Shown here: one piece after another, positions 1 to 64,000 of the stretch | Position numbering within the stretch: the stretch's first letter is position 1 | How the letters are laid out: every line of letters begins with the position of its first letter | Translations under genes and position numbers: made by a program | Notes under the pieces: model-generated | What the model was told of the DNA's origin: nothing | What the model saw: the letters and a program-made list of their open reading frames with translations, nothing else | Databases searched by the model: none | Source: Nitrospirota bacterium | GTDB taxonomy: Bacteria > Nitrospirota > UBA9217 | Direction: 5' to 3' | DNA: 64,000 bases | Assembly (NCBI GenBank): GCA_963796285.1 | Contig: CAWCKW010000001.1 | Span: forward strand, 193 to 64,192

Positions 1-615
1 AGAAAGGCTGCTGTTCGCTGAAGAGCAGGAGATGCACCTCTCCTGACGGCGAGGCGTTGATATGGAGTTCGGTGAGCAGGGGGAGCTTGTCGGACAGTGC
101 CCTGATATTCTTCAATACGCTGTCGATGACGGGGTGAATGAGGAAGGCGTTCTCCACCTCGATCAGGTCGTAGGAACCCTGGCGGAAAAATCCGATCTGC
201 TGACGGCCGTCCTTCATCCGCACATTGAACTGCGTGCGCAGCCGGTAGTGGTCCGTTCGCGGAGAGGGGAGTATCGGAAGAAGGCGCCTGGGTTCCATCC
301 CTCCGATCTTTTTCAGTGTGTCGAGCAGGATCTCCTGCTTGTAGCTGAGCTGGGCCGGGTAGGCGATGTGCGGCCACGTTGCGCCGGTGCACTCTTTTTC
401 TCCCTTGCACAGCGGTGTGATGCGGTCTTTCGACGGTGTGAGGACCTTGACGAGGGGGCTTCTAAAACCCCTTTCCGCTTTTTCCTGATCTCGATAACGA
501 CCCGCTCGCCCGGCAGCACGCCGGGAACGAAGACCGCCTGACCGGTGTCGAGCCTTGCCAGGCCGCTGCCGCCGTGGACGAGCTTCTCGATGAGCACCTC
601 CACTTGTTCGCTCAT
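1..615 (-). CDS. RumA/TrmA-family RNA (uracil-5-)-methyltransferase, N-terminal TRAM domain. The 3' end lies beyond the window edge. Apparent 1-nt frameshift at the G5 run 455-459.
   Basis: The ATG at 613-615 overlaps the upstream stop (ATGA). MSEQVEVLIEKLVHGGSGLARLDTGQAVFVPGVLPGERVVIEI looks like a TRAM domain. After the homopolymer, homology continues in another frame to position 1 (LVKVLTPSKDRITPLC...AYPAQLSYKQEILLDTLKKIGG...). Confidence 0.7.
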
Positions 616-963
616 CCGAGGATCTTCTTTACCGTCTCGCGGAGCAGAGACATGTCCGAGGATTTGACCACGTAGGCGTCGGAGCACCAGCTTCCGAAGT
701 CATGTTTATATTCCTCATAGGCCGTGCAGATAATGACGGGAAGCGCGCTGTCCTTTTCCTTCATCTTGCGCAGCGTCTCGATGCCGTCCATATCCTGCAT
801 GCGCATGTCCAGGGTGACCAGATCGAACTTCGTCGTATCCATCGCCGCAAGCGCCTGGATGCCGTCATGGACCGCGATAACGTCGTAGCCCATCTCGGTC
901 GAACTCTTCTTTGTAGAGTTCCCGGATATTTTCTTCATCATCGACAACCAGTATCTTTTTCAT
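612..963 (-). CDS. Single-domain response regulator (CheY-like receiver). Apparent frameshift at about 895-900.
   Basis: GGAGG RBS plus ATG at 961-963 gives MKKILVVDDEENIRELYKEEF. The frame then switches to EMGYDVIAVHDGIQALAAM..FDLVTLDMRMQDMDGIETL..PVIICTAY. Confidence 0.75.
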
Positions 964-1106
964 ACGTACCTCCTTGGCACATTCGAAATGAATAGTTACA
1001 TCCCTGACCCGGAAAAGCCGGAACCAAAATCTTTACCTGTTCTACCGTAATTATCATGAGACCGTCAAGAAGCACGTGCAACAACGCTTGGAATGAATGA
1101 TCAGGA

Positions 1107-3492
1107 TTACGTGTTCCTGTTCTCCGGGAGCGGCAGCTTGATCGTGAAAATGGCCCCTCCCGCTTCCCGTTTCCGCAGCTCGATCCTGCCTTTGTGGGCC
1201 TTGACGATCCTGTTCGTGATCGGCAGTCCCAGCCCCGTGCCCCGCGGTTTCGTCGTGTAGTAGGGGTTGAAAATATTTTGCATGACCTTGTCCGAAATAC
1301 CGGGCCCCGTGTCCCCGATCTCGATCGCCGCTTCGTTCGTTTCAGGCACCGCATAGGTCCTGATGGTGAGCGCGCCCCCGTTCTCCATGGCCTCCATGGC
1401 GTTCTTCAGAATGTTGATCAATCCCTGCTTGATCTTCTGCGTATCGATCATCAGGTGCGGCAGGGAAGGGGAGAGGTCCCTCTCGACATGGATGTGCCGC
1501 TGGCCAAGCTCGTCCTCGTAGAGTGTCAGGATCTCCTCAAGGATATCGTTGAGGTCCCCTTCTTCGAGCTGCGGGGCGAGTTCCTTGATATAGGAAAGAT
1601 TGTCGTGGATGATCCCTTCGAGCCGCGCGACCTCGCTCAGGATGATGTCGATATATTTTTTGTCCTCGGTGTCCTGGAGCTTTTTCGCGAGCCGCCTGGT
1701 GAAGCCGCCGATGGAGACGAGCGGGTTCCTGATCTCGTGGGTGATCTCGGCCATCATGGCGCCGAGGGCCGCCATCTTCTCCGACTGGGCGAGCTGCTCG
1801 TGCATGGCGCGCATGTCCTTGTTCATCGTCTCGAGGTTCGTGTGGATGATGGCGTTCTCGATGGCGAGCGCGGCCTGGTGCGCGAACAGGGTGAGAAAAC
1901 GGATGTCTACCTCGGTGATCGGCCGCTGGGTGAACAGGTTGTCCACGAGGATCACGCCGATGACCCGGTCCTTTGCGATCGAGCGGGACCGTTGCGAAGC
2001 TGTTCACCTTGAGTGCGTCGCGGAGCTCGCGGCTTACGAGGGGGTCTTTGGCTGCATCGGTGATATTATACGGTTTTTTGTTCAGCACCGTGAGCGCCAG
2101 CACTTCCCCGTTCTGCGAGAGCGGAATGCGGATGCCCTTCGCCAGCGTATTGAGCGATGACTCGCGATGCTCAAAAAGCGCGCCGGTCTGGATCCACTCC
2201 ATGAGGCTTTTATGGGTGTTCGATACTTCGCTCCAGGCGCGGCCCGCCTCTTCCCAGCTTATCGGCCCGACGCCCATCATACCCTGGAGCGTATTGGTGC
2301 GTTCGTTGGTCAGGAACAGGAGCGCCCGGTTGAAGCCGAGACCGCTCCCTCCCATGGTGGCCGCCGTCAGGATGATCCTGAGCAGGCGGTCGAGGTTCAG
2401 GGTGGTGCTCATGGCGGTGCCGATATCGTAGAGGATGGTGAGCTCCTGCGCCCTGTCGCGCGCCTCGATGGCCAGGTCCTCCATGCGTTCATACATGGCT
2501 GCATTCTCGACCGCCACCGCGGCGCTGCTTGCGACAGTGGCCAGGAACTGGAGGTCATCTTCGGTGAAGGGCTGGCCTCCCTCCTTGTTGTAGAGCGTAA
2601 TGACGCCGATCACCCTGTCCCGGAAAAGGAGCGGGACGCTGACGATGGAGGCCGCAGCGACCCCGCAACCATCGGCAAGATCAGGGTCTCTCGCGGTGTC
2701 CTGGATCAGGAGCGGTTTTTTCCCCCAGGCGACCCGATCCGCTACGATGCCGCCGAACCGCGTATCCATCTCCGAAACCGCGTCGCCCACGACGCTGTAG
2801 GAAGAGAAGGTTTTATGGTTCACGATCTCCGGCAAATTCATGAGCCGGATGGTGCAGCCCTGGGCGCGGAGCGACTGCGTGCTGTTCTTGGCAATGAGCG
2901 ACAGAAGCGGATCGAGGTCGAGCGTGGAAGTGAGCGCCATGCCGATCTCGTAAATGGTGGCGAGCGCAGACAGGCGGTCCTGGATGTCCTGGAACATCTG
3001 CGCGTTCTTGATCACCCCGCTGATCTGATTGGCCGTGGTGGTGAGCAGCGTGATGTCCGATAATGTGGCACTCCAGACAGTGGAAGAGAGCGCGAACACC
3101 ACGCCGAGGCACTGGTCCTCGTCCATGATCGGCGCTGCCACGAGGGACTTGAACTTTTGGATGCCCGATTCGGGGACATAGGCGAAGCGGGGGTCTGAAT
3201 AGGGGTCCTCGAGCGCAAGGGGAACTTTCTGCTCGGCCACCCAGCCGGCGATGCCCATCCCGATCGGGAAACTCAATTTGCCGACGGCTTCCTGGTGCAG
3301 GCCGATCGCCGCGGTGAGCGTGACGGTCTTACCGGAGCGGTCGATCAGGAACACCGAGGCGCCGTCCTTTCCCATGCCCAGCGCAATGACCTCAACGAAG
3401 CGATGGAGCTTCTCCGGGAGGCCGGCGGACGAGTTCGAGATCCGGCCGATCTCGCTCAGGATGCTCAGTTCTGTTTTTTCGGTGGTTTCCAT
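1107..3492 (-). CDS. Multi-GAF sensor histidine kinase. Apparent 1-nt indel at about 1981.
   Basis: The N-terminus METTEKTELSILSEIGR is followed by repeated GAF-like blocks. HisKA H-box is EITHEIRNPL. HATPase boxes are NILKNAMEAM, DTGPGI and GTGLGL. The two ORF-track pieces (1537..3690 and 1107..1955) join as ...FATVPL/IAKDRVIGVILVDN. Confidence 0.85.
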
Positions 3493-5035
3493 GGTGAATC
3501 TCGGGGAGCAAGGAGCCAGTAGCAGGAGCAGAATAATTCGGCTTCTGCTTTTCCTGACTTCTGGCTCCTGCCACCTGTCTCCTGCCCTATCTTCTTCCTC
3601 ATCGCCTTCCGGTATACCTTCACATATTCCTCGGCCGAGCGCTCCCACGAGAAATCCTGTTTCATGCCGTTCCGCACCAGGCGGTTCCATTTGTTCCTGT
3701 TGCTGTACACCTCGAGCGCGCGGCGCAGGCAGTCGACGAGCGCCGGGGCGGAGTACTCATCGAACAGAAAGCCGGTCCCCCGACCTGTTTTCGGGTCATA
3801 GTCAGCGACCGTGTCGCTGAGCCCTCCTGTTCTGCGGACGACCGGCACGGTGCCGTATCGCAGCGCGATCATCTGGCCGAGGCCGCAGGGCTCGTACTGC
3901 GACGGCATGAGGAACATATCGCACCCTGCGTACACGTTCTTCGCGAGCGAATCATCGTACCGGAGCAGGACGCGCATTTTCTTTGCATAGCGGTCGGCAG
4001 CATCGGACAGAATGCGGTGGTATTTTTCATCTCCGGTCCCGAGGATGACGAGCTGCACGCCGAGGGACATGATCTCTGGAAGTGCCTCGGTCAAAATATC
4101 CAGCCCCTTCTGGTCCACAAGGCGCGTTACCATGCCGATCAGCGGATCATCGGACCCCTGCATGCGGATCCGTGCTTACAAAGCGCTTTTTTGCAGAGGG
4201 CCTTGCCCGCAAGCCTCGCGGCGCTGTAGGTCTTCGGGAGGTCGTGGTCGCGTGCCGGGTCCCAGGTCTGGTAATCGATCCCGTTCACGATGCCGGTAAG
4301 GTCACTGGCCCGGTTCACGAGCACGCCTTCGAGACCATTGCCGAATTCAAGGGTCTGGATCTCGCGGCTGTAGGTTTTGCTCACGGTCGTGATGAGGTCC
4401 GAATAAACGAGGCCGGCCTTGAGAAAATTGATCTTGCCCCAGAACTCAATGCCCTCGGGCGTGAACACGTCCCATCCGAGACCGGTCAAACGCATGTCCC
4501 AGTGCCAGAAGAGTCCCTGATAACCGAGGTTGTGCACGGTGAAGACCGTTTTCGCGCGGTTCAGCGTTTCGGACCCGCGGTACAGTGTTTTCAGATAGAG
4601 CGGAACGAGCCCGGTCTGCCAGTCGTTGACGTGGATAATGTCCGGGCTGTATCCCAGGGCGCGGCAGAGCTCCAGGATGGCGCGCGAAAAAAAAATGAAC
4701 CGCTCCGCATTGTCGGGATAATCGGCCTGTTCCGTCTGATAGAGTTCGGGCCGGTCGTAGTAGATGTCCTTCTTGATAAAATAGACAATGACATCACCAC
4801 CCATCCTCCCCTCGAGGACATCGCAGCGCTCCAACCAGGTCCCGAGCGGGACCGGAAAGGTCGCGATGTGCGTGAGGTCCGATGCCTGCCGGGCCACCTG
4901 CCGGTAGTACGGCATGACCACACGCACCTCATGGCCGAGCGAGGCGATTGCGGGAGGGAGGCTCCCGGCAACGTCCGCGAGCCCGCCGGTCTTTGCAAAG
5001 GGGACTGCTTCAGACGCAGCGAACAGAATTTTCAT
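3465..5035 (-). CDS. glgA: Glycogen synthase. Apparent frameshift at about 4165-4172.
   Basis: MKILFAASEAVPFAKTGGLADV carries the KTGGL motif. The C-terminal half is in a second frame (PLIGMVTRLVDQKGLD, PSQYEPCGLGQM). The start overlaps the galT stop (ATGA at 5032-5035). Confidence 0.85.
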
Positions 5036-6033
5036 ACTTTGATTTCCCGAAGGAACTTTGCCGCCTCCTCGGGCGGCGTGGGATTGATATAGAACCCCGA
5101 TCCCCACTCGAAGCCCGCTACGTTCGTCAACTTGGGCATGAGTTCGATGTGCCAGTGGTAGTACTCGTTGCGTTCGTCCTTGAACGGAGAGGTGTGGATA
5201 ATAAAGTTATACGGAGGGGTTGAGAGCGCACGATCGATCCTGCGCAGGACGTTCTGCAGGAGGCCTGCCAGGTCCTTGAAGTCCTCGTTCGAGGAGGAGG
5301 TATAAGCGGAGAGGTGTGACTTGGGCATGATCCAGGTCTCGAAGGGGAAGCGGGACGCGAAGGGCGCAAGGGCGATGAAGAGCGGTGTTTCGAGCACCAC
5401 GCGCGCGCCCGATTGTATCTCCTGACGAATGATGTCGCAGAAGATGCAGCGCTCCTTGAGGTTGAAGTGGCGCTTGCACCCGTCGAGCTCTTCCTGAACC
5501 TGGATCGGCACGATCGGAAGCGCGATGAGCTGTGAATGCGTATGTTCGAGCGTTGCTCCGGCCGCGAGCCCTTCGTTCTTGAAGACGAGGGCATATTGGA
5601 AGCGGGTGTCCTGCTTCAGGTCTATCATGCGGTCCCGGAACGCCCACAGCACCTCCTCCATCGCCTGAAGCGGGAGGTTCGCGAGCGTTGCGTCGTGGTC
5701 CGGGCTCTCGATGATCACCTCGTGCGCTCCGATGCCGTTCATCTTGTCGAATATGCCCTCTCCCTGCTTGTTCAGGTTGCCCTCGATCTGGAGCGCGGGG
5801 AACTTGTTCGGCACAGCCCGGAGCCGCCAGCCCGGACTGTTGGGCGTGGCCGCGCTTGCAGGGCGATAGGCCAGGACCTCGTTCGGCGTGGTGCGTTCGT
5901 TGCCCCCGCAGAAAGGGCAGAACCCGCCGCGTTTTGTACCGCGCTGGTCCTGGAAGTCCGCCGGCCGCTTGCCGCGCTCGGATGAGATGATGACCCAGCG
6001 GCCGGTGATCGGATCTTTTCGTAATTCTGGCAT
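5032..6033 (-). CDS. galT: Galactose-1-phosphate uridylyltransferase family (HIT superfamily) nucleotidyltransferase.
   Basis: CPFCGGNE zinc motif and EHTHSQ (HxHxQ) catalytic motif. Intact 333-aa ORF. Confidence 0.85.
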   Translation of the reverse strand: MPELRKDPITGRWVIISSERGKRPADFQDQRGTKRGGFCPFCGGNERTTPNEVLAYRPASAATPNSPGWRLRAVPNKFPALQIEGNLNKQGEGIFDKMNGIGAHEVIIESPDHDATLANLPLQAMEEVLWAFRDRMIDLKQDTRFQYALVFKNEGLAAGATLEHTHSQLIALPIVPIQVQEELDGCKRHFNLKERCIFCDIIRQEIQSGARVVLETPLFIALAPFASRFPFETWIMPKSHLSAYTSSSNEDFKDLAGLLQNVLRRIDRALSTPPYNFIIHTSPFKDERNEYYHWHIELMPKLTNVAGFEWGSGFYINPTPPEEAAKFLREIKV

Positions 6034-6103
6034 GTGTGCTCCTTATATTCTTGTTAACATCCTATTTTTTAGTAACTGCTCAGGACCCGAAACCTTATGC
6101 TCA

Positions 6104-6195
6104 CACGAAGGCACGAAGAACACGACGGAGAACACAGTATGAATCTGGCTTTTCGGAATTGAAGCCTTTCTTCGTGGCCTTGTGGCTTCGTGTGA
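6104..6195. repeat. REP-like imperfect hairpin built on tandem octamers CACGAAGG/CACGAAGA.
   Basis: cacgaaggcacgaaga at 6104-6119 faces ttcttcgtgg...cttcgtgtg at 6169-6195. It lies in the galT / DUF721 divergent intergenic region. Confidence 0.55.
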
Positions 6196-6270
6196 AAATA
6201 ACCTGATAAGTTACATTTTTATTATAACCGCCTTGTTCCTTGTTGTCAAAATAACTCTTGCTGTGCTAAG

Positions 6271-6743
6271 ATGAGCGCCATGAAGAAAAAACTGGACAGG
6301 CTGTCGTACACCCTCGGCAGTATGCTGAAGGCCCGAGGCCTGGGGAGCCGCTTGAGCGAGTACCGTATTTTCGGCCAGTGGGAGAAGGCCGTCGGCCCGG
6401 TCATCGCGCGCCACGCCCAGCCGCAGGCAGTGCGGGGGAAGAAACTCACGCTCGTCGTGGACAGCCCGGCCTGGATGCAGCAGCTTTCCCTGCTCAAACC
6501 CGAGATCATGGAAAAAGTGAACAGCACCCTCGGGAAGAAAACGATCAACGACATCACGTTGAGAATCGGCGAGGTCGAGTCGCGGGCAGCACCTCCGGAA
6601 GAACCCCCGGTGCCTGCGTTCTTAACCAGGATGAGAGGGAAAAAATAGAGGATTATGTTCGCGGGATAAGCGACCCTGACATCAGAGAGGCGATCAGTCG
6701 CGTGATCGAAAAGGATTTTTTAAGCCGTAAGCAGGGCAGGTGA
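6271..6743 (+). CDS. DUF721 / DciA-like protein. Apparent frameshift at about 6620.
   Basis: YRIFGQWEKAVGPVIARHAQP..LTLVVDSPAWMQQLSL is typical of DUF721. The protein-like tail LNQDEREKIEDYVRGISDPDIREAISRVIEKDF is in the +2 frame and runs to the stop at 6743. Confidence 0.6.
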
Positions 6744-6861
6744 CGCGGGTGAAGGGCAGGGTAGCGTTATCGCCCAGCCCCTCGTGGCCCACAGGTTGGA
6801 AATTCCATCGCGACTAGTTGCCTTACTGGTCATCAAATGAGATTTGATCCCTTGGCGCCCC

Positions 6862-7350
6862 ATGACAATCATTGAAGTCTCAACTGAGAACCACATGGAT
6901 ATCATCGAATCGCTCGCCAGGGAGATCTGGACCGAGCATTATATCCCGATCATCGGCGAGCAACAGGTTGGTTACATGCTGGACAGGTATCAGTCCAAAC
7001 AGGCCATCAAAGAGCAGATCGCGTCAGGTGTCCTCTATTTCCTGATAGAGGAAGATCAAGCATTCATCGGATATATCGCTGTTCAGCCAAGGGGGGATGA
7101 GCTGTTCTTGAGTAAAATTTATCTGCAATCCTCCCATCGCGCAAGGGGATACGGCAAACAGGCCGTGCGGTTCGTGGATACGCTCGCGCGCGAACGGGGA
7201 TTACGGAAGATCGTGCTGACGGTGAATAAGAACAATACGGCCGCGATCAGGGCGTATGAAAAGATCGGTTTCAGAAACGTCGGTTCTCTGGTCCAGGATA
7301 TCGGCAGCGGTTTTGTCATGGATGACTATGCAATGGAGAAAACCATATAA
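6862..7350 (+). CDS. GNAT family N-acetyltransferase.
   Basis: Acetyl-CoA motif region SSHRARGYGKQAV and NTAAIRAYEKIGF. ATG at 6862; an upstream TTG at 6844 is also possible. Confidence 0.8.
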   Translation: MTIIEVSTENHMDIIESLAREIWTEHYIPIIGEQQVGYMLDRYQSKQAIKEQIASGVLYFLIEEDQAFIGYIAVQPRGDELFLSKIYLQSSHRARGYGKQAVRFVDTLARERGLRKIVLTVNKNNTAAIRAYEKIGFRNVGSLVQDIGSGFVMDDYAMEKTI

Positions 7351-7379
7351 CACGCGTGGTGTATGGATATCGAGGAAGT

Positions 7380-7664
7380 TCGGAAGTCTGGAGTCGGACG
7401 TCGGCATACAAATCCTGCGTCAGATCTGGACCGGCATACGAACGACCCCTGCCGATCATCAAACGGCACAAGGAGGGCGGCAGGCTGATCGTGCCGCTGG
7501 GGAGCACGGTCTATTTCCAGACACTCACCTTCGCGACAAAGAGAAATGATTACTCGAAAATTAAGCAGCTGAGCCCGGTGGCCTTCGTGCCGCTGGTAGG
7601 AGAAATGCAGAAGGAGCGAGGAATTATTTCCCGCGAGATTGCATGGGTATCAGTGCGGATTTAA
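7380..7664 (+). pseudogene. Decayed remnant of protein-L-isoaspartate O-methyltransferase (C-terminal part only).
   Basis: KEGGRLIVPLG....VAFVPLVGE matches the Pcm C-terminus (GGRLVIPVG...FVPL). The SAM-binding N-terminal two thirds are absent, and the upstream frames show only faint similarity. Confidence 0.4.
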
Positions 7665-7803
7665 TGCCGATGTCCGGCAGCAGTCAGTTGCCCGAGTTCT
7701 GTTTAGCTCACCATCAAGTCGGTAATTTCGCAAATTAAAAACTACTGGGGACTACGGAGTGAAAATTTAACATTGAGTTCATACGCCATCTTCCACAAGG
7801 TCC

Positions 7804-7861
7804 GTCATTCCCGCTTGTCGGGGATCCTTCCTCGGCAAGATCCCGGACAAGTCGGTATGAC
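7804..7861. repeat. REP-like palindromic element.
   Basis: gtcattcccgcttgtcggggatc (7804-7826) and gatcccggacaagtcggtatgac (7839-7861) are imperfect reverse complements, about 18 of 23 positions. Confidence 0.5.
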
Positions 7862-8103
7862 GAATTGCTGTAGTCGCGGTATGGGTACTCCAGAAATAGC
7901 GCTGTAGTCAAGTCGGAAGATCCAATTATCAACGCTTGTATCCCGAACATGGAGATAATGGACCGGGCCTCCACCCTGCATAAAGGACAAAAGCCCGGAG
8001 TGCTTTTTAAATTGGTTTATCCGCGTGTCGGCTGCGCTGGGGAGCTTTTTTTCAGCTTATTGAGCAATATGATGGACAACTTGAAGTCTCCTTTTTCCTC
8101 GGT

Positions 8104-8343
8104 CTATGCCTTCTGGTAGAAATCGCACTGTTCACAGCTTTTAAACTTTTTGCCGAAGGTCCCCTGGATCTCGCCGATGCAGAGGGTGCCCGCAATGACC
8201 CAGCAGGCCCGGCCCGCGTTCTTGCCGTGGTGAATGCCATGCAACCGTGATTCCTTCGAGGCCGGACACACGCCAAGCTCTATCGATTTTTTCCCGTTCA
8301 GTTCCCTGCCGCAGTTCTTGAATTCCCAACAGTTCAGTTTCAT
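8104..8343 (-). CDS. Small Cys-rich protein with a duplicated C-W motif. I recall this family being labelled two-CW domain.
   Basis: AGGAGA RBS before the ATG. Sequence: MKLNCWEFKNCGRE...GVCPA...GKNAGRACWVIAGTLC...KSCEQCDFY. It has seven Cys and two CW motifs. Confidence 0.65.
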   Translation of the reverse strand: MKLNCWEFKNCGRELNGKKSIELGVCPASKESRLHGIHHGKNAGRACWVIAGTLCIGEIQGTFGKKFKSCEQCDFYQKA

Positions 8344-8807
8344 GCTCTCTCCTTATAAGGTTTATATCTTGTGGTCGAATGCTCGACCCTGCTTTAATTC
8401 AGTGAATCCCATATTCTGGCGTCCACTGTTCTCCCTACCGTCATGTTAGCGGACGTCTTCTGCTTCTCTAATGTTTTTTCCATTCCCAGTCGCTTAACTG
8501 AAAAACCGACATACCTGCATCCTTCTCCTTCTTTGGGGCATTCCGCTCCACAGGGGATGAGCAGTGAACGGCTGCGTGGCAAAGAAGACGGTGATCTTGA
8601 GCAACAGCGGGTGGATGGCTTGTGGCTGCCGTGATGCCGGGCAGCAGAAGGCTTTAGGCAACGGCGAAATCCGTCAGGAAGAGAAAGACGAGGGGGTTTT
8701 TCAGTGGCGTGACGCGTAGGCTCAGCACGCTTCCGATGCATGAACTGATCAGAACGAGGCAATGACCGTACTTGCGGCATACTTGGGTTCTCGAGGCCGA
8801 AGAGGCG

Positions 8808-9026
8808 TCAGGCAGCAGGTCGCGCCGCATCGAGCACTTGTCCGAATTTGAGAAAGGTGAGTCCCAGTTCCTCGAAGGTTTCCCGTACCTCTTTCGGTGG
8901 CGGCCAATGTCTCTTGCCGCCCAAAGCGCCCAGGATCTTGTGTCGCGCGAGCACGCGCAGGATTTGCGTGAGTCGCGGCGCCGCTTTCAACAGGCTGCTT
9001 TTTTCCGGGTCGATCGGTATAGACAT
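8808..9026 (-). pseudogene. N-terminal fragment of a UbiB/ABC1-family kinase gene.
   Basis: RLTQILRVLARHKILGAL....EVRETFEELGLTFLKFGQVL matches the UbiB N-terminus (ELGPTFIKLGQ). RRDLLPDA continues in another frame, and similarity is then lost. Confidence 0.5.
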
Positions 9027-9410
9027 GCGCTTCTCCCAACAGTCATGCGTAGGATGATAGCAGAACCACTCAGGCTCGACTTTGTTAAGGATAATGAATG
9101 TTCAGGTCTGATGGTTGTAAACCAGCCCCAAGATGGCTCACGGAATGGACCGTAAGGATGTCGATTGCCACTAACGCGAAGTGCTACCAGGGGGAGATGG
9201 AAAAAGATGCGCAGGTGCGCTATGTCAAAGAAAAGGATAGCGAGCGCGACGCTGAATATGAGCATCTGGAATGAGCGGCTGTTCTCCCCGGATCTCTCCC
9301 TGTGTTGATTTTATCATATTCGAAGGGGATAGGCACCGGAGGGTTCGGAAATATCCTGAGCAGGACGGACCAAAACTTAATTGGCCATTGCGCAAGACAC
9401 GGTTGAGGAG

Positions 9411-11345
9411 TTACCTTTCTTTCCTTAATTCTTCGAAAAACTTCCTGAACTCCTCCCGCTCATCGGTGATCCGGCACTTCGGGATCGACCTCAAAAACCA
9501 CTTGCCATAGCCTTTGGTCATGATGCGCGTGTCGAGCACGGCCACCGCCCCGCGGTCGGTCCTGGAGCGTATGAGCCTGCCGAAGCCCTGGCGGAAGAGC
9601 AGCGTAGCCTGCGGTACCTGGTATTCGTAGAAAGGATTTTTGAGCCGCTCCATGCGCGCTTCAACAATGGGCTCGTCGGGCACGGCAAAAGGCAGTTTCG
9701 CGATCACGACGCACTGGAGCGCGTCGCCGGGGATGTCGATGCCCTGCCAGAAGGAAGCGGTGCCCATGAGCACGGCGGTCGGCATGCCTTTGAACTGCTC
9801 GATCAGCCGGTAGGGCGGCATCTCTCCCTGGCACAGGAACCCGAGGCCGGGCATTTCCCGCCGCAGCGTCTCCGCGCTCTTTCTGAGCTGACCATAGCTG
9901 GTGAAGAGCACGAGCGTTCTTCCTTGCGTCACGGACAGAACGGCGCCGAGTTCAGCATCGAACTTTTCCTGATACCCGCTTGCCTGCTGATCGTCGAGGC
10001 CGGAGGCGATGTAGAGCAGTGCCTGGTCCTGGAAGTCAAAGGGTGAGTCGAGGAGCAATTCCCTCGGCGCATCCAGGCCAAGCCGGTTCTTGATATAGGT
10101 GAAGGTCCCCGCTGCGGAGAGCGTGGCCGAGGTGAGCACGACCGTGTCCGTTTTTCCAAAAAGATTTTCCCGCAGTGTCTCAGCCACATCGATCGGCGAG
10201 GCAACGAGCCGGTACCGCATGTTCTCGCGCTCGGCCCAGTACACGAAGCCATCGGCGCTTTGATCCAGGTTCACCCGCACCGCAGCGGCGAAGGAGTGCG
10301 CCCGGTTGGCCAGGGCCTTGATCTCGAGCTCCTCTTCCAGGGACTCGGCCTTGAGTTCGAGGAGCGCGTCCTGCAGCTCCATGAGCGGTCCGCTCAGGAT
10401 GTCGGGCACGATGTTCCGGCGCCGGATCCTGAGCGCCGGTTCTTTCGCGAGCAGGGGATGGAGGTTCAGGAAGAAGTTGTCCGATATGACGCGGAGGCCG
10501 TCGACCATGCCGTGCGCGATCTGCACCTCCGCGTCCTGAACCGTGAGGCGTGTGAGCAGTCCCCTGCGCGTGCGCTGGCTCAGGAGCGTGTCCAGGAGGT
10601 AGCGGACCGAGAAGTTAGTGACCTCGACCCCGAGATAGTCCGTTGCCACATCCTCAACCTGGTGCGCCTCGTCGAAGACAACGGTTTTATGCAAAGGAAG
10701 CACGTTGCCGCCAGTTGCCATGTCGGCAAAAAACAGGTGATGGTTCGCCACGAGGATGTGTGCCTGCTGCTCTACGGATTTGGCCTTCAGGTAGAAGCAG
10801 TCTTTATTGTACGAGCAGTCCTTGCCGAAGCAAAGGTCCGCTTGTCTGCATGCCTTGCCCCAGATACCCGGCGACGGCTCGAAGTCGAGCTCGCTCCGGA
10901 GCCCGGTGCGCGTCATGGTGGACCAGGCGAAGAGCCGGTTCAGGGGTTCGATCTCGTTCTGCTCATAGAGGTTGCCGATGCGGAGGTGGTCGAACCTTCG
11001 TAAACAGAGATAGTTCTCGCCGCCCACACAGAGCGCGTAGCGGAAATCGCCGAGCACGGACCTCAGGAAAGGAAGGTCCTTGTCCACGAGTTGCTGCTGC
11101 AGCGCTTTGGTGTAAGTCGCGACCACGGCTCGCTGGTTCTCCTCGCGCGCCCGGAGGACCAGGGGTACGAGATAGGCCAGGCTTTTGCCCACGCCCGTGC
11201 CGGCCTCAACGATCAAATGGGTCTTGTCCTCGAGCGCCTTCTCCACGGCTGCGGCCATTTCCATCTGCTGGGGACGGTGCTCGTAGGCCTGTTGCATGGC
11301 CCGTGCGATCACTCCCGTTTCCCCGAAAAGCTTTAAGGCATTCAT
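9411..11345 (-). CDS. dinG: DinG/Rad3 (XPD)-family ATP-dependent DNA helicase.
   Basis: Walker A EAGTGVGKSLAYL, DEAH box VVFDEAHQVED, a Cys cluster CRQADLCFGKDCSYNKDC (Fe-S domain) and C-terminal helicase motifs (GTASFWQGIDIPG, QGFGRLIRS). Confidence 0.85.
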   Translation of the reverse strand: MNALKLFGETGVIARAMQQAYEHRPQQMEMAAAVEKALEDKTHLIVEAGTGVGKSLAYLVPLVLRAREENQRAVVATYTKALQQQLVDKDLPFLRSVLGDFRYALCVGGENYLCLRRFDHLRIGNLYEQNEIEPLNRLFAWSTMTRTGLRSELDFEPSPGIWGKACRQADLCFGKDCSYNKDCFYLKAKSVEQQAHILVANHHLFFADMATGGNVLPLHKTVVFDEAHQVEDVATDYLGVEVTNFSVRYLLDTLLSQRTRRGLLTRLTVQDAEVQIAHGMVDGLRVISDNFFLNLHPLLAKEPALRIRRRNIVPDILSGPLMELQDALLELKAESLEEELEIKALANRAHSFAAAVRVNLDQSADGFVYWAERENMRYRLVASPIDVAETLRENLFGKTDTVVLTSATLSAAGTFTYIKNRLGLDAPRELLLDSPFDFQDQALLYIASGLDDQQASGYQEKFDAELGAVLSVTQGRTLVLFTSYGQLRKSAETLRREMPGLGFLCQGEMPPYRLIEQFKGMPTAVLMGTASFWQGIDIPGDALQCVVIAKLPFAVPDEPIVEARMERLKNPFYEYQVPQATLLFRQGFGRLIRSRTDRGAVAVLDTRIMTKGYGKWFLRSIPKCRITDEREEFRKFFEELRKER

Positions 11346-11469
11346 CGAAAAGAAGAGTAACACGGAGGGGACAAGAATGCAAATTCAAGTTGTACTGTCC
11401 GGTTTTTTCGGGGTTTTTCCCGCCTTTTTCTTGCGCAAATCGTTCTGTTGTGTTAGTATTGCAAGCGGT

Positions 11470-12480
11470 ATGCGCACACTCTTTGCTCTCATTGTTCTCT
11501 GTGTTTGTTCACTGCCGATCAGCGCAGGCGCCGCTGAAAAGGGACTGACCGTCAATAACGTGCGGCATGCTTCCTACGCTGCCTTCACCCGGATCGTTTT
11601 CGAGGTCGAGGCCGCGGCGCCCTATGTTCTGCTCCGATCGACCGACGGGCGCAGCGTCACGGTCAGCTCCTATGACGGCCCGTTCTTGCTCAAGACGCCG
11701 CTGCCGATGTTCCGTGACAGTGTAGTGCTCGGCCTGGAGTCGCGAGAAGAGGCGGGGAGGACCGTCGTTGTCATCCGCCTTGATGCACCGGCTGGAGAGG
11801 TGAAGGACTTCGTGCTTCGCGGACCCGATCGGATCGTGATCGACATCGCGAAGGGGGCGGCCCCGGTCCCGGTGCCGCCAGCGGACAAGCAAGCAGTGAT
11901 CGTGCTGGACCCCGGCCACGGCGGCAAGGACACGGGCGTTGTTGTGTCGCAGGGGCAGGAAAAGACGCTCACGCTGGACCTTGCGATTGCGATCAGGAAA
12001 ATACTGCAAAAAGACCCGCACCTGAAGGTGGTCCTGACCCGGGACAGGGATAAGGCACTCACGCTTGACGAACGGGCCATGGCCTCGAACGCGGCCGGAG
12101 CGCGGATCTTTGTAAGCATCCACTCCGCGGCGGACGCGGGTTCGCGGGTCTTTATCCAGGACCTGTCCGACGAGCCGGGAACGCAAACGGCCCGCCCCGT
12201 GAGCAACGATTTCCTCGGCTATGAGGCCGGGAGCGAACAGCAGGAGATGCTCTGGGGAAAACAGCAGGCGGCGCATGCGCGAGAGAGCGGAGCCCTTGGC
12301 CGGAAGCTTGCGCGGCAGTTTGCCGGGAAGGACAGCGCCGAGCCCGTCCAGGCCCCGCTGGCGCTGCTCAAGGCAGTAGACGCGGCTGCGGTCCTGATCG
12401 AGACGGGTGCGGCGCTAGACCGTGCGATCGCGGCCGAGGCCATTGCCAGAGGGATCGAACAGTATGTCAAAGAGAACTGA
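11470..12480 (+). CDS. N-acetylmuramoyl-L-alanine amidase with signal peptide and AMIN-like N-terminal domain.
   Basis: Signal peptide MRTLFALIVLCVCSLPISAGAAE. Amidase_3 motifs VLDPGHGGKDTG and IFVSIHSAA. Confidence 0.85.
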   Translation: MRTLFALIVLCVCSLPISAGAAEKGLTVNNVRHASYAAFTRIVFEVEAAAPYVLLRSTDGRSVTVSSYDGPFLLKTPLPMFRDSVVLGLESREEAGRTVVVIRLDAPAGEVKDFVLRGPDRIVIDIAKGAAPVPVPPADKQAVIVLDPGHGGKDTGVVVSQGQEKTLTLDLAIAIRKILQKDPHLKVVLTRDRDKALTLDERAMASNAAGARIFVSIHSAADAGSRVFIQDLSDEPGTQTARPVSNDFLGYEAGSEQQEMLWGKQQAAHARESGALGRKLARQFAGKDSAEPVQAPLALLKAVDAAAVLIETGAALDRAIAAEAIARGIEQYVKEN

Positions 12481-13063
12481 CAGGAGCATGCAGAGCAACC
12501 GGCTGCTGCTCGGCGTGGTGATCATCCTTGCCGCCATCATCGCGTCAGGGGGGATCATGCTCTGGATGCGGATGCCTTCGAACGATACGGTCCAGAAACC
12601 GGCATTGCAAGACCAGAAACTTGCTCATCAGCAGTTTCTGCTTAACGAGCCGCTTCCGATCACACTTTATTATCCCCAAGAGGGGATGCTCGCGGCCAGG
12701 TCGGCTGTTGTGAAACGTCAGCCCGATACGCAGTCGCTGGCGCGGGCAGCGCTTGCGGCCCTGTTTGCTGACCAGCAGGCCTCGCTGGAGCCGGTGCTGC
12801 GGGACATCAGACTGCGGGAGCTTTTTGTCGACGCTTCCGGCACGGCCTATATCGACCTGACCCCGAGTCCGCAGAAGGACGTGCGCGCGTCGGCGTGGGA
12901 GGAGCAGCTGGCGATCTATGCGCTGGTGAACACGCTCCTGCAGAATTTCGAGGAGATCAAGCAGGTCGAGCTGCTGCTCGACGGCAGAGAGGCACAAACC
13001 CTGGCGGGGCACATGGACCTGTCGAGGACATTCACGAAGCGGATGGACCTGGTGAAACAATAA
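12464..13063 (+). CDS. GerMN domain-containing membrane-anchored protein.
   Basis: N-terminal TM segment LLLGVVIILAAIIASGGIML. GerMN-like region ITLYYPQ...AYIDLT...QLAIYALVNTLLQNFEEIKQVELLLDG. The start overlaps the amidase stop. Confidence 0.7.
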   Translation: MSKRTDRSMQSNRLLLGVVIILAAIIASGGIMLWMRMPSNDTVQKPALQDQKLAHQQFLLNEPLPITLYYPQEGMLAARSAVVKRQPDTQSLARAALAALFADQQASLEPVLRDIRLRELFVDASGTAYIDLTPSPQKDVRASAWEEQLAIYALVNTLLQNFEEIKQVELLLDGREAQTLAGHMDLSRTFTKRMDLVKQ

Positions 13064-13149
13064 AAATTCTTACTGAGACGCATCTTTAAATTTGAGTAAA
13101 GTTATTTTATTTACTCCGGTACGACCGCACCAAATGCAGAACATTTTCG

Positions 13150-13173
13150 CGCAAAGCCGCAAAGTCGCAAAGA
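13150..13173. repeat. Three perfect tandem octamers CGCAAAGN.
   Basis: cgcaaagc cgcaaagt cgcaaaga read directly. They lie in the intergenic region upstream of murI. Confidence 0.6.
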
Positions 13174-13284
13174 ACGTCAACAACATGGGAAACTTGATAA
13201 GTTCGTAATAAAACAATTACGCCTGAGTCAGCCTGAATACGAGACCTGATCTCCGGTTGAAGTGAAGCCTCGTTATAACTTATT

Positions 13285-14082
13285 ATGCAAAAAGCGATCG
13301 GCATATTCGATTCCGGTATCGGCGGTCTCACGGTTTTCAAGGAGATCGTGGCAAAGCTCCCGGAGGAGAACATTATTTACCTCGGCGACACGGCGCGGGT
13401 CCCCTACGGCATCCGCTCGGCCGAGACCGTGACGCGCTACAGCTTCGAGAACACGAATTTCCTATTGTCCCAAGAGATCAAGATGCTCGTGGTCGCCTGC
13501 AACACGGCAACGGCGATCAGTCTCGAGGCAGTGAAAAAGGAGTTTCCGCTTCCGGTCATCGGCGTGCTCGAACCCGGTGCCCGTGCAGCGGTCGCATCCA
13601 CGAAGACCCGAAAGGTGGGCGTCATCGGTACCGAGGCAACGATAAACAGTGGCGCCTATGAGAGAACCATTAAGCGGCTCGCTCCCGATGTCGAGGTCAT
13701 GAGCCGTGCCTGTCCGCTCTTTGTGCAACTGGCAGAAGAAGGGTGGACCGACAACGACGTGGCTGAGCTCGTGGCTGGAAAATATCTTGCGCCGTTCCGG
13801 GAAACAGGCATTGATACGCTGGTGCTTGGCTGCACGCACTATCCGCTGCTCAAAGAAGTGATCAGCAAGGCCGTCGGACCCGGAATCATGCTGATCGACT
13901 CAGCGACCGAAACAGCCAAGGAAGTGGCCGATGTGCTCGAGAAGCTCAAATGGCGCGGGAAGGGCGAAGGGGTGCGGAAATTTTATGTGACCGACACGCC
14001 GGCCCGTTTCGAGATGATCGGCAAACGGTTCCTCGGTGATTCACAGCTTCGCGCGGAGCAGGTGAAGGTGGGAGGAGTATGA
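13285..14082 (+). CDS. murI: Glutamate racemase.
   Basis: IGIFDSGIGGLTV, VVACNTATA and LGCTHYPLL motifs. Confidence 0.9.
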   Translation: MQKAIGIFDSGIGGLTVFKEIVAKLPEENIIYLGDTARVPYGIRSAETVTRYSFENTNFLLSQEIKMLVVACNTATAISLEAVKKEFPLPVIGVLEPGARAAVASTKTRKVGVIGTEATINSGAYERTIKRLAPDVEVMSRACPLFVQLAEEGWTDNDVAELVAGKYLAPFRETGIDTLVLGCTHYPLLKEVISKAVGPGIMLIDSATETAKEVADVLEKLKWRGKGEGVRKFYVTDTPARFEMIGKRFLGDSQLRAEQVKVGGV

Positions 14083-15023
14083 TGCAGCCTCTGCGAACCG
14101 GACAAGATACTATACGCGGGGAAAGCAAACGGAAGCTCGATGAGGTGAGCTTGATGAAAAAAGAATGTGAACGGACGAGGACCGTGCTCCCTGATTATCT
14201 GCGCGGTCATGTGTTCTGGACCACACGGAACAGGATCGAACGGCACCTGGAACACTGCGTGGTCTGTAAATCCGAGTTCGACGCGCTCAGGCGCATGGAG
14301 GAGACCCGCCGGCTCCTGAAATACATAGACTCGCCCGAGGGAGTTGCCCACCGCGTAAGAGAGGGCCTCTCCACGCTCACGAAGCTCAAAAAGATCCTGT
14401 ATCGTCCATTGTGGCTTGCGGGCATCGCCCTCATTGTAGCGGGGGTATATTATTACGCCATGCTGCCGCGTCAGCTTGATATTGAGATCGAGAACATTGT
14501 GAAGACCGCGCCGGTAACTACGTCCCCTCCGTCATCAGCGGCACTACAACCGAAGGCGCCTGTTTTGCCGAGGCCGGCGGCCGGAGTGCTGAGGCCGTCG
14601 CCACGGCCTGTCCCCACCCCGGCCGTGGCACCGTTGGCCGTGAGCATTACCCCGGTCAATGAGACCACGGCGATCCAGCGCATCAATGAGGTCATGCAGG
14701 GGCATGAGCAGCTTCGGACACTAAAGTTCAGCGAAACCCACCGGGGGGGTTCCGGCAAACTGATTGAACACGAACTCCTCACGTTCTTCGATCGGATCAA
14801 GGACGTGGCAAAGGTGCGCTATGATCCCAGGCGCTTGAAATCATTCCCCGCTGCCCAGCAGGTCCCGTTTGTGTTGACGCTCAAAGCAGCGCCCAAGACA
14901 GTTGAAAAACCGGTAACGGAACTGAAGACAGTACAAAGTACTGAAAAAGGCATGAACGCACCCGCCGAGACGAAGGCCCCTGCCCCTGTGGCGACCGCTC
15001 CTACGAACTCAGCAACGCCATAG
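14079..15023 (+). CDS. Putative anti-sigma factor (zf-HC2) with a TM segment and a Pro/Ala-rich periplasmic region.
   Basis: CERTRTVLPDYLRG....ERHLEHCVVCKSEF is a zf-HC2 pattern. TM segment LWLAGIALIVAGVYYYAML. ATGATG overlaps the murI stop. Confidence 0.6.
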   Translation: MMQPLRTGQDTIRGESKRKLDEVSLMKKECERTRTVLPDYLRGHVFWTTRNRIERHLEHCVVCKSEFDALRRMEETRRLLKYIDSPEGVAHRVREGLSTLTKLKKILYRPLWLAGIALIVAGVYYYAMLPRQLDIEIENIVKTAPVTTSPPSSAALQPKAPVLPRPAAGVLRPSPRPVPTPAVAPLAVSITPVNETTAIQRINEVMQGHEQLRTLKFSETHRGGSGKLIEHELLTFFDRIKDVAKVRYDPRRLKSFPAAQQVPFVLTLKAAPKTVEKPVTELKTVQSTEKGMNAPAETKAPAPVATAPTNSATP

Positions 15024-15094
15024 GAGAAAGCCGGATAAGGGACCCCGGCGACTGCGGACTTGATCTCTGATGGAGAAATGGATCCCACACGACG

Positions 15095-16444
15095 ATGTCC
15101 CTTAACAGAGCATACCAGGAAACCATTGATTATCTTTTTGCGCTCCAGAAGCATGGGATCAAGCTTGCGTTGTCCAACAGTGCAACGTTAATGGCGCTTA
15201 TGGGCGGCCCGCACCGGAAGTTCCGGTCAATACATGTTGCGGGTACGAATGGAAAGGGGTCGACGTCCTCGTTTATCGCATCCATGCTGCAGGCCGCGGG
15301 ATATCGCGTCGGGCTCTATACATCTCCGCATCTGGTCAGTTTTACCGAGCGCATCAGGATCAACAATGTACTGATCGCCGAGGCAAAGGTCGTGGAGCTG
15401 GCGGGTCGTGTGCGTGACGTCGCTCGGAAGGCGACCGGTCCCGACGGGAGGGGATCGCTCAATCCCACGTTCTTCGAGGTCACGACCGCCATGGCATTTA
15501 CTTACTTCGCGGATGAAGGCGTGGACCTTGTCGTGATCGAGGTCGGCATGGGCGGCAGGCTCGATTCCACGAACGTGATCACGCCGCTCGTGTCGGTGAT
15601 CACGAACATTGAGCTTGAACACACGGAATTTCTGGGGACCGCGCTCGCGCAGATCGCCGGCGAAAAAGCGGGTATTATTAAACAGGGGGTCCCGGTCGTG
15701 ACGGGGGCAACGCAGCCAGCGGTCATCACGGTCATCGAGCAGGAAGCCGCCGCTCAACATGCAGCGGTCTATCGGTTGTCCCGGGATTTTATTCCGGGCC
15801 CTGTCGCAGCGCAGCGCGGGCAGGTCTTTGATTACCGGGGGATCAAATCTTCTTACGAAAAAGTGCGGATACATATGCTCGGAAGGTATCAGGTGGACAA
15901 TGCCTGCCTGGCCCTGGCATCGATCGAGTGTCTGCGTAATGCCGGGGTCATCGTGGATGAGTCCGCTGTGCGGCGCGGACTTGAGCAGGCCCGCTGGGAA
16001 GGGCGTCTGGAGCTTGTGGCGCTTAAGCCTGATATCTATCTTGACGGTGCGCACAACCCCGCATCAGCTCAGAAGCTTGCCGCGACAGTCCGGGAAATGA
16101 AACCCGCTTACGGGAGGATCGTCCTCATCATCGGAATTCTCGGAGACAAGGATTATCAGGGGATCACGTCTGTGCTGGTCCCGCTCGCCGATCACGTGGT
16201 GGTGACGAAGCCGCAGTATTCACGGGCAATGGATGTCCGGGCGCTCGCATCGGAAATACAGAAGCAGCATGGCTCCGTCGAGACCGCTGAGACGGTCAAG
16301 GAAGCGATCGCGGCTGCCGGGAAGGCGGCATCACCGGACGATCTGGTGCTGATCACCGGCTCGCTCTATGTGGTGGGAGATGCGAGGGCAGTGCTCCATC
16401 CGGAACCAGACCGGTCCGGATCGTTGAGCGGGCTGAAAGGATGA
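15095..16444 (+). CDS. folC: Bifunctional folylpolyglutamate synthase / dihydrofolate synthase.
   Basis: P-loop VAGTNGKGST and a Mur-ligase-like layout (EVGMGGRLDSTNV, DGAHNP). Confidence 0.9.
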   Translation: MSLNRAYQETIDYLFALQKHGIKLALSNSATLMALMGGPHRKFRSIHVAGTNGKGSTSSFIASMLQAAGYRVGLYTSPHLVSFTERIRINNVLIAEAKVVELAGRVRDVARKATGPDGRGSLNPTFFEVTTAMAFTYFADEGVDLVVIEVGMGGRLDSTNVITPLVSVITNIELEHTEFLGTALAQIAGEKAGIIKQGVPVVTGATQPAVITVIEQEAAAQHAAVYRLSRDFIPGPVAAQRGQVFDYRGIKSSYEKVRIHMLGRYQVDNACLALASIECLRNAGVIVDESAVRRGLEQARWEGRLELVALKPDIYLDGAHNPASAQKLAATVREMKPAYGRIVLIIGILGDKDYQGITSVLVPLADHVVVTKPQYSRAMDVRALASEIQKQHGSVETAETVKEAIAAAGKAASPDDLVLITGSLYVVGDARAVLHPEPDRSGSLSGLKG

Positions 16445-16692
16445 GGTGGTTCGATTCCGGATTTCGGGTTTGAGGGAGGACTACCCGGAGCATGATTTCG
16501 ATTGGAACTCTTGTCAAAACGACAGGGATCATCCAAGACAAAACCTTTTCTGACAGGATAACAGGATGAACAGGATTGAATACGGTTTTTTATCCTTTAT
16601 TATCCAGTAATGCCGTTTGATAAATACTTTTGAGGTGGATTCACTTTACGATATGCGAGAGAGACCCGGACAGTTGCCATAAGAGAACCATT

Positions 16693-18720
16693 ATGAAGCA
16701 CGGGAGAGCATCTATACTTGTCATCCTTCTTGTCGGCGCGATGCTGACGGGAGCGATCCAACACGCCTGGAGCGAGGGACTCCCGAAGAAGATCCCTGTC
16801 ACCGTGGCGGCGGACACGCTTGATTATGACCGGGCCAATGACCGGTATATTGCGACCGGGCATGTGAAGATCGAGCAGGACGGCACGCGGCTCGAGGCGG
16901 ACAAGGTCATGCTGGACAACAAGACCGGCGAGGCCGTGGCCGAGGGAAAGGTCTTCTTCCAGGACAAGGGAGATATCATGCATGCCGAGAAAATGCAGGT
17001 CAACATGAACACCCGGGACGGCGTTATCGTGAACGGTGACCTGTTTATCAAGAAAGAAAACCTCCACGTGAAGGGGGGCACGATCGAACGGCACTCGGAC
17101 ACCGTCTACCATATTGAGAAGGGCACCGTCACCACCTGTGACGAGGACGAATGGTTTCTGAAGGCGGATGTGCTGGACATCAATATGGAGCGGTATGCCA
17201 CCGGCAGGAAGCTGTCGTTCAACGTGGAGGGCCTACCGGTGTTCTACTCACCCTACTTTCTCTTTCCCGTGCGAAGGCAGACCGGTTTTCTGATGCCGGA
17301 GTCGCTTGGGCACAGCAGCCTCGACGGTATTTATATGAATAACGCGTTCTTCTGGGCCATCTCGGATTATAAGGATATGACCCTCTATTCCGATTACCGC
17401 GAACGGACGGGGCATGGTACTGGCATAGAGTACCGCTATAGGAATTCCCAGGAGTCCAAGGGCCAGGTGTATTACAATTATTTTGACCAGTTCCATACCA
17501 GCGAGTCGCGCTGGAATTTCCAGTTCCAGCATCAGGAAGAATTTGCCGAAGATCTCTCCGGCCGTGTGGACATCAATCTTGTGAGCGATGAGCGCTACTT
17601 TTATGACCTCGATAAGACGCTTGAGAACAAGTCTAAACCCTATCTTGACTCGAACGCCTTCTACGTGGAGCGGTGGAACACGGCCTCGCTTTATCTGATG
17701 GGCCAGTATTCGGTCGACCTCACCCGGACCAACGAAAAGACTGTCCAGAAACTGCCAGAACTGCGCTATACGATCTATGATGAAACGCTTGCCGGACCGC
17801 TTCATCTTCGCTTTGACGGGTCTGCGGCGAATTTTACGAAACAGGAAGGGGAAGGCGCGCGGCGCGTGGACTTCAACCCGCGGTTGACTGCCACGTTCGG
17901 CAGTAATGGCCTGAGCGTTACGCCGAATGCGGGTGTGCGGGCCACGTTCTATGACCGGAGTGCCACGACCGTGGAACCGACGGAGCGAAAATACGTTTAC
18001 GCGGGGACTGAGGTGAACGCCCGTGTTTCCCAAGTGTATGGCATTGATGGCGAGGCCGGGATCGGGCGGATCAGGCATTCGATCGAACCGACGATATCTT
18101 ATGGCTATGTTACCCATATGGAGCAGGGTGATATTCCACAGTTCGATTCTGTGGACTCCGTAGTATCGCAAAACACCGTGACTATCGCGCTGATCAATCG
18201 AATGACCGCACACTATAAAGAAACAAAGGAATCGCCGTATACTACCTTTGATGTGATGGTTTTCAGGCTCTCCCGATCTTATGACTTTAGTGTAGCGCGG
18301 GAGCAAGGTGATACCGCCCATCCAGGTTCTGAGGTGCTCGGAGAGTTGTACCTGAAGACGCCCAAAATGTTCAGCATGTCGGCGACCGGAAGTTACAATG
18401 CCTATGACCATGTCGTGTCCGCTCATTCAGAAGGCGTGGGTTTTACCACGGGGGTGGTGTCTTTGGATCTCACCCACACCTTTACTCAGGGAGTGGCGGA
18501 TTACTTGATCAGCGGGGCAGGCCTTAAGTTCAGCAAGTGGAACCTGCATGCCCAGGTGTCGAGCGATATTCTGAATAAGAAGACCATACGGGAGGACTAC
18601 CTCTTGCACTATGCTTCACAATGTTGGGGATTAAGCCTGACGTACGTTGCAATGCCGGGGGAATACCGGTACTCCGCGATGATAGACTTGAAGGGCTTTG
18701 GTAGCAGGGGATCGAAATAA
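16693..18720 (+). CDS. lptD: LPS-assembly outer-membrane protein LptD (OstA).
   Basis: Signal peptide, then an OstA N-terminal domain (ADTLDYD...ATGHVKIEQDGTRLEADKV) and the motif YSPYFLFPVRRQTGFLMPE. Confidence 0.85.
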   Translation: MKHGRASILVILLVGAMLTGAIQHAWSEGLPKKIPVTVAADTLDYDRANDRYIATGHVKIEQDGTRLEADKVMLDNKTGEAVAEGKVFFQDKGDIMHAEKMQVNMNTRDGVIVNGDLFIKKENLHVKGGTIERHSDTVYHIEKGTVTTCDEDEWFLKADVLDINMERYATGRKLSFNVEGLPVFYSPYFLFPVRRQTGFLMPESLGHSSLDGIYMNNAFFWAISDYKDMTLYSDYRERTGHGTGIEYRYRNSQESKGQVYYNYFDQFHTSESRWNFQFQHQEEFAEDLSGRVDINLVSDERYFYDLDKTLENKSKPYLDSNAFYVERWNTASLYLMGQYSVDLTRTNEKTVQKLPELRYTIYDETLAGPLHLRFDGSAANFTKQEGEGARRVDFNPRLTATFGSNGLSVTPNAGVRATFYDRSATTVEPTERKYVYAGTEVNARVSQVYGIDGEAGIGRIRHSIEPTISYGYVTHMEQGDIPQFDSVDSVVSQNTVTIALINRMTAHYKETKESPYTTFDVMVFRLSRSYDFSVAREQGDTAHPGSEVLGELYLKTPKMFSMSATGSYNAYDHVVSAHSEGVGFTTGVVSLDLTHTFTQGVADYLISGAGLKFSKWNLHAQVSSDILNKKTIREDYLLHYASQCWGLSLTYVAMPGEYRYSAMIDLKGFGSRGSK

Positions 18721-18740
18721 GGACTCGAAAGGGCAATGGC

Positions 18741-19061
18741 GTGGGAGACGAGATCATTGTGCTGATAACAACGTCAACCAGGGATGAAGCCGCGAAGATC
18801 GGGTCAGTGCTTGTGGATGAGCATCTTGCTGCATGCGTGAACATCGTGCCGGAGGTGCGCTCACTGTTCTTCTGGGAGGGCAAGGTCCAGGATGAGCGGG
18901 AGACGCTGCTCATCTGCAAGAGCAGGCTGCCGTGTATGGAGCAGCTTGTAACGCGCGTGAAATCGCTCCACTCTTATACCGTACCCGAGGTGATCGCGCT
19001 CCCGATTGTCGCAGGTTCACGGGATTATCTCGAATGGGTGAAGGATGCGACGAAGGAGTGA
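18741..19061 (+). CDS. cutA: Divalent-cation tolerance protein CutA.
   Basis: LAACVNIVPEVRSLFFWEGKVQDERETLLICKS....HSYTVPEVIALP. GTG start. Confidence 0.85.
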   Translation: MGDEIIVLITTSTRDEAAKIGSVLVDEHLAACVNIVPEVRSLFFWEGKVQDERETLLICKSRLPCMEQLVTRVKSLHSYTVPEVIALPIVAGSRDYLEWVKDATKE

Positions 19062-19464
19062 TTCATCTTGCGGATTGCAGAATGGAGAATACGGAAAAAA
19101 GGAAATGGACTGGCAAAAAACCCGCCATCCGACATCTGCGATCCGAAAGACACTGATCGGGAATCTTGTAAGTGAAATATGAGCAGTAAAGAACCATTTT
19201 TTAGAGACACTTGATTAAAGCGTGGTTTCCCGTTTTAATTTGATAATCAGGGTGTTATCGGATGTATATTGATTGTGCCTATTCTGCCTAATTGCCCTTT
19301 TAGATATTTTTTAGCACAAATTTAGTACAGTGCATTTAAGAAATTGTTAGAGAAGAAATCATTTTTCGTGCCCTATAGATTGCCCTGTAAGCAACATTTT
19401 TGTTTTTTCAAGAGGTGACCACTTGTGAATTGAATCACATCTTTACTACTCTCCTCGTAATATC

Positions 19465-20166
19465 ATGGTGTCATGGTTTAGGAGTAAGATGTTTGATAAA
19501 GAGATTGGGAAACAATTAAAGGCCATCTACCGGTCGCTTTACCGGGCATACGGACCCCAGCACTGGTGGCCCGGCGATACTCCCTTCGAGGTTATGGTAG
19601 GCGCGGTGCTAACGCAGAATACGGCATGGGCAAATGTGGAAAAGGCCATGGCCAATCTCAAGCGGGAACGGCTCCTGACGCCCTCGCGCATGTTCAAATT
19701 GGATCCGGAGAAACTGGCTTCGCTCATACGGCCATGCGGTTATTTCAATATCAAGACAAAACGTCTTCGGCATTTGCTGTCTTTTATCCATACCCGCTAC
19801 TCCGGTAGTCTTACAAGGATGTTCTCAACTGATCCCGAGCTATTGCGTCAACAACTACTCGAAGTAAACGGCATTGGTCCGGAAACGTCCGACGCAATCC
19901 TTCTCTACGCAGGAGAAAAGGCGTTCTTCGTGGTTGATACTTATACCAGACGGATATTCAGCCGGAAGGGGTTGATTGCGGGTAATGCGGATTACGACGC
20001 CCTTCAGGTTCTTTTCATGGAAAACCTGCCTATGGACGCCCAATTTTACAATGAATATCATGCCCTTATCGTCCGAGTCGGAAAAGACCATTGCAAAAAA
20101 ACAAGGCCTCTCTGCAGAGGTTGTCCACTGCGATGTGAGCGAGTGCCGGTTTCAGCTCTTCACTAG
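19465..20166 (+). CDS. Endonuclease III-related HhH-GPD protein with a C-terminal Fe-S Cys cluster.
   Basis: GAVLTQNTAWANVEKA, the HhH motif NGIGPETSDAILLYA, and CKKTRPLCRGCPLRC. Confidence 0.8.
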   Translation: MVSWFRSKMFDKEIGKQLKAIYRSLYRAYGPQHWWPGDTPFEVMVGAVLTQNTAWANVEKAMANLKRERLLTPSRMFKLDPEKLASLIRPCGYFNIKTKRLRHLLSFIHTRYSGSLTRMFSTDPELLRQQLLEVNGIGPETSDAILLYAGEKAFFVVDTYTRRIFSRKGLIAGNADYDALQVLFMENLPMDAQFYNEYHALIVRVGKDHCKKTRPLCRGCPLRCERVPVSALH

Positions 20167-20307
20167 TTTGTCTACCAGAGGAAATGCTATATAACATATT
20201 GTTACTTAAGCGTTTTTTTCATAAAAATAAACAAATAAATAGTTGACATTCCCTGGCTTTTTGTGTTATCTTTAACGCAATTGTATGTACCTGTTCCCGG
20301 AGGAGTG

Positions 20308-21243
20308 ATGGGAGTAAAGAAGTCAAGAAAGATCCAGAAAAAAGAGTATTTTACTTTTATGTTCCTGCCTGGTCCGAATGCGCGGGTTCGGACGCTCAGT
20401 ATTTCCAAGTCAGCACTCAAGTCCGTGTTCTTTTCATTCGTCGCAGTGCTTGCCCTCTCCTTCTATCTGGTCTACGAATACAACGATGTAAAAGACAAAG
20501 TTTGGGAATTGCAGTCCGTACGCGAGGAACTGATGCAGCAGAAGGCGCAGGTACAGAGTTTCGCCCTCAACCTCCTGGATTACAAGCGCCAGATGTTCCT
20601 GCTTCGCGACCTCGATACCAAGCTCCGTCGTGCCGTGAGCCTGGGTCCCCGGGATAAGGCCCAACAGGTGCTCGGCATCGGCGGCCCCGACGAGCTTGGT
20701 CTTCAGAACCTTACCACCCTGGGTGAGAAAAAGCAGGAAGAAGCACTGAAAGATATGCACCAGGAATTGAGCTTGCTCAAGGGAGCGGCCTCACGACAGG
20801 AGGCCAGCCTTCAGATGCTGATAGAATATTTTGAGGACAAACGGTCCTTGTACGCGTCAACTCCCTCGGTATGGCCGGTCCGAGGCTGGGTCACGTCACC
20901 TTTCGGCATCCGGACCTCGCCGTTCAGCGGGATCCCGACTTTCCACGAAGGCATCGATATTGCGGCCCAGACCGGAACGCCGGTCATAGCCCCGGCAGAC
21001 GGTGTGGTTACGAAAGCGGGTTTCAGCACCGGCTACGGCAATATGGTGGAGATCAGCCACGGATACGGCATCAAAACCGAATTTGGACATAACTCACGCC
21101 TTAACGTCAAGGCCGGACAGCGGGTCAAGCGTGGTGAGATAATTTCTTATAGCGGAGATACCGGTTCCAGCACAGGTCCGCACCTTCACTATGAGGTGCG
21201 TTTAAACGGTCTGCCGGTTAATCCGGTAAGGTACATGAATTAA
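20308..21243 (+). CDS. M23 family metallopeptidase with a TM anchor and coiled-coil.
   Basis: GGAGGAG RBS plus ATG at 20308. Motifs HEGIDIAA and GDTGSSTGPHLHYEV. Confidence 0.85.
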   Translation: MGVKKSRKIQKKEYFTFMFLPGPNARVRTLSISKSALKSVFFSFVAVLALSFYLVYEYNDVKDKVWELQSVREELMQQKAQVQSFALNLLDYKRQMFLLRDLDTKLRRAVSLGPRDKAQQVLGIGGPDELGLQNLTTLGEKKQEEALKDMHQELSLLKGAASRQEASLQMLIEYFEDKRSLYASTPSVWPVRGWVTSPFGIRTSPFSGIPTFHEGIDIAAQTGTPVIAPADGVVTKAGFSTGYGNMVEISHGYGIKTEFGHNSRLNVKAGQRVKRGEIISYSGDTGSSTGPHLHYEVRLNGLPVNPVRYMN

Positions 21244-21423
21244 AGTTGTTCATCCATCGTTATCATTTTTTGAATGGTCTGACATAATCTTGGTTGTTCG
21301 GGGGAAAGGGCGTAGGGGTGGGTTCAGGCTCTTTCCCTTTGTACTTTAACCGTGTTTCGTTGTTCGGTGTCCCAGAGACCCCGATTGTCAACAGCGGAAA
21401 CAAACAAGGAGGGTTAAATCGTT

Positions 21424-21630
21424 ATGTCGACGGGGAAAGTTAAGTGGTTCAATGAGTCGAAAGGGTATGGTTTTATCGAACCGGAGGGAGGCGGTCGCGA
21501 TGTGTTCGTGCATTACTCGGGCATACAGGGAGACGGGTACAAGACGCTCTCCGAGGGGCAGCCTGTCGAGTTCGAAATCACTCTGGGGGATAAAGGCCCC
21601 CAGGCATCAAATGTACTGAAAGCGTCCTGA
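21424..21630 (+). CDS. cspA: Cold-shock protein (CSD).
   Basis: [15 protein letters not shown] (RNP1) and VFVHYS (RNP2). 68 aa. Confidence 0.9.
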
Positions 21631-21695
21631 CAAACTATTCGCTGCGCATTGCGCGAACGATTCGCATGCTGCAGTAATTGTACTATGATTGATAA

Positions 21696-21730
21696 CCCCG
21701 AGGGCCCCCATCTTCGGGGTTTTTTATTTT
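21696..21730 (+). terminator. Rho-independent terminator after cspA.
   Basis: Stem ccccga/tcgggg (21696-21701 / 21714-21719) followed by a T-run. Confidence 0.8.
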
Positions 21731-22088
21731 GAGTGTATCCAAGACACAAGGAACCTGGAAAAAGCAGTCAGACCAGAGTGAAGGTTCGTATAGGCTGGCT
21801 CAAAGAGAACTCAAAGGAAAATAAAAAACTTTATCTGAAAAATCAGTACACTAAAATGACAAGGTCTTTAAAGGGCTGGTAGTTGTTGATTTTCTTTACG
21901 CTCTTTGCGGGTTTGTGCGAACAATTGTTGCTATTAGGATGAAAAAGAGTCCGTGTGCATCATATGGGTACGGGCCTCTCTTCACAGGATGCGCGACAAC
22001 CTTCTGAGAGATTATTCTCTTGAATTCCTGCGCAAAAATGATACTATGCAGTGCTGTCAACTGATTTTATTGCTGGTGGAGAGAAGAG

Positions 22089-24728
22089 ATGATCGGAACA
22101 ATTCTGAAAAAAATATTCGGCACCGCGAATGAACGGGAACTGAAGCGCATTCAGGTGCTGGTGGACAAAATCAATGCACTGGAGCAGGGGATTTCCAGCC
22201 TCGCGGATGCTGCCTTGCGGGCCAAGTCCGAGGAGTTCAAAAAGAAGCTTGAAGGCGGGGAAACGCTCGACGATATCCTTCCCGAGGCCTTTGCCGTGGT
22301 GCGCGAGGTGTCCAAACGGACGCTCGGTATGCGCCACTTCGACGTGCAGCTCATCGGCGGTATTGTGCTGCATCAGGGAAAGATAGCGGAGATGAAGACC
22401 GGGGAAGGCAAGACCCTCGTAGCCACGCTGCCGGTGTATTTGAACAGCCTTACCGGCAAGGGTGTGCATGTGGTCACGGTGAACGACTATCTCGCCCGGC
22501 GTGACGCCCTGTGGATGAGCCCGATCTACACTTTCCTCGGTATGACCGTGGGAGTGATCGTCCATGGACTTACGGACGAACAGAGGCAACAGGCCTACGG
22601 CTCTGACGTGACCTACGGCACGAACAACGAGTTCGGGTTCGACTATCTGCGCGATAACATGAAATTCGACCTTGCAGACTATGCTCAGCGCGAGCTCAAC
22701 TTTGCCATCGTGGACGAGGTCGATTCGATCCTGATCGACGAGGCCAGGACCCCGCTCATCATCTCCGGTCCCACGGAAGATTCCACGGACAAGTATTATA
22801 AGATCAATCGCATCATCCCGAGCCTGAAGAAGGACGTTGACTACACGATCGAGGAAAAGACCAAGACCGCGGCGCTTACCGAGGAAGGCAACATCAAGGT
22901 CGAGAAGATGCTCGGCGCGGGCAATTTGTACGATCCCGCGAACGTGGATCTGGTGCACCATGTGCACCAGGCCTTGAAGGCCCATGCCCTGTTCCACCTC
23001 GACGTGGACTATGTGGTCAAGGACGGCCAGGTGATGATCGTGGACGAGTTCACGGGCAGGCTCATGCCCGGCAGGCGCTGGAGCGATGGACTCCACCAGG
23101 CCATCGAGGCCAAAGAGAACGTCAAGATCGAGAACGAGAACCAGACCCTCGCCTCCATCACTTTTCAGAACTACTTCCGGCTCTACAGCAAGCTTGCGGG
23201 CATGACCGGTACGGCAGAGACCGAGGCCGCGGAATTCGCGAAGATCTACAACCTCGATGTGCTCATGATCCCGACGCACCAACCCATGATCCGCATCGAC
23301 GCCCCCGATTTCATCTACAAGATCGAGCAGGGGAAGTTCAACTCTGCCGTTAAAGAGATCGAAGAACGTCATAAGAAGGGCCAGCCCGTGCTCGTGGGCA
23401 CCATTTCCATCGTCAAGTCCGAGACCCTGGCGTCGCTGCTCAGGAAAAAAGGCATCAGGCACTCGGTTCTGAACGCCAAGTACCACGAGATGGAGGCCGA
23501 GATCGTTGCCCAGGCGGGACGATACGCTGCGGTCACGATCGCCACGAACATGGCGGGCCGCGGTACGGACATCGTGCTTGGCGGCAACCCCGAGGGGCTC
23601 GCACGCCAGATGCTGAAAGGCAAAGAGTATACGAAAGAAGAGTGGGACAGGACGCTCGAACAGTGCAAGGTGCAGTGCGCTGACGAGAAAGAGAAGGTCA
23701 TTGCGGCGGGGGGGCTCCACATCCTCGGCACGGAACGCCATGAGTCGCGCCGGATCGACAACCAGCTTCGTGGCCGCTCGGGCCGCCAGGGTGACCCCGG
23801 CTCATCGCGCTTCTATCTCTCGCTCGAGGACGACCTACTCAGGATCTTCGGGTCCGACCGGATCGCGGGACTCATGGGCAAGCTCGGCATGGAAGAGGAT
23901 GTACCGATCGAACATCGCATGGTGTCGCGGGCCATCGAGAACGCCCAGAAGAAGGTTGAAAACCACAACTTCGAGATGCGCAAGCACGTCCTCGAATACG
24001 ATGACGTCATGAACCAGCAGCGCAAGGTGATCTACGAGCAACGCCGTCAGATACTCTCCGGCACTGACCTCAAGGAAGAAGCGCTCGGCCTGGCCGAGGA
24101 AATGCTCGATGGGATTGTTGACTTCACCTGTCCTGAGGGCGCCTACCCCGAGACCTGGGACATTGCCGGCCTGAACGATATGCTCGCGGCTAAGTTCTCG
24201 TATCACGCAGCGCATGATATCGACCCCCGGTCCCTGTCACGCGAAGAGTTCCGCGAGAAGCTCTGGGATGCGCTGAAGAAGAGCTACAGCGAGAAGGAAC
24301 AACAGATCGGCCCCGAGGTCATGCGCCACCTCGAGAAGGTCTTCATGCTCCAGGCCGTCGACCATCAGTGGAAAGACCACCTCCTGGCAATGGACCATTT
24401 GAAGGAAGGCATCGGACTTCGCGGCTACGGCCAGAAGGACCCGCTCATCGAATACAAAAAAGAAGGCTTCGACATGTTCGAGGAAATGAAGCAGCGCATT
24501 GTTGAATCCACGGTCGAGAATTTGTTCAGGATCAAGGTCGCGGCCAAGGAACAGAGTGAGGAAATCGAGCGGAAGCAGAAACGCCAGATCGCCAACCTCA
24601 GCTTCGTCGGCGCGGGAGACGCGGCAGCCAAGCACGCCGAACCCGTGCATGTCGGCGCGAAGGTCGGCAGGAACGACCCCTGTCCCTGCGGGAGCGGCAA
24701 AAAGTACAAGAAGTGCCACGGGAAGTAA
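22089..24728 (+). CDS. secA: Preprotein translocase ATPase SecA.
   Basis: [14 protein letters not shown] and [18 protein letters not shown] motifs, with the C-terminal zinc motif [14 protein letters not shown]. Intact 879-aa ORF. Confidence 0.97.
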
Positions 24729-24976
24729 TGCAAGTTCGGAGTGCGAATTTTGGAGTTGAAAACAAACATGCATGGTACGCGGATTTTCGCGGATGATCGC
24801 AAATAAAGATTATTGATTCAGGCTTGATCCGTTTTTTCCGCGTTCATCTGCGTCCAAAAAATAGCTTTACATCCTTTCCCCTTTATTTCCTTCGACTGCG
24901 CTCAGGACAGGCCTCTTGTAACCAATCGATTCTGCCCTTTATTGACCTCACCCGGATTATCGAGTACACTATATTC

Positions 24977-26983
24977 ATGCCGAAATTCAAGATCACATCG
25001 GACTATACGCCGACCGGCGACCAGCCCCAGGCAATCGAGCAGCTCGCTGACGGCATCATCAAGGGCCTCGAACACCAGGTCCTGCTCGGGGTCACGGGCT
25101 CGGGCAAGACCTTCACCATCGCGAACGTGATCGAGAAGGTGCAGCGGCCCGCGCTCATGATCGCGCACAATAAGACGCTGGCTGCCCAGCTCTACAACGA
25201 GTTCAAGGAGCTTTTCCCCGAGAACGCGGTGGAGTACTTCGTCTCCTACTATGACTACTACCAGCCCGAGGCCTACCTCCCGACCACGGACACGTATATC
25301 GAGAAGGACTCGGCCATCAACGAGCAGATCGACCGCATGCGCCACTCGGCGACCACTTCGCTGTTCGAGCGGAACGATGTGATCGTCGTCTCCTCGGTCT
25401 CGTGCATCTACGGCCTGGGCTCGCCCGAGGCATACCACGGCATGCTGCTGTTCCTTGAGCAGGGGCAGCGCATCGACCGGAACGAGATCCTCAGGAAGCT
25501 CGTGGACATCCAGTATTCCCGCAACGACTTCGATTTCCAGCGCGGCACGTTCCGGGTGCGCGGCGACGTGGTCGAGATCTTTCCGGCGTCCTACGAGGAC
25601 GAGGCGATCCGCATTGAGCTCTTCGGCGATGAAATAGACGCGATTTCCGTGTTCGATCCGCTCCTCGGCACGCCGCGCCAGAAGCTCGAAAAGGTCGCCA
25701 TCTATCCCGGCAGCCATTATGTCATCCCTGAATCGCGCATGAAGGCGGCCATTGACGGCATCCATGAGGAGCTCAGGGAGCGCATCCAGCAATTCCGCAG
25801 AATGAACAAGCTGATCGAGGCGCAGCGCATCGAGCAGCGCACCATGTTCGATCTCGAGATGATCCAGGAAATGGGGTACTGCCACGGCATCGAGAACTAT
25901 TCCCGGCATCTCTCGGGCAGGGCGCCCGGCGAGCCGCCGCCGACCTTGCTCGACTACTTTCCCAAGGATTTTCTTCTGGTCGTGGACGAGTCCCACGCCA
26001 CAGTCCCGCAGATCGGCGGCATGTTCAACGGCGACCGGGCCAGGAAAATGAATCTCGTTGAATACGGCTTCCGCCTGCCCTCGGCGCTGGACAACCGGCC
26101 GCTCAATTTTGAGGAATTCGAGCAGCGCGTGCACCAGACCGTGTACGTGTCGGCAACGCCCGCTGACTTTGAGGTCGCGAAGTCCGGCAAGAGGATCATC
26201 GAGCAGGTGATCCGGCCCACGGGCCTCACGGACCCGCAGATCGCGATCAGGCCGGCCACGGGACAGGTGGACGATCTCCTGAACGAGGTCAGAAAAAGGG
26301 CGGAGGCAAAAGAGCGCGTGCTCGTCACCACGCTCACAAAGCGCATGGCGGAGGACCTGACGGAACACTACAAGGAACTGAACGTGAAGGTGGCATACCT
26401 CCACTCCGATATCGACACCCTTGAACGGGTCGACATCATCCGGGACCTGCGTCTGGGGAAATATGATGTTCTGATCGGCATCAATCTGCTGCGCGAGGGA
26501 CTCGATATCCCGGAGGTATCGCTCGTAGCGATCCTCGATGCGGACAAGGAAGGGTTCCTGCGCTCGACGCGCTCGCTCATCCAGACCATGGGCCGCGCAG
26601 CGCGGCACGTGAACGGCGAGGTCATCCTCTATGCGGAGAAGATCACCGATTCCATGCGGAACGCCATCAACGAGACCAACCGGCGTCGCACGGTGCAGGA
26701 AGCATACAACAAGAAGCACAACATCACTCCGCAGTCCATCAAGAAGAACATCCAGGCCACGCTGCGCACAGTGTACGAGCAGGATTACTTCACCGTGCCG
26801 ATCGCCGCTGAAGAGGCGGGCGAGTATCTGCCGACCGTGAATATCCCCGCGTACATCGCCTCGCTTCAGAAACAGATGCGCGCGGCGGCAAAAGAGCTGG
26901 ACTTTGAGACAGCGGCAGAGCTGCGTGACAAGATCAGGTCGCTCCAGCAGAAGGAGCTGGCAGTGGGGGTGAAGGTGGAGTAG
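24977..26983 (+). CDS. uvrB: Excinuclease ABC subunit B.
   Basis: [31 protein letters not shown], and a C-terminal UVR domain ([13 protein letters not shown]). Confidence 0.97.
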
Positions 26984-27119
26984 GGTCAGGAGCGGGGATC
27001 AAGGAGTAAGGATCACGTGTAAAGAAAAAAAGAGTATGAACTCATCAATCCAATATCAGCAATGGAAGCGCTCCCCAAAGGGGGCAGTCTCCATCATGCA
27101 AGGTACATGATATCATCAA

Positions 27120-27645
27120 TCACTTCTCTAATAAAAACCGCTTCACCTCTTTTTCCCACACATCATATCCCTTGCTCGCCAGGTGGACGCCATCATCTGA
27201 AAGATAGCCTTTCTTCGGAGTTCCCTTCGCATCCACAAAGGATCCGAACACGTCAAGATATTCTGCGCCGTATTCGCCGGCGATCTTTTCGAGAAGGCGG
27301 TTGATATCTGGTATTACTTCATTGTCGACCCATGTCACTTTCCACCGGCAACAAGCTTTGGACCACGACAATCGATTGTTTGTACCACGTGGTCAGGTTG
27401 CGAACGATCTCGCGATAGGGGGGGAAGATATCATACTGCCCGGTCGCGATGTTGTTGATGCCGGTCATGAGGAAGATGAAGTCCGGATCGTCGATCTGCG
27501 TGCGAATGCGCTCCCTGCGGGCGAGCAGACCTTCGACGGTTTCGCCGGAGATGCCGAGGTTTGTCACCTGATACCCTGGGAACCGTTGCTCCCAGTCACC
27601 CCACTGGGTGAGCGAATCGCCTATGAAGACAAGATGGTTGCGCAT
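27120..27645 (-). CDS. SGNH/GDSL hydrolase family protein. Apparent frameshift at about 27343.
   Basis: Block I is LVFIGDSLTQWG, followed by GISGETV and GINN. The C-terminal DDGVHLASKGY (DxxH) is in the second ORF-track piece. Confidence 0.7.
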
Positions 27646-27664
27646 AGAAAGATTAATGGTCCAC

Positions 27665-27942
27665 CACGGAGGCACGGAGACACTGAGAAAATCAATAAAT
27701 TGTGCGACAAATTCTACGCAAAATGAGCAAGCAATTTTACCGCGAAGGCGCGACAGAGCGCAAAGGAAGTCCTTAAATTCCGGGTTGAGGGCTTTTACAA
27801 CCTTCGCGTCCTTGGCGCCTTGGCGGTTCAAAGGCTTTGTTTTAACTCTGGCTTGTCCGGGTTAAGCAAATAATGCTGAAATCCCATCGATCCTGTTATC
27901 CGTCAAGATATGATTGTGTTTTCTCCGCGACCTCTGTGACTC
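27665..27942. repeat. Nested cluster of octamer-type REP hairpins.
   Basis: cacggagg cacggaga cactgaga (27665-27688) faces gttttctccgcgacctctgtgactc (27918-27942). The inner pair is accgcgaaggcgcgacagagcgcaaagga (27739-) versus ccttcgcgtccttggcgccttggcggt (27801-27827). Confidence 0.5.
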
Positions 27943-27971
27943 TTTGGTGAAATCCGATTTTTCATCTTAAG

Positions 27972-28283
27972 TCACTCTGTGTTCATTGCCCGCCCGATCG
28001 CCTGCTTCAACATCAGAATCGACGGTACGCCTTTGAGTCTCCCGGACTCGTCCATGTACGTTCTTCAGGTTATGCCTGGCGAGTTGCCGCCTTCGAAGGC
28101 GTCTCTCCCGTTTATCCAGATGGAAGGAGAGCCCAGTATGTTGCGGCTGACTGCCTCGTCGTAACAGATCGTGCGGTAGGTAACGTCGGGTTTGATGTCC
28201 AGTTCCGCGAGCGCGCGGTTCAGGTTCGCGCGAAGTTCATGGTACGAGCCGCAGATCTCGGACAGGTAGATATCGATCTTCAT
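27972..28283 (-). CDS. Small thioredoxin-fold protein (Thioredoxin_3 / DUF2703-like). The 72-aa ORF 28065-28283 is solid. Extension through UGA 28065-28067 as Sec, giving 103 aa, is my proposal.
   Basis: MKIDIYLSEICGSY...LAELDIKPDV...GSPSIWINGRDAF. After the TGA the frame stays open for 30 codons (RTYMDESGRLKGVPSILMLKQAIGRAMNTE). These supply the G..VPS..el..l strand-helix that normally ends this fold. Confidence 0.5.
28035..28049 (-). promoter_or_regulatory. Candidate SECIS apical hairpin for the UGA at 28065-28067.
   Basis: On the minus strand, GAGUC-CGGGA-GACUC starts 15 nt after the UGA. The G-rich loop is about 20 nt downstream. A GUAC/GUAC lower stem is possible. Confidence 0.35.
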
Positions 28284-28301
28284 GATTGGATGCTAGGTTG
28301 T

Positions 28302-28317
28302 CACAGAGGCACAGAGA
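28302..28317. repeat. Tandem octamers CACAGAGG/CACAGAGA.
   Basis: Read directly. Same family as the repeats at 6104, 27665 and 28724. Confidence 0.5.
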
Positions 28318-28367
28318 AAACCAATTTATGGATCATTATCTCTGATTACTCAGCAATGAAAAAAGCG

Positions 28368-28682
28368 TTATTTCTTCTCCAGCACATCATTCGCCCAGGA
28401 CATCGCGGCGGAGACGGCGGGGAAGCCGATGGTGCTCGTGAGCAGGATGATCGCATGGCGGATCTCATCGGGTTTTGCCCCGGCTGCCAGCGCCCGGCGG
28501 GCATGGGAGTGGACAGACCCCTCGGACCGCACGGCGGCGGCGGCGGCGATCTGGACCAGTTCCGAGGTCTTCTTGTTCAGCGGTCCTGCTGCCTTGGCGG
28601 CCTTTCCCAGGTTCCCGACTGCCTTGATGAGACCTTTATATTTTTTCTGGATGGTGGTGTACTGTTTCGGCATTTTCGGCAT
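28368..28682 (-). CDS. Carboxymuconolactone decarboxylase (AhpD-like) family protein lacking the CxxC pair.
   Basis: ELVQIAAAAAVRSEGSVHSHARRALAAGAKPDEIRHAI fits the CMD core, but SEGS sits where CxxC is expected. Confidence 0.8.
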   Translation of the reverse strand: MPKMPKQYTTIQKKYKGLIKAVGNLGKAAKAAGPLNKKTSELVQIAAAAAVRSEGSVHSHARRALAAGAKPDEIRHAIILLTSTIGFPAVSAAMSWANDVLEKK

Positions 28683-28723
28683 GATAACCTCCTTGTGATT
28701 GTACGAGTAATGTTAAAATTAAC

Positions 28724-28793
28724 CACAGAGCACACAGAGAAATCTTTAAATCTCAAAATGGGCAAGGCTTTTTACTGGCCTCACCTCTGTGGC
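28724..28793. repeat. Octamer-type REP hairpin.
   Basis: ccacagag (28723-28730) pairs with ctctgtgg (28786-28793). cacagagc acacagag is tandem. Confidence 0.45.
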
Positions 28794-28895
28794 CTCTTAC
28801 TACTGCATGTATTTCGTCTTCTGCATTCTTCATATCTTCAAGATTGGTCTAATTGTTGAGTCAGTTGAGAACACAGAGCACTCTTCGTTCTCTCT

Positions 28896-29011
28896 GCCTG
28901 CGCCCAGCGTTTACGAGCCTGTGCCCGCGTTTATGAGCGGAACCGCGAATGCAGGGTATGGAACCGTAGCCTGCTCTTGCGAAGACGCGGCCATAAACGA
29001 GTGCAGGGTGT
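28896..29011 (+). repeat. 116-nt element, copy A (sense orientation on the + strand). Candidate structured RNA or MITE-like repeat.
   Basis: Reverse complement of 48667-48782 with 2 mismatches, at 28908 and 28983. It lies 148 nt upstream of the M28 peptidase ATG. Confidence 0.9.
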
Positions 29012-29159
29012 GGTTTCAGACGGCCTCTTCGGTTTTCATAGAACTATTGACACTATCATTGAACAGTCCTATTTCAAGTTTAAGCAAAGAGTGCTCAAGA
29101 GTCAAGAAAATTGATGCCATGGTTTGACATCCGGAACAGGGGTATGATAGGCTTTGCAC

Positions 29160-30027
29160 ATGGAGAGGGCTGATTATTTGCGTCAGGTCGTGGCCAGACT
29201 CGCCAGGGAGATCGGGGTCCGTACCTTTCAGGACCTTGAGCGACTGGAGGAGACGGCAACATATATTTCAGATCAGTTCACCTCTTTCGGTTATCAGGTC
29301 GAGAGGCAACCCTTTGTCTTTGACGGGAACACCTACCATAACATCATCGCGGAGCTTAAGGGCGGCGCCTCTCAGGAAACGCTGCTCATCGTCGGCGCTC
29401 ACTACGACTCGGTACGCACCACGCCGGGCGCCGACGACAACGCGAGCGGCGTGGCGGGACTGCTCGGTCTGGCGCGGGAGCTGTCCAACGCGCGGATGGA
29501 GAGAACAATCCGGTTCGTAGCCTTCGCGCTTGAAGAATGGCCGGTGTATCGCAGCACGCAACATGGCGAGCTATCATTACGCGAAAAGTCTCGCAGAAAA
29601 GAACGCGCACGTAGAGGGGATGATCTGCCTCGAGATGATCGGGTTCTTCTGCGACCGGGAAGGTTGTCAGCATTATCCCTTTCCCTTCATGGGCCTCAAG
29701 TTCCCGAAGACGGGGCATTACATCGCCATGGTCGGCAACATGCGGTCGAAGGCTTTTACGGAGCGGATCGCCAGGAGTTTCAAAAAAGCAACCGATCTCC
29801 CCCTCATCACCTTGAACGCGCCTGCGATCATGATCGGCATCGATTTCTCCGACCACTGGTCCTTCGGCAAGTTCGGGTACCAGGCGCTCATGGTAACGGA
29901 CACGGCTTTCTACAGGAATCCGCATTACCACGCGCCTTCGGACCTTCCCGAAACCCTGGATTACGAACGCATGGCCAAAGTGGTCGAGGGGCTCATTGCG
30001 GCGCTACGGGAGCGGGACGGTGGTTGA
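29160..30027 (+). CDS. M28 family (aminopeptidase-like) zinc peptidase. Apparent frameshift at about 29562.
   Basis: LLIVGAHYDSV, GADDNASGVAGLLGLAREL, and in the second frame EMIGFF, DHWSF and PHYHAPSD. Confidence 0.8.
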
Positions 30028-30192
30028 TCTGCGAGGAGGGGTGTGCAACGGAGTACCGGGCCTTTTTTCATCCAGAACTATTCGAAGAGCACTTATCGTT
30101 TTAGTGTGGACAGACGCCGATTCTCGACGATCCTTAAACAGCGTGCGTTATTCTAAGACCGAAAGTACGCCTGCCATGTCATTTCACGAATC

Positions 30193-31227
30193 TTACCGCC
30201 AGTCCTTCCAGACTGAATTGAGGGCGATGGAGCTGCCATCATCTACTATCGCGCAATTGCGGCCGGCATTTTTTGCGGCGTACATGGCATTATCGGCGCG
30301 CGCCACCCATTCCTGCTGGTTTTCTTCATCATTCAATACCGCTGCGCCGATGGATACGGAAACGGTTTCATCCTGGCAACGCAGGTGTTGTTCAATGAAC
30401 TCGCAGTAATGCTCGGTAATGGTTCGCAACGAAGCGACATCCACTCCCGGCAGCAACAATACAAACTCTTCGCCGCCAATCCGGAAAAAACGGTCTGTTT
30501 TTCTCGAGTTCTTCTTAATCAAATCTGAAAAACTGATCAGGAGACTATCTCCTACCTCATGTCCGTACTTGTCGTTGATGCGCTTGAAGTGATCCAGATC
30601 CATGATCGCCAGCCCATACAAGGATCGGTCCCGTTTATGCGACTTGATGGCGATCTCCAGTTCCTTATCCATGGCACGTCTATTCTGGGTGCCGGTCAGC
30701 GGATCCATGAGCGCCAGGTTTTCCAGCAGCTGTTGCTGGCTCTCGGTGCGAGAGGCGAAAACGAAGGAAACTATACATACCACCAAAGCAGTTACCACGA
30801 ACATCACCACTTCCAACTGAGACTGAAAGGCCTTGCCGTGCCAGGCCAGTAAACCCAGTGCAAACAGGCTCAATGCCAACGCTTTTTTTCGCTGAATCAG
30901 CAGGAAGTTGATCAATAACGCCGGATATGTCCAGAACAATCCGGGCAAGCCCAGCACCGTGGCGCTGACGATACAGCTGGCCGTTGTTGCAACCACCATA
31001 AAGGCGCTCGCACGACTGCTGTTACCCGTCACCAAGGCATAGGTCAATACGGCACAAATGGAAAGCACGATGACCACATCCATGATGCCCGCTATAGTAT
31101 TGCCGCTGGAGAAGCGATACCAGGCAAAGGGAGTAACTCCGACAATCGCGATGGCGCCAAAAATGGTGACGACAGCCAGATCGTAGTCGCTGCGCAGCAG
31201 CCGCTGCCAGATCATCTTTTTTATCAT
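30193..31227 (-). CDS. Membrane-bound diguanylate cyclase (multi-TM N-terminus plus GGDEF domain).
   Basis: DPLTGTQNRRA, DLDHFKRINDKYGH and the RIGGEEF active-site motif. GGAGGG RBS before ATG 31227; an upstream GTG at 31269 is possible. Confidence 0.85.
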   Translation of the reverse strand: MIKKMIWQRLLRSDYDLAVVTIFGAIAIVGVTPFAWYRFSSGNTIAGIMDVVIVLSICAVLTYALVTGNSSRASAFMVVATTASCIVSATVLGLPGLFWTYPALLINFLLIQRKKALALSLFALGLLAWHGKAFQSQLEVVMFVVTALVVCIVSFVFASRTESQQQLLENLALMDPLTGTQNRRAMDKELEIAIKSHKRDRSLYGLAIMDLDHFKRINDKYGHEVGDSLLISFSDLIKKNSRKTDRFFRIGGEEFVLLLPGVDVASLRTITEHYCEFIEQHLRCQDETVSVSIGAAVLNDEENQQEWVARADNAMYAAKNAGRNCAIVDDGSSIALNSVWKDWR

Positions 31228-31867
31228 CTCGTTTCCGCCCTCCAGGCCGCCTTGGAACTGCCTGCTCACAATGAATCAGCTAAATGCTCATGGGAATTTC
31301 CTGTCACGCCCCGACCGCAGTAGCTCTGCCGGGCAGACTTATTTGCGGGTGTTCTCGATCACGATGGAGATGATTCTCCGGACACGGCAACGGTTTGTGA
31401 AGGAATTATCACAGAAGTACAGCCAGGCACATACCGGAAGAGCATCGAAAGGAGAAACACAGCGGCGTGAAGTAAGATAGTCTAACCCCATTGGTGGCCT
31501 CGCGAGTCAATATAGTCGTTTGAGCATCCCAATTGAACCGCTCAGTCTCTTATATGCTTATGACGAATGAGGCAGTTAAACCGCCGATTTAACCGTTGGT
31601 TTTGAACGCTGTTCTCCCCGACCGTAGCGCAGGGTATAGTATAGATAGCGGCAGGGTTTTCTCCACTATGCCGGTAATTGTATCACTATATCAGAAATGA
31701 TTCTACCTGAATCTGCCCGGAAACGGGGAACCTATAGCGTCGCGCCTCGTATCTTGCCAGTCGCGTATATATATCAAAATACAAGGTGTGTCCTTAATGA
31801 CTCTCTAATGACTCCGTATTTCAGTCTCTTCGTGACAGCTTTTGATTTTTTTGTAGGGGCATCAATC

Positions 31868-31896
31868 TTGACAATCCCGGTCGCCCGGTGTATTTT
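31868..31896 (+). promoter_or_regulatory. Sigma70-type promoter candidate for the Lys-rich protein gene.
   Basis: TTGACA (31868-31873), 17 nt spacer, TATTTT (31891-31896). Confidence 0.5.
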
Positions 31897-31939
31897 GTCT
31901 CATACTGGTCTGACACCCGTACGAAGTGAGGAGGATGAA

Positions 31940-32206
31940 ATGCGCTTGCTTTATATATTGCTGACCTTGTGTTTACTGGCTGCGCCTGCAATGCTCCGCG
32001 CCGATGAGGCGGAGTCCGCAAAGGAAGGATTCAAAGAGGTCCACGAGGGGATGAAGAAGGTGACGACGTCCGTGGGCAAGAAGGCCAAGAAGGACTTCAA
32101 GACCATAGACAAGGAGGCGAAAAAGAACTGGAAGGCCATTGACAAGAACGCCAAGAAGACCTGGAAAAAGGCCGGCGAGGATATTAAAAAGACCACGAAA
32201 GACTGA
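31940..32206 (+). CDS. Secreted Lys-rich protein with three tandem 11-residue repeats.
   Basis: GAGGAGGA RBS. Signal peptide MRLLYILLTLCLLAAPAMLRA. Repeats AKKDFKTIDKE / AKKNWKAIDKN / AKKTWKKAGED. Confidence 0.65.
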   Translation: MRLLYILLTLCLLAAPAMLRADEAESAKEGFKEVHEGMKKVTTSVGKKAKKDFKTIDKEAKKNWKAIDKNAKKTWKKAGEDIKKTTKD

Positions 32207-32349
32207 TCCCGAACGGACAGGAGATGATAAGGCCTGTCCCTGATACGATTCTTCATTGACATTCCTACCGCAGCATTATATCCTGTTTCTATAACTGTAT
32301 TGCAAACTCCCGATGAGAGGCATGACATGATCCTGATCCAGATCAAGGA

Positions 32350-34965
32350 ATGGCCGCACGCTATCCGGACAAGATCGCCGTCCAGATGAAAGCAGGAGAC
32401 CGGTATCAGCAGTACACCTACCGGGACCTCATCAGGAGCGTAGCGTCCGTTACCCGATCGCTTTCCGAAACGGGATCAACAAGGGCGACCGCGTTGGCCT
32501 TTTTTCGGAGAACAGGCCGGAGTGGATGATCGCGTATCTCGCTGTCGTTTCTTTCGGCGCGGTCATCGTGCCGCTGGACGCGCAGCTGACCGCGAAAGAG
32601 GTCGCCGTCCTGCTTGCGAACTCCGGGGCAAAGGCGGTCTTTGTATCGGCTGACAGCAGGCAGAAACTTCCCCGAAGCGAGCCGCTCGTGATCATCTCGT
32701 TTGATCCCGGGGACGGCATACCGTTCTCCCGTATGGTCACGTCCTATCCCGATGCGCGCGCTCCCGCCCGCGCATGCAGCCAGATGACCTGGCAGCTCTC
32801 CTGTATACCTCAGGGACAACAGGCGATCCCAAAGGGGTGATGCTCTCGCACGGCAATCTGGCGTCGAACCTGGCGAGCGTCATCAAACTCAAAATCATCG
32901 AACACGAGGACAACCTCCTCTGCCTCCTTCCTCTTCACCATACCTATCCCGCAATGGCGTGCATGCTGCTGCCGCTCGCGCTCGGCGGGCAGGTGACGAT
33001 CCTGAACAGCTTGAAGGGGCCGGACATCCTAGCCTGCATGCAGGAGACCGGGGTCACCGCCATGGTCGGCGTGCCGCAACTCTTCACGGCGCTCCGCAAT
33101 GCCATCTTCGACGGGATCCGCAAAAAGCCCGGCCCTGTCCAGGCGCTGGTAAAGCTCTTGCTCGCTCTCAACAGACTGCTTCGAATTACAGCGGGATTCA
33201 ATGCCGGCAAGGTCGCTCTTTGGAACCGTGCACGCGAAATTCGGCCCGAAGTTCAGGCTGTTCGCGAGCGGAGGCGCCCGGCTCGATCCCGAGGTGTACC
33301 GCGATATGACCGATCTCGGGTTCACTGTCATTGAAGGGTACGGCCTTACCGAAACGTCCCCGGTTTCCACGTTCAACCCGCTCTCGAAGCAGAAGGCCGG
33401 ATCCATCGGCATCCCGGTCCCTGATGTCGAGGTCAGGATCGTCAATCCCGACGAGCACGGCATGGGAGAGATCGCGATACGCGGGCCGAACGTGATGCTC
33501 GGGTATTACAAGAAACCGCAGGAGACCGCGGAGGTCCTTCGTGACGGATGGTTCTACTACCGGGGACCTGGGCTATCGTGATAAGGACGGCTACTTCTTC
33601 ATCACCGGCAGGTCCAAGGAGATGATCGTGCTCGCGACGGGCAAGAAGATCTTTCCCGACGAGCTCGAGAAGTTCTATAAACAGATACCGGCGATCAAGG
33701 AGATCTGTCTCATCCAGGGCGAGCGCGGGATCGAGGCCGCGGTGGTCCCGGATTTCGATTACCTCAAAAAAATGAACCTCTCCAACTCACGAGAGACCAT
33801 TGCCTTCGAGATCGAAGACCTTGCAAAAGACCTGCCGCCGTACAAGCGGATCACGGGGCTGAAGATCTTCAAGGACCCCTTTCCGGCCACGCGCCTGGGC
33901 AAACTCAAGCGCAGCCAGGTGAGGGACATGTATCTGAAGAACGGCGAACGGACCGAGAAGCCGGTGACCGTGGTTGACAGCGACCTGCTCTCGACGCCGG
34001 TGGCAAAAAAGCTCTTGGCCTGCCTCGAACCCTTCTCCGCAAAAAAGAACATCGCTCCCGACGACAACCTGGAGCTTGACCTGGGACTTGATTCGCTCAC
34101 CCGGGTCGAGCTGGTCGTGAGCATCGAAAGGTCCTTCGACATCAGCCTGCCCGAGTCTTTCGGGAGCGAGCTCTTCACCGTAAAAGACGCGGTGCTCAAG
34201 TTGCAGGAGCTGCTGGCCTCCGGGCCGCTCAAGGCCGGTGAGGGCGTGCGGATGTCGTGGGCCAAGATCCTTGCGGAGGAACCTGCAGAAGAGGTAAGAG
34301 AATCGATCAGGCTTGAATTCGGTCCGGTGCTGGGCACGGTGCGGTCTCTGCTCAAGCTGCTGTTTACCCTGGTGCTGAGGGTATATGGCCGTCTGTCAGT
34401 CACGGGCATCGAGAACCTGCCGGTCAAGGGCCCGTATATCATCGCTCCGAATCATCTGAGCTTCGCGGACGCGCCATTCATCGGCGCTGCGATCTCCCAG
34501 GAGACTGCGGACCAGCTCTTTTCCCTCGGCACAACCGACGTTTTCAAAGGTCCGGTCATGTTGCCCCTGGCGCGGTTTTTACACGTGATCCCCGTGGACA
34601 TGGAGACCAAGCTGTACAACGCCCTTCAGTTGTCGGCGTACGTGCTCCGCCGGGGCAAGATCCTGCTCGCCTTTCCCGAAGGCAGCCGTTCGCGCGACGG
34701 CAGGACCAGGGAGTTCAAAAAAGGCGTGGGGATCATTGCCAGGGAACTGAACGTCCCTATTGTGCCGGTGGCGATCCGGGGGACGTATGAGATGCTGCCG
34801 ACGGGGCGTCTCTTCCCGAGGCCTTCAAAGGTCATGGTTTCATTCGGCAAACCGGTCCATCCCGGCGGCAGGGACTACGACGAGATCGTGAAAACACTAT
34901 ACGGGGACGTGGTGAAGATGCTGGAGGGGCAGAGGTCGGTAACAAGAAGTCAGAACCCGGACTAA
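32350..34965 (+). CDS. Tri-domain fusion of acyl-AMP/CoA ligase (AMP-binding), acyl carrier (PP-binding) and PlsC-type acyltransferase. It has 4 apparent frameshifts.
   Basis: LLYTSGTTGDPKGV and GYGLTETSP mark the AMP-binding domain. LGLDSLTRVELV marks the carrier Ser. APNHLSFADAPF (HX4D) and FPEGSRSRDG mark the PlsC blocks. Frame switches are near 32476, 32760-32780, 33218 and 33560. Confidence 0.8.
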
Positions 34966-35123
34966 AGCTCAGGGTCATGCGGCGATCCATGTCGGCCTGT
35001 CTCCGTGGTTACCATGAGGGGTTATCCATGATGAATAAAATAAAGACCATTCTCGAGATGATGACACTGAATCACACGCTCTTTGCGCGGCCCTTCTCGT
35101 ATAGCGGAGCGCGTGAGGTGCTT

Positions 35124-36020
35124 ATGAAATACGGGAAGCGATGCTCGATCTGTATTTTAGTCGTCGTGCTCGCCTCTTGTGCGACAACGCAGGGACCGCC
35201 TGTGACGGAGAGCCCAAAGCCAAGGATCGCGCTCGTGCTCGGAGGCGGCGCAGCGCGCGGTTTCGCGCACATCGGTGTCATCCGTGCGCTTGAGCAGGAG
35301 AAGATCCCGATCGATATGATCATCGGCACGAGCGTTGGGAGCCTTATCGGCGCGATCTATGCGTCGGACGCGAACAGCTTTGAACTTGAATGGACGGCAT
35401 TTTCTCTTGAGAAAGACCAGGTTTTTGATTACGGGATTCTCTCCGCGTTTACCAGTATGGGTTTGGCCAAGGGCGATAAGCTGGAAGACTTCGTAAAGTC
35501 CAAGGTCCCGGCTGCAAACATCGAGGACCTCAAACTGCCCTTTGCGGCAATCGCGACAGACCTGAACCGCGGAACGCGCGTGGTCCTTGACCATGGCTCC
35601 GTGGCCAAAGCAGTGCACGCAAGCAGCGCCATCCCCGGCGTATTCAACCCGGTGGATTACCAGGGGAAGCTCCTGGTCGACGGCGGCGTGGTGGAGAATC
35701 TCCCGAGCTCCGTAGCACGGGAAAGGGGTGCCGACATCGTGATCGCTGTGGACATCAGCGAGAATGTGGTCAATTTCAACATTACGAACCTCATCGATGT
35801 CATGCTGCAGGCGGTCACTATCATGTCCAGCGAGAATGTGAAATATACGAGAAAGAATGCCGATGTGCTCATTACACCGGCTGTAGGCGACGTGGGGATG
35901 CTCGATTTCAGCCAGAAAAAGCGGTGCATGCAGGCGGGCATCGAGGCGGCGCAGAAGGCCATGCCGGACATCAAGAAGAAGATCGGGGAGTGGGAAAAAA
36001 AACAGCTGCCGAAAAAATAA
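35124..36020 (+). CDS. Patatin-like phospholipase, lipoprotein signal.
   Basis: Lipobox LASC. Motifs GGGAARG, GTSVG (GxSxG) and VDGGV (DGG). Confidence 0.85.
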   Translation: MKYGKRCSICILVVVLASCATTQGPPVTESPKPRIALVLGGGAARGFAHIGVIRALEQEKIPIDMIIGTSVGSLIGAIYASDANSFELEWTAFSLEKDQVFDYGILSAFTSMGLAKGDKLEDFVKSKVPAANIEDLKLPFAAIATDLNRGTRVVLDHGSVAKAVHASSAIPGVFNPVDYQGKLLVDGGVVENLPSSVARERGADIVIAVDISENVVNFNITNLIDVMLQAVTIMSSENVKYTRKNADVLITPAVGDVGMLDFSQKKRCMQAGIEAAQKAMPDIKKKIGEWEKKQLPKK

Positions 36021-36188
36021 AAAGTACCCTGACAGGGAGAGCAGCGAAATTCCAGGGTGAACAACAAGAGCTGCCAATCATTGAATAAGTCCGGTTACCG
36101 GTGTCCGAGGGTCTTTGGGCAATGGGGTGTTCGATCCACTTGCTCCCTGCCTCAAGGTGTCCCTGAATAATGGTTTTGAAAGGGTGAC

Positions 36189-37040
36189 ATGCTGGAAAAA
36201 ATCAAGATCATCCTCGAAATGATCAAGTTCGAACACACGATCTTCGCGCTGCCCTTTGCCTTTACCGGCGCGCTGCTGGCGGCAAGGGGAGTGCCGCCGT
36301 GGAGCACGGTCCTCTGGATCACCGTGGCCATGGTCGGTGCGCGCTCGGCAGCCATGGGGTTTAACCGCTGGGCGGACCGGGTTTTCGATGCCGAGAACCC
36401 GAGGACCAACATGCGTGCCCTTCCCAAGGGACTGGTAACGCCGGCCCAGGTGATCCTGTTTACCGCGGTCTCGTCGGTCCTTCTGGTATACGCTGCTTAT
36501 CGGTTGAACGCGCTCAGTTTCGTTCTGTCACCCCTAGCTCTTGCGATCGTGTTCTTCTACTCCTATACCAAGCGGTTCACCTTCCTGTCGCATGCGTTTC
36601 TGGGTTTCGCCATCTGCCTTGCGCCGATCGGCGCATGGATAGCGGTGACAGGAAGGCTTGCAGTTCCTGCTCTCGTGCTCGGGGCCGCGGTGTTGTTCTG
36701 GCTGCTGGGGTTCGACGTACTCTACGCACTCCAGGACATGGACTTTGACCGGAAGGCAGGCCTCCATTCCATCCCCCAGCGGTTCGGGATCGGGCGATCG
36801 CTCTGGATCTCCCGTGGTTCTCACGCGGTCACGATGGCCGCTCTCTTCTGGCTGTACGCGCTGCTCTCGCTGGGGTGGTTATTTCTTGCGGGCGTGATCA
36901 TTGCCCTCTGCTTGATCATCTACGAGCACACGCTGGTCAAGGAACACGATCTTTCAAAACTGAACATGGCTTTTTTCAATATGAACGGCTACATCAGCGT
37001 TACGATCTTCGTGTTCACGCTGCTCGATGTCCTGCTGTAG
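36189..37040 (+). CDS. UbiA family aromatic prenyltransferase (4-hydroxybenzoate polyprenyltransferase-like).
   Basis: NRWADRVFDAENPRT (NxxxDxxxD) and DMDFDRKAG as the second Asp-rich motif. Multi-TM. Confidence 0.85.
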   Translation: MLEKIKIILEMIKFEHTIFALPFAFTGALLAARGVPPWSTVLWITVAMVGARSAAMGFNRWADRVFDAENPRTNMRALPKGLVTPAQVILFTAVSSVLLVYAAYRLNALSFVLSPLALAIVFFYSYTKRFTFLSHAFLGFAICLAPIGAWIAVTGRLAVPALVLGAAVLFWLLGFDVLYALQDMDFDRKAGLHSIPQRFGIGRSLWISRGSHAVTMAALFWLYALLSLGWLFLAGVIIALCLIIYEHTLVKEHDLSKLNMAFFNMNGYISVTIFVFTLLDVLL

Positions 37041-37161
37041 ATTCTGAGCGGTGGAGGACCGGACCTATTGCGCACGATCCTGTTATGCCGGGGAATTGAC
37101 AAACTGCATGGATGCTGGTATGTTTATAAACGGTAAAATTAATATTTAAAAAGGGGGAAAA

Positions 37162-37854
37162 ATGAAATCACGTCTCGTAATCATCTTATGCATCGCTCTG
37201 GCGGCAAGTCCCGCCATGGCCGGGGAAAAGAAGGAACTGAAGACCCAGAAGGACAAAGTGAGTTATGCGATAGGCCTGGACGTGGGCAACAGCCTGAAAA
37301 AAAATGAGCTCGATGTTGACCCCGATATTCTCGCAACGGCGATCAAGGACGTCTTGTCCAACAGCAAACCCCTGATGACCGATCAGGAGACAAAAGAAAC
37401 CCTCATGGCTTTGCAGAAGGACCTCCAGGCAAAACAGCTGGAGCGGAACAAAGTGCTCGGAGAGAAGAACAAGAAAGAAGGGGATGCATTTCTTGCAAAG
37501 AACAAGAAACTGGAAGGGGTCAAGACCCTGCCAAGCGGGCTGCAATACAAGGTCATCTCGGCGGGCAAAGGCAAGACCCCTAAAGCAAGCGATACGGTGA
37601 CGGTGAATTACACCGGCAAGCTGATCGACGGGGCCGAGTTCGACAGCTCATACAAGCGCGGACAACCCGCAACGTTCCCCGTGGGCGGCGTGATCAAGGG
37701 ATGGACCGAGGCACTCCAGCTCATGAAGGAAGGCTCCAAGTGGCAGCTCGTTATACCTGCGGACCTCGCATACGGTGAACAAGGCAGGCCGGGAATCCCC
37801 CCGAACTCGGTATTGATCTTCGAAGTCGAGTTGGTCTCTATCAAGGCGCAATAA
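37162..37854 (+). CDS. FKBP-type peptidyl-prolyl isomerase (Mip/FkpA-like) with signal peptide.
   Basis: VTVNYTGKLIDGAEFDSSY...GVIKGWTEALQLMKEGSKW..IPADLAYG. Confidence 0.9.
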   Translation: MKSRLVIILCIALAASPAMAGEKKELKTQKDKVSYAIGLDVGNSLKKNELDVDPDILATAIKDVLSNSKPLMTDQETKETLMALQKDLQAKQLERNKVLGEKNKKEGDAFLAKNKKLEGVKTLPSGLQYKVISAGKGKTPKASDTVTVNYTGKLIDGAEFDSSYKRGQPATFPVGGVIKGWTEALQLMKEGSKWQLVIPADLAYGEQGRPGIPPNSVLIFEVELVSIKAQ

Positions 37855-37862
37855 AATCATGA

Positions 37863-37893
37863 AGGCTGACCCTGAACGGGTCGGCCTTTTTTG
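37863..37893 (+). terminator. Rho-independent terminator after the FKBP gene.
   Basis: aggctgaccc / gggtcggcct stem with one G-U pair, followed by a T6 run. Confidence 0.8.
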
Positions 37894-38038
37894 TATATGG
37901 ATGAGGACACTATTTGATATGCACGCAAGGTGAGCGCTCACAATCGTCACCATCGAGCTGGTCAGGAAGGGTGACGGTAACTCCATAACAAGAGGAAGCG
38001 GAAAATCTAAGATAAATAAAAGAAAGAGGTGACGGATC

Positions 38039-38101
38039 ATGGCAAAATCACAGCAGGGTTCAAAGAAGGAAGTCAAGAAGCCGAAGAGCAAAAAGAAGTA
38101 A
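38039..38101 (+). CDS. Possible 20-aa basic micro-ORF (MAKSQQGSKKEVKKPKSKKK).
   Basis: AGAGGTGA-like RBS 8 nt upstream of the ATG. It lies 38 nt upstream of the WD40 gene. No homology is recognised. Confidence 0.2.
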   Translation: MAKSQQGSKKEVKKPKSKKK

Positions 38102-38138
38102 ACGCTTCGTACAACTAACATATTGGGAGGTACTGACA

Positions 38139-39173
38139 ATGAAACTGAGAACCACCGTGATCGTTATCATGCTCCTTTTCACGTCCTATGTGTCATCAGA
38201 AGCAGGGCCTTCATCTCCGTTGAACTATGAAAAGATCAAGACCCTCAGAGGTTATTCCAGAGACGTGCTCTCTATCGCATTCAGCCCATCTGCTAAAGTC
38301 ATGGCGATCGGCACCTCCGACAAGGAAGTCATCATTTGGGATACTACAACTTGGGAAATCATCAACAAGCTCAAAGAAAACGATGGAAACGTCAATGCTC
38401 TGGCATTCAGTCATGACGGGAAATATCTGGCCTCAGGAGATCGGGATCACAAGGTGATTCTATGGGACGCACAAACATGGAAGAAAATCACCAAGATAAA
38501 GGCCCTCAATAGCGTGAGGGCGCTTTCGTTCAATAAGGACGATAGTCTCCTGGCGATCGCTGGCGACGACAAGAAAGCCATGTTGTGGAATATTAAAAAA
38601 GACGACTTGTTCAAAAAATTAAGCGGCCACGATGATGATGTAAAAGGAATAGCGTTCAGCCCCGACGGGTCACGGGTGGCCACGGGCAGCAAGGATAAGT
38701 CTGTAATTATTTGGGACGCGGTCACGGGAGATAAAATCAAAGCCCTGAACGGTCATTCGAATGATGTCAATACGGTCGCGTACAGCCCCGACGGCAAGCA
38801 CCTTGTCTCTGGCAGTGACGACAACACGATCATGATCTGGGATGCAACATCGGGGAATGCGGGCAAGTCTCTGGAAGGGCATTCCGACAAGATGTCCATC
38901 CTGTCATTCATCCCCGGCAGCAATGTCCTGACGTCTGGTGACTCAATATCCTCTGCAGTCGTCGTGAGAGGCCCTTTTGGAATTCCCGTGGCAGGTGCCG
39001 GCTCGGAGAGCGCCTGTAAGTTGATCTTTTGGAACATTACGACTGCTGCCCAGCTGAAAGAGATCGATGGCGATTGCGGACTCAGCAGCCTTGCGTACAG
39101 CCCGGATGGAAAATATCTCGCAGCCGGCTACGCGGTAAATAACAGCTTCATCACGGTTTATGAGCGTAAATAG
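38139..39173 (+). CDS. WD40-repeat beta-propeller protein with signal peptide.
   Basis: Repeated units of the type GHSxDVxxVAFSPDGKxLxSGSxDxTIxIWD (6-7 blades). N-terminal hydrophobic signal. Confidence 0.85.
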   Translation: MKLRTTVIVIMLLFTSYVSSEAGPSSPLNYEKIKTLRGYSRDVLSIAFSPSAKVMAIGTSDKEVIIWDTTTWEIINKLKENDGNVNALAFSHDGKYLASGDRDHKVILWDAQTWKKITKIKALNSVRALSFNKDDSLLAIAGDDKKAMLWNIKKDDLFKKLSGHDDDVKGIAFSPDGSRVATGSKDKSVIIWDAVTGDKIKALNGHSNDVNTVAYSPDGKHLVSGSDDNTIMIWDATSGNAGKSLEGHSDKMSILSFIPGSNVLTSGDSISSAVVVRGPFGIPVAGAGSESACKLIFWNITTAAQLKEIDGDCGLSSLAYSPDGKYLAAGYAVNNSFITVYERK

Positions 39174-39287
39174 GGTTCGTTAATAGAGCCTGCTATGGTA
39201 ACAATCGAACTTTGGGGGACGTCCACTAGTGTCCCCCTTTTCATTGCATTAACGTGAATGCCGGACCGTGAGAAGAGGAATTGGTCC

Positions 39288-40368
39288 ATGACTGAACAGA
39301 GTGATTACCATCGCGGAACGCGCATACTCGTCATCGTGGCGGCGCTCGCCATCATCACGGCGAGCATACATCAGGCACAATCGGTCCTGGTATCGTTTCT
39401 CATCGCTGTTTTCCTGGCTGCCATCGGCACGCCGTCGCTGCTCTGGCTCGAGCGGAAACGCATTCCTCATGTAGTTGCGGTGTTGCTCGTAGTGGCGGGC
39501 ATGGCTGCTATTCTCGTGGTTATCGGAGTACTCGTCGGCACGTCCCTTAACAGTTTTTACGCTGACCTCCCGAATTATCAGATACGCATACAGAAGCATG
39601 TTTCTTCACTCCAGACGTTTTTGGCAACCAAGGGCATCCGGTTCACGGACTCGTTTCTGTTCGATCCAGTCAACGCGGAAGCGGTGAGGAATTTGAACGC
39701 CAGCCTGCTCACGGGGCTGGGGTCGGCGCTGTTCGAGATCGTCGTGATCCTGCTCATCGTAACCTTCATTCTCCTTGAAGCCTCAAGCTTCCCCGTCAAA
39801 CTGCGCGCTATTCTCGGTGATCCACAGAAGGACTTTCACCCGTTTATGGGGTTCGTCTATGACATCAACCGCTACATGGTCATAAAGACGGGGATCAGCC
39901 TGACCGTGGGCGTTCTGATCGGGTTATGGTTGTGAGATACTCGGCGTGGACTTTCCCATTCTCTGGGGTTTCCTGGCATTTTTACTCCACTATGTTCCTA
40001 ATATCGGCGCCCTGATCGCCGCCGTTCCCGCGGTTTTTCTTGCCCTTATCCAGCTCGGGCCAGGTCCTGCCGCGCTCGCGGCTGCCGGATATCTGGCCGT
40101 TGATTTCATTCTTGGCAACGTGGTCGAGCCAAGGCTCATGGGTCGGAGGCTTGGCCTGTCCACGCTGGTTGTCTTTCTCTCGTTGATTTTTTGGGGAGGA
40201 CTGCTCGGTCTTATCGGCGTGGTTCTGTGCATACCGTTGACCATGACCCTGAAGTTCGCATGCGAGAATAATAAAAGCACACGATGGATCGCGGTATTGC
40301 TCGGGCCCGAGATGTCCCCTGCGCAGGATCCAACGGCATTGAAAAAGGGAACAGATCCTGCGGTCTGA
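39288..40368 (+). CDS. AI-2E family transporter (PerM/YhhT-like). Apparent frameshift at about 39930.
   Basis: Multi-TM. The junction is ...GISLTVGVLIGLWL / GVDFPILWGFLAFLLHYVPNIGALIAAVP, the conserved AI-2E core. Confidence 0.8.
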
Positions 40369-40781
40369 AATATACGGAACGTTGGGGACATTCCATAGAC
40401 CTCCCATGTTCGCTGTTGCTCAGTCATTGTCTCTTTGTAGGTGGAGATGCCGCTCTAATTTAGGATGAACGTTGAATATTTGGAGGTTCGCTATACGGCA
40501 TTTATTCCTTCCTGAACTCGTTCAAGTTGCATTTCTATGAACCATATCAGGTTACATTCCGTATTTGTTGGCATGCCCTTAAAATACCCCATCGTCATCG
40601 TTGACATCCTCTTAGATCAAGCCTATAGTCGTCACAAATGCTTATAATAGTGTGGTATGTTCATTGCCAAGCTATCTAATACTGTGAATCCGATGTCAAA
40701 GAGTGGGTCTATATAATAAATGGTTTAAAGCTATCAATAACAAAGATTGATAAATACATACTTTTCTCGGAGAAATAAATT

Positions 40782-41321
40782 ATGAAAAAGCTTTTTCTCA
40801 TAATATGTCTTCTGAGCCTGATGCTCTCTGGATGTTTTATAGTAAACCTGCATAACAAGCTGTTTAATCCACCAGATTGTAGTAAGCCGTCTCCGTTTTC
40901 CACGGTTATTATTGCCCCCTTTAGTACAGATGAAGTACTAATCGAAGGTATTACAGAGGGGAGAGAGATGACCAACATAGCGGGGGGGCTCAAAGGTATC
41001 ACTAACCGCATTAGCGAATCGCTAAAAGATAGATTAACAGAGTATAATAAATTAGATAAAATATCGCAGGGTAGCGAATGTGAGGATCGTTCAATAAAAG
41101 TAGAGGGTAAGATTATCGATCTTGCTCATATCTTCAGAACAGGCTATGTTTTGTTTGTAAGAGTGGAAATATTAAATTGTACAACTGGAGAATCTTTGGA
41201 TAAATTTGACGTAAAAGAAAATGATGGTGAATTGTATGAAGTACCCAATAAAATAGCCAAAGAAATTGCCGAAGAAATTCATGATAAGTTGTTATGCCAA
41301 CCAAATCCTAACAGGCTTTAA
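40782..41321 (+). CDS. Orphan lipoprotein in an AT-rich islet.
   Basis: Lipobox MLSGC. The 179-aa ORF has composition very different from its flanks. No family is recognised. Confidence 0.6.
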   Translation: MKKLFLIICLLSLMLSGCFIVNLHNKLFNPPDCSKPSPFSTVIIAPFSTDEVLIEGITEGREMTNIAGGLKGITNRISESLKDRLTEYNKLDKISQGSECEDRSIKVEGKIIDLAHIFRTGYVLFVRVEILNCTTGESLDKFDVKENDGELYEVPNKIAKEIAEEIHDKLLCQPNPNRL

Positions 41322-41575
41322 CAGTCGTTAATATTTTTAGTCCATAATCTGCAATAGTTTCTACTTTTCGTAACTGCACAGAAGTAGGCAAGACTAGTTT
41401 TCCGGCCCTTAATTCTTTTTTATTCAGATGATGAAGAGGGTTCCACTTAAATACAATACCTCTATGCCCTCCAGTAGTAGGTGAAAGCAATCCTATCCGG
41501 ATGAATCAACACATCCATATTGCATTATGAAATATGCACCCTGCGCAGAGATGATGGACATCTCTTTTTCGATTA

Positions 41576-42307
41576 TCATGCCTGCTCTTCCGCCTCCCAC
41601 TCCTTCAGTTTTCCCGAGATGAACTCGATGATCTGCTGATGCTCTTCGGTACCGCGGTCCTTGATCCAGAGGGGTTTGCCGAAGGCGAAGTGAACCTTCT
41701 TCGACGGGTCGATCTTGCCGTAGTCCTTGAGGAACGTGCCGTTGCCCCAGGCATTGGTCTTGAGCGCGATCGGGACCACCGGCACCCCGGCTTTTTTTGC
41801 GAGTTTTATCCCGATGGTGTTGAACTGTTCCGGGTCAAAAACCGGCGTCCGGGTGGTCTGGGGGAAGAGGATGATCGACATGCCCGCCTTCAGCCTCTCG
41901 GCGCCTCCCTCGAGCACTGCCTTCAGGTCCTCGCGGGGGTTCGTGCGGCCCACGGTAATGGGATTCCGCGAGCGCATGATGTGCTTGAAGATCGGGTAGT
42001 CGACAAGGCTCTGTTTGACGACAAAGGTCGCGTCTTTGAAGGGGGCTATGATCGTGGGGAGGATAAACGTTTCGAGCGTGCTCATATGATTTGCTATGAA
42101 CACGCAGGGGCCTTCGACGGCCTTGAAGGAGTCGGTGCCGGTGATCTCGAACTTCACCCCCGCGGCTTCCAGCGCGCGGAGCGTTGCGAAGCTGTTTTCA
42201 CACCATTCGGGCGTGCCGTACGGACCGCGCTTTGCCTGTGCGCTTCCCCGGACAACGATGGAGACGAGGCGGGTGTAAAAGGTGAACGAGGTCAGTGCCC
42301 GTGCCAT
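41576..42307 (-). CDS. Lysophospholipid (PlsC-family) acyltransferase.
   Basis: IANHMSTLETF (HX4-acidic block), FPQTTRT and VVPIALK. The start is uncertain; an upstream TTG near 42364 is possible. Confidence 0.8.
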   Translation of the reverse strand: MARALTSFTFYTRLVSIVVRGSAQAKRGPYGTPEWCENSFATLRALEAAGVKFEITGTDSFKAVEGPCVFIANHMSTLETFILPTIIAPFKDATFVVKQSLVDYPIFKHIMRSRNPITVGRTNPREDLKAVLEGGAERLKAGMSIILFPQTTRTPVFDPEQFNTIGIKLAKKAGVPVVPIALKTNAWGNGTFLKDYGKIDPSKKVHFAFGKPLWIKDRGTEEHQQIIEFISGKLKEWEAEEQA

Positions 42308-42520
42308 GAAGGAAATGCGGACGGGACCTGTCCGGTAGGAGCCATTCTCGTACCTGAGCTCTTCCAAACAACGACTCCTTGCAATCAGGGTGCAGGGATA
42401 CCTCGTGAAACGACGCCCAGTATACCATGCGAGGGGCAAAGAGTGAAGCGGGAAAAATACTCGTGTGAGGCAAAAACAAAATACTTGCAATACATCGGCG
42501 AAAAAGCGAAAATACGCACC

Positions 42521-44085
42521 ATGCAAACTCCTTCACTCAGGCGAGAAGTCGCTCAGATGGTCATGCCCCGGCTCGACGGCGCGAAACTCGGTGATCCCCG
42601 GTACCTCGAGCATATCTATGCGCTCATTCAGGAAGGAATCGGCGGTTTCATCCTCTTTGGGGGAACGGTCGAGCATACCCCGCGGCAGCTGCAGGAACTC
42701 CAGGCCCTTGCCGGGATCCCGCTGTTGATCACCTCCGACGTGGAGCGCGGCCTCGGTCAGCAGCTTGCCGGAGGGACGCGCTTCCCCAGCCAGCGCGCCG
42801 TTGCGTCGGCCGTTAACCGCCGCATCGAAAAAAGACGTCGAACTGCTTGACAAGATGCTCGATGCCGTGCGGATCGAGACGCGAGCAGCGGGCATTCATG
42901 CCGTCTTCTCTCCGGTCGTCGACGTGAACAACAATCCCGACAATCCCATCATCTGCACCCGGTCCTTCGGCGATGAACCCGAGATCGTCGAATGGTTCGG
43001 TTCGCGGTACATCTCACGGCTTCAGAAGTCACGCGGGACGCGGGACAGGCTGGATCTCCTGGCCTGCGCCAAACATTTTCCGGGGCATGGGGACACGGAC
43101 CAGGACTCGCATTCCGTTCTGCCTGTGATCCACGCCTCCCGGACTCGGCTGAACCGCGTCGAGCTCCCGCCGTTCCGCGAGGCGGTGAAGGACGGAGTAG
43201 GCATGGTCATGGCGGCGCACCTGCTCGTGCCGGCACTGGATCCGGAAAAACCTACGACGTTCTCGAAAAAGACGATTACCGCGCTTTTGCGGGAGGGCAT
43301 GGAATTCGACGGGCTGATCGTATCCGATGCCCTTGACATGGGCGCACTCGCACGCCACCTACACACCGGAAGACATCGCCGTCCGTGCCGTGAATGCCGG
43401 GATAGATATCTTGCTTCACCCGCGTGACGCGAACGTGACCATCGACGCGATCGTGTCCGCCGTGGAGCAGGGCAGGCTGACCAGCCAGCGGATCAGTGAA
43501 TCCGTCGGGCGGATCATGATTGCAAAAACGCGCCTGGGCCTGTTCGACACGTCCGCACGGAAGGCCGTCCGGATCGATTATCAGAAACATCGGCGCATTG
43601 CCCGGGATATCGGGAAAAAGGCGCTTCGGATTACTTTCGGAGAAAAAAAGTTGTCCCCCCTGCCTCATGACGGCGGAGTGGTATGCTTCATCCTTGATGA
43701 CGATAACAACAGGGAATCGGGAGATGTCTTCGTCCGCGCGATGAGAGAGCGATGCAAGCACCTCCTTGCCGTGGTCCTGACACCGGGCTCGGAAATACCG
43801 GAATCCCTGGTGCTTGACAGTGTCAGGGCCTCGGAGTTTGTGGTCATAGCGGTTTATTCCAGGATCTCCGCTTCGAAAGGGCATTCCGGGCTCGACGACA
43901 CCCTCCGGGACATTACCGTTAAAATATTAAAGACCGTCAAGTCGGAAAAGGGGAAATCGATCATGATCTCCTTCGACAGCCCTTATCTTCTCGACCGTTT
44001 CAAGGACGCCGATGTGCGCATCGCGGCCTATGACCGGATGGATGAGATCCAGCAGGCCGCCGCGGAGCTGCTGGCCGGGAAGTAG
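42521..44085 (+). CDS. nagZ: Glycoside hydrolase family 3 beta-N-acetylhexosaminidase. It has 2 apparent frameshifts.
   Basis: GGFILFG, ITSDVERG, KHFPGHGDTDQDSH and VSDALDMGA. Frame switches are in the A6 run 42828-42833 and near 43355. Confidence 0.8.
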
Positions 44086-44204
44086 AAAGGCAGGGTAAAG
44101 GGTACCGCAGTCGGAATCCCGGAGAGAGGCACGAGGACGGGAGCGGTGAGCAGCACGGGGTTACATGAGATGGCATTACCCTGTACTCCTGAACCCAATC
44201 CATC

Positions 44205-44846
44205 ATGATGCATGTCATCCTCATTTTTATTCTCTTCGCGTTCATCCACAGCATAACCGTATCACGCTGGTTCAAGCTGGTATGCGTCAATGCTCTCGGT
44301 GAGATATTCATGCGGGCATGGTACCGCTTTCTGTACAACATCATAAGTATTGTTACTGTTCTCGTTGCGATCTATCTCATATCGAAGGTCCCTGATCGTG
44401 AGATCTGGACCGCACCGCTGTGGCTGAAATGGGTGATGCATGGAATCCAGTTCGCTGGTCTTGCCTTCGGCGCCCTTGCATTCGAACATATGGACTCCGG
44501 AGAGTTCATGGGGTTCAGGCAGGTCTGGCGCTATGTCACACAACGGAAAACGGCGGGAAACATCGAGGGGCTTACGGAGAAAGAACTGGTCAGGACCGGT
44601 GTCTACGGCATTGTGCGTCATCCCATGTATTTGGCAGGTTTGGTCATCTTCACCTTCAGTCCGATCATCACGGTCAACGGTCTGACCGTAACAGTCCTGG
44701 CGGACTTCTATTTCCTGTTCGGCGTATTCATTGAAGAGCGGCGGTTTCTGAGGTTGTTTGGGGACGAGTACCGGGAATATATGAGACAGGTGCCGAGGTT
44801 GATACCGAAAATGTTTTATCGCAGAGGACGTAGTGGAAGGCAATGA
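44205..44846 (+). CDS. Membrane methyltransferase family protein (ICMT/PEMT-like).
   Basis: GVYGIVRHPMYLAGLVIF....EERRFLRLFGDEYREYMRQVPRLIP. Multi-TM. Confidence 0.7.
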   Translation: MMHVILIFILFAFIHSITVSRWFKLVCVNALGEIFMRAWYRFLYNIISIVTVLVAIYLISKVPDREIWTAPLWLKWVMHGIQFAGLAFGALAFEHMDSGEFMGFRQVWRYVTQRKTAGNIEGLTEKELVRTGVYGIVRHPMYLAGLVIFTFSPIITVNGLTVTVLADFYFLFGVFIEERRFLRLFGDEYREYMRQVPRLIPKMFYRRGRSGRQ

Positions 44847-45007
44847 GAATAAAAAGGAGAGCGACATTCTTCTTGATGGCTATTTTAATTTAATGGGATT
44901 GATGCATCACCGTACATTGCCGCATATCGAGATCGAGCCGTCTGAAAAATGCGGGTTCCCGTGCCCCAGCACAGGCAGTGCCCCGTTCATGGTGATGAAA
45001 ATATGCA

Positions 45008-45036
45008 TTGACAAGTTTGACGAGTCGTACTAGTAT
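45008..45036 (+). promoter_or_regulatory. Sigma70-type promoter candidate for the PilZ gene.
   Basis: TTGACA (45008-45013), 17 nt spacer, TAGTAT (45031-45036). Confidence 0.5.
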
Positions 45037-45076
45037 CGACCCGATATTGTAGTTTTTTTGGACATCAAGGTGAGAA

Positions 45077-45349
45077 ATGCCACATGTCACGACAAGAAAA
45101 GAGCCGCGCTATGATTACCCCTCAACAATCCAGTATGTTGTGGGGTCTCAAGCGGACGACGACGCGGGCCGCAAAGGGATTACCATTGACCTTAGCGCTA
45201 CCGGCTTTTGCATGTATGTATTCGACCCTCTCCCGCAAGGGCAGAAGATCATCATCAAGACCGCCCTCCCTGTCGATTCCCGGGCAGCGGTGATCTGCTG
45301 GACCAGAAAAGAGAGCAGCTTGTACCGATCGGGTTTAAAGTTCATATAA
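45077..45349 (+). CDS. PilZ domain protein.
   Basis: RKEPRYDYPSTIQY...GITIDLSATGFCMY fits the RxxxR ... D/NxSxxG pattern. Confidence 0.65.
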   Translation: MPHVTTRKEPRYDYPSTIQYVVGSQADDDAGRKGITIDLSATGFCMYVFDPLPQGQKIIIKTALPVDSRAAVICWTRKESSLYRSGLKFI

Positions 45350-45411
45350 ATAACCACTCCCTGCATCCCTCCCGGCATTTCTGACCACTCTTTTTGTACC
45401 TTAATCTGCAC

Positions 45412-45440
45412 TTGACAATAACGGTATCCCTGGATATAAT
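45412..45440 (+). promoter_or_regulatory. Consensus sigma70 promoter upstream of marR.
   Basis: TTGACA (45412-45417), 17 nt spacer, TATAAT (45435-45440). Confidence 0.65.
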
Positions 45441-45453
45441 TAATTTAATGTTG

Positions 45454-45467
45454 AATAGTTTACTATT
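45454..45467. promoter_or_regulatory. Palindrome AATAGT-TT-ACTATT, a possible MarR operator.
   Basis: Perfect 6-bp inverted repeat just downstream of the -10 element. Confidence 0.35.
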
Positions 45468-45488
45468 TAGCTTAATGGATGTGAAGGT

Positions 45489-45959
45489 ATGAAAAGAACT
45501 CATTATAAGGGAACAAGGGACGAGGTAAGGTCGCTCGGCGCCTTTGTTAAGCTCGTGAGGGCAGCGGAATCTATCACGGCACGCATCCACCAGCACCTGA
45601 TTGATGTGGGGTTGACTGTGAGCCAATTCGGCGTGCTTGAGGCGCTTTTTCACATCGGCCCGCTTAGCCAGGTGGAAATAGCAAAAAAGGTCCTCAAGAG
45701 CACCGGCAACATTACCATGGTCATCGACAACCTGGAAAAGAGGGGTCTGGTTAAGCGGGAGCGGCATAGGGACGACCGCAGGTATTATATCGTGCAATTG
45801 ACCGATGAGGGCAGGAAGCTGATCGGGAGCGTCTTTCCCCGTCATGCAGCGAAGATCGTGGAAGAGATGAAGGTCCTGAGCAGCGCCGAGCAGGAGACCC
45901 TTGGGAATCTGTGTCGCAAACTCGGATTGCGGCAGCAGGGTGGAGAAAGAGGATTATAA
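45489..45959 (+). CDS. MarR family transcriptional regulator.
   Basis: GLTVSQFGVLEALFHIGPLSQVEIAKKV....LEKRGLVKRERHRDDRR is a winged HTH. Confidence 0.9.
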   Translation: MKRTHYKGTRDEVRSLGAFVKLVRAAESITARIHQHLIDVGLTVSQFGVLEALFHIGPLSQVEIAKKVLKSTGNITMVIDNLEKRGLVKRERHRDDRRYYIVQLTDEGRKLIGSVFPRHAAKIVEEMKVLSSAEQETLGNLCRKLGLRQQGGERGL

Positions 45960-45985
45960 TCTCTGATACTACAAAGGAGGAAGGA

Positions 45986-46210
45986 ATGAGTAAAAAATTG
46001 CCGATAACAGCGGACTTGGAGCCGGGGACGTACTATTGGTGCAGCTGTGGCAAGTCAAAGAAGGAACCATTCTGCGACGGTTCACATCAGGGGACGACCT
46101 TTGTGCCGGTGGAATTTGTGATGAACAATAAAAAGAAGGTGTCGTTGTGCACCTGCCAGCGCACGAAAAAGGCGCCCTATTGCGACGGGACCCATGCAAA
46201 GGTCGACTGA
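45986..46210 (+). CDS. CDGSH iron-sulfur domain protein (two CDGSH motifs).
   Basis: AAAGGAGGAAGGA RBS. Motifs CSCGKSKKEPFCDGSH and CTCQRTKKAPYCDGTH. Confidence 0.85.
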   Translation: MSKKLPITADLEPGTYYWCSCGKSKKEPFCDGSHQGTTFVPVEFVMNNKKKVSLCTCQRTKKAPYCDGTHAKVD

Positions 46211-46268
46211 TTGGTTTTGATGGCGTGGCGAAGTGAAGCAAATGGTTGTTGTAAACGAGGAGGCGCAT

Positions 46269-46718
46269 ATGTTTAAGAAACTGATTCAAACAAACGACGA
46301 TGTGTCAGTGCTGGTTCTGAGGCTTATGCTCGGAATTGTGTTCTTTCCCCATGGGATGCAGAAGCTGTTCGGCTGGTTCGGCGGCTATGGATTTTCAGGA
46401 ACGTTTGAGATGTTCACGACGAAAATGGCGATTCCTGCGGTCTTCGCTTTTTTGGCGATCATCGCTGAAGGACTGGGGCCCTTGGGCCTCATCACGGGCC
46501 TGCTGACCCGGGTGGCGGCCTTCGGGATCGCTGTTGAAATGGCGGTGGCCGTATATATGCTTCATTGGCAGAACGGGTTTTTCATGAACTGGTTCGGCAA
46601 TCAGAAGGGCGAGGGGTATGAATTCCACCTTCTGGTCTTTGCCATTGCGATCGCGCTGATGATCAAGGGCGGCGGCAAGTGGTCCGTGGACAAAGCAATT
46701 GAAAACGGTTTGAAGTAA
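46269..46718 (+). CDS. DoxX family membrane protein.
   Basis: LVLRLMLGIVFFPHGMQKLFGWFGG....AVYMLHWQNGFF. Confidence 0.85.
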   Translation: MFKKLIQTNDDVSVLVLRLMLGIVFFPHGMQKLFGWFGGYGFSGTFEMFTTKMAIPAVFAFLAIIAEGLGPLGLITGLLTRVAAFGIAVEMAVAVYMLHWQNGFFMNWFGNQKGEGYEFHLLVFAIAIALMIKGGGKWSVDKAIENGLK

Positions 46719-46740
46719 CTCACGACCAGGTGGGTTGAAC

Positions 46741-46780
46741 AAAAACAAGGGGTCATCGATCTGATGACCCCTTGTTTTAT
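46741..46780. terminator. Bidirectional rho-independent terminator between doxX and typA.
   Basis: 11-bp stem caaggggtcat / atgaccccttg, flanked by an A-run on one side and a T-run on the other. Confidence 0.8.
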
Positions 46781-46816
46781 TGATTATCCATACTTGAAGC
46801 TGTTTCTGGAAGGAAC

Positions 46817-48637
<1,821 letters not shown>

Positions 48638-48666
48638 TTTTTTATCCTTTTTTTACCACGATGAGT

Positions 48667-48782
48667 ACACCCTGCACTCGTTTATGGCCGCGTCCTCGCA
48701 AGAGCAGGCTACGGTTCCATACCCTGCATTCGCGGTTCCGCTCATAAACGCGGGCACAGGCTCGTAAACACTGGGCGCAGGC
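48667..48782 (-). repeat. 116-nt element, copy B (sense orientation on the - strand).
   Basis: 114/116 identical to the reverse complement of 28896-29011. Its 3' end is 29 nt upstream of the typA ATG. Confidence 0.9.
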
Positions 48783-49106
48783 GAAGTACACGAAGAAGTT
48801 CTTGGTGACGGGGTTTTCGTGGGACGCAGTGGGTTCTTTGTAAGCTGGGCATAATACCTTGTTAGGACCTGCTTTGTCAATGGAATAATCATATCCAAGA
48901 GCTCTCTCATGATGGAAAAGCGCGCTCCGGCAGGGTATAATAAGGATGTTGATGATCTCAAAGGACAGATTCAACCATCGAGCCACGGAGGGCGCGAAGA
49001 AAAATCCTTTTATCCGAAACAAGCGTAACTCCTTGACTCCGCTGCATACGTTGATTTTATTGAATACATCGCCATCCGGTTTCGAAACCACCGAGGGAGA
49101 ACGCAT

Positions 49107-49565
49107 ATGAACAGCAATTGTATGACAATGTTGTTTCTGATGCCACTTTTGAGCTTTTCTGTGATTGGTTGTACGGGGGTGCGACCTGCCAACCTCGGCG
49201 TCAAAGACGGAAAACTTGCGCCGTGTCCTTCCTCGCCCAATTGCGTATCGAGTCAGGGCAGTGATACGGCGCATGCCATTGAACCGCTGTCGTTCACGGG
49301 GACGGTCGCCGGGGCGCATGCTGCGCTCCGGACGATCATTCTCAGCATGAAGAGGTCCAAAATAATCACTGATACAGACAGCTATATTCGCGCCGAGTTC
49401 ACGAGCGCGATCTTTCGATTTGTCGACGATGTGGAGTTCTGGTTCGATGGTAACGCGAAGGTCATCCACGTGCGATCGGCATCCCGCATCGGCCATTCCG
49501 ATCTTGGAGTGAACCGCGAACGGGTGGAGGAGATCAGGGCGCGATGGAAAACGTCGGGGAGGTGA
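49107..49565 (+). CDS. DUF1499-like lipoprotein.
   Basis: Lipobox VIGC. PCPSSPNCVSS....RFVDDVEFWFD....HVRSASRIGHSDLGVNRERVE. Confidence 0.7.
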   Translation: MNSNCMTMLFLMPLLSFSVIGCTGVRPANLGVKDGKLAPCPSSPNCVSSQGSDTAHAIEPLSFTGTVAGAHAALRTIILSMKRSKIITDTDSYIRAEFTSAIFRFVDDVEFWFDGNAKVIHVRSASRIGHSDLGVNRERVEEIRARWKTSGR

Positions 49566-49572
49566 GCGCGTG

Positions 49573-50268
49573 ATGGACCGTTTGCCCGCAGTCTCGCTCA
49601 TCATTCCCGTATTGAACGAGGCAAAGAACATGAGCGAGATCATTCAGCATATCCGTGAATTGGATGCCGACGGCGCTGTGGAGATCATCGTTGTTGACGG
49701 CGATCCGGAGGGAAGCACCATCAAGACCATCAAGGATGAGGTCGTGCGCACAGTGCTCTCGCAGAAGGGACGCGCCCGTCAGATGAACCGCGGCGCGGCT
49801 CTCGCAACCGGTGATATCCTTCTCTTTCTCCATGCCGACACGCTTCTGCCTTCGAACGCCTTTGGCCTGATCCGGACGGCGATGAACGACAAGGGCATTG
49901 TTGGCGGCGCATTCGATCTCGGGTTCAATACCCGGCGAAGAATATTCAGGATTACCGAGACGTACGTCTTTCTCCGGACCCGCCTGACAAAGATACCGTT
50001 CGGCGACCAGGCCATTTTCATCCGTCACCATCATTTCGAGCAGCTCGGCGGATACCGGGATGTCCCGGTCATGGAAGACGTGGAATTGATGAAGCGCATC
50101 AGAAAACGGGGAGACAGGATCCGCATTATCCCGGTGAAGGTGCGGACATCGGCGCGCCGGTATGAGCAGGAAGGGATCGTCTACACCACGATCAGGAACT
50201 GGATGCTGCAACTGCAGTATGCGCTGGGTGTGTCGCCTGAACGACTTGTACGATGGTATAAATCTTGA
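49573..50268 (+). CDS. Family-2 glycosyltransferase of the type I recall as TIGR04283 (transferase 2, rSAM/selenodomain-associated; now labelled arsenosugar biosynthesis GT).
   Basis: SLIIPVLNE, VVDGDPEGST, FLHADTLLP, FGDQAIFIRHHHFEQLGGY..PVMEDVELMKRI. Confidence 0.75.
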   Translation: MDRLPAVSLIIPVLNEAKNMSEIIQHIRELDADGAVEIIVVDGDPEGSTIKTIKDEVVRTVLSQKGRARQMNRGAALATGDILLFLHADTLLPSNAFGLIRTAMNDKGIVGGAFDLGFNTRRRIFRITETYVFLRTRLTKIPFGDQAIFIRHHHFEQLGGYRDVPVMEDVELMKRIRKRGDRIRIIPVKVRTSARRYEQEGIVYTTIRNWMLQLQYALGVSPERLVRWYKS

Positions 50269-50305
50269 CAAGAGGCAAACCACGATTTCGCTCGAATCGC
50301 AGAAG

Positions 50306-51034
50306 ATGATACCTATCCTTGGGCATATGAGAGCATGGTCATGGACGCTTCTTCTGCTGGTTTGTCTTGTTGAAAGCCCCAACGCGCAGGAGAAGGCGGT
50401 CCTTTTCCATGAGGACTTTGCAACCCTCGACAACTGGAAGCCCTTTTATTTCCCAAAAATAAAGAGGCACTCGGTTTATACAATTCAAAAAGATGGTGAG
50501 CGCCATTGCTTGAAGGCGGAAAGCAATGCCTCGGCCTCGGCGATCGTGTATAAAGATTCATTCAATGTATACGACTATCCTCGCGTGAGATGGCGCTGGA
50601 AGGTGAACAATGTCTACGTAAAGGGTGATGCCAGGTCGAAGGCAGGCGACGATTACCCCATGCGTGTATATGTGATGTTCGAGTACGACCCTGACACGGC
50701 CGGAAGGTTCGAGAAGTTGAAGTATGGTCTTGCGAAAAAGATATACGGCGAGTACCCGCCCCATAGTAGTCTGAGCTATGTCTGGTCGAACAAGGAAGGG
50801 CCGGAGTCCATCATCGTCAGCCCATACACGGACAGGGCTATGATGGTCATTCTGCAGAGGGGCGTGAAGAATGTCGGCACGTGGCAGGAGCAGGAGATCG
50901 ATATCGTGGAGGATTATCAAAAGGCCTTTGGCGTCAAACCGCCGCTTCGCGCGCGTATCGCGATCATGAATGATTCCGACAATACCGGTGAACGTTCGAC
51001 ATCTTTTATGGAGTATATTGAGGTCTTCAGATAG
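50306..51034 (+). CDS. DUF3047-like secreted protein.
   Basis: Signal peptide, then PRVRWRWKV....GDDYPMRVYVMF....LSYVWSNK....IAIMNDSDNTGE. Confidence 0.65.
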   Translation: MIPILGHMRAWSWTLLLLVCLVESPNAQEKAVLFHEDFATLDNWKPFYFPKIKRHSVYTIQKDGERHCLKAESNASASAIVYKDSFNVYDYPRVRWRWKVNNVYVKGDARSKAGDDYPMRVYVMFEYDPDTAGRFEKLKYGLAKKIYGEYPPHSSLSYVWSNKEGPESIIVSPYTDRAMMVILQRGVKNVGTWQEQEIDIVEDYQKAFGVKPPLRARIAIMNDSDNTGERSTSFMEYIEVFR

Positions 51035-51039
51035 CTGTG

Positions 51040-51720
51040 ATGACTGACAAACGCTGTGTTATTCTATTTGTGAAATTTCCGGAAAAGGGAAGAGTGAAGT
51101 CCCGGCTTGCACATCATGTTGGCGAGGATGCTGCATTGAGCCTGTACGAGAACATGGTGCTCGATGCGATCGATATGTTGAAGAGGGGGCGTTTCCCGTT
51201 TCGGATCTGCTACACGCCGCCTGATGCGCGTGCCCAAATGACGGGATGGCTTGGGCAGGAGTATTACTACCTGTCTCAGACCGGCGACGATCTTGGTGAC
51301 CGGATGGACGAGGCCTTTGCCCGCGCCTTTTCTACGGTTGTGGAAGAGGCTCTCCTGATCGGCAGCGATATCCCGGGGTTGACCACCGGAATCATCGAGG
51401 AAGCGTTCGCCTCGCTCGTGACGAAAGATGCGGTCATCGGTCCGGCAGACGACGGAGGCTATTACCTGATCGGTTTTAGAAAAAATACGTTCACTCCCGG
51501 CATATTTCATGATATGGTATGGAGCACGAGCACCGTTTGTCGCATTACAATGGACAGGCTGCATGACGCATCACGAAAGGTCCATATCTTGCCGGAATTG
51601 ACGGATGTCGATACGGTCGAGGACCTGAAGACGCTCCTGTCTCAGGTCAAGGGCTCGGCGTCAGAACCATCGAGGACCCGATCCTTTCTCGAGCAGCATT
51701 GCCGGGGCAGCTTGACATAG
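51040..51720 (+). CDS. DUF2064 / TIGR04282-type transferase (transferase 1, rSAM/selenodomain-associated).
   Basis: CVILFVKFPEKGRVKSRL, LIGSDIPGL, GPADDGGYYLIG. Confidence 0.75.
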   Translation: MTDKRCVILFVKFPEKGRVKSRLAHHVGEDAALSLYENMVLDAIDMLKRGRFPFRICYTPPDARAQMTGWLGQEYYYLSQTGDDLGDRMDEAFARAFSTVVEEALLIGSDIPGLTTGIIEEAFASLVTKDAVIGPADDGGYYLIGFRKNTFTPGIFHDMVWSTSTVCRITMDRLHDASRKVHILPELTDVDTVEDLKTLLSQVKGSASEPSRTRSFLEQHCRGSLT

Positions 51721-51728
51721 ACAGCACG

Positions 51729-52493
51729 ATGGACATCAAACCGATCATTATCATAGCAGTTCTGGTCCTTATTTTTACGCTGGAAGAATTCATTCCTCAT
51801 ATGCTGGGACGCAGACTGAGGATCAGGCATGCACTACCTCACGTACTGACCGCGGTCATAAACGGTCTCCTGACACGGTTTTTTATCGTCGGCATGACGA
51901 TGCAGGTGACCGGCTGGGCACAGACGTATTCGCTGGGGCTCGTGAGGATGGCGGAACTTCCCGCCGCGGCACGCTTGATCGTTGTGTTCCTTCTCTTCGA
52001 TATCTGGATGTATTACTGGCATATGGCGAACCACCGGTTCTCCTTTTTCTGGCGGTTCCACCGGGCGCACCATTCGGACATCGAGATGGACACAACCACA
52101 GCGCTCCGGTTCCATCCCGGAGAATTGCTTCTTTCCTCATTCATACGGCTTCCCGTTCTTATCTTGATCGGGATGAGCTTCGGCGAGCTGGTGCTCTTTG
52201 AGGTCATACTGAACATCTCGACCCTGTTCCATCACAGCAATCTCGCCCTGCCCGAGGCAGGGGACCGCCTGCTTCGCGTCCTCATCGTGACACCGAACAT
52301 GCATCGGGTGCACCACTCAGTTGAGCGCGATGAGACGGACTCTAACTATACCAGCATCCTCTCGCTCTGGGACCGGCTTGCCGGCACGTTCAGGATGCGT
52401 GAGGATACACGGACCATTACCCTGGGTTTGCCGTCCTACCGGGAAGAAAAGTATCAGCGTTTGTGGGGATTTCTGATCACGCCGCTCCAATAA
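51729..52493 (+). CDS. Fatty acid hydroxylase / sterol desaturase family membrane protein.
   Basis: His boxes HMANH, HRAHHS and HRVHHS. Multi-TM. Confidence 0.8.
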   Translation: MDIKPIIIIAVLVLIFTLEEFIPHMLGRRLRIRHALPHVLTAVINGLLTRFFIVGMTMQVTGWAQTYSLGLVRMAELPAAARLIVVFLLFDIWMYYWHMANHRFSFFWRFHRAHHSDIEMDTTTALRFHPGELLLSSFIRLPVLILIGMSFGELVLFEVILNISTLFHHSNLALPEAGDRLLRVLIVTPNMHRVHHSVERDETDSNYTSILSLWDRLAGTFRMREDTRTITLGLPSYREEKYQRLWGFLITPLQ

Positions 52494-52533
52494 CCGACAT
52501 CGTGGAAAAAGTCTGAAGGGTGCTAATACTCAG

Positions 52534-53179
52534 ATGGTCATGAACACTCAGAACAAAAAGATCGCCGAGATCATACGGAGGCTTAAAAAAGAGTATTCCG
52601 GCACACCTCAGACGGCGCTTCGTTATTCTACGCCGTTTGAGCTGCTTGTTGCCACGATCCTCTCGGCCCAGACCACGGATGTGCTCGTGAACAAGGTGAC
52701 CGAGGGCCTGTTTAAAAAATACCGGTCAGTTCAGGATGTTGCGGACACCACGCCGGAAATACTCGCCCAGGACATCCGGTCCGTGAATTTCTTTAACACG
52801 AAGGCGAAGAACATCAACAATACCGCGAGGCTGCTTATCGAGAAATTCGGAGGCAGGGTCCCGCAGACCATGGAAGAGCTTGTCTCGCTGCCGGGTGTGG
52901 CTCGGAAAACGGCGAACATCGTGTTGTCTTGCGCCTTCGGCATCAACGAAGGGATAGCCGTGGACACGCACGTGAAGCGGCTTGCCTATCGCCTTGGCCT
53001 GACGAAGCACGACGACCCGGTGAAGATCGAACAGGACCTGCTTGCGATCACGCCAAAAGAAGAATGGGGGCATTTATCTCACCTGCTGATATTCCACGGC
53101 AGGAAGGTCTGCCAGGCGAAAAAGGCCGACCATACAGGCATGCGTCCTTGTTGATATCTGCCCGTCGAAGAATATATGA
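52534..53179 (+). CDS. nth: Endonuclease III. The C-terminal Fe-S motif is reached only after a frameshift at about 53120-53135.
   Basis: LVATILSAQTTD, HhH motif LPGVARKTANIVL, DTHVKRL, HGRKVCQAKK. The shifted frame then gives IQACVLVDICPSKNI. Confidence 0.85.
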
Positions 53180-53395
53180 GCCCGCGGAGCGGGGGAGTTT
53201 GAGCAATATTTGCTGTTGTTTCCGGCCGTGCTTCTATGATATACTAATATATTCATTTACCTGGCAGCGCCCCATCGTCATTATACATCCTTCCTTCCTC
53301 GAATCGATATCCTTGCAGAGAGGGGCACACAGTATGCGGTACTTTTCCCGACGGTTTTCATCCTTCCGGTTCTTGCTGGAACTGCGCTTCTGCTC

Positions 53396-54169
53396 ATGGG
53401 AGCGGGATACCAGGTGGAAAGCTGTATAACCAGCAGCGTTACCAGCAGTGCGACGAACAGCACATCGAGCAGCGCGATCACAAGGGCGACGGGAAGCATA
53501 ACGAGCAGAATGACGAACAGCCTGTCAAGCCGTGTGAGCAGCAGCGTCACGGTCAGAGTGACTAGTAAGGTGATCGCGACCCCAGTGACCCTCTCTCCCG
53601 CCGCTGAAGAACTTGCTAAAACCCTCAAGTTCGATCGAAGGGTCCTTCTTATAGCAAAAGAAGCGACAGCGGACCACATTGGAAGGCTGATCGGCTTCGA
53701 TGAGGAGGGTTACCAGATCATCGCTCCCGGTATCGTTGTATCGGTGCCGGAAGACAAGACGGACCACATTCTTTCCTCGCTCCGTCGGCATCTGCTTCCG
53801 CTCAAGTACACGCCTTTTGTTGTGGAAATGAACGCCGGCCTCAAGATCGAGAAGATCGGCATCCTGAAAGGCACGGACCAATACGAGATCCTGCGAATCA
53901 TGCATACCAATGGTGATGACTACGATATCTCGAATCAGGATGTGATCGAGCGATTGAAAGAGTGGGAGACACATTCACCCTTTGACATCATAGGGGCGGA
54001 CGGCGATTGGGTGGAGATCGAGTTCAAGATATTGCCAAAGGACCTGAAGGCTTTTGCCGAGGAAGTGTATGATTTCTGTCCCGATGCCGTGGATCAGGGG
54101 CCGGGGAGTATTGCCGAACTTGCGAAAGAAATTCAGAAGACGAAAAAACTGTTCTTGTGGTGGGATTGA
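53396..54169 (+). CDS. DUF4253 domain protein. The N-terminal extent is uncertain.
   Basis: The C-terminal part YDISNQDVIERLKEWE...DWVEIEF...EVYDFCPDAVDQG...KLFLWWD matches my memory of DUF4253. The first ~60 codons are Ser/Thr low complexity. An internal GTG at 53584 with an AAGGTG RBS is an alternative start. Confidence 0.7.
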   Translation: MGAGYQVESCITSSVTSSATNSTSSSAITRATGSITSRMTNSLSSRVSSSVTVRVTSKVIATPVTLSPAAEELAKTLKFDRRVLLIAKEATADHIGRLIGFDEEGYQIIAPGIVVSVPEDKTDHILSSLRRHLLPLKYTPFVVEMNAGLKIEKIGILKGTDQYEILRIMHTNGDDYDISNQDVIERLKEWETHSPFDIIGADGDWVEIEFKILPKDLKAFAEEVYDFCPDAVDQGPGSIAELAKEIQKTKKLFLWWD

Positions 54170-54208
54170 CCGGTCAGCGCCGGGAGGATTTTTCGAGGTC
54201 CGTTGAAG

Positions 54209-54240
54209 ACAAAAAAGCAGGCGGTTTATGCCGCCTGCTT
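54209..54240 (-). terminator. Rho-independent terminator for the Ala/Lys-rich protein gene.
   Basis: aagcaggcgg / ccgcctgctt 10-bp stem, followed on the minus strand by a T6 run. Confidence 0.75.
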
Positions 54241-54306
54241 AAAGTTCCATCTACTGACAATAAAGCTTTTCTCCGCCCTGTATAATGAATTAGCGGTATA
54301 GGTGAA

Positions 54307-54557
54307 TTACTTTGCTGCCGGTGCTGCTTCCGGTGCTGCTGCGGTGCTGCCGCTTCTTCCTTCTTCTTCATTTCTGCCTTCTTCGCAGCCTTTTTCTTTG
54401 CAGCCTTCTTCTTTGCAACCTTCTTTGCAGCCTTCTTTGCCGGGGCCTTCTCCGCTGTTGCTGTCGGAGCTGATGCCGGTGCCATCTCCTCTGCGAATGC
54501 TACGCCGAGGGTGAGGGCAAACGCCATTGCTGTGAAAATCGCGATAATCTTTTTCAT
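54307..54557 (-). CDS. Secreted Ala/Lys-rich (histone-H1-like AKKA repeat) protein. Apparent frameshift inside a GCAGCACCG repeat at about 54345.
   Basis: Signal peptide MKKIIAIFTAMAFALTLGVAFA, then AEKAPAKKAAKKVAKKKAAKKKAAKKAE. The shifted frame ends AAAPEAAPAAK-stop at 54307, upstream of the terminator. The unshifted ORF (to 54174) would run through the terminator. Confidence 0.5.
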
Positions 54558-54999
54558 TTGTATTCACCTCCCTTCCTGAATTAAGATTCGATATATCTAC
54601 CAGATTATACAAACATTGTCAAGTTTAATCATGATTTCTGCTGTATTCTCATAATTATTTGTTGCGATGTGCAGTGCTGCCCCGCTGCTGCTGTATGGGA
54701 ACATCAGGCAGGAATGAGCGTATGAGTATGAGTATGGTAAATATAATATGAATCAAGCAGTTGAGGGCACTATTATTGGCATCAATAGTAATATATAGTC
54801 AGGCAGTCATTTCTTGACAATCAGGGGTGATTCAGTTAGATTAAATTTGCCTTATAATGCAGGTGCAGGCGTATAAAAGATCGTTCATTCTCAGTTCTCA
54901 CCACTATCGAGTAGAATTTTAAAAAACAATTTAGTGTTTTAACTAATAATTGTGTTCGGGATCTCGATATCAGGATTTCGGATTTATTACAAGCAATGC

Positions 55000-56106
55000 A
55001 TGGAGAGGACACCCATCAGGAAACCTAAAGGTCTCAGGGCATATGTGCTTGCGGGATTGCTCGCGCTCATCACCCTTGTCCATTACCTGGTGGGCGGTGC
55101 ACAAGCAGGTATGCTGCACAGCCTCCTCGGGCATCTGTACATCGTGCCGATCATCCTCGGGGCCTATTGGTTCGGGATCAAGGGCGGGGTAGGTGTTTCC
55201 CTGGCCTCGACGGTCCTGTTTTTACCGCACCTGTTCCTGCACTGGCATGACCCCTTATTAGAAGTCTACAACTACACAGAACTGTTCCTCTTTCTCCTGA
55301 TCGGCAGTGTCACCGGCGTGATGAGCCAGATGGAGCGAAAACAGCGCATGCGGTATGAAGAATCCCTCCTCAGGCTCGATGAGTCTCATAGGAAGCTCAA
55401 GGATCAGACAGACATCCTTTTTCAGACCGAGGAACAGCTTCGCCGCGCCGACCGCTTGTCTGCCCTCGGCGAACTGTCCGCTGGCATGGCCCACGAGATC
55501 AGGAACCCGCTGGGTTCGATCAAGGGAGCCGTCGAGATCCTGAGGGATGATTATGGTCCAGAGGAGCCCAAGTACGAGTTCATACAGATACTCTTGAAAG
55601 AGACCGACCGGCTGAATCTGATCGTGCAGGAGTTCCTGGGGTTCGCGCGGCCCAAGCAACCGGAGTTCCAGCAGGCTGATCTGAATGAGGCCATTGAGTC
55701 TGTGCTCACGCTCACGGCGCTGGAAGCGAAAAAGGCCGGAGTAAACATTGAAAAACGGCTTGATCCCTCGATCGGGTTGCGCAGCCTCGACATGAACCTG
55801 CTCAGACAGGCCTTCCTGAACCTGGTCCTGAACGCGATCCAGGCCATGGACGGCGGAGGAGTCCTGACCATAGTAAGTACGCTTCGGGGAGATGCAATCG
55901 AGATCACGGTCGCGGACACCGGTATCGGTATCAGCGAAGAGAACCGGAAGAAGCTCTTCAGCCCTTTTTTTACGACCAAGAAGTACGGTACCGGCCTCGG
56001 CCTTGCGATCACCTACCGGATCATCGAGAATCACCGAGGAACGATCGATGTGACGAGCGGGCAGGGGAAGGGGACGACCTTCACGGTGAAGATCCCGGTC
56101 GCTTAA
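55000..56106 (+). CDS. Membrane sensor histidine kinase (NtrB/AtoS/ZraS-like).
   Basis: Four TM segments, H-box MAHEIRNPLGSI, N box LVLNAIQAM, G boxes DTGIGI and GTGLGL. Confidence 0.85.
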   Translation: MERTPIRKPKGLRAYVLAGLLALITLVHYLVGGAQAGMLHSLLGHLYIVPIILGAYWFGIKGGVGVSLASTVLFLPHLFLHWHDPLLEVYNYTELFLFLLIGSVTGVMSQMERKQRMRYEESLLRLDESHRKLKDQTDILFQTEEQLRRADRLSALGELSAGMAHEIRNPLGSIKGAVEILRDDYGPEEPKYEFIQILLKETDRLNLIVQEFLGFARPKQPEFQQADLNEAIESVLTLTALEAKKAGVNIEKRLDPSIGLRSLDMNLLRQAFLNLVLNAIQAMDGGGVLTIVSTLRGDAIEITVADTGIGISEENRKKLFSPFFTTKKYGTGLGLAITYRIIENHRGTIDVTSGQGKGTTFTVKIPVA

Positions 56107-56207
56107 GACCTTCTGTCACAAATACACGAAGAGTTGATTGGATAAAGAAAAAAAATTCTCAGTTTCTATCTGTTCCTTAGTGACTCCGTGATGAACAGGT
56201 TTCTCTT

Positions 56208-57560
56208 ATGAAAAAATCGGTCATTCTGCTCATAGACGATGACGACAGCCTGCGCCGGGTCATGGAGTTCAGCCTGACCGAGGCGGGACACACTGTCCAG
56301 ACAGCGGCGAGCGGCGAGGACGGGTTGCGGTTGTTCGAAAAAGGCGCCTTTGATGCGGTGATCACCGATATCACCATGCCCGGAATGAGCGGCATGGAGG
56401 TGCTGGCGAAGGTCCGCCAGCGTGTCCCCACCATTCCCGTGATCGTCATTACTGCGTACGGTACGATCGAAAGCGCGGTTGAGGCCATGAAGCAGGGCGC
56501 CTTCGACTACATCACTAAACCGTTCAACCGCGATGAACTTCGGCTTACACTCGAGAAGGCAATCAAGATGCGGCGACTCGAGAAGGAGAACGTGGAGCTT
56601 CGGGCCGAGGTCACGGACCGCTATTGCTTCGAAAGCATTATCGGCAGCAGCGAGAAGATGAAGGAAGTCCTGGACCTGGCAGGGCGCGTGGCCGCAAGCG
56701 ATGCGAGCCTGCTGATCACGGGCGAAAGCGGTACGGGCAAGGAACTGTTGGCCAAGGGCGTGCACTTTAACAGCCAGAGGGCCAACGGGCCCTTTATTGC
56801 CGTAAACTGCGCGGCGATCCCCGAGGCCCTGATCGAGAGCGAGCTTTTCGGCCATGTAAAGGGTTCATTCACCGGCGCGGTGAGGGACAAAGAGGGCAAG
56901 TTCGAGCTTGCCGACGGCGGCACGCTGTTCCTCGACGAGGTCGGCGACCTGCGTATCGATCTGCAGGCCAAGATCCTGCGGGCGCTCCAGGAGCGGGAGG
57001 TCGACCGTGTTGGCGGCAACAAACCCGTGACCGTGGATGTGCGCGTGATCGCGGCGACGAACAAGGACATCGAGCGGGCAGTGAAGGAGGGCGCCTTTCG
57101 CGAGGACCTGTACTACCGCTTGAACGTGATCACGCTCTTCATCCCGCCGCTGCGCGAGCGGAAGGAAGACATCCCCCTGCTTGCCGGTCATTTTCTGAAA
57201 AAGTTCAATACCGACGCCGATGTCCATATGGATGCTTCGGCGCTCTCGGCGCTCACGGCGTACGGCTGGCCCGGCAACGTACGCGAGCTTGAGAACGTGA
57301 TCGAACGGGCATCGGTGCTCAAGCGGGGATCGCTCATAACGCGTGAAGAACTGCCGGATAATCTGAAGAAAGAAAAAATGGGCGTCGAGGACCTTATCCT
57401 CAATATACCTGAACAGGGGATCTCCCTTGAAGAGTTGGAGAAGAAACTCATCATGAAAGCGCTCGACAAGCACAAAGGCAATCAGACGCGGGCAGCCGAA
57501 TTTCTGGGGATCACCAGGCCGACGCTTATCTATCGCATGGAAAAGTTCAGGCTGAAATAA
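56208..57560 (+). CDS. Sigma54-dependent Fis-family response regulator (NtrC/AtoC/ZraR-like).
   Basis: Receiver (LLIDDDD, DITMPGMSG), AAA+ domain (GESGTGKE, GAFREDLYYRL) and a C-terminal Fis HTH (NQTRAAEFLGITRPTLIYRM). Confidence 0.92.
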   Translation: MKKSVILLIDDDDSLRRVMEFSLTEAGHTVQTAASGEDGLRLFEKGAFDAVITDITMPGMSGMEVLAKVRQRVPTIPVIVITAYGTIESAVEAMKQGAFDYITKPFNRDELRLTLEKAIKMRRLEKENVELRAEVTDRYCFESIIGSSEKMKEVLDLAGRVAASDASLLITGESGTGKELLAKGVHFNSQRANGPFIAVNCAAIPEALIESELFGHVKGSFTGAVRDKEGKFELADGGTLFLDEVGDLRIDLQAKILRALQEREVDRVGGNKPVTVDVRVIAATNKDIERAVKEGAFREDLYYRLNVITLFIPPLRERKEDIPLLAGHFLKKFNTDADVHMDASALSALTAYGWPGNVRELENVIERASVLKRGSLITREELPDNLKKEKMGVEDLILNIPEQGISLEELEKKLIMKALDKHKGNQTRAAEFLGITRPTLIYRMEKFRLK

Positions 57561-57656
57561 ACGATGACAGGCGGATAAAAATACTTTTCCAGAACACCGG
57601 ATACGTGTATTATGTCTTGCGCACCAGAGACTATTCTAATATCGGTGGAGGAACGT

Positions 57657-57863
57657 ATGGCAATTTCAAAACTCAAGATACAGGGCATGACCTGCAATCA
57701 CTGTGTGATGCGGGTAGCAAAGGCGCTTAAGGCGCTCCCTGGCGTAACGGACGCCCAGGTAGATCTGCAGAAAGGCGAGGCCGTGGTGACGTATGATGAT
57801 GCCAAAGTCGCGCCGGAAAAGCTTTCTTTTGCTGTGGTAGAGGCCGGTTACAGGGTCGGTTAA
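57657..57863 (+). CDS. copZ: Heavy-metal-associated (CopZ-like) metallochaperone.
   Basis: GGTGGAGGA RBS. KIQGMTCNHCVMRV carries the GMTCxxC motif. 68 aa. Confidence 0.85.
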   Translation: MAISKLKIQGMTCNHCVMRVAKALKALPGVTDAQVDLQKGEAVVTYDDAKVAPEKLSFAVVEAGYRVG

Positions 57864-58151
57864 AAAATTGGCCGGAACCCGTTCCTTGTTGAATAGGACG
57901 TATCAGGGATTTGCGGGTGTGGCGGAATCAGAACCTTGGCGGGGCGGTGATTTCCCCTTCGCTGTGAAGAGGATGTAAGTCTCATCGAACTTCTCAAACG
58001 AGGACAGGAGTGGCAAGGTCAATCTGCCTTTGTCCCTCCTTCCCCAAGAAGGGATTGTTACTTCCTCCCTTTGCGACAGGGCGGTCAGTCGTAAAGGGAG
58101 CAGTTTGCCGAGGTAATTATGAGACCGGTAATAAGTTAATAGAGGTGGCAG

Positions 58152-58910
58152 TTGGACGATACTGGCCGGTGGAAAATCATACTTAAAAAAAAGTTCAGTC
58201 GGCAGCTTCCTCTGGACATTGAATATTGTTCTCCGCTCTCCATTCGGGCCATACTCCTCGATGTCCGCACGCCCGCTCATATCCTTGATCGTATTGCCCA
58301 GGCCTATTGCGATGACCAGGAGATCATGCGAGATCTCGTCCGCTGCCCGAACCTGGATGAGACCACGCTCGCTTTTATAGCGCTGACCGCGTCGGATGAG
58401 ATCAAAGGCTTCATTGCGAGCACCCGCGTCGTTGACGTGGTGTTCGGAGAGGCTGCCTCGGGAGAAGAGGCCCAGCAAGTGACGCCAAAGAAAAAACTGA
58501 ATGTCATGCAGGTCATCCAGAGAATGACCATTCCGCAGAAGGTCAAACTCGCATTGTCCGGGGCAAAGGAAGCCAGGGGCCTGCTTATTCGTGAATCAAG
58601 CAAAACGATCGCAATGTCAGTGCTGGCAAACCCGCGGATCACCCTCGGTGAGATCGAGTTCTTCGCCAAGTCATCGAACCTGAGCGAAGATGTCATCCGT
58701 AAGATTGGGACCAACTCTGAGTGGTCAAAAAAATATGCAGTTGTTTCCGCTCTTGTGAACAACCCCAAGACCCCGGTCGCGATTGCGCTCGGGTTTATCC
58801 CCCGGATCCCTGAACGGGATCTTGCCATACTTGAAAAAAGCCGCAATATCCCTGGACCGGTGCGGACGGCGGCGAGGAACCTGCTCGCTAAGAAAAAAAT
58901 GGGTAAATAA
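58152..58910 (+). CDS. Conserved-looking alpha-helical repeat protein of unknown function.
   Basis: Recurrent units of the type (A/N)NP(K/R)(T/I)(P/T)....(I/L)A (RTPAHILDRIA, CPNLDETTLAFIAL, ANPRITLGEIEFFA, NNPKTPVAIALGFI). TTG start; the true start is uncertain. Confidence 0.55.
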   Translation: MDDTGRWKIILKKKFSRQLPLDIEYCSPLSIRAILLDVRTPAHILDRIAQAYCDDQEIMRDLVRCPNLDETTLAFIALTASDEIKGFIASTRVVDVVFGEAASGEEAQQVTPKKKLNVMQVIQRMTIPQKVKLALSGAKEARGLLIRESSKTIAMSVLANPRITLGEIEFFAKSSNLSEDVIRKIGTNSEWSKKYAVVSALVNNPKTPVAIALGFIPRIPERDLAILEKSRNIPGPVRTAARNLLAKKKMGK

Positions 58911-58977
58911 CAGCGAACCCCCTCCCCGATCTGAAGCGATGGAGACGCTCATATTTCACGATCCCTTGAAAAGGAGA

Positions 58978-59982
58978 ATGACCAGTTACGTGAAGCGTAT
59001 AATTTCCCTTATAGTGTTGGCCGTCGCGCTTGTTGCCGGCTGCACCAGGGCCAGGACCGTCCAGAAGACTGAGCCGATCATGGGTACGGATGTTACGATC
59101 ACGGTTGTGGCGCGGTCGATGGAAGAGGGCGAGGCAGCCATTGAAGCGGGGATGGCGGAGCTGCGACGGCTGGATGACATGATGTCGCTCTACAAGGACA
59201 CGAGCGAGATCTCGAAAGTGAACCTTGCCGCAGGCAGGGAACCGGTAAAAGTATCGCCGGAGATGATCGAGGTCGTTGAACAGGCAGCGGAGATCTCGCG
59301 TCTTTCGGGCGGCGTATTCGATGTGACCATCGGCCCCCTGGTCGTTTTGTGGCAGATGCGGCTCAAGGAGGGCAGGGTCCCTTCGGACGACGAGATCGCG
59401 CGCGTCCGTCCCCTCGTAAATTATCGGAACATCGTTGTTGACAGGACGGCTTCGACGATCTTTCTTAAAAAAACCGGCATGATCATGGACTTCGGCGGTA
59501 TGAAGGGATACACGGCGGACCGGGTCGCAGATCTATTCAGAAAACGGGGCATCAAAAACGCCATTATTGCGGTTGCCGGCGACATCTGGGTGCTGGGGCG
59601 CCGGGACGACGGTACACCCTGGAGGATCGGTGTGCAGCATCCCCGGGAGCATGATAAGACCCTTGCCGTCCTGGATCTCAGCGACAAATATGTTTCCACA
59701 TCCGGGGATTATGAACGGTTCGTCATCAGGGAAAAGAAGCGCTATCATCACATCATCGATCCCCGCACAGGGAAACCGTCAACGGGGGTCATCTCGGTGA
59801 CCCTTGTCGGAGACAGAGGGGCGTTCATCGATCCGCTTGCCAAGGTCCCGTTCATTCTTGGTCCGGAAGAGGGCATGAAGATCGTGAAGAAGTTCGGAGC
59901 CCAGGCAATTATCGTGGATGAGAATGGAAAGGTCTTCATGACCGATGGGATCAAAAACCTGCTGGACCAGCAAGGCCATTAA
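58978..59982 (+). CDS. apbE: FAD:protein FMN transferase (ApbE family) lipoprotein.
   Basis: Lipobox LVAGC. FDVTIGPLVVLW, GGMKGYTADRV, SGDYERF, HHIIDPRTG. An alternative ATG at 58939 is possible. Confidence 0.85.
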   Translation: MTSYVKRIISLIVLAVALVAGCTRARTVQKTEPIMGTDVTITVVARSMEEGEAAIEAGMAELRRLDDMMSLYKDTSEISKVNLAAGREPVKVSPEMIEVVEQAAEISRLSGGVFDVTIGPLVVLWQMRLKEGRVPSDDEIARVRPLVNYRNIVVDRTASTIFLKKTGMIMDFGGMKGYTADRVADLFRKRGIKNAIIAVAGDIWVLGRRDDGTPWRIGVQHPREHDKTLAVLDLSDKYVSTSGDYERFVIREKKRYHHIIDPRTGKPSTGVISVTLVGDRGAFIDPLAKVPFILGPEEGMKIVKKFGAQAIIVDENGKVFMTDGIKNLLDQQGH

Positions 59983-60079
59983 TGCTTTCTTCATGATTTG
60001 TCCTGACCCGGGCAAACCCTGCACAGGGAGGGACAGGCTGGAACAACATGATTGTATGTTTTGACAGGAGTATGACTGC

Positions 60080-60529
60080 ATGAAAAAATCCACACCGATA
60101 AAAGTGATGTTTCTCTGCACCGGCAATGCCTGCCGGAGCCAGATGGCAGAAGGTTTTGCCAGAGCATTGGGAAATGGATTGATCGATGCTTACAGCGCCG
60201 GTATCATAGCAGCAGGAGTTCACCCCCGCGCGATCGCGGTAATGAAAGAGCTCAACATTGATATATCGCGCCAGAAATCGACGGTGATCGATGAGAAACT
60301 GCTGAAGACCATGGACGTGGTCATCACCCTCTGCGGTAACGCCGAAGAAGCTTGTCCGAGGACGCCGCCGGAGATCAAAAGGATCCATTGGCCGATCAAC
60401 GATCCGGTCGGGACTTTGGGTTCAGAGGTGAGGATCATGAAGGAGTTTCGGCGGGCCAGAGATGAGATCAGAAATAGGGTGGATGATTTCATCAACAAGC
60501 TTCTGACGCATGAGGGCAAGGGGGCTTGA
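60080..60529 (+). CDS. arsC: Arsenate reductase, LMW-PTP (thioredoxin-coupled) type.
   Basis: VMFLCTGNACRSQMAEG (CX5R P-loop), and downstream LCGNAEEACP with the relay Cys residues. Confidence 0.85.
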   Translation: MKKSTPIKVMFLCTGNACRSQMAEGFARALGNGLIDAYSAGIIAAGVHPRAIAVMKELNIDISRQKSTVIDEKLLKTMDVVITLCGNAEEACPRTPPEIKRIHWPINDPVGTLGSEVRIMKEFRRARDEIRNRVDDFINKLLTHEGKGA

Positions 60530-60661
60530 ATTAAAACCGCGTTTGATCGAAAAAGGTCGTCAACGAAAAAAACTATTGCGATTGTCCGAAGAGATGGGTA
60601 ATATATGAAGACAAATAATATCTGAGTTCAGGTACTCAGACAAAGAAGGAGGAAGTTGAGA

Positions 60662-60967
60662 ATGGTAAGTTTGACGGACAGTGCTATAGGCAAGTTCAAG
60701 GAAACGGTTGCTAAGCAGGGAACTGCTGGAGACGGCGTCAGGATATTCGTTGTCCCGGGCGGTTGAAGCCCCTCTTTGGCTATGGACATAGCCAAAGCAG
60801 CCCTGAAGGGAGATACGACCCTTGAGTTACAGGGATTGAAGCTGTTTCTCGAAGAGCGCGCCAGCGACATGCTGATGAGCACGATGATCGATTTTCAGGA
60901 AGGGCAGGGTTTTGTGCTTTCGGGCATGCAACCAAGCTCTTGCGGTTCTTCCTGCAGTAGTTGTTGA
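60662..60967 (+). CDS. HesB/IscA-like selenoprotein (Sec at codon 35, UGA 60764-60766).
   Basis: AAGGAGGA RBS (60646-60653) 8 nt before the ATG. MVSLTDSAIGKFKETVAKQGTAGDGVRIFVVPGG-U-SPSLAMDIAKAALKGDTTLELQGLKLFLEE...SCGSSCSSC. The listed ORF 60776-60967 is in the same frame as ATG 60662. A hairpin follows the UGA. Confidence 0.8.
60774..60797 (+). promoter_or_regulatory. SECIS-like hairpin.
   Basis: Perfect 10-bp stem CTTTGGCTAT / ATAGCCAAAG with loop GGAC. The stem starts 7 nt after the UGA and the loop starts 17 nt after it. Confidence 0.7.
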
Positions 60968-60991
60968 CCATATCGACATGAGATAATTTCA

Positions 60992-61027
60992 ACCGCTGTC
61001 CTGTTCATCGGGACAGCGGTTTTTTTG
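60992..61027 (+). terminator. Rho-independent terminator after the HesB-like gene.
   Basis: accgctgtcc / ggacagcggt 10-bp stem followed by a T7 run. Confidence 0.85.
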
Positions 61028-61365
61028 TTCTCAAGCTGTATTTCTTCGATCCTTTCGAGGTATTCTGCCTCAAGTAATAAATACCTTCCCCATTTTTGCT
61101 AAAATACAAGAGAGATGTCTTGTCATTCAAATATCGGCTTTGATTACGTCGCAACCGGTGAGGACGCTTGTGGGCTCGATGCTCGTGGTGATGGTGACGA
61201 AACGATTGGGGTATTGATGCTTCGAATAAATGTTTCTCAGTGACCATAGAAAGGACAGGGAGAATATATTCATGTATAATTTAAGTATCTTCCTGGGCTG
61301 ACTAAGAAAGCATGATACAGATGCATTGAAGGAACGATGCCTCCGGGGAATGCAGGATATCTGGC

Positions 61366-62106
61366 ATGATTGAAATCAATAATTTGACAATCAGCGTCGA
61401 AGGGAAAAAGATTCTCAATGGTGTGAATCTCACTATCGGGGACGGAGAGACCGTTGTCCTGTTCGGTCCGAATGGATCTGGAAAGACCTCGCTCCTGAAA
61501 ACGATCATGGGTATGCCGCAGTTCAAGGTGGAATCGGGAACCATCATTTACCGGGGCAATGAGATAACAGCGCGCAGTCTTGACGAACGCGCCCGGCTCG
61601 GGATCGGCATGGTATATCAGAATCCTCCGGCGGTCCGGGGGGTGAGGCTTAAAGAAATTCTTCGCATCTGCATGGAAAAGAACGGCACCTACACGGAGGG
61701 GCGGATCAGCGAGGCCGCGGAGAAATTGAACCTCACCGATTTTTTGGACAGAGACATTAATCTGGGCTTTTCCGGCGGAGAGCTCAAGCGGTCGGAACTT
61801 CTCCAACTGTTTGCCCAAAACCCCGAGTTCGTGATGCTTGATGAGCCTGATTCGGGCGTGGACCTGGTCAATATCAATCTGGTGGGTATCGCGATCAATG
61901 AGCTGCTTGAAAAAGATAAACGGAAAGACAAGAGAATCAAGGCGGGGCTGATCATAACGCATGCCGGTTACATCCTGGACTATGTGAATGCGGACCGGGC
62001 ATATGTCATGCTGGACGGTGCCGTGACCTGCTCGGGAAATCCGAGAGACGTTCTGGAGGACATACGAACGAAAGGATTTAAGGGGTGTATGCAATGCCGG
62101 AAATGA
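61366..62106 (+). CDS. sufC: Fe-S cluster assembly ATPase SufC.
   Basis: GPNGSGKTSL, LNLGFSGGELKRSELLQL, MLDEPDSGVD. Confidence 0.9.
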   Translation: MIEINNLTISVEGKKILNGVNLTIGDGETVVLFGPNGSGKTSLLKTIMGMPQFKVESGTIIYRGNEITARSLDERARLGIGMVYQNPPAVRGVRLKEILRICMEKNGTYTEGRISEAAEKLNLTDFLDRDINLGFSGGELKRSELLQLFAQNPEFVMLDEPDSGVDLVNINLVGIAINELLEKDKRKDKRIKAGLIITHAGYILDYVNADRAYVMLDGAVTCSGNPRDVLEDIRTKGFKGCMQCRK

Positions 62107-63317
62107 ATATTAAGGAAAAGGCAAAAGGGGCAGAGAAAAAACCCGCTGCCATCGGTCCGGATATCGATCTTTCCGCGTATTCCAATTCGGCGGAGGAACA
62201 CGGTGAGATCCAGCGATTACAGGGACTCCCAACAGAGGTGCGGGAGAGGTCTGCCACGGTGGGTATGGATGCGGAGGAGGCATGCAGGGCGGGGTCATTC
62301 TTTCAGATGGACCATTCTGTTATTCTCTCAACGGCCCTTCAAAGCGGCCTTGAGGTGATGAGTATCACCGAAGCGCTCAACAAATACGATTGGCTGAAAG
62401 ACTACTGGTGGAAGGCCGTGCAGGTGGAGACGGATAAATATACCGCTCAGGCGGAGTTGAAACAGAACCATGGCTATTTTCTAAGGGCGTTGCCCGGAGC
62501 ACGGGCAGAATTTCCGCTACAGGCATGCCTCTACATGACGCGGGAAGGATTGGCGCAGAACGTACATAATATTGTCATTGCCGAGGAAGGCTCAGAGCTT
62601 CATATTATCACGGGCTGTACAACAGCGCCGCGCGTGAGCACCGGACTCCATGTCGGCATCTCAGAGTTCTACGTGAAGAAGAACGCAAAAGTCACCTTTA
62701 CCATGATCCATAACTGGGCCGAGGGTGTTGCCGTTCGTCCGAGGAGCGGAACGATCATTGACGAGAACGGTGTTTTCATGAGCAACTATATTTGCATGAG
62801 ACCGGTAAAAAGCCTGCAGACGTACCCAACCGCATACTGCATCGGCGAGAACGCCACCGTGAGATACAATACCATCCTGGTAGCGCCGGAGGGATCTCAG
62901 ATGGACGTGGGTTCACGGGTTTTCCTGCGGGCAAAGGGCAGCCGGGCGGAGGCCGTTGCGCGGACCATTACGAAAGGGGGCGATATTGTGTCGAGAGGTT
63001 GTCTCGTCGGGGAGGTCCCGGGGGTCAAAGCGCACCTGGAGTGCCGGGGACTTATTCTTTCTGAACGCGGGACGATCCTCGCCATACCCGAGCTCGATGC
63101 CAGAGTGGGCGGCGTCGACATGTCCCACGAAGCGGCTGTGGGAAAGATCGCGGAGGCAGAGATCCAGTACTTGATGTCACGGGGGCTGACCAGCGATGAA
63201 GCGACAGCCGCGATCGTCAGAGGTTTTCTTGATGTTGAGATAAAGGGCCTGCCGGAGCATCTCAAGGCAGAGATCAAAAAGGCGCTCCGGACGGGAGAGG
63301 GAAAGGGGCTCCTGTAA
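62094..63317 (+). CDS. sufB: SufB/SufD-family Fe-S cluster assembly scaffold.
   Basis: The C-terminal core HEAAVGKIAEAEIQYLMSRGLTSDEATAAIVRGF is typical of SufB. The gene overlaps the sufC stop. Confidence 0.85.
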   Translation: MPEMNIKEKAKGAEKKPAAIGPDIDLSAYSNSAEEHGEIQRLQGLPTEVRERSATVGMDAEEACRAGSFFQMDHSVILSTALQSGLEVMSITEALNKYDWLKDYWWKAVQVETDKYTAQAELKQNHGYFLRALPGARAEFPLQACLYMTREGLAQNVHNIVIAEEGSELHIITGCTTAPRVSTGLHVGISEFYVKKNAKVTFTMIHNWAEGVAVRPRSGTIIDENGVFMSNYICMRPVKSLQTYPTAYCIGENATVRYNTILVAPEGSQMDVGSRVFLRAKGSRAEAVARTITKGGDIVSRGCLVGEVPGVKAHLECRGLILSERGTILAIPELDARVGGVDMSHEAAVGKIAEAEIQYLMSRGLTSDEATAAIVRGFLDVEIKGLPEHLKAEIKKALRTGEGKGLL

Positions 63318-63413
63318 ATGTTGCCAGGTCGGCGTCGAGCCAGCGGCTAACGAAGCGTCTGGTTTTGCATCGCTCTACATGACCTACCGACGACAAACTG
63401 AATATTGTGTGGT

Positions 63414-63806
63414 TTAGTCGTTCTTCTTTTCCCTGCTTTTCTGTTGCAGGGCGCTGAAGATCATATCGAGAACGTTTTCCTGCTGGCCCTCATATTTGTT
63501 CAGCACCGCCAGGCAGCTGCCCATCGGGAAACGGTTGTGCAGATAGTCGGCGTCGTGTCCTGAAAGGATGATGACGCGGTTCTTGCTAACCCCTTTGGAG
63601 ACGGCGTAGGAGAGGATCTTCGAGCCGTCCAGTCCGGGCATCTCCAGATCGACCAGCAGGAGATCGAGGTCCTCGGTGATAGAGGCAAGGCATTTGATCG
63701 GATCATTGCAGGTCAGGACAGTAAGACCGGGGTAGCGCTCGGCAACGTACTTTGTAAGCACCTTGAGAAATGTTTCATCATCATCGATCAGTAGCACTTT
63801 TCCCAT
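63414..63806 (-). CDS. Single-domain response regulator (receiver).
   Basis: VLLIDDDE, LLLVDLEMPGLDG, VIILSGH. Confidence 0.85.
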   Translation of the reverse strand: MGKVLLIDDDETFLKVLTKYVAERYPGLTVLTCNDPIKCLASITEDLDLLLVDLEMPGLDGSKILSYAVSKGVSKNRVIILSGHDADYLHNRFPMGSCLAVLNKYEGQQENVLDMIFSALQQKSREKKND

Positions 63807-64000
63807 CTTCTGTCTGCCTTATTCTTTTCTTGAACAGCGCATCCGGCAGTTTTTGCCAGTGATAAGAGAACGCTAGTACTATATCAGAAAGGAGAATATC
63901 TTGTACATACCATTTTAATAAATCAGCTCTTTTCACAATGAGGTTCTTTCCGGAGAAGACGATTTAATCCTTTCTTAGCCCACGCTTATCACTGAGAGAC

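What the first reader, a model, noticed from the sequence alone, without database searches (positions are those of the whole stretch)
27972..28283. Candidate new selenoprotein: a thioredoxin-fold (DUF2703-like) protein whose fold is completed only by reading through its UGA stop
The 72-aa ORF ends ...SPSIWINGRDAFEGGNSPGIT-TGA.

Small Thioredoxin_3-type proteins normally continue after the xxING strand with a final strand and helix (G..VPS..E.....L). Here that segment (GRLKGVPSILMLKQAIGRAM) is encoded in frame immediately after the TGA, which is followed by 30 open codons.

As I remember DUF2703 proteins, they have a conserved CRT(V/I) about 20 residues before that segment. Here the UGA is followed by RTY, so U would replace that Cys.

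The N-terminal CxxC is degenerate (CGSY), leaving one Cys to pair with a Sec.

A hairpin GAGUC-CGGGA-GACUC with a G-rich loop lies about 20 nt downstream of the UGA (28035-28049).

The same genome decodes Sec (see 60662). The neighbouring gene is an AhpD-like protein that has itself lost its CxxC.
Basis: partly seen in the sequence, partly recalled or inferred. Interest (0 to 1): 0.7.

Follow-up and report, generated by a model that had tools for sequence, protein, structure and literature searches.

The report
Unannotated selenoprotein of the DF family
The "stop" codon of this small thioredoxin-like gene almost certainly encodes selenocysteine, so the real protein has 103 residues rather than 72; the family was flagged as a selenoprotein family in 2025, but with the selenocysteine at a different position.

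Summary

- **Conserved UGA.** In 16 genome loci and 73 readable metagenome loci, mostly Nitrospirota, the codon at this column is always TGA. It is never TAA, TAG or Cys. The true stop 24-47 codons later varies between TGA, TAA and TAG.
- **The extension is translated.** pN/pS is 0.31 in frame, against 0.91 and 1.62 in the other two frames. The upstream part of the gene gives 0.27.
- **SECIS-like hairpin.** A 15-nt hairpin starts 15 nt after the UGA. It is 99.7% paired across 65 distinct sequences, has two compensatory changes and an invariant GGG loop, and its synonymous sites are frozen.
- **Cys homologues.** Full-length Cys homologues carry Cys at the UGA column (GCR[IV]Y). They are fused to MerB or sit in merR-merT/P operons.
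- **Family.** The read-through product matches NCBIfam NF049942, "DF family (seleno)protein", end to end, but scores below its cut-off.
- **What differs.** The one published DF selenoprotein has Sec at the other conserved Cys, which is Cys11 here. Its published sequence stops one residue before this UGA column.

I call it a new variant of a known kind. Its biochemical function is still inferred.

The parts
27972..28283 (-). Full selenoprotein coding sequence: 103 codons (M1...U73...E103) plus the true stop TGA at 27974-27972.
   Evidence: Translation. Conserved in-frame UGA and extension in about 89 loci. pN/pS 0.27 upstream of the UGA and 0.31 downstream. End-to-end match to NF049942.
28242..28253 (-). 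Codons 11-14, CGSY. This is a degenerate CxxC: the first (nucleophilic) Cys is kept and the second Cys position is Tyr.
   Evidence: C11 is invariant in alignments A1, A3 and A4. The family's CPSY aligns to CPHC of MJ0307 thioredoxin 1fo5. The published D. flagellatus DF protein has Sec at this column.
28122..28133 (-). Codons 51-54, GSPS. This is the cis-Pro loop of the thioredoxin fold, just before strand beta3 (SIWING).
   Evidence: G51, S52 and P53 are invariant. In both AlphaFold models, the Ser before the Pro and the Cys/Sec-column residue are the only two isolated beta-bridge residues.
28065..28067 (-). Codon 73, UGA, read as selenocysteine.
   Evidence: TGA in 16 of 16 genome loci and 73 of 73 readable metagenome loci. 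It aligns with the Cys of GCR[IV]Y in full-length homologues. TGA is an ordinary stop in 8 of 25 other genes of the window.
28035..28049 (-). SECIS-like hairpin GAGUC-CGGGA-GACUC: 5-bp stem and 5-nt loop with an invariant GGG, starting 15 nt after the UGA.
   Evidence: 99.7% of cells paired in 65 distinct sequences, with two compensatory changes and 15 wobble changes. Slid controls pair in 4-55% of cells. Synonymous diversity pS is 0.20 here against 0.62-0.76 elsewhere. The hairpin is absent from Cys-form genes.
27975..28064 (-). Post-UGA extension, codons 74-103 (RTYMDESGRLKGVPSILMLKQAIGRAMNTE). It supplies the last strands and the C-terminal helix of the fold.
   Evidence: Conserved as protein with free synonymous variation outside the hairpin. 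It corresponds to strands 75-76 and 82-83 and helix 88-100 in the model of the full-length homologue P0154. It matches positions 74-96 of NF049942.
28368..28682 (-). Upstream neighbour: a CMD/AhpD-like protein whose CxxCxxxH motif is SEGSVHSH. It is a conserved syntenic partner, and a functional link is not shown.
   Evidence: PF02627, E 9e-17. Present upstream on the same strand in 75 of about 90 loci. The motif SEGSVHSH is found in 70 of 71.

Best explanation
This is a real selenoprotein gene. Codon 73 (UGA, 28067-28065) is decoded as selenocysteine by the standard bacterial SelB route. A small hairpin that starts 15 nt downstream directs the decoding. The product is a 103-residue thioredoxin-fold protein.

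The protein is a divergent member of the DF family (NCBIfam NF049942). That family has two invariant Cys columns. One lies at the start of helix 1 and is the first Cys of a degenerate CxxC (CPSY or CGSY). The other lies in a beta-hairpin inserted before the last helix (GCR[IV]Y). Here the first column is Cys11 and the second is Sec73.

Inferred, not shown: the two residues sit next to each other at the thioredoxin active site, beside the cis-Pro loop, and work as a Cys-Sec pair. The pair would either cycle through a selenylsulfide or clamp a thiophilic metal such as Hg(II).

- For the Nitrospirota clade I lean slightly to a redox role, about 0.5. The gene is a core gene, it has a ferredoxin gene directly upstream in more than half of the loci, and no mer genes are nearby.
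- I give soft-metal handling about 0.35. That is what the Cys forms appear to do.
For: **Shown**
- TGA at this column in all 16 + 73 readable loci, with none TAA, TAG or Cys. The second stop varies between TGA, TAA and TAG.
- pN/pS for codons 84-96 is 0.31 in frame, against 0.91 and 1.62 out of frame. Upstream of the UGA it is 0.27.
- The hairpin is 99.7% paired, has 2 compensatory changes and an invariant GGG loop, and its synonymous sites are frozen: TCC in 39 of 41, GGG in 41 of 41, CTC in 39 of 40.
- The hairpin, and the ESGRL motif it imposes, occur only in UGA-bearing members and a recent CGA derivative. They do not occur in Cys forms.
- Cys sits at the column in full-length homologues.
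- NF049942 matches end to end, E 6e-13.
- TGA is a normal stop elsewhere in the window.
- The window holds a second selenoprotein gene.
- AlphaFold models of two full-length homologues are confident thioredoxin folds, with pLDDT 87.5 and 82.1. The extension supplies the last strands and helix.

**Inferred**
- Proximity of the pair. In both models the only isolated beta-bridge residues are the Ser before the cis-Pro and the Cys/Sec-column residue.
- Metal link. DF domains are fused N-terminally to MerB and sit in merR-merT/HMA-DF operons.
- Redox link. A ferredoxin gene lies directly upstream in 51 of about 91 loci.
Against: - No selA, selB, selC or selD gene and no tRNA was found in the window, so Sec machinery is only inferred.
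- The hairpin has only 5 bp. Its energy is not better than shuffles (z = +0.6). bSECISearch was not run.
- The NF049942 score of 48.6 bits is below the curated cut-off of 70.
The modelled proteins are homologues at 26-38% identity, not the window's own protein.
- One related clade carries Arg or Leu at the Sec column and still keeps an intact gene. That is unexpected if the residue is indispensable.
- There is no proteomic or 75Se evidence.
Confidence: 0.88

Rival explanations
1. The UGA is a genuine stop. The gene makes a 72-residue truncated thioredoxin-like protein. The downstream conservation reflects something else, such as a regulatory RNA, a terminator or a separate small ORF.
For: All 120 listed hits of the 186 public predicted proteins of this clade are called as roughly 72-74 aa, or up to 93 aa with N-terminal extensions. 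The hairpin alone is thermodynamically ordinary. 31% of stops are followed by 30 open codons by chance.
Against: - The downstream codons evolve as protein in this frame only, with pN/pS 0.31 against 0.91 and 1.62.
- Amino acids are conserved while synonymous sites vary, for example V86, P87, S88, L92, K93 and A95.
- The stop is never TAA or TAG in about 89 loci, while the real stop varies.
- Cys homologues run through the column and need this segment to finish the fold.
- There is no start codon or ribosome-binding site for a separate ORF.
Confidence: 0.03
2. The UGA is read through, but not as Sec. Possible routes are near-cognate Trp, Cys or Arg insertion, or a lineage-wide UGA reassignment.
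For: A related clade has CGA (Arg) or a Leu codon at the column with the hairpin still present. So a non-Cys, non-Sec residue can be tolerated there.
Against: - TGA ends 8 of 25 Pfam-supported genes in the window, and it ends this same gene in many relatives. Reassignment is therefore excluded.
- The column is Cys in every full-length homologue outside the Arg/Leu clade, which is the classic Sec/Cys pattern.
- A conserved hairpin with a G-rich loop at SECIS distance is what SelB needs.
- The window encodes another protein with a Sec/Cys-type in-frame UGA.
Confidence: 0.05
3. Sec decoding is accepted, but the function is different. The Cys11-Sec73 pair is a high-affinity Hg(II) or soft-metal(loid) binding site for hand-off or sequestration, like the Cys forms of the family, and is not a redox couple.
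For: - DF domains are N-terminal fusions to organomercurial lyase MerB under MerR control on Streptomyces and Mycobacterium plasmids.
- Stand-alone Cys forms follow merR and merT/HMA, or an ArsR/SmtB regulator beside a copper ATPase.
- Sec is already predicted in mercury-related proteins such as MerT-like, SaoL, HgcA and HgcB (PMC13188914).
Against: - In Nitrospirota the gene lies in a housekeeping region (uvrB, secA) with no mer, ars or metal-regulator gene adjacent.
- Its conserved neighbours are a CMD protein, a ferredoxin and a GDSL hydrolase.
- Identity to the mer-linked forms is only about 28-34%.
Confidence: 0.35

Closest known systems
'Hypothetical protein DF' of Desulfosediminicola flagellatus IMCC35005 (deep-Sep paper, PMC12013277; NCBIfam NF049942 'DF family (seleno)protein')
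   Same: Same protein family: the window's product matches NF049942 end to end. Both are small thioredoxin-like proteins with GSP/GGP-x-I-x-(I/V)-NG and the same two conserved Cys columns. Both are selenoproteins with Cys homologues.
   Different: - The published Sec is at the N-terminal column (LVN-U-NAA), which is Cys11 here. Here the Sec is at the second column, 62 residues later.
- The paper reported no other TGA-containing homologues. Here there are about 90.
- The published sequence ends at ...FGIS, one residue before this Sec column, and covers only positions 1-73 of the 96 in NF049942. It is therefore probably cut at a second UGA.
- The window's protein scores 48.6 bits, below the family cut-off of 70.
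Cys-form DF domains of mercury-resistance loci: the N-terminal domain of actinobacterial MerB, and merR-merT/merP-DF operons
   Same: They share the fold, both conserved columns (DCP[SN]... and [GS]CR[LIV]Y), and the C-terminal segment G-x-PS-x-x-x-L.
   Different: They have Cys instead of Sec, and no hairpin after the codon. They sit in mercury or metal contexts, often on plasmids or next to transposases. The window's gene is chromosomal, in a housekeeping region, and has different neighbours.
MTH895 / MJ0307-type small thioredoxins (Pfam Thioredoxin_3 PF13192; TIGR00411, TIGR00412; PDB 1ilo, 1fo5)
   Same: These are the nearest solved folds. The family profile hits 1fo5 at E 1.5e-5. Foldseek gives TM 0.65 to 1ilo. 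The beta1-alpha1-beta2-alpha2-beta3 core and the cis-Pro loop are the same.
   Different: They have a canonical CxxC and no insertion. Here the second Cys of the motif is Tyr, and the partner residue comes from an insertion of about 20 residues between beta3 and the last strand. Pfam scores are below the gathering threshold, 20.5-21.5 against 24.8.
Thioredoxin-fold selenoproteins with Sec inside the CxxC-derived motif (Sec-Trx, Sec-Grx, SelW-like, SaoT, 'Thioredoxin-like selenoprotein Sec.1/Sec.2')
   Same: They have a thioredoxin-like fold, a Sec/Cys pair, and bacterial SECIS-directed UGA decoding (PMC13188914).
   Different: In all of those, the Sec lies in the UxxC, CxxU, CxU or UxC motif at the start of helix 1. 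Here that motif keeps Cys, and the Sec lies far away in the sequence, in a C-terminal insertion.

Membership tests
Bacterial selenoprotein gene (SelB/SECIS-dependent UGA decoding) | In-frame UGA conserved among orthologues, never replaced by TAA or TAG | tested here: met
   TGA in 16 of 16 genome loci and 73 of 73 readable metagenome loci.
Bacterial selenoprotein gene (SelB/SECIS-dependent UGA decoding) | Protein-level conservation continues in frame after the UGA | tested here: met
   pN/pS 0.31 for codons 84-96 in frame, against 0.91 and 1.62 in the other frames. Upstream of the UGA it is 0.27.
Bacterial selenoprotein gene (SelB/SECIS-dependent UGA decoding) | Homologues with Cys aligned to the UGA | tested here: met
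   GCR[IV]Y or SCRLY in P0166, P0170, P0190, P0192, P0196, 28 further Cys forms, and the MerB fusions.
Bacterial selenoprotein gene (SelB/SECIS-dependent UGA decoding) | Stem-loop shortly downstream of the UGA with G in the apical loop (bacterial SECIS) | tested here: met
   The hairpin starts 15 nt after the UGA and its GGG loop is invariant. It is 99.7% paired with 2 compensatory changes, and its synonymous sites are frozen. Caveats: the stem is only 5 bp, the energy is not exceptional, and bSECISearch was not available.
Bacterial selenoprotein gene (SelB/SECIS-dependent UGA decoding) | selA, selB, selC (tRNA-Sec) and selD present in the genome | not testable with these tools
   None was found in the 64-kb window: no tRNA and no such domains among the ORFs scanned. 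The rest of the genome was not available. Indirect support comes from a second in-frame-UGA gene, HesB-like with a 10-bp hairpin, at 60662-60967.
Bacterial selenoprotein gene (SelB/SECIS-dependent UGA decoding) | Selenium shown in the protein (75Se labelling or mass spectrometry) | not testable with these tools
   This needs an experiment.
DF family (seleno)protein, NCBIfam NF049942 | Score at or above the curated cut-off (70 bits) | tested here: not met
   48.6 bits, E 6e-13, but end to end (residues 3-95 on model positions 1-96). MerB-fused domains score similarly, at 53.4 and 49.5 bits. Typical Cys forms score 87-100 bits.
DF family (seleno)protein, NCBIfam NF049942 | Both conserved Cys/Sec columns present (start of helix 1, and GCRxY) | tested here: met
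   C11 is invariant. U73 aligns to the second Cys.
DF family (seleno)protein, NCBIfam NF049942 | Sec at the position published for the family's founding selenoprotein | tested here: not met
   The published Sec is at the Cys11 column (supplement of PMC12013277; alignment). Here Sec is at the second column.
Thioredoxin_3 (Pfam PF13192) | Score at or above the gathering threshold (24.8 bits), and a CxxC active site | tested here: not met
   20.5-21.5 bits, covering residues 1-65 only. The motif is CGSY. Some orthologues carry a precomputed PF13192 hit, so the match is borderline.
DUF2703 (Pfam PF10865) | Score at or above the gathering threshold (23.6 bits) over the whole domain, including a C-terminal 'CRT' motif | tested here: not met
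   18 bits, with residues 17-61 on profile positions 28-71 of 120. C-terminal halves of three family members hit nothing in Pfam even at E 10.
Thioredoxin fold | A beta-alpha-beta-alpha-beta-beta-alpha core with a cis-Pro loop, completed by the post-UGA segment | tested here: met
   AlphaFold models of the full-length homologues P0154 (pLDDT 87.5, pTM 0.79) and P0192 (82.1, 0.72). Foldseek hits are thioredoxins only, with TM about 0.5-0.65. This was tested on homologues, because the tool would not accept the window's read-through sequence.

The most novel reading that the evidence does not exclude
The DF family works through a two-residue chalcogen pair brought together from opposite ends of the sequence, and different lineages have upgraded either partner, or both, to selenocysteine.

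- Nitrospirota and a second clade (CGSE...GFS-U) put Sec at the C-terminal column.
- D. flagellatus puts Sec at the N-terminal column. Its published sequence stops exactly before the second column, so it probably has Sec there too. That would make it a diselenide or bis-selenolate protein that has been mis-described as a truncated one-Sec protein.

In Nitrospirota the Cys-Sec protein would be a core-genome, ferredoxin-linked redox or soft-metal-handling factor, descended from the same domain that serves MerB and MerT in mercury resistance.
Probability: 0.3. Interest if true: 0.62.

Novelty: new variant of a known kind. Interest (0 to 1): 0.5.

Why it matters
- **Annotation.** All 120 listed hits of the 186 public protein predictions for this clade stop at the UGA. 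They lack about 30% of the protein, including the likely catalytic residue. Annotation pipelines miss the clade because it scores below the NCBIfam cut-off.
- **Reach of the family.** The DF family goes from a single published Sec-containing genome to a whole clade of soil, sediment and wetland Nitrospirota, plus at least one more lineage.
- **Position of the Sec.** It sits outside the CxxC-derived motif of a thioredoxin fold, at the partner residue. This is unusual. It also identifies the family's functional pair, which the original description could not do: that paper reported no motif and no conserved domain.
- **The published founder.** It suggests that the founding member is itself truncated at a second UGA.
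- **A testable function.** The tie between the Cys forms and MerB or MerT gives a concrete hypothesis, thiophilic-metal handling against selenylsulfide redox, for a protein family with no known function.

Tried and rejected
- **Rfam and tRNA scans.** Scans of the whole window found nothing, so they gave no direct Sec-machinery evidence.
- **Handing in the read-through protein.** I used the 72-aa family profile and full-length homologues instead.
- **A longer SECIS.** The window's own fold shows a lower stem, ACGUAC/GUACCGU. The consensus fold of the 65-sequence alignment A2 keeps only the 5-bp stem. I did not count pairs for the lower stem, so I do not claim it.
- **DUF2703 link.** Only sub-threshold N-terminal Pfam hits were found, and the C-terminal halves hit nothing. 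I dropped it as the family assignment.
- **Genetic-code reassignment.** Rejected from stop-codon usage.
- **Sequencing error or frameshift.** This was worth checking, because the window has several frameshift-split genes. It is rejected because the TGA is present in about 90 independent assemblies.
- **Tight CMD-DF operon.** The spacing varies from 11 to 770 bp, and a ferredoxin gene is often inserted between them. A functional coupling to CMD is not supported beyond synteny.
- **Measuring the Cys-Sec distance.** Model coordinates are not exposed, so only the secondary-structure strings could be used.
- **Paper tools.** Several paper searches and one paper look-up timed out before one succeeded.
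Full report
**1. What is in the sequence**

On the minus strand an ORF runs from ATG 28283 to TGA 28067-28065. It encodes 72 aa: MKIDIYLSEICGSYHELRANLNRALAELDIKPDVTYRTICYDEAVSRNILGSPSIWINGRDAFEGGNSPGIT. The same frame stays open for 30 more codons (RTYMDESGRLKGVPSILMLKQAIGRAMNTE) to a second TGA at 27974-27972.
- the CGSY motif;
- the hairpin GAGUC-CGGGA-GACUC at 28049-28035;
- the upstream CMD/AhpD-like gene with SEGSVHSH in place of CxxCxxxH;
- a second gene with an in-frame TGA near 60.7 kb.

Taken alone, these features are weak. 31% of all stops in the window are followed by at least 30 open codons. The hairpin folds no better than shuffled sequence (z = +0.6). Pfam gives only sub-threshold hits to Thioredoxin_3 (20.5 bits) and DUF2703 (18 bits), and both are confined to the first 65 residues.

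**2. Comparative evidence that the UGA is decoded**

A protein search with the 103-aa read-through product returned 186 relatives. All of the best 120 were 66-93 aa long and covered at most 70% of the query. Every public gene call therefore ends at this column.

I fetched the DNA for 16 loci from genome assemblies. Nearly all are Nitrospirota MAGs; the closest, L001, is 96% identical. I also fetched 75 loci from metagenomes.
- All 16 genome loci, and all 73 metagenome loci whose translation reaches a stop, have TGA as the first in-frame stop. In the five frameshifted or partial loci (L086, L087, L090-L092) that stop is shifted or premature. None has TAA, TAG or a Cys codon at this column.
- The frame then stays open for 24-47 codons.
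- It reads U-R-[TMVA]-[YF]-x-D-E-S-G-R-L-x-x-[VAT]-P-S-x-x-M-L-K-x-A-I.
- The terminal stop varies between TGA, TAA and TAG.

Over 70 distinct sequences the pN/pS values are as follows:

| Region | pN/pS |
|---|---|
| Codons 2-72 (upstream of the UGA) | 0.27 |
| Codons 84-96, in frame | 0.31 |
| The same bases, frame +1 | 0.91 |
| The same bases, frame +2 | 1.62 |

Residues such as V86, P87, S88, L92, K93 and A95 are conserved while their third codon positions vary freely. So the extension is translated, and in this frame.

TGA is an ordinary stop for 8 of 25 Pfam-supported genes in the window. A reassigned genetic code is therefore excluded.

**3. The RNA element**

Codons 79-83 (E-S-G-R-L) behave differently from the rest of the gene.
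- Synonymous diversity drops to pS 0.20, from 0.62-0.76 elsewhere.
- Codon choice is frozen: GAG in 37 of 38, TCC in 39 of 41, GGG in 41 of 41 and CTC in 39 of 40.

These 15 nt form the hairpin. In 65 distinct sequences 99.7% of cells pair. There are 15 wobble changes and two compensatory changes: G-C to A-U in L080, and U-A to C-G in L078. When the 3' partners are slid by 1-3 columns, only 4-55% of cells pair.

The loop's GGG is invariant, and the stem begins 15 nt after the UGA. That position and loop content are what a bacterial SECIS needs. This last point rests on established knowledge of SelB-SECIS recognition, not on a test done here.

The element is small, with a 5-bp stem. The consensus fold of the alignment retains no longer stem.

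The hairpin and the ESGRL motif also occur in a more distant UGA-bearing lineage: L094 has ...GFS-TGA-RMFSDESGRLTNAPS with GAGTC-TGGCA-GACTC. They are absent from nine Cys-form genes examined. This is expected if the RNA, and not the protein, imposes the motif.

**4. Which family, and the Cys homologues**

I searched a profile of the 72-aa proteins against 1.8 billion cluster representatives. Only 77 hits came back. Among them are full-length proteins of 98-125 aa with ...GSPTIRING-D...G-C-R-[IVL]-Y...G-x-PS-x-E.... In alignments the Cys of GCRxY falls on the UGA column. The family's DCPSY falls on CGSY, with that Cys invariant.

NCBIfam gives the name. NF049942, 'DF family (seleno)protein', matches the window's product end to end (residues 3-95 on model positions 1-96, E 6e-13). 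The score of 48.6 bits is below the curated cut-off of 70. Typical Cys forms score 87-100 bits.

The family profile hits the MJ0307 thioredoxin (PDB 1fo5, E 1.5e-5). There CPSY aligns to CPHC, so the first Cys is kept and the second is Tyr.

AlphaFold models of two full-length homologues are confident thioredoxin folds. They are P0154 (38% identical to the window's product; pLDDT 87.5, pTM 0.79) and P0192 (pLDDT 82.1). Foldseek returns only thioredoxins, weakly, with TM about 0.5-0.65. The post-UGA segment supplies the last two short strands and the C-terminal helix. A 72-aa product would therefore be an incomplete domain.

**5. What is already known**

'Hypothetical protein DF' was reported in 2025 by the deep-Sep paper (PMC12013277). 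It was described as a new selenoprotein found in one genome, Desulfosediminicola flagellatus IMCC35005. The paper recorded Cys homologues, no other TGA-containing homologues and no conserved domain. A 2026 review lists it under NF049942 with one Sec and no motif (PMC13188914).

The supplementary sequence is ...MHIRIISLVN-U-NAATEIKEL...GGPTIQVNGLDIEPNARTIEQFGIS. Aligned to the family, its Sec sits at the N-terminal column, which is Cys11 here. The sequence also ends exactly one residue before the window's Sec column. It covers only positions 1-73 of the 96 in NF049942. I infer that the published protein is cut at a second UGA, but I could not obtain its DNA.

So the family and its use of Sec are known. 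The following are not described in the literature I could read:
- the Sec position found here;
- the size of the UGA-bearing clade, about 90 loci where the paper found none;
- the thioredoxin-fold assignment.

In the review's table, every thioredoxin-like selenoprotein with a listed motif has its Sec in a UxxC, CxxU, CxU or UxC motif.

**6. How it probably works**

Shown: Sec73 replaces one of two invariant Cys of the family, and the other, Cys11, is at the canonical nucleophile position of the thioredoxin fold.

Inferred: the two residues are neighbours. In both models the only two isolated beta-bridge residues are the Ser before the cis-Pro (GSP) and the Cys/Sec-column residue. In thioredoxin folds the residue before the cis-Pro faces the active-site Cys. 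That statement is established structural knowledge. The distance itself was not measured, because coordinates are not exposed.

A Cys-Sec pair can do two things.

(a) It can cycle through a selenylsulfide as an oxidoreductase. The evidence for this in Nitrospirota is as follows.
- The gene is a core gene in a housekeeping region (uvrB, secA).
- Its syntenic neighbours are CMD upstream (75 of about 90 loci) and a GDSL hydrolase downstream (78 of about 90).
- In 51 of about 91 loci a 76-aa ferredoxin gene (CISCESC...CP) lies directly upstream on the same strand. The window and its closest relatives lack it.

(b) It can bind a thiophilic metal. The evidence comes from the Cys forms.
- The DF domain is the N-terminal domain of MerB under MerR control on Streptomyces and Mycobacterium plasmids. 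Both Cys are present, and NF049942 matches end to end.
- Stand-alone forms follow merR and a merT-HMA fusion in three of five contexts examined.
- One stand-alone form follows an ArsR/SmtB regulator beside a copper ATPase.

I put about 0.5 on (a) and about 0.35 on (b) for the window's protein.

**7. Open points**

- No sel gene or tRNA-Sec lies in the window. Sec competence rests on the HesB/IscA-like gene at 60662-60967. That gene has TGA at 60764-60766 (VVPGG-U-SPS), a 10-bp hairpin 8 nt downstream, and an end-to-end though sub-threshold match to NF038090 IscA_HesB_Se.
- One related clade has CGA (Arg), or in one member Leu, at the Sec column. It comprises five distinct 105-aa proteins from several sources. 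The hairpin is still recognisable and the ORF is intact. I have no explanation for this.

**8. Verdict**

The gene is a genuine, unannotated selenoprotein whose fold is completed by reading through UGA. It is not a new family. It is a divergent DF-family member with Sec at the family's second conserved Cys. I rate it a new variant of a known kind, of moderate interest.

Noticed in passing
window 60662-60967 (+), TGA at 60764-60766: A second selenoprotein gene, HesB/IscA-like: MVSLTDSAIGKF...VVPGG-U-SPSLAMD...CGSSCSSC. A perfect 10-bp hairpin (CUUUGGCUAU-GGAC-AUAGCCAAAG) starts 8 nt after the UGA. It matches NF038090 IscA_HesB_Se end to end but below cut-off (37 bits against 85). It lies between an arsC gene (60080-60529) and sufC/sufBD.
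   Followed up: partly
L093:199-516 (protein P0154 and cluster members P0198-P0201): A related clade has CGA (Arg) at the Sec column, and one member has Leu: ...GFS-R-RRFQDESGRL.... The SECIS-like hairpin is still present (GAGTC-CGGCA-GGCTC) and the 105-aa ORF is intact. There are five distinct sequences from NCBI, ENA and Logan. A Sec-to-Arg replacement rather than Sec-to-Cys is unusual, and I cannot explain it.
   Followed up: partly
Supplementary file 4 of PMC12013277 (D. flagellatus 'hypothetical protein DF'); alignment A4: The published founding DF selenoprotein ends at ...EQFGIS, exactly one residue before the window's Sec column. It covers only positions 1-73 of the 96 in NF049942. It is probably truncated at a second, unrecognised UGA, which would make it a two-Sec protein. 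Its DNA could not be fetched.
   Followed up: partly
L007:2727-2957, L004:2543-2842 and 49 further loci: A 76-aa ferredoxin gene (MAKTKVTIVREECISCESCWAVCPEFF...SCPVQIIHVG) lies directly upstream of the DF selenoprotein gene, on the same strand, in 51 of about 91 loci. It has no match anywhere in the window and is absent from this position in the window's closest relatives.
   Followed up: partly
window 28368-28682 (-): The CMD/AhpD-like neighbour has both Cys of CxxCxxxH replaced by Ser (SEGSVHSH). That motif is identical in 70 of 71 orthologues. The protein is more conserved (71-99% identity) than the selenoprotein (59-96%). Its function without the redox Cys pair is unclear.
   Followed up: partly
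window 27120-27831 (-), 29154-30104 (+), 32774-34965 (+), 41639-44085 (+): Several genes are split into overlapping or adjacent ORFs as if by frameshifts: GDSL lipase, M28 peptidase, an AMP-binding enzyme and glycoside hydrolase 3. This suggests indel errors in the assembly, or pseudogenes.
   Followed up: no
P0177 (55 aa), P0179 (57 aa): These short family members begin near column 15-17 and end just before the Sec column (...SGFF...SGSS). That is what a gene caller would produce for a gene with UGA at both conserved columns. Their DNA could not be looked up.
   Followed up: no
L025:254-700; L004 (record title): In L025 the selenoprotein frame runs straight from ...VPSVSM into the GDSL hydrolase (HKHLIFIGDSLTQW...). 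This is either a deletion that fuses the two genes or an assembly artefact in a 1.6-kb contig. L004 is labelled 'Betaproteobacteria bacterium MAG281' but carries the same Nitrospirota-type CMD-ferredoxin-DF-GDSL arrangement, so the contig may be mis-binned.
   Followed up: no
L004:3486-4142, also L012, L013, L053, L072, L075, L078: In 7 loci a 218-aa predicted membrane protein is inserted between the selenoprotein gene and the GDSL hydrolase gene.
   Followed up: no

What the first reader, a model, noticed from the sequence alone, without database searches (positions are those of the whole stretch)
60662..60967. HesB/IscA-like selenoprotein hidden by an in-frame UGA, with a perfect SECIS-like hairpin, directly upstream of sufCB
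What the sequence shows:
- ATG 60662 has a strong AAGGAGGA RBS and opens a frame that reaches TGA at 60764-60766.
- The only ORF the six-frame track reports here (60776-60967) is in exactly the same frame, 114 nt from the ATG.
- The joined 101-aa product has the IscA/HesB layout. The UGA falls in VVPGG-U-S, where A-type carriers have GGGCSG (E. coli IscA Cys35; here it is residue 35). The C-terminus carries a Cys cluster, SCGSSCSSC.
- Seven nt after the UGA there is a perfect 10-bp stem with a GGAC loop (60774-60797). The loop starts 17 nt after the UGA. This is the geometry of bacterial SECIS elements (fdhF-type, G-rich apical loop).

From memory, a HesB-like selenoprotein family exists (TIGR01911), so the family is probably known. 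The gene would still be missed or truncated by standard callers. It also establishes that this organism decodes Sec, which matters for every other TGA stop in the genome.
Basis: partly seen in the sequence, partly recalled or inferred. Interest (0 to 1): 0.75.

Follow-up and report, generated by a model that had tools for sequence, protein, structure and literature searches.

The report
Hidden selenocysteine IscA/HesB-like gene
A small iron-sulfur-carrier-like gene is read through an internal UGA as selenocysteine with the help of a conserved RNA hairpin; the kind of protein is already known, but gene callers cut this Nitrospirota branch in two.

Summary
Window 60662-60967 (+) is one 101-codon gene with an in-frame TGA at codon 35 (60764-66).

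- **TGA conservation.** In 49 loci (47 distinct DNA sequences, almost all Nitrospirota MAGs) the TGA sits at the same place, PGG-TGA-SP(S/T)LAMD. The 34 codons before it and the 5 codons between it and the next ATG are conserved as protein while varying at synonymous sites.
- **Hairpin.** The hairpin after the TGA meets all four published bacterial SECIS criteria. Its core, UGGCUAU-GGAC-AUAGCCA, is frozen even at synonymous sites.
- **Position 35.** It aligns with the first cluster-ligand Cys (Cys35) of E. coli IscA, and more distant homologues carry Cys there.

- Only 7 of the 10 stem pairs are conserved.
- The gene has its own conserved promoter and a strong terminator, so it neighbours the sufC/sufB-like pair but is not in an operon with it.
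- The protein does not hit TIGR01911 and scores below the cutoffs of NF038090, TIGR00049 and PF01521. It is therefore a separate branch of the IscA/HesB superfamily.

Public records hold only fragments of about 61 aa or 34 aa. The selABCD genes could not be checked because the source contig is only about 65 kb. Overall this is a new member of a known kind, of modest interest.

The parts
60576..60604 (+). Conserved sigma-70-type promoter: A-tract, -35 TTGCGA (60576-60581), 17-nt spacer, -10 TAATAT (60599-60604) with TG upstream
   Evidence: By my reading of the aligned upstream regions, the same A-tract/TTGC(G/A)A/TGGTAnnAT arrangement is recognisable in most of the 49 loci. The consensus scanner did not report it, because it matches only 8 of 12 hexamer positions. 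Function is inferred.
60619..60642 (+). 5'UTR hairpin (TATCTGAGT-TCAGGT-ACTCAGACA) between promoter and RBS
   Evidence: Inverted repeat found. CTGAG...CTCAG arms with a variable loop recur in many loci. Role unknown.
60646..60653 (+). Shine-Dalgarno AAGGAGGA, 8 nt before the ATG
   Evidence: an (A/G)GGAGG motif precedes the ATG in virtually all loci. No comparable motif precedes the internal ATG at 60782.
60662..60967 (+). Complete coding sequence of the 101-residue IscA/HesB-like selenoprotein (stop TGA at 60965-60967)
60764..60766 (+). In-frame TGA = Sec35, aligned with the first cluster-ligand Cys of A-type carriers
   Evidence: TGA is invariant in 47 of 47 distinct sequences. It aligns with Cys35 of E. 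coli IscA, chain 1s98. Cys occupies this position in distant homologues.
60777..60794 (+). Conserved SECIS core: 7-bp stem UGGCUAU/AUAGCCA with GGAC tetraloop
   Evidence: Invariant apart from two wobble-compatible single changes. Normalised synonymous entropy is 0.08 here against 0.70-0.73 in the rest of the gene. It meets all four bSECIS criteria.
60774..60797 (+). Window-specific extension of the SECIS stem to 10 perfect base pairs
   Evidence: -11.9 kcal/mol. The outer pairs are not conserved: pair 12/31 forms in 22 of 47 sequences and pair 11/32 in 12 of 47.
60991..61031 (+). Intrinsic terminator: 13-bp stem with 8 G-C pairs, followed by a T-run
   Evidence: A below-threshold Rfam match (BcKCsr2) reflects only this terminator shape.
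60080..60529 (+). Upstream neighbour: thioredoxin-type arsenate-reductase-like LMW phosphatase (ArsC-like)
   Evidence: TIGR02691 scores 168.4 bits against a cutoff of 174.3. A homologue has its best tblastn hit within 4 kb of the TGA in 32 of 49 loci, upstream in every listed case. LMWPc genes also lie near the divergent members L054 and L056.
61366..63317 (+). Downstream neighbours: SufC-like ATPase (61366-62106) and SufB/SmsB-like scaffold (62085-63317), overlapping each other
   Evidence: TIGR01978 scores 191 bits (cutoff 212.8). NF052511 SmsB scores 211 bits and TIGR01980 scores 182 bits, both below cutoff. A SufC-like gene lies within 4 kb downstream in 32 of 49 loci.

Best explanation
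Positions 60662-60967 (+) hold one gene for a 101-residue protein of the IscA/HesB (A-type Fe-S carrier) superfamily.

**How the recoding works.** The ribosome reaches UGA at codon 35 (60764-66). The hairpin immediately downstream (conserved core 60777-60794, tetraloop GGAC starting 17 nt after the UGA) acts as a bacterial SECIS. It recruits SelB-GTP-Sec-tRNASec, so selenocysteine is inserted instead of terminating. Translation then continues to the real stop, UGA at 60965-67.

**What the protein probably does.** Sec35 takes the place of the first of the three conserved cluster-ligand cysteines of A-type carriers. The C-terminal SCGSSCSSC tail supplies the remaining thiolate ligands. The protein therefore most likely binds and hands on iron or an Fe-S cluster, or another soft metal or metalloid, through a selenolate/thiolate site. 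It probably does so together with the neighbouring SufC/SufB-like minimal assembly pair.

**Transcription.** The gene is transcribed on its own, from a conserved promoter to a strong terminator.

**Shown versus inferred.**
- Shown: one reading frame under protein-level selection across the TGA; a constrained SECIS-type hairpin; superfamily homology; the Sec/Cys correspondence.
- Inferred: SelB dependence, that Sec rather than another residue is inserted, and the biochemical role.
For: 1. TGA is conserved at the identical position in 49 loci (47 distinct DNA sequences), with no indel in the 34 upstream codons.
2. Codons 1-34 are conserved as amino acids but vary freely at synonymous sites: mean normalised synonymous entropy is 0.73 over 21 conserved degenerate codons. 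For example, Gly25 uses 4 codons, Arg27 uses 5 and Pro32 uses 4.
3. The codons between the TGA and the downstream ATG behave as translated sequence: Pro37 is CCN (4 codons), Ser38 is TCN (4 codons) and Leu39 is YTG.
4. A Shine-Dalgarno motif precedes ATG 60662 in essentially all loci. None precedes the internal ATG.
5. The hairpin core is frozen. Synonymous entropy is 0.08 for codons 40-45 and 0 for codon 36, against 0.70 downstream. The only stem changes seen keep pairing as G.U: C28 to U, and A24 to G.
6. All four bSECIS model criteria quoted in PMC13188914 are met.
7. More divergent members show the same picture. They are 45-64% identical in the C-terminal part and come from different gene neighbourhoods, yet they carry the TGA and the same hairpin core, with loop GGAC or GGGU.
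8. Position 35 aligns with Cys35 of E. coli IscA and with the GGCSG Cys of Aquifex and Haemophilus homologues. Full-length homologues at 43-47% identity have Cys there, in a CC(G)PS motif.
9. TGA is an ordinary stop elsewhere in the window: 34 of 78 long open frames end in it, and this gene's own stop is TGA. The code is therefore not a TGA-sense code.
10. HesB-like selenoproteins are an established family (PMC1794560; PMC13188914). selB and selC have been described in Nitrospirae (PMC8124441).
11. A SufC/SufB-like pair lies within 4 kb downstream in 32 of 49 loci, even where that pair is of a divergent type.
Against: - No selA, selB or selD gene and no tRNA-Sec was found in the window or in 0.79 Mb of related loci. 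The source contig is only about 65 kb, so the Sec-decoding trait of this genome is not shown.
- No compensatory (double-sided) covariation supports the stem, because it is invariant. The case rests on synonymous-site constraint.
- Rfam gives no SECIS hit.
- The protein scores below every curated family cutoff.
- The structure prediction was too poor to place Sec35 next to the C-terminal cysteines (pLDDT 54.8).
- The Fe-S role is by homology and neighbourhood only. Divergent members sit next to ArsR-type regulators, ArsC-like, HypC and thioredoxin genes instead of suf genes.
- The gene is separated from sufC by a terminator.
Confidence: 0.9

Rival explanations
1. The UGA is recoded with the help of the hairpin, but the residue inserted is cysteine, always or when selenium is scarce. 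The carrier would be a tRNA-Sec-mimicking selC* tRNA-Cys, or mis-charged tRNA-Sec. The product would then be an ordinary three-Cys A-type carrier.
For: selC* tRNA-Cys genes have been reported in anaerobic Nitrospirae and Thermodesulfovibrio, where they may act as opal suppressors (PMC5389517). The aligned residue in distant homologues is Cys.
Against: In that paper selC* co-occurs with a complete Sec system in the genomes that carry selC. A TGA kept in all 47 distinct sequences, with no TGY variant in the clade, argues that Cys is not equivalent there. No such tRNA lies in the window or loci.
Confidence: 0.05
2. The TGA is a true stop. The locus then encodes a 34-aa peptide and a separate 61-aa protein starting at Met41, as public annotations have it, or it is a decaying pseudogene. 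The hairpin would have another role.
For: Gene callers split it this way in many assemblies: products of about 61 aa and about 34 aa. Met41 is invariant.
Against: - The reading frame, the length (34 codons) and the amino-acid sequence upstream of the TGA are conserved in 49 loci, with free synonymous change.
- The five codons between the TGA and Met41 evolve as coding sequence.
- There is no Shine-Dalgarno motif before Met41.
- The two halves together make one IscA fold match spanning residues 3-98.
- Neither half alone reaches significance comparable to the whole.
- A pseudogene would not be preserved across about 47 species-level genomes.
Confidence: 0.02
3. The gene is a selenoprotein as described, but it is not an Fe-S carrier. 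It would be a selenol/thiol-based metalloid-binding or redox protein, for example handling As(III) or a similar soft metalloid. It would work with the adjacent ArsC-like reductase under ArsR-type control.
For: - An ArsC-like LMW phosphatase lies close upstream (best hit within 4 kb) in 32 of 49 loci.
- In the divergent members, L054 neighbours an LMWPc gene, HypC and thioredoxin_3; L055 neighbours an ArsR-type (HTH_5/HTH_20) regulator; and L056 neighbours an ArsR-type HTH_5 regulator, HypC and an LMWPc gene. None of them has suf genes nearby.
- Cys forms carry a vicinal CC pair in addition to the Cys-rich tail. Such motifs are typical of soft-metal sites (my own knowledge; not tested here).
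- A small HMA-domain protein lies upstream in the relatives L001, L002 and L051.
- A terminator separates the gene from sufC.
Against: Every sequence-based comparison points to IscA, ErpA and SufA. The SufC/SufB-like pair is a neighbour as often as ArsC is (32 of 49). There is no experimental or structural evidence for metalloid binding.
Confidence: 0.25

Closest known systems
HesB-like selenoprotein family (TIGR01911 HesB_rel_seleno; NF038090 IscA_HesB_Se), as listed in Zhang et al. 2006 (PMC1794560) and the 2026 review (PMC13188914)
   Same: Both are small proteins of about 100 aa in the IscA/HesB superfamily. Both have one Sec encoded by an in-frame UGA at the position of the first conserved Cys, an in-ORF bacterial SECIS just downstream, a Cys/Ser/Gly-rich C-terminus, and Cys-containing homologues elsewhere. 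Both occur in anaerobes.
   Different: - The window protein gives no TIGR01911 hit at E <= 1 and scores 37 bits against the 85-bit cutoff of NF038090.
- None of 34 clade members, and none of 9 Cys relatives, reaches either cutoff.
- The local motif is GG-U-SPS rather than the UxGP listed for TIGR01911.
- The clade is essentially confined to Nitrospirota MAGs. That phylum is absent from the text of the 2006 survey.
A-type Fe-S carriers IscA, SufA and ErpA (PF01521, TIGR00049; PDB 1s98, 1r94, 2d2a, 1nwb, 2apn)
   Same: The fold-level sequence match covers residues 3-98 (E = 3e-11 with the clade profile). Residue 35 equals Cys35 of E. coli IscA. C-terminal Cys ligands are present, and the gene neighbours suf-type assembly genes.
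   Different: Sec replaces the first Cys. SPSLA follows it instead of SG(F/Y). The C-terminus is C-x3-C-x2-C (or CxC at the very end in relatives) rather than the canonical CGCG-x-SF. Scores are below the TIGR00049 cutoff (44.5 against 58.8) and marginally below the PF01521 cutoff (26.1 against 26.3).
Bacterial SECIS consensus model (bSECISearch, as summarised in PMC13188914) and the E. coli fdhF SECIS
   Same: A hairpin lies inside the coding region just 3' of the UGA, with a small apical loop starting with GG. The spacing of 17 nt lies within the 16-37 nt range, the stem has 7-10 bp, and the MFE is -7.5 to -12.4 kcal/mol.
   Different: The loop is GGAC (GGGU in some relatives), not the GGUC I recall for fdhF (from memory; not checked here). 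There is no bulged U in the conserved core. SelB binding is untested.

Membership tests
Bacterial SECIS (consensus model quoted in PMC13188914) | Apical loop of 3-9 nt and upper stem of 4-16 bp | tested here: met
   Loop GGAC (4 nt). The stem is 10 bp in the window and 7 bp are conserved in 47 sequences.
Bacterial SECIS (consensus model quoted in PMC13188914) | At least one G in the first two loop positions (mostly G[G|U]) | tested here: met
   GG is invariant in 47 of 47 sequences. It is also GG in the divergent members L053-L056.
Bacterial SECIS (consensus model quoted in PMC13188914) | [quoted passage not shown] | tested here: met
   17 nt (60767-60783), identical in all loci.
Bacterial SECIS (consensus model quoted in PMC13188914) | Minimum free energy <= -7.5 kcal/mol | tested here: met
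   The conserved 7-bp core gives -7.5, exactly at the limit. The window's 10-bp hairpin gives -11.9, and the stretch from the UGA to +34 gives -12.4.
Bacterial SECIS (functional definition) | Binds SelB and directs Sec insertion at the upstream UGA | not testable with these tools
   This needs a reporter or binding assay. The indirect support is synonymous-site freezing of the hairpin.
Rfam SECIS families | Covariance-model hit at or above the gathering score | tested here: not met
   No hit in the whole window at gathering threshold. No SECIS hit at E <= 10 in 60600-61050. Whether Rfam holds a model suited to in-ORF bacterial SECIS elements was not established.
TIGR01911 HesB_rel_seleno | HMM score of at least 66.35 bits | tested here: not met
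   No hit at E <= 1 for the window protein with U replaced by C. The model is in the library: it hits the Cys paralogue of L049 at 33.6 bits. Only 3 of 34 clade members hit it at all.
NF038090 IscA_HesB_Se | HMM score of at least 85 bits | tested here: not met
   37.0 bits, end-to-end (1-100 of the protein against 1-101 of the 101-position model). The best E-value among the 34 A2 members is 1e-13, which is the value of the L049 Cys paralogue (51.4 bits), so none reaches 85 bits. The highest score seen among the Cys relatives is 63.5 bits (P0140).
TIGR00049 / PF01521 (IscA/HesB Fe-S biogenesis superfamily) | HMM score at or above the curated cutoff (58.8 bits / 26.3 bits) | tested here: inconclusive
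   - The window protein scores 44.5 against 58.8, and 26.1 against 26.3, which is just under.
- 30 of 34 clade members match PF01521 at E <= 1e-3.
- Close relatives P0001 and P0003 carry a precomputed PF01521 hit.
- The clade profile hits solved IscA, ErpA and SufA chains at E = 3e-11 to 3e-5.

Superfamily homology is secure, but the curated thresholds are not formally reached by this sequence.
A-type Fe-S carrier | Three conserved ligand cysteines (C35, C99, C101 in E. coli IscA) | tested here: inconclusive
   The first position is occupied by Sec35. The C-terminus has C94, C98 and C101, all invariant in the clade, but the spacing is C-x3-C-x2-C rather than C-x-C. Many relatives do end in CSC. 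Cluster binding was not tested.
Selenoprotein (Sec-decoding trait) | Genome encodes selA, selB, selC (tRNA-Sec) and selD | not testable with these tools
   None was found in the 64-kb window or in 0.79 Mb of related loci. The only GTPase hit is TypA/BipA-like. The source contig is about 65 kb. The literature reports selB and selC in Nitrospirae (PMC8124441).
Selenoprotein (comparative definition) | In-frame UGA aligned with Cys in homologues, with coding conservation on both sides | tested here: met

The most novel reading that the evidence does not exclude
This Nitrospirota clade and its divergent relatives may be a distinct, apparently always-Sec lineage whose real job is not classical Fe-S carriage. 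It could instead handle a soft metalloid or a selenium/sulfur species through a selenolate plus Cys-rich site, together with ArsC-like reductases under ArsR-type control. Alternatively it could deliver a Se-ligated cluster to the minimal SufBC/SmsCB-type machinery. The near-absolute nucleotide freezing of the SECIS, of the AGC codon after the UGA and of a G at +44 could also mark a longer SelB or regulatory RNA structure than the standard model.
Probability: 0.15. Interest if true: 0.6.

Novelty: new member of a known kind. Interest (0 to 1): 0.35.

Why it matters
- **Annotation.** Public records hold this gene only in pieces. These are a 61-aa 'hypothetical protein' (HYA86655.1), a 61-aa JGI 'IscA', stray 34-aa ORFs, or a product with Trp at position 35 where a caller used genetic code 4. 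A model for this clade would repair the annotation in the 240 clusters that matched; nearly all of the 120 listed are about 61-aa truncations.
- **Decoding.** The gene is strong indirect evidence that these soil and groundwater Nitrospirota decode UGA as Sec. That bears on other TGA-interrupted genes in the same genomes.
- **Biology.** It places a selenol at a metal or cluster ligand position, next to a minimal SufBC-type system and an ArsC-like reductase. No function has been established for HesB-like selenoproteins. A clade with no Cys variant among its 47 distinct sequences here is a good place to ask what Sec does there that Cys cannot.

Tried and rejected
- **Rfam.** The whole window at gathering threshold gave nothing. 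The local region at E <= 10 gave only a below-threshold match (BcKCsr2, 26.8 against 40 bits) that reflects the terminator shape, plus microRNA noise.
- **Sec machinery.** ARAGORN on the window and 49 loci found no tRNA-Sec. I ran tblastn with E. coli SelA, SelB and SelD sequences written from memory, used as probes only. The single hit was window 46817-48637 (-), which reads as a TypA/BipA-type GTPase and not SelB.
- **Extending the genome.** Exact-protein look-ups found only a 97%-identical 65-kb contig (L051). Three other window proteins are not on record.
- **Structure.** The allowed alignment (P0001, which has Trp at position 35, with a shallow N-terminal alignment) gave pLDDT 54.8. The model was discarded and no fold search was run.
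- **Other selenoprotein genes.** A brute-force list of TGA-joined open frames in the window was too noisy to use.
- **Lower stems.** Two candidates could each explain the invariant AGC codon: GCC(C) after the UGA pairing with (G)GGC at +44..+47, or GGC of codon 34 pairing with GCC at +4..+6. Neither shows covariation, so the choice is unresolved.
- **Rejected readings.**
  - Sequencing error: 47 independent distinct sequences all have TGA.
  - A TGA-sense genetic code: TGA ends many long ORFs, including this gene.
  - Membership of TIGR01911 or NF038090: scores are below the cutoffs.
Full report
**1. Observation**

- AAGGAGGA lies at 60646-60653 and the ATG at 60662.
- An in-frame TGA lies at 60764-60766, which is codon 35.
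- The same frame stays open to the stop TGA at 60965-60967.
- The joined product is MVSLTDSAIGKFKETVAKQGTAGDGVRIFVVPGG-U-SPSLAMDIAKAALKGDTTLELQGLKLFLEERASDMLMSTMIDFQEGQGFVLSGMQPSSCGSSCSSC.
- The hairpin CUUUGGCUAU-GGAC-AUAGCCAAAG occupies 60774-60797. It starts 7 nt after the UGA, and its loop starts 17 nt after the UGA.

The hairpin is unlikely to be chance.
- Perfect hairpins of at least 10 bp with small loops are rare in the window: 3 are found against 0.65 expected in first-order Markov random sequences with the window's transition frequencies.
- A strict combined pattern was run over 0.79 Mb, both strands. It required an in-frame TGA with open frame on both sides and a hairpin of at least 7 bp with a GGNN tetraloop 16-30 nt downstream. 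It hit only this gene family.
- The local folding energy alone is unremarkable (z = -1.66).

**2. Is the TGA read through?**

A protein search with the joined sequence (U written as C) returned 240 clusters. Of the 120 listed, nearly all are 60-63 aa and start at Met41.

The two 'full-length' hits have Trp at position 35. For one of them (L003) the codon is TGA, so a gene caller had used code 4.

A scan of one genome per species (GTDB representatives) gave 47 loci. Nearly all are labelled Nitrospirota or Nitrospirae MAGs.

In 49 loci in all (47 distinct DNA sequences):
- The TGA is at the identical place, PGG-TGA-SP(S/T)LAMD.
- The upstream part is always 34 codons, starts with ATG and is preceded by a Shine-Dalgarno motif.

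Codon statistics show translation on both sides.
- Over codons 1-34, 21 conserved degenerate codons have a mean normalised synonymous entropy of 0.73, and none is frozen. The value is 0.70 for codons 46-91.
- The codons between the TGA and the next ATG also evolve as coding sequence: Pro37 is CCN, Ser38 is TCN and Leu39 is YTG.

Sequencing error, a pseudogene, or two independent small genes cannot explain this.

TGA is a normal stop elsewhere in the window, including for this gene itself. A TGA-sense genetic code is therefore excluded.

**3. The hairpin**

Within an alignment whose other parts are on average 73% identical at the DNA level, positions +13 to +30 after the UGA are invariant: UGGCUAU-GGAC-AUAGCCA. 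The exceptions are A24 to G in three sequences and C28 to U in one, and both keep a G.U pair.

Synonymous sites are frozen in this stretch.
- Ala40 is always GCU, Asp42 always GAC, Ile43 always AUA and Ala44 always GCC.
- Lys45 is AAA in 43 of 47 sequences.
- Ser36 is always AGC out of six possible codons.
- The normalised entropy is 0.08 for codons 40-45.

The three outer pairs of the window's 10-bp stem are not conserved, so the conserved element is a 7-bp stem.

I fetched four more divergent members (L053-L056). They are truncated calls starting at residue 41, three of them 47-56% identical to the query, and they lie in other gene neighbourhoods. They again have the TGA and the same core. 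The loop is GGAC or GGGU, and again only wobble changes occur in the stem.

The element meets all four constraints of the published bacterial SECIS model, quoted in PMC13188914.
- Loop of 3-9 nt and stem of 4-16 bp.
- G in the first two loop positions.
- Spacing of 16-37 nt (here 17).
- MFE <= -7.5 kcal/mol (here -7.5 for the core and -11.9 for the window's hairpin).

There is no compensatory covariation, because the stem does not vary. Rfam gives no hit.

Two possible short lower helices involve the invariant AGCC after the UGA. They could not be told apart.

**4. What the protein is**

With U written as C, the protein matches several models.

| Model | Score (bits) | Cutoff (bits) |
|---|---|---|
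| TIGR00049 | 44.5 | 58.8 |
| SufA, ErpA, IscA models | below cutoff | – |
| NF038090 IscA_HesB_Se (end-to-end) | 37 | 85 |
| PF01521 | 26.1 | 26.3 |
| TIGR01911 | no hit | 66.35 |

- Across 34 clade members, all match TIGR00049 and NF038090 below cutoff, 30 match PF01521, and only 3 touch TIGR01911.
- A profile of the clade hits solved A-type carriers: Aquifex IscA 1nwb (E = 3e-11), Haemophilus HI1723 2apn, E. coli IscA 1s98 and 1r94, and SufA 2d2a.
- Residue 35 aligns with Cys35 of E. coli IscA.
- An exhaustive HMMER search of 1.84 billion representatives found full-length homologues at 43-47% identity. They carry Cys at that position inside a CC(G)PS motif. None of them reaches the NF038090 or TIGR01911 cutoffs either.
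- A Cys paralogue also exists in a Nitrospirota MAG (L049).

The protein therefore belongs to the IscA/HesB superfamily. Its Sec replaces the first ligand Cys, as in the known HesB-like selenoproteins. It forms a branch that the two curated HesB-like selenoprotein models do not capture.

The local motif is GG-U-SPS, against the UxGP listed for TIGR01911. C94, C98 and C101 are invariant in the clade.

**5. Surroundings**

The gene has its own transcription signals.
- By my reading of the aligned upstream regions, most of the 49 loci show a conserved promoter: an A-tract, TTGCGA, 17 nt, then a TGGTAATAT-type -10 element. The window positions are 60576-60604.
- A 5'UTR hairpin with CTGAG/CTCAG arms follows at 60619-60642.
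- A 13-bp intrinsic terminator lies at 60991-61021.

It is thus its own transcription unit.

Upstream lie an ApbE-type gene and an ArsC-like LMW phosphatase. Downstream lies an overlapping SufC-like and SufB/SmsB-like pair.

Across the 49 loci:
- ArsC-like has its best hit within 4 kb, upstream in every listed case, in 32.
- A SufC-like ATPase is within 4 kb downstream in 32.
- The SufC/SufB pair comes in two very different sequence types, which argues for a functional link rather than mere recent synteny.

In the divergent members the neighbours are different: ArsR-type regulators, LMWPc, HypC and a small thioredoxin.

**6. Mechanism and rivals**

- **Best reading (0.9 for the recoding and family assignment).** This is a SelB/SECIS-dependent Sec insertion at codon 35 of an A-type-carrier-like protein.
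- **Biochemical role (about even odds).** It would be an Fe-S or iron carrier with a selenolate ligand, working with the SufBC-type pair. This rests on homology and neighbourhood only.
- **Functional rival (0.25).** A metalloid or redox role linked to ArsC and ArsR would fit the gene neighbourhoods of the divergent members.
- **Cys insertion at the UGA (0.05).** This would occur through a selC*-type tRNA-Cys, reported in Nitrospirae and Thermodesulfovibrio (PMC5389517).
- **True termination with two small genes (0.02).**

**7. What could not be done**

It cannot be run, because the source is a contig of about 65 kb. None of these genes lies in the window or in 0.79 Mb of related loci.

The literature shows selB and selC in a groundwater lineage of Nitrospirae (PMC8124441).

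Structure prediction failed for lack of an admissible deep alignment.

**8. Novelty and verdict**

HesB-like selenoproteins have been catalogued since the mid-2000s (PMC1794560) and appear in the 2026 review. The kind is therefore known.

Three things are new here.
- A Nitrospirota-centred branch that falls below every curated threshold.
- No Cys variant appears among its 47 distinct sequences here; Cys forms turned up only in more distant relatives and one paralogue.
- A SECIS frozen at the nucleotide level.

Public annotation systematically truncates or splits the gene. I rate it a new member of a known kind, with interest 0.35.

Noticed in passing
window 60576-60642: By my reading of the aligned upstream regions, most of the 49 loci show a conserved promoter (A-tract, TTGCGA, 17 nt, TGGTAATAT-type -10). 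A 5'UTR hairpin with conserved CTGAG...CTCAG arms and a variable loop follows, just before the RBS. It could be a regulatory or stabilising element of unknown role.
   Followed up: partly
window 61165/61166; L004 10507-11960; L001 4960-5813: The two closest relatives (92-93% DNA identity) carry an extra 0.85-1.45 kb between the terminator and sufC. It encodes a thioredoxin-like (WGKGCPHC) protein fused to, or followed by, a membrane domain. In L004 the reading frame appears broken. The window lacks this segment.
   Followed up: partly
L054 1670-3272; L055 1850-2626; L056 53-3086: Divergent Sec-containing members of the family sit next to ArsR-type HTH_5/HTH_20 regulators, LMWPc (ArsC-like), HupF/HypC and Thioredoxin_3 genes rather than suf genes. 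This hints at a metalloid or redox context.
   Followed up: partly
L049 5077-5361 (JBBIKS010000088.1): A Cys-containing paralogue (39% identity; ...GESCCGPSFGLDI..., with the same SCGSSCSSC end) occurs in a Nitrospirota MAG. It is closer to NF038090 and TIGR01911 (51.4 and 33.6 bits) than the Sec clade is, but is still below both cutoffs.
   Followed up: yes
L005 and L010 (both MAG MFD01299.bin.1.15); L008 about 8370-8440: One MAG carries two full Sec copies on different contigs. L008 has an extra C-terminal fragment (ESQGFVLTCMQPSSCGSSCSC) about 1.9 kb downstream of its full copy.
   Followed up: no
L018 (labelled Betaproteobacteria MAG); L030 (labelled Syntrophobacter sp. SbD1): Two loci with non-Nitrospirota labels carry the typical Nitrospirota-type gene. 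The ArsC-like neighbour is present in both, and ApbE and the SufC/SufB-like pair are also present in L018. L030 shares its gene-region DNA (TGA -15 to +54) and its protein with L033 from a Nitrospirota MAG. Mis-binning is probable, rather than transfer.
   Followed up: no
window 46817-48637 (-): A 606-aa translational GTPase was the only hit to a SelB probe. By its sequence it looks like TypA/BipA, not SelB (my reading; not scanned against HMM libraries).
   Followed up: partly
window 62085-62106: The SufC-like and SufB/SmsB-like reading frames overlap: by 22 nt as listed ORFs, and by about 13 nt with the start called in the relative L051. This suggests translational coupling. Only these two suf-type genes are present, an arrangement like the minimal SmsCB system.
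   Followed up: no
window 46747-46773 and 54215-54240: These are the only other perfect hairpins of at least 10 bp in the window. They are probably terminators and were not examined.
   Followed up: no
window 60767-60770 and 60808-60811: The AGC codon right after the UGA is invariant (1 of 6 Ser codons, 47 of 47). The third position of the variable codon 49 is G in 38 of 47 sequences. GCCC could pair with GGGC around the SECIS, or GCC could pair with GGC of codon 34. No covariation decides between these.
   Followed up: partly
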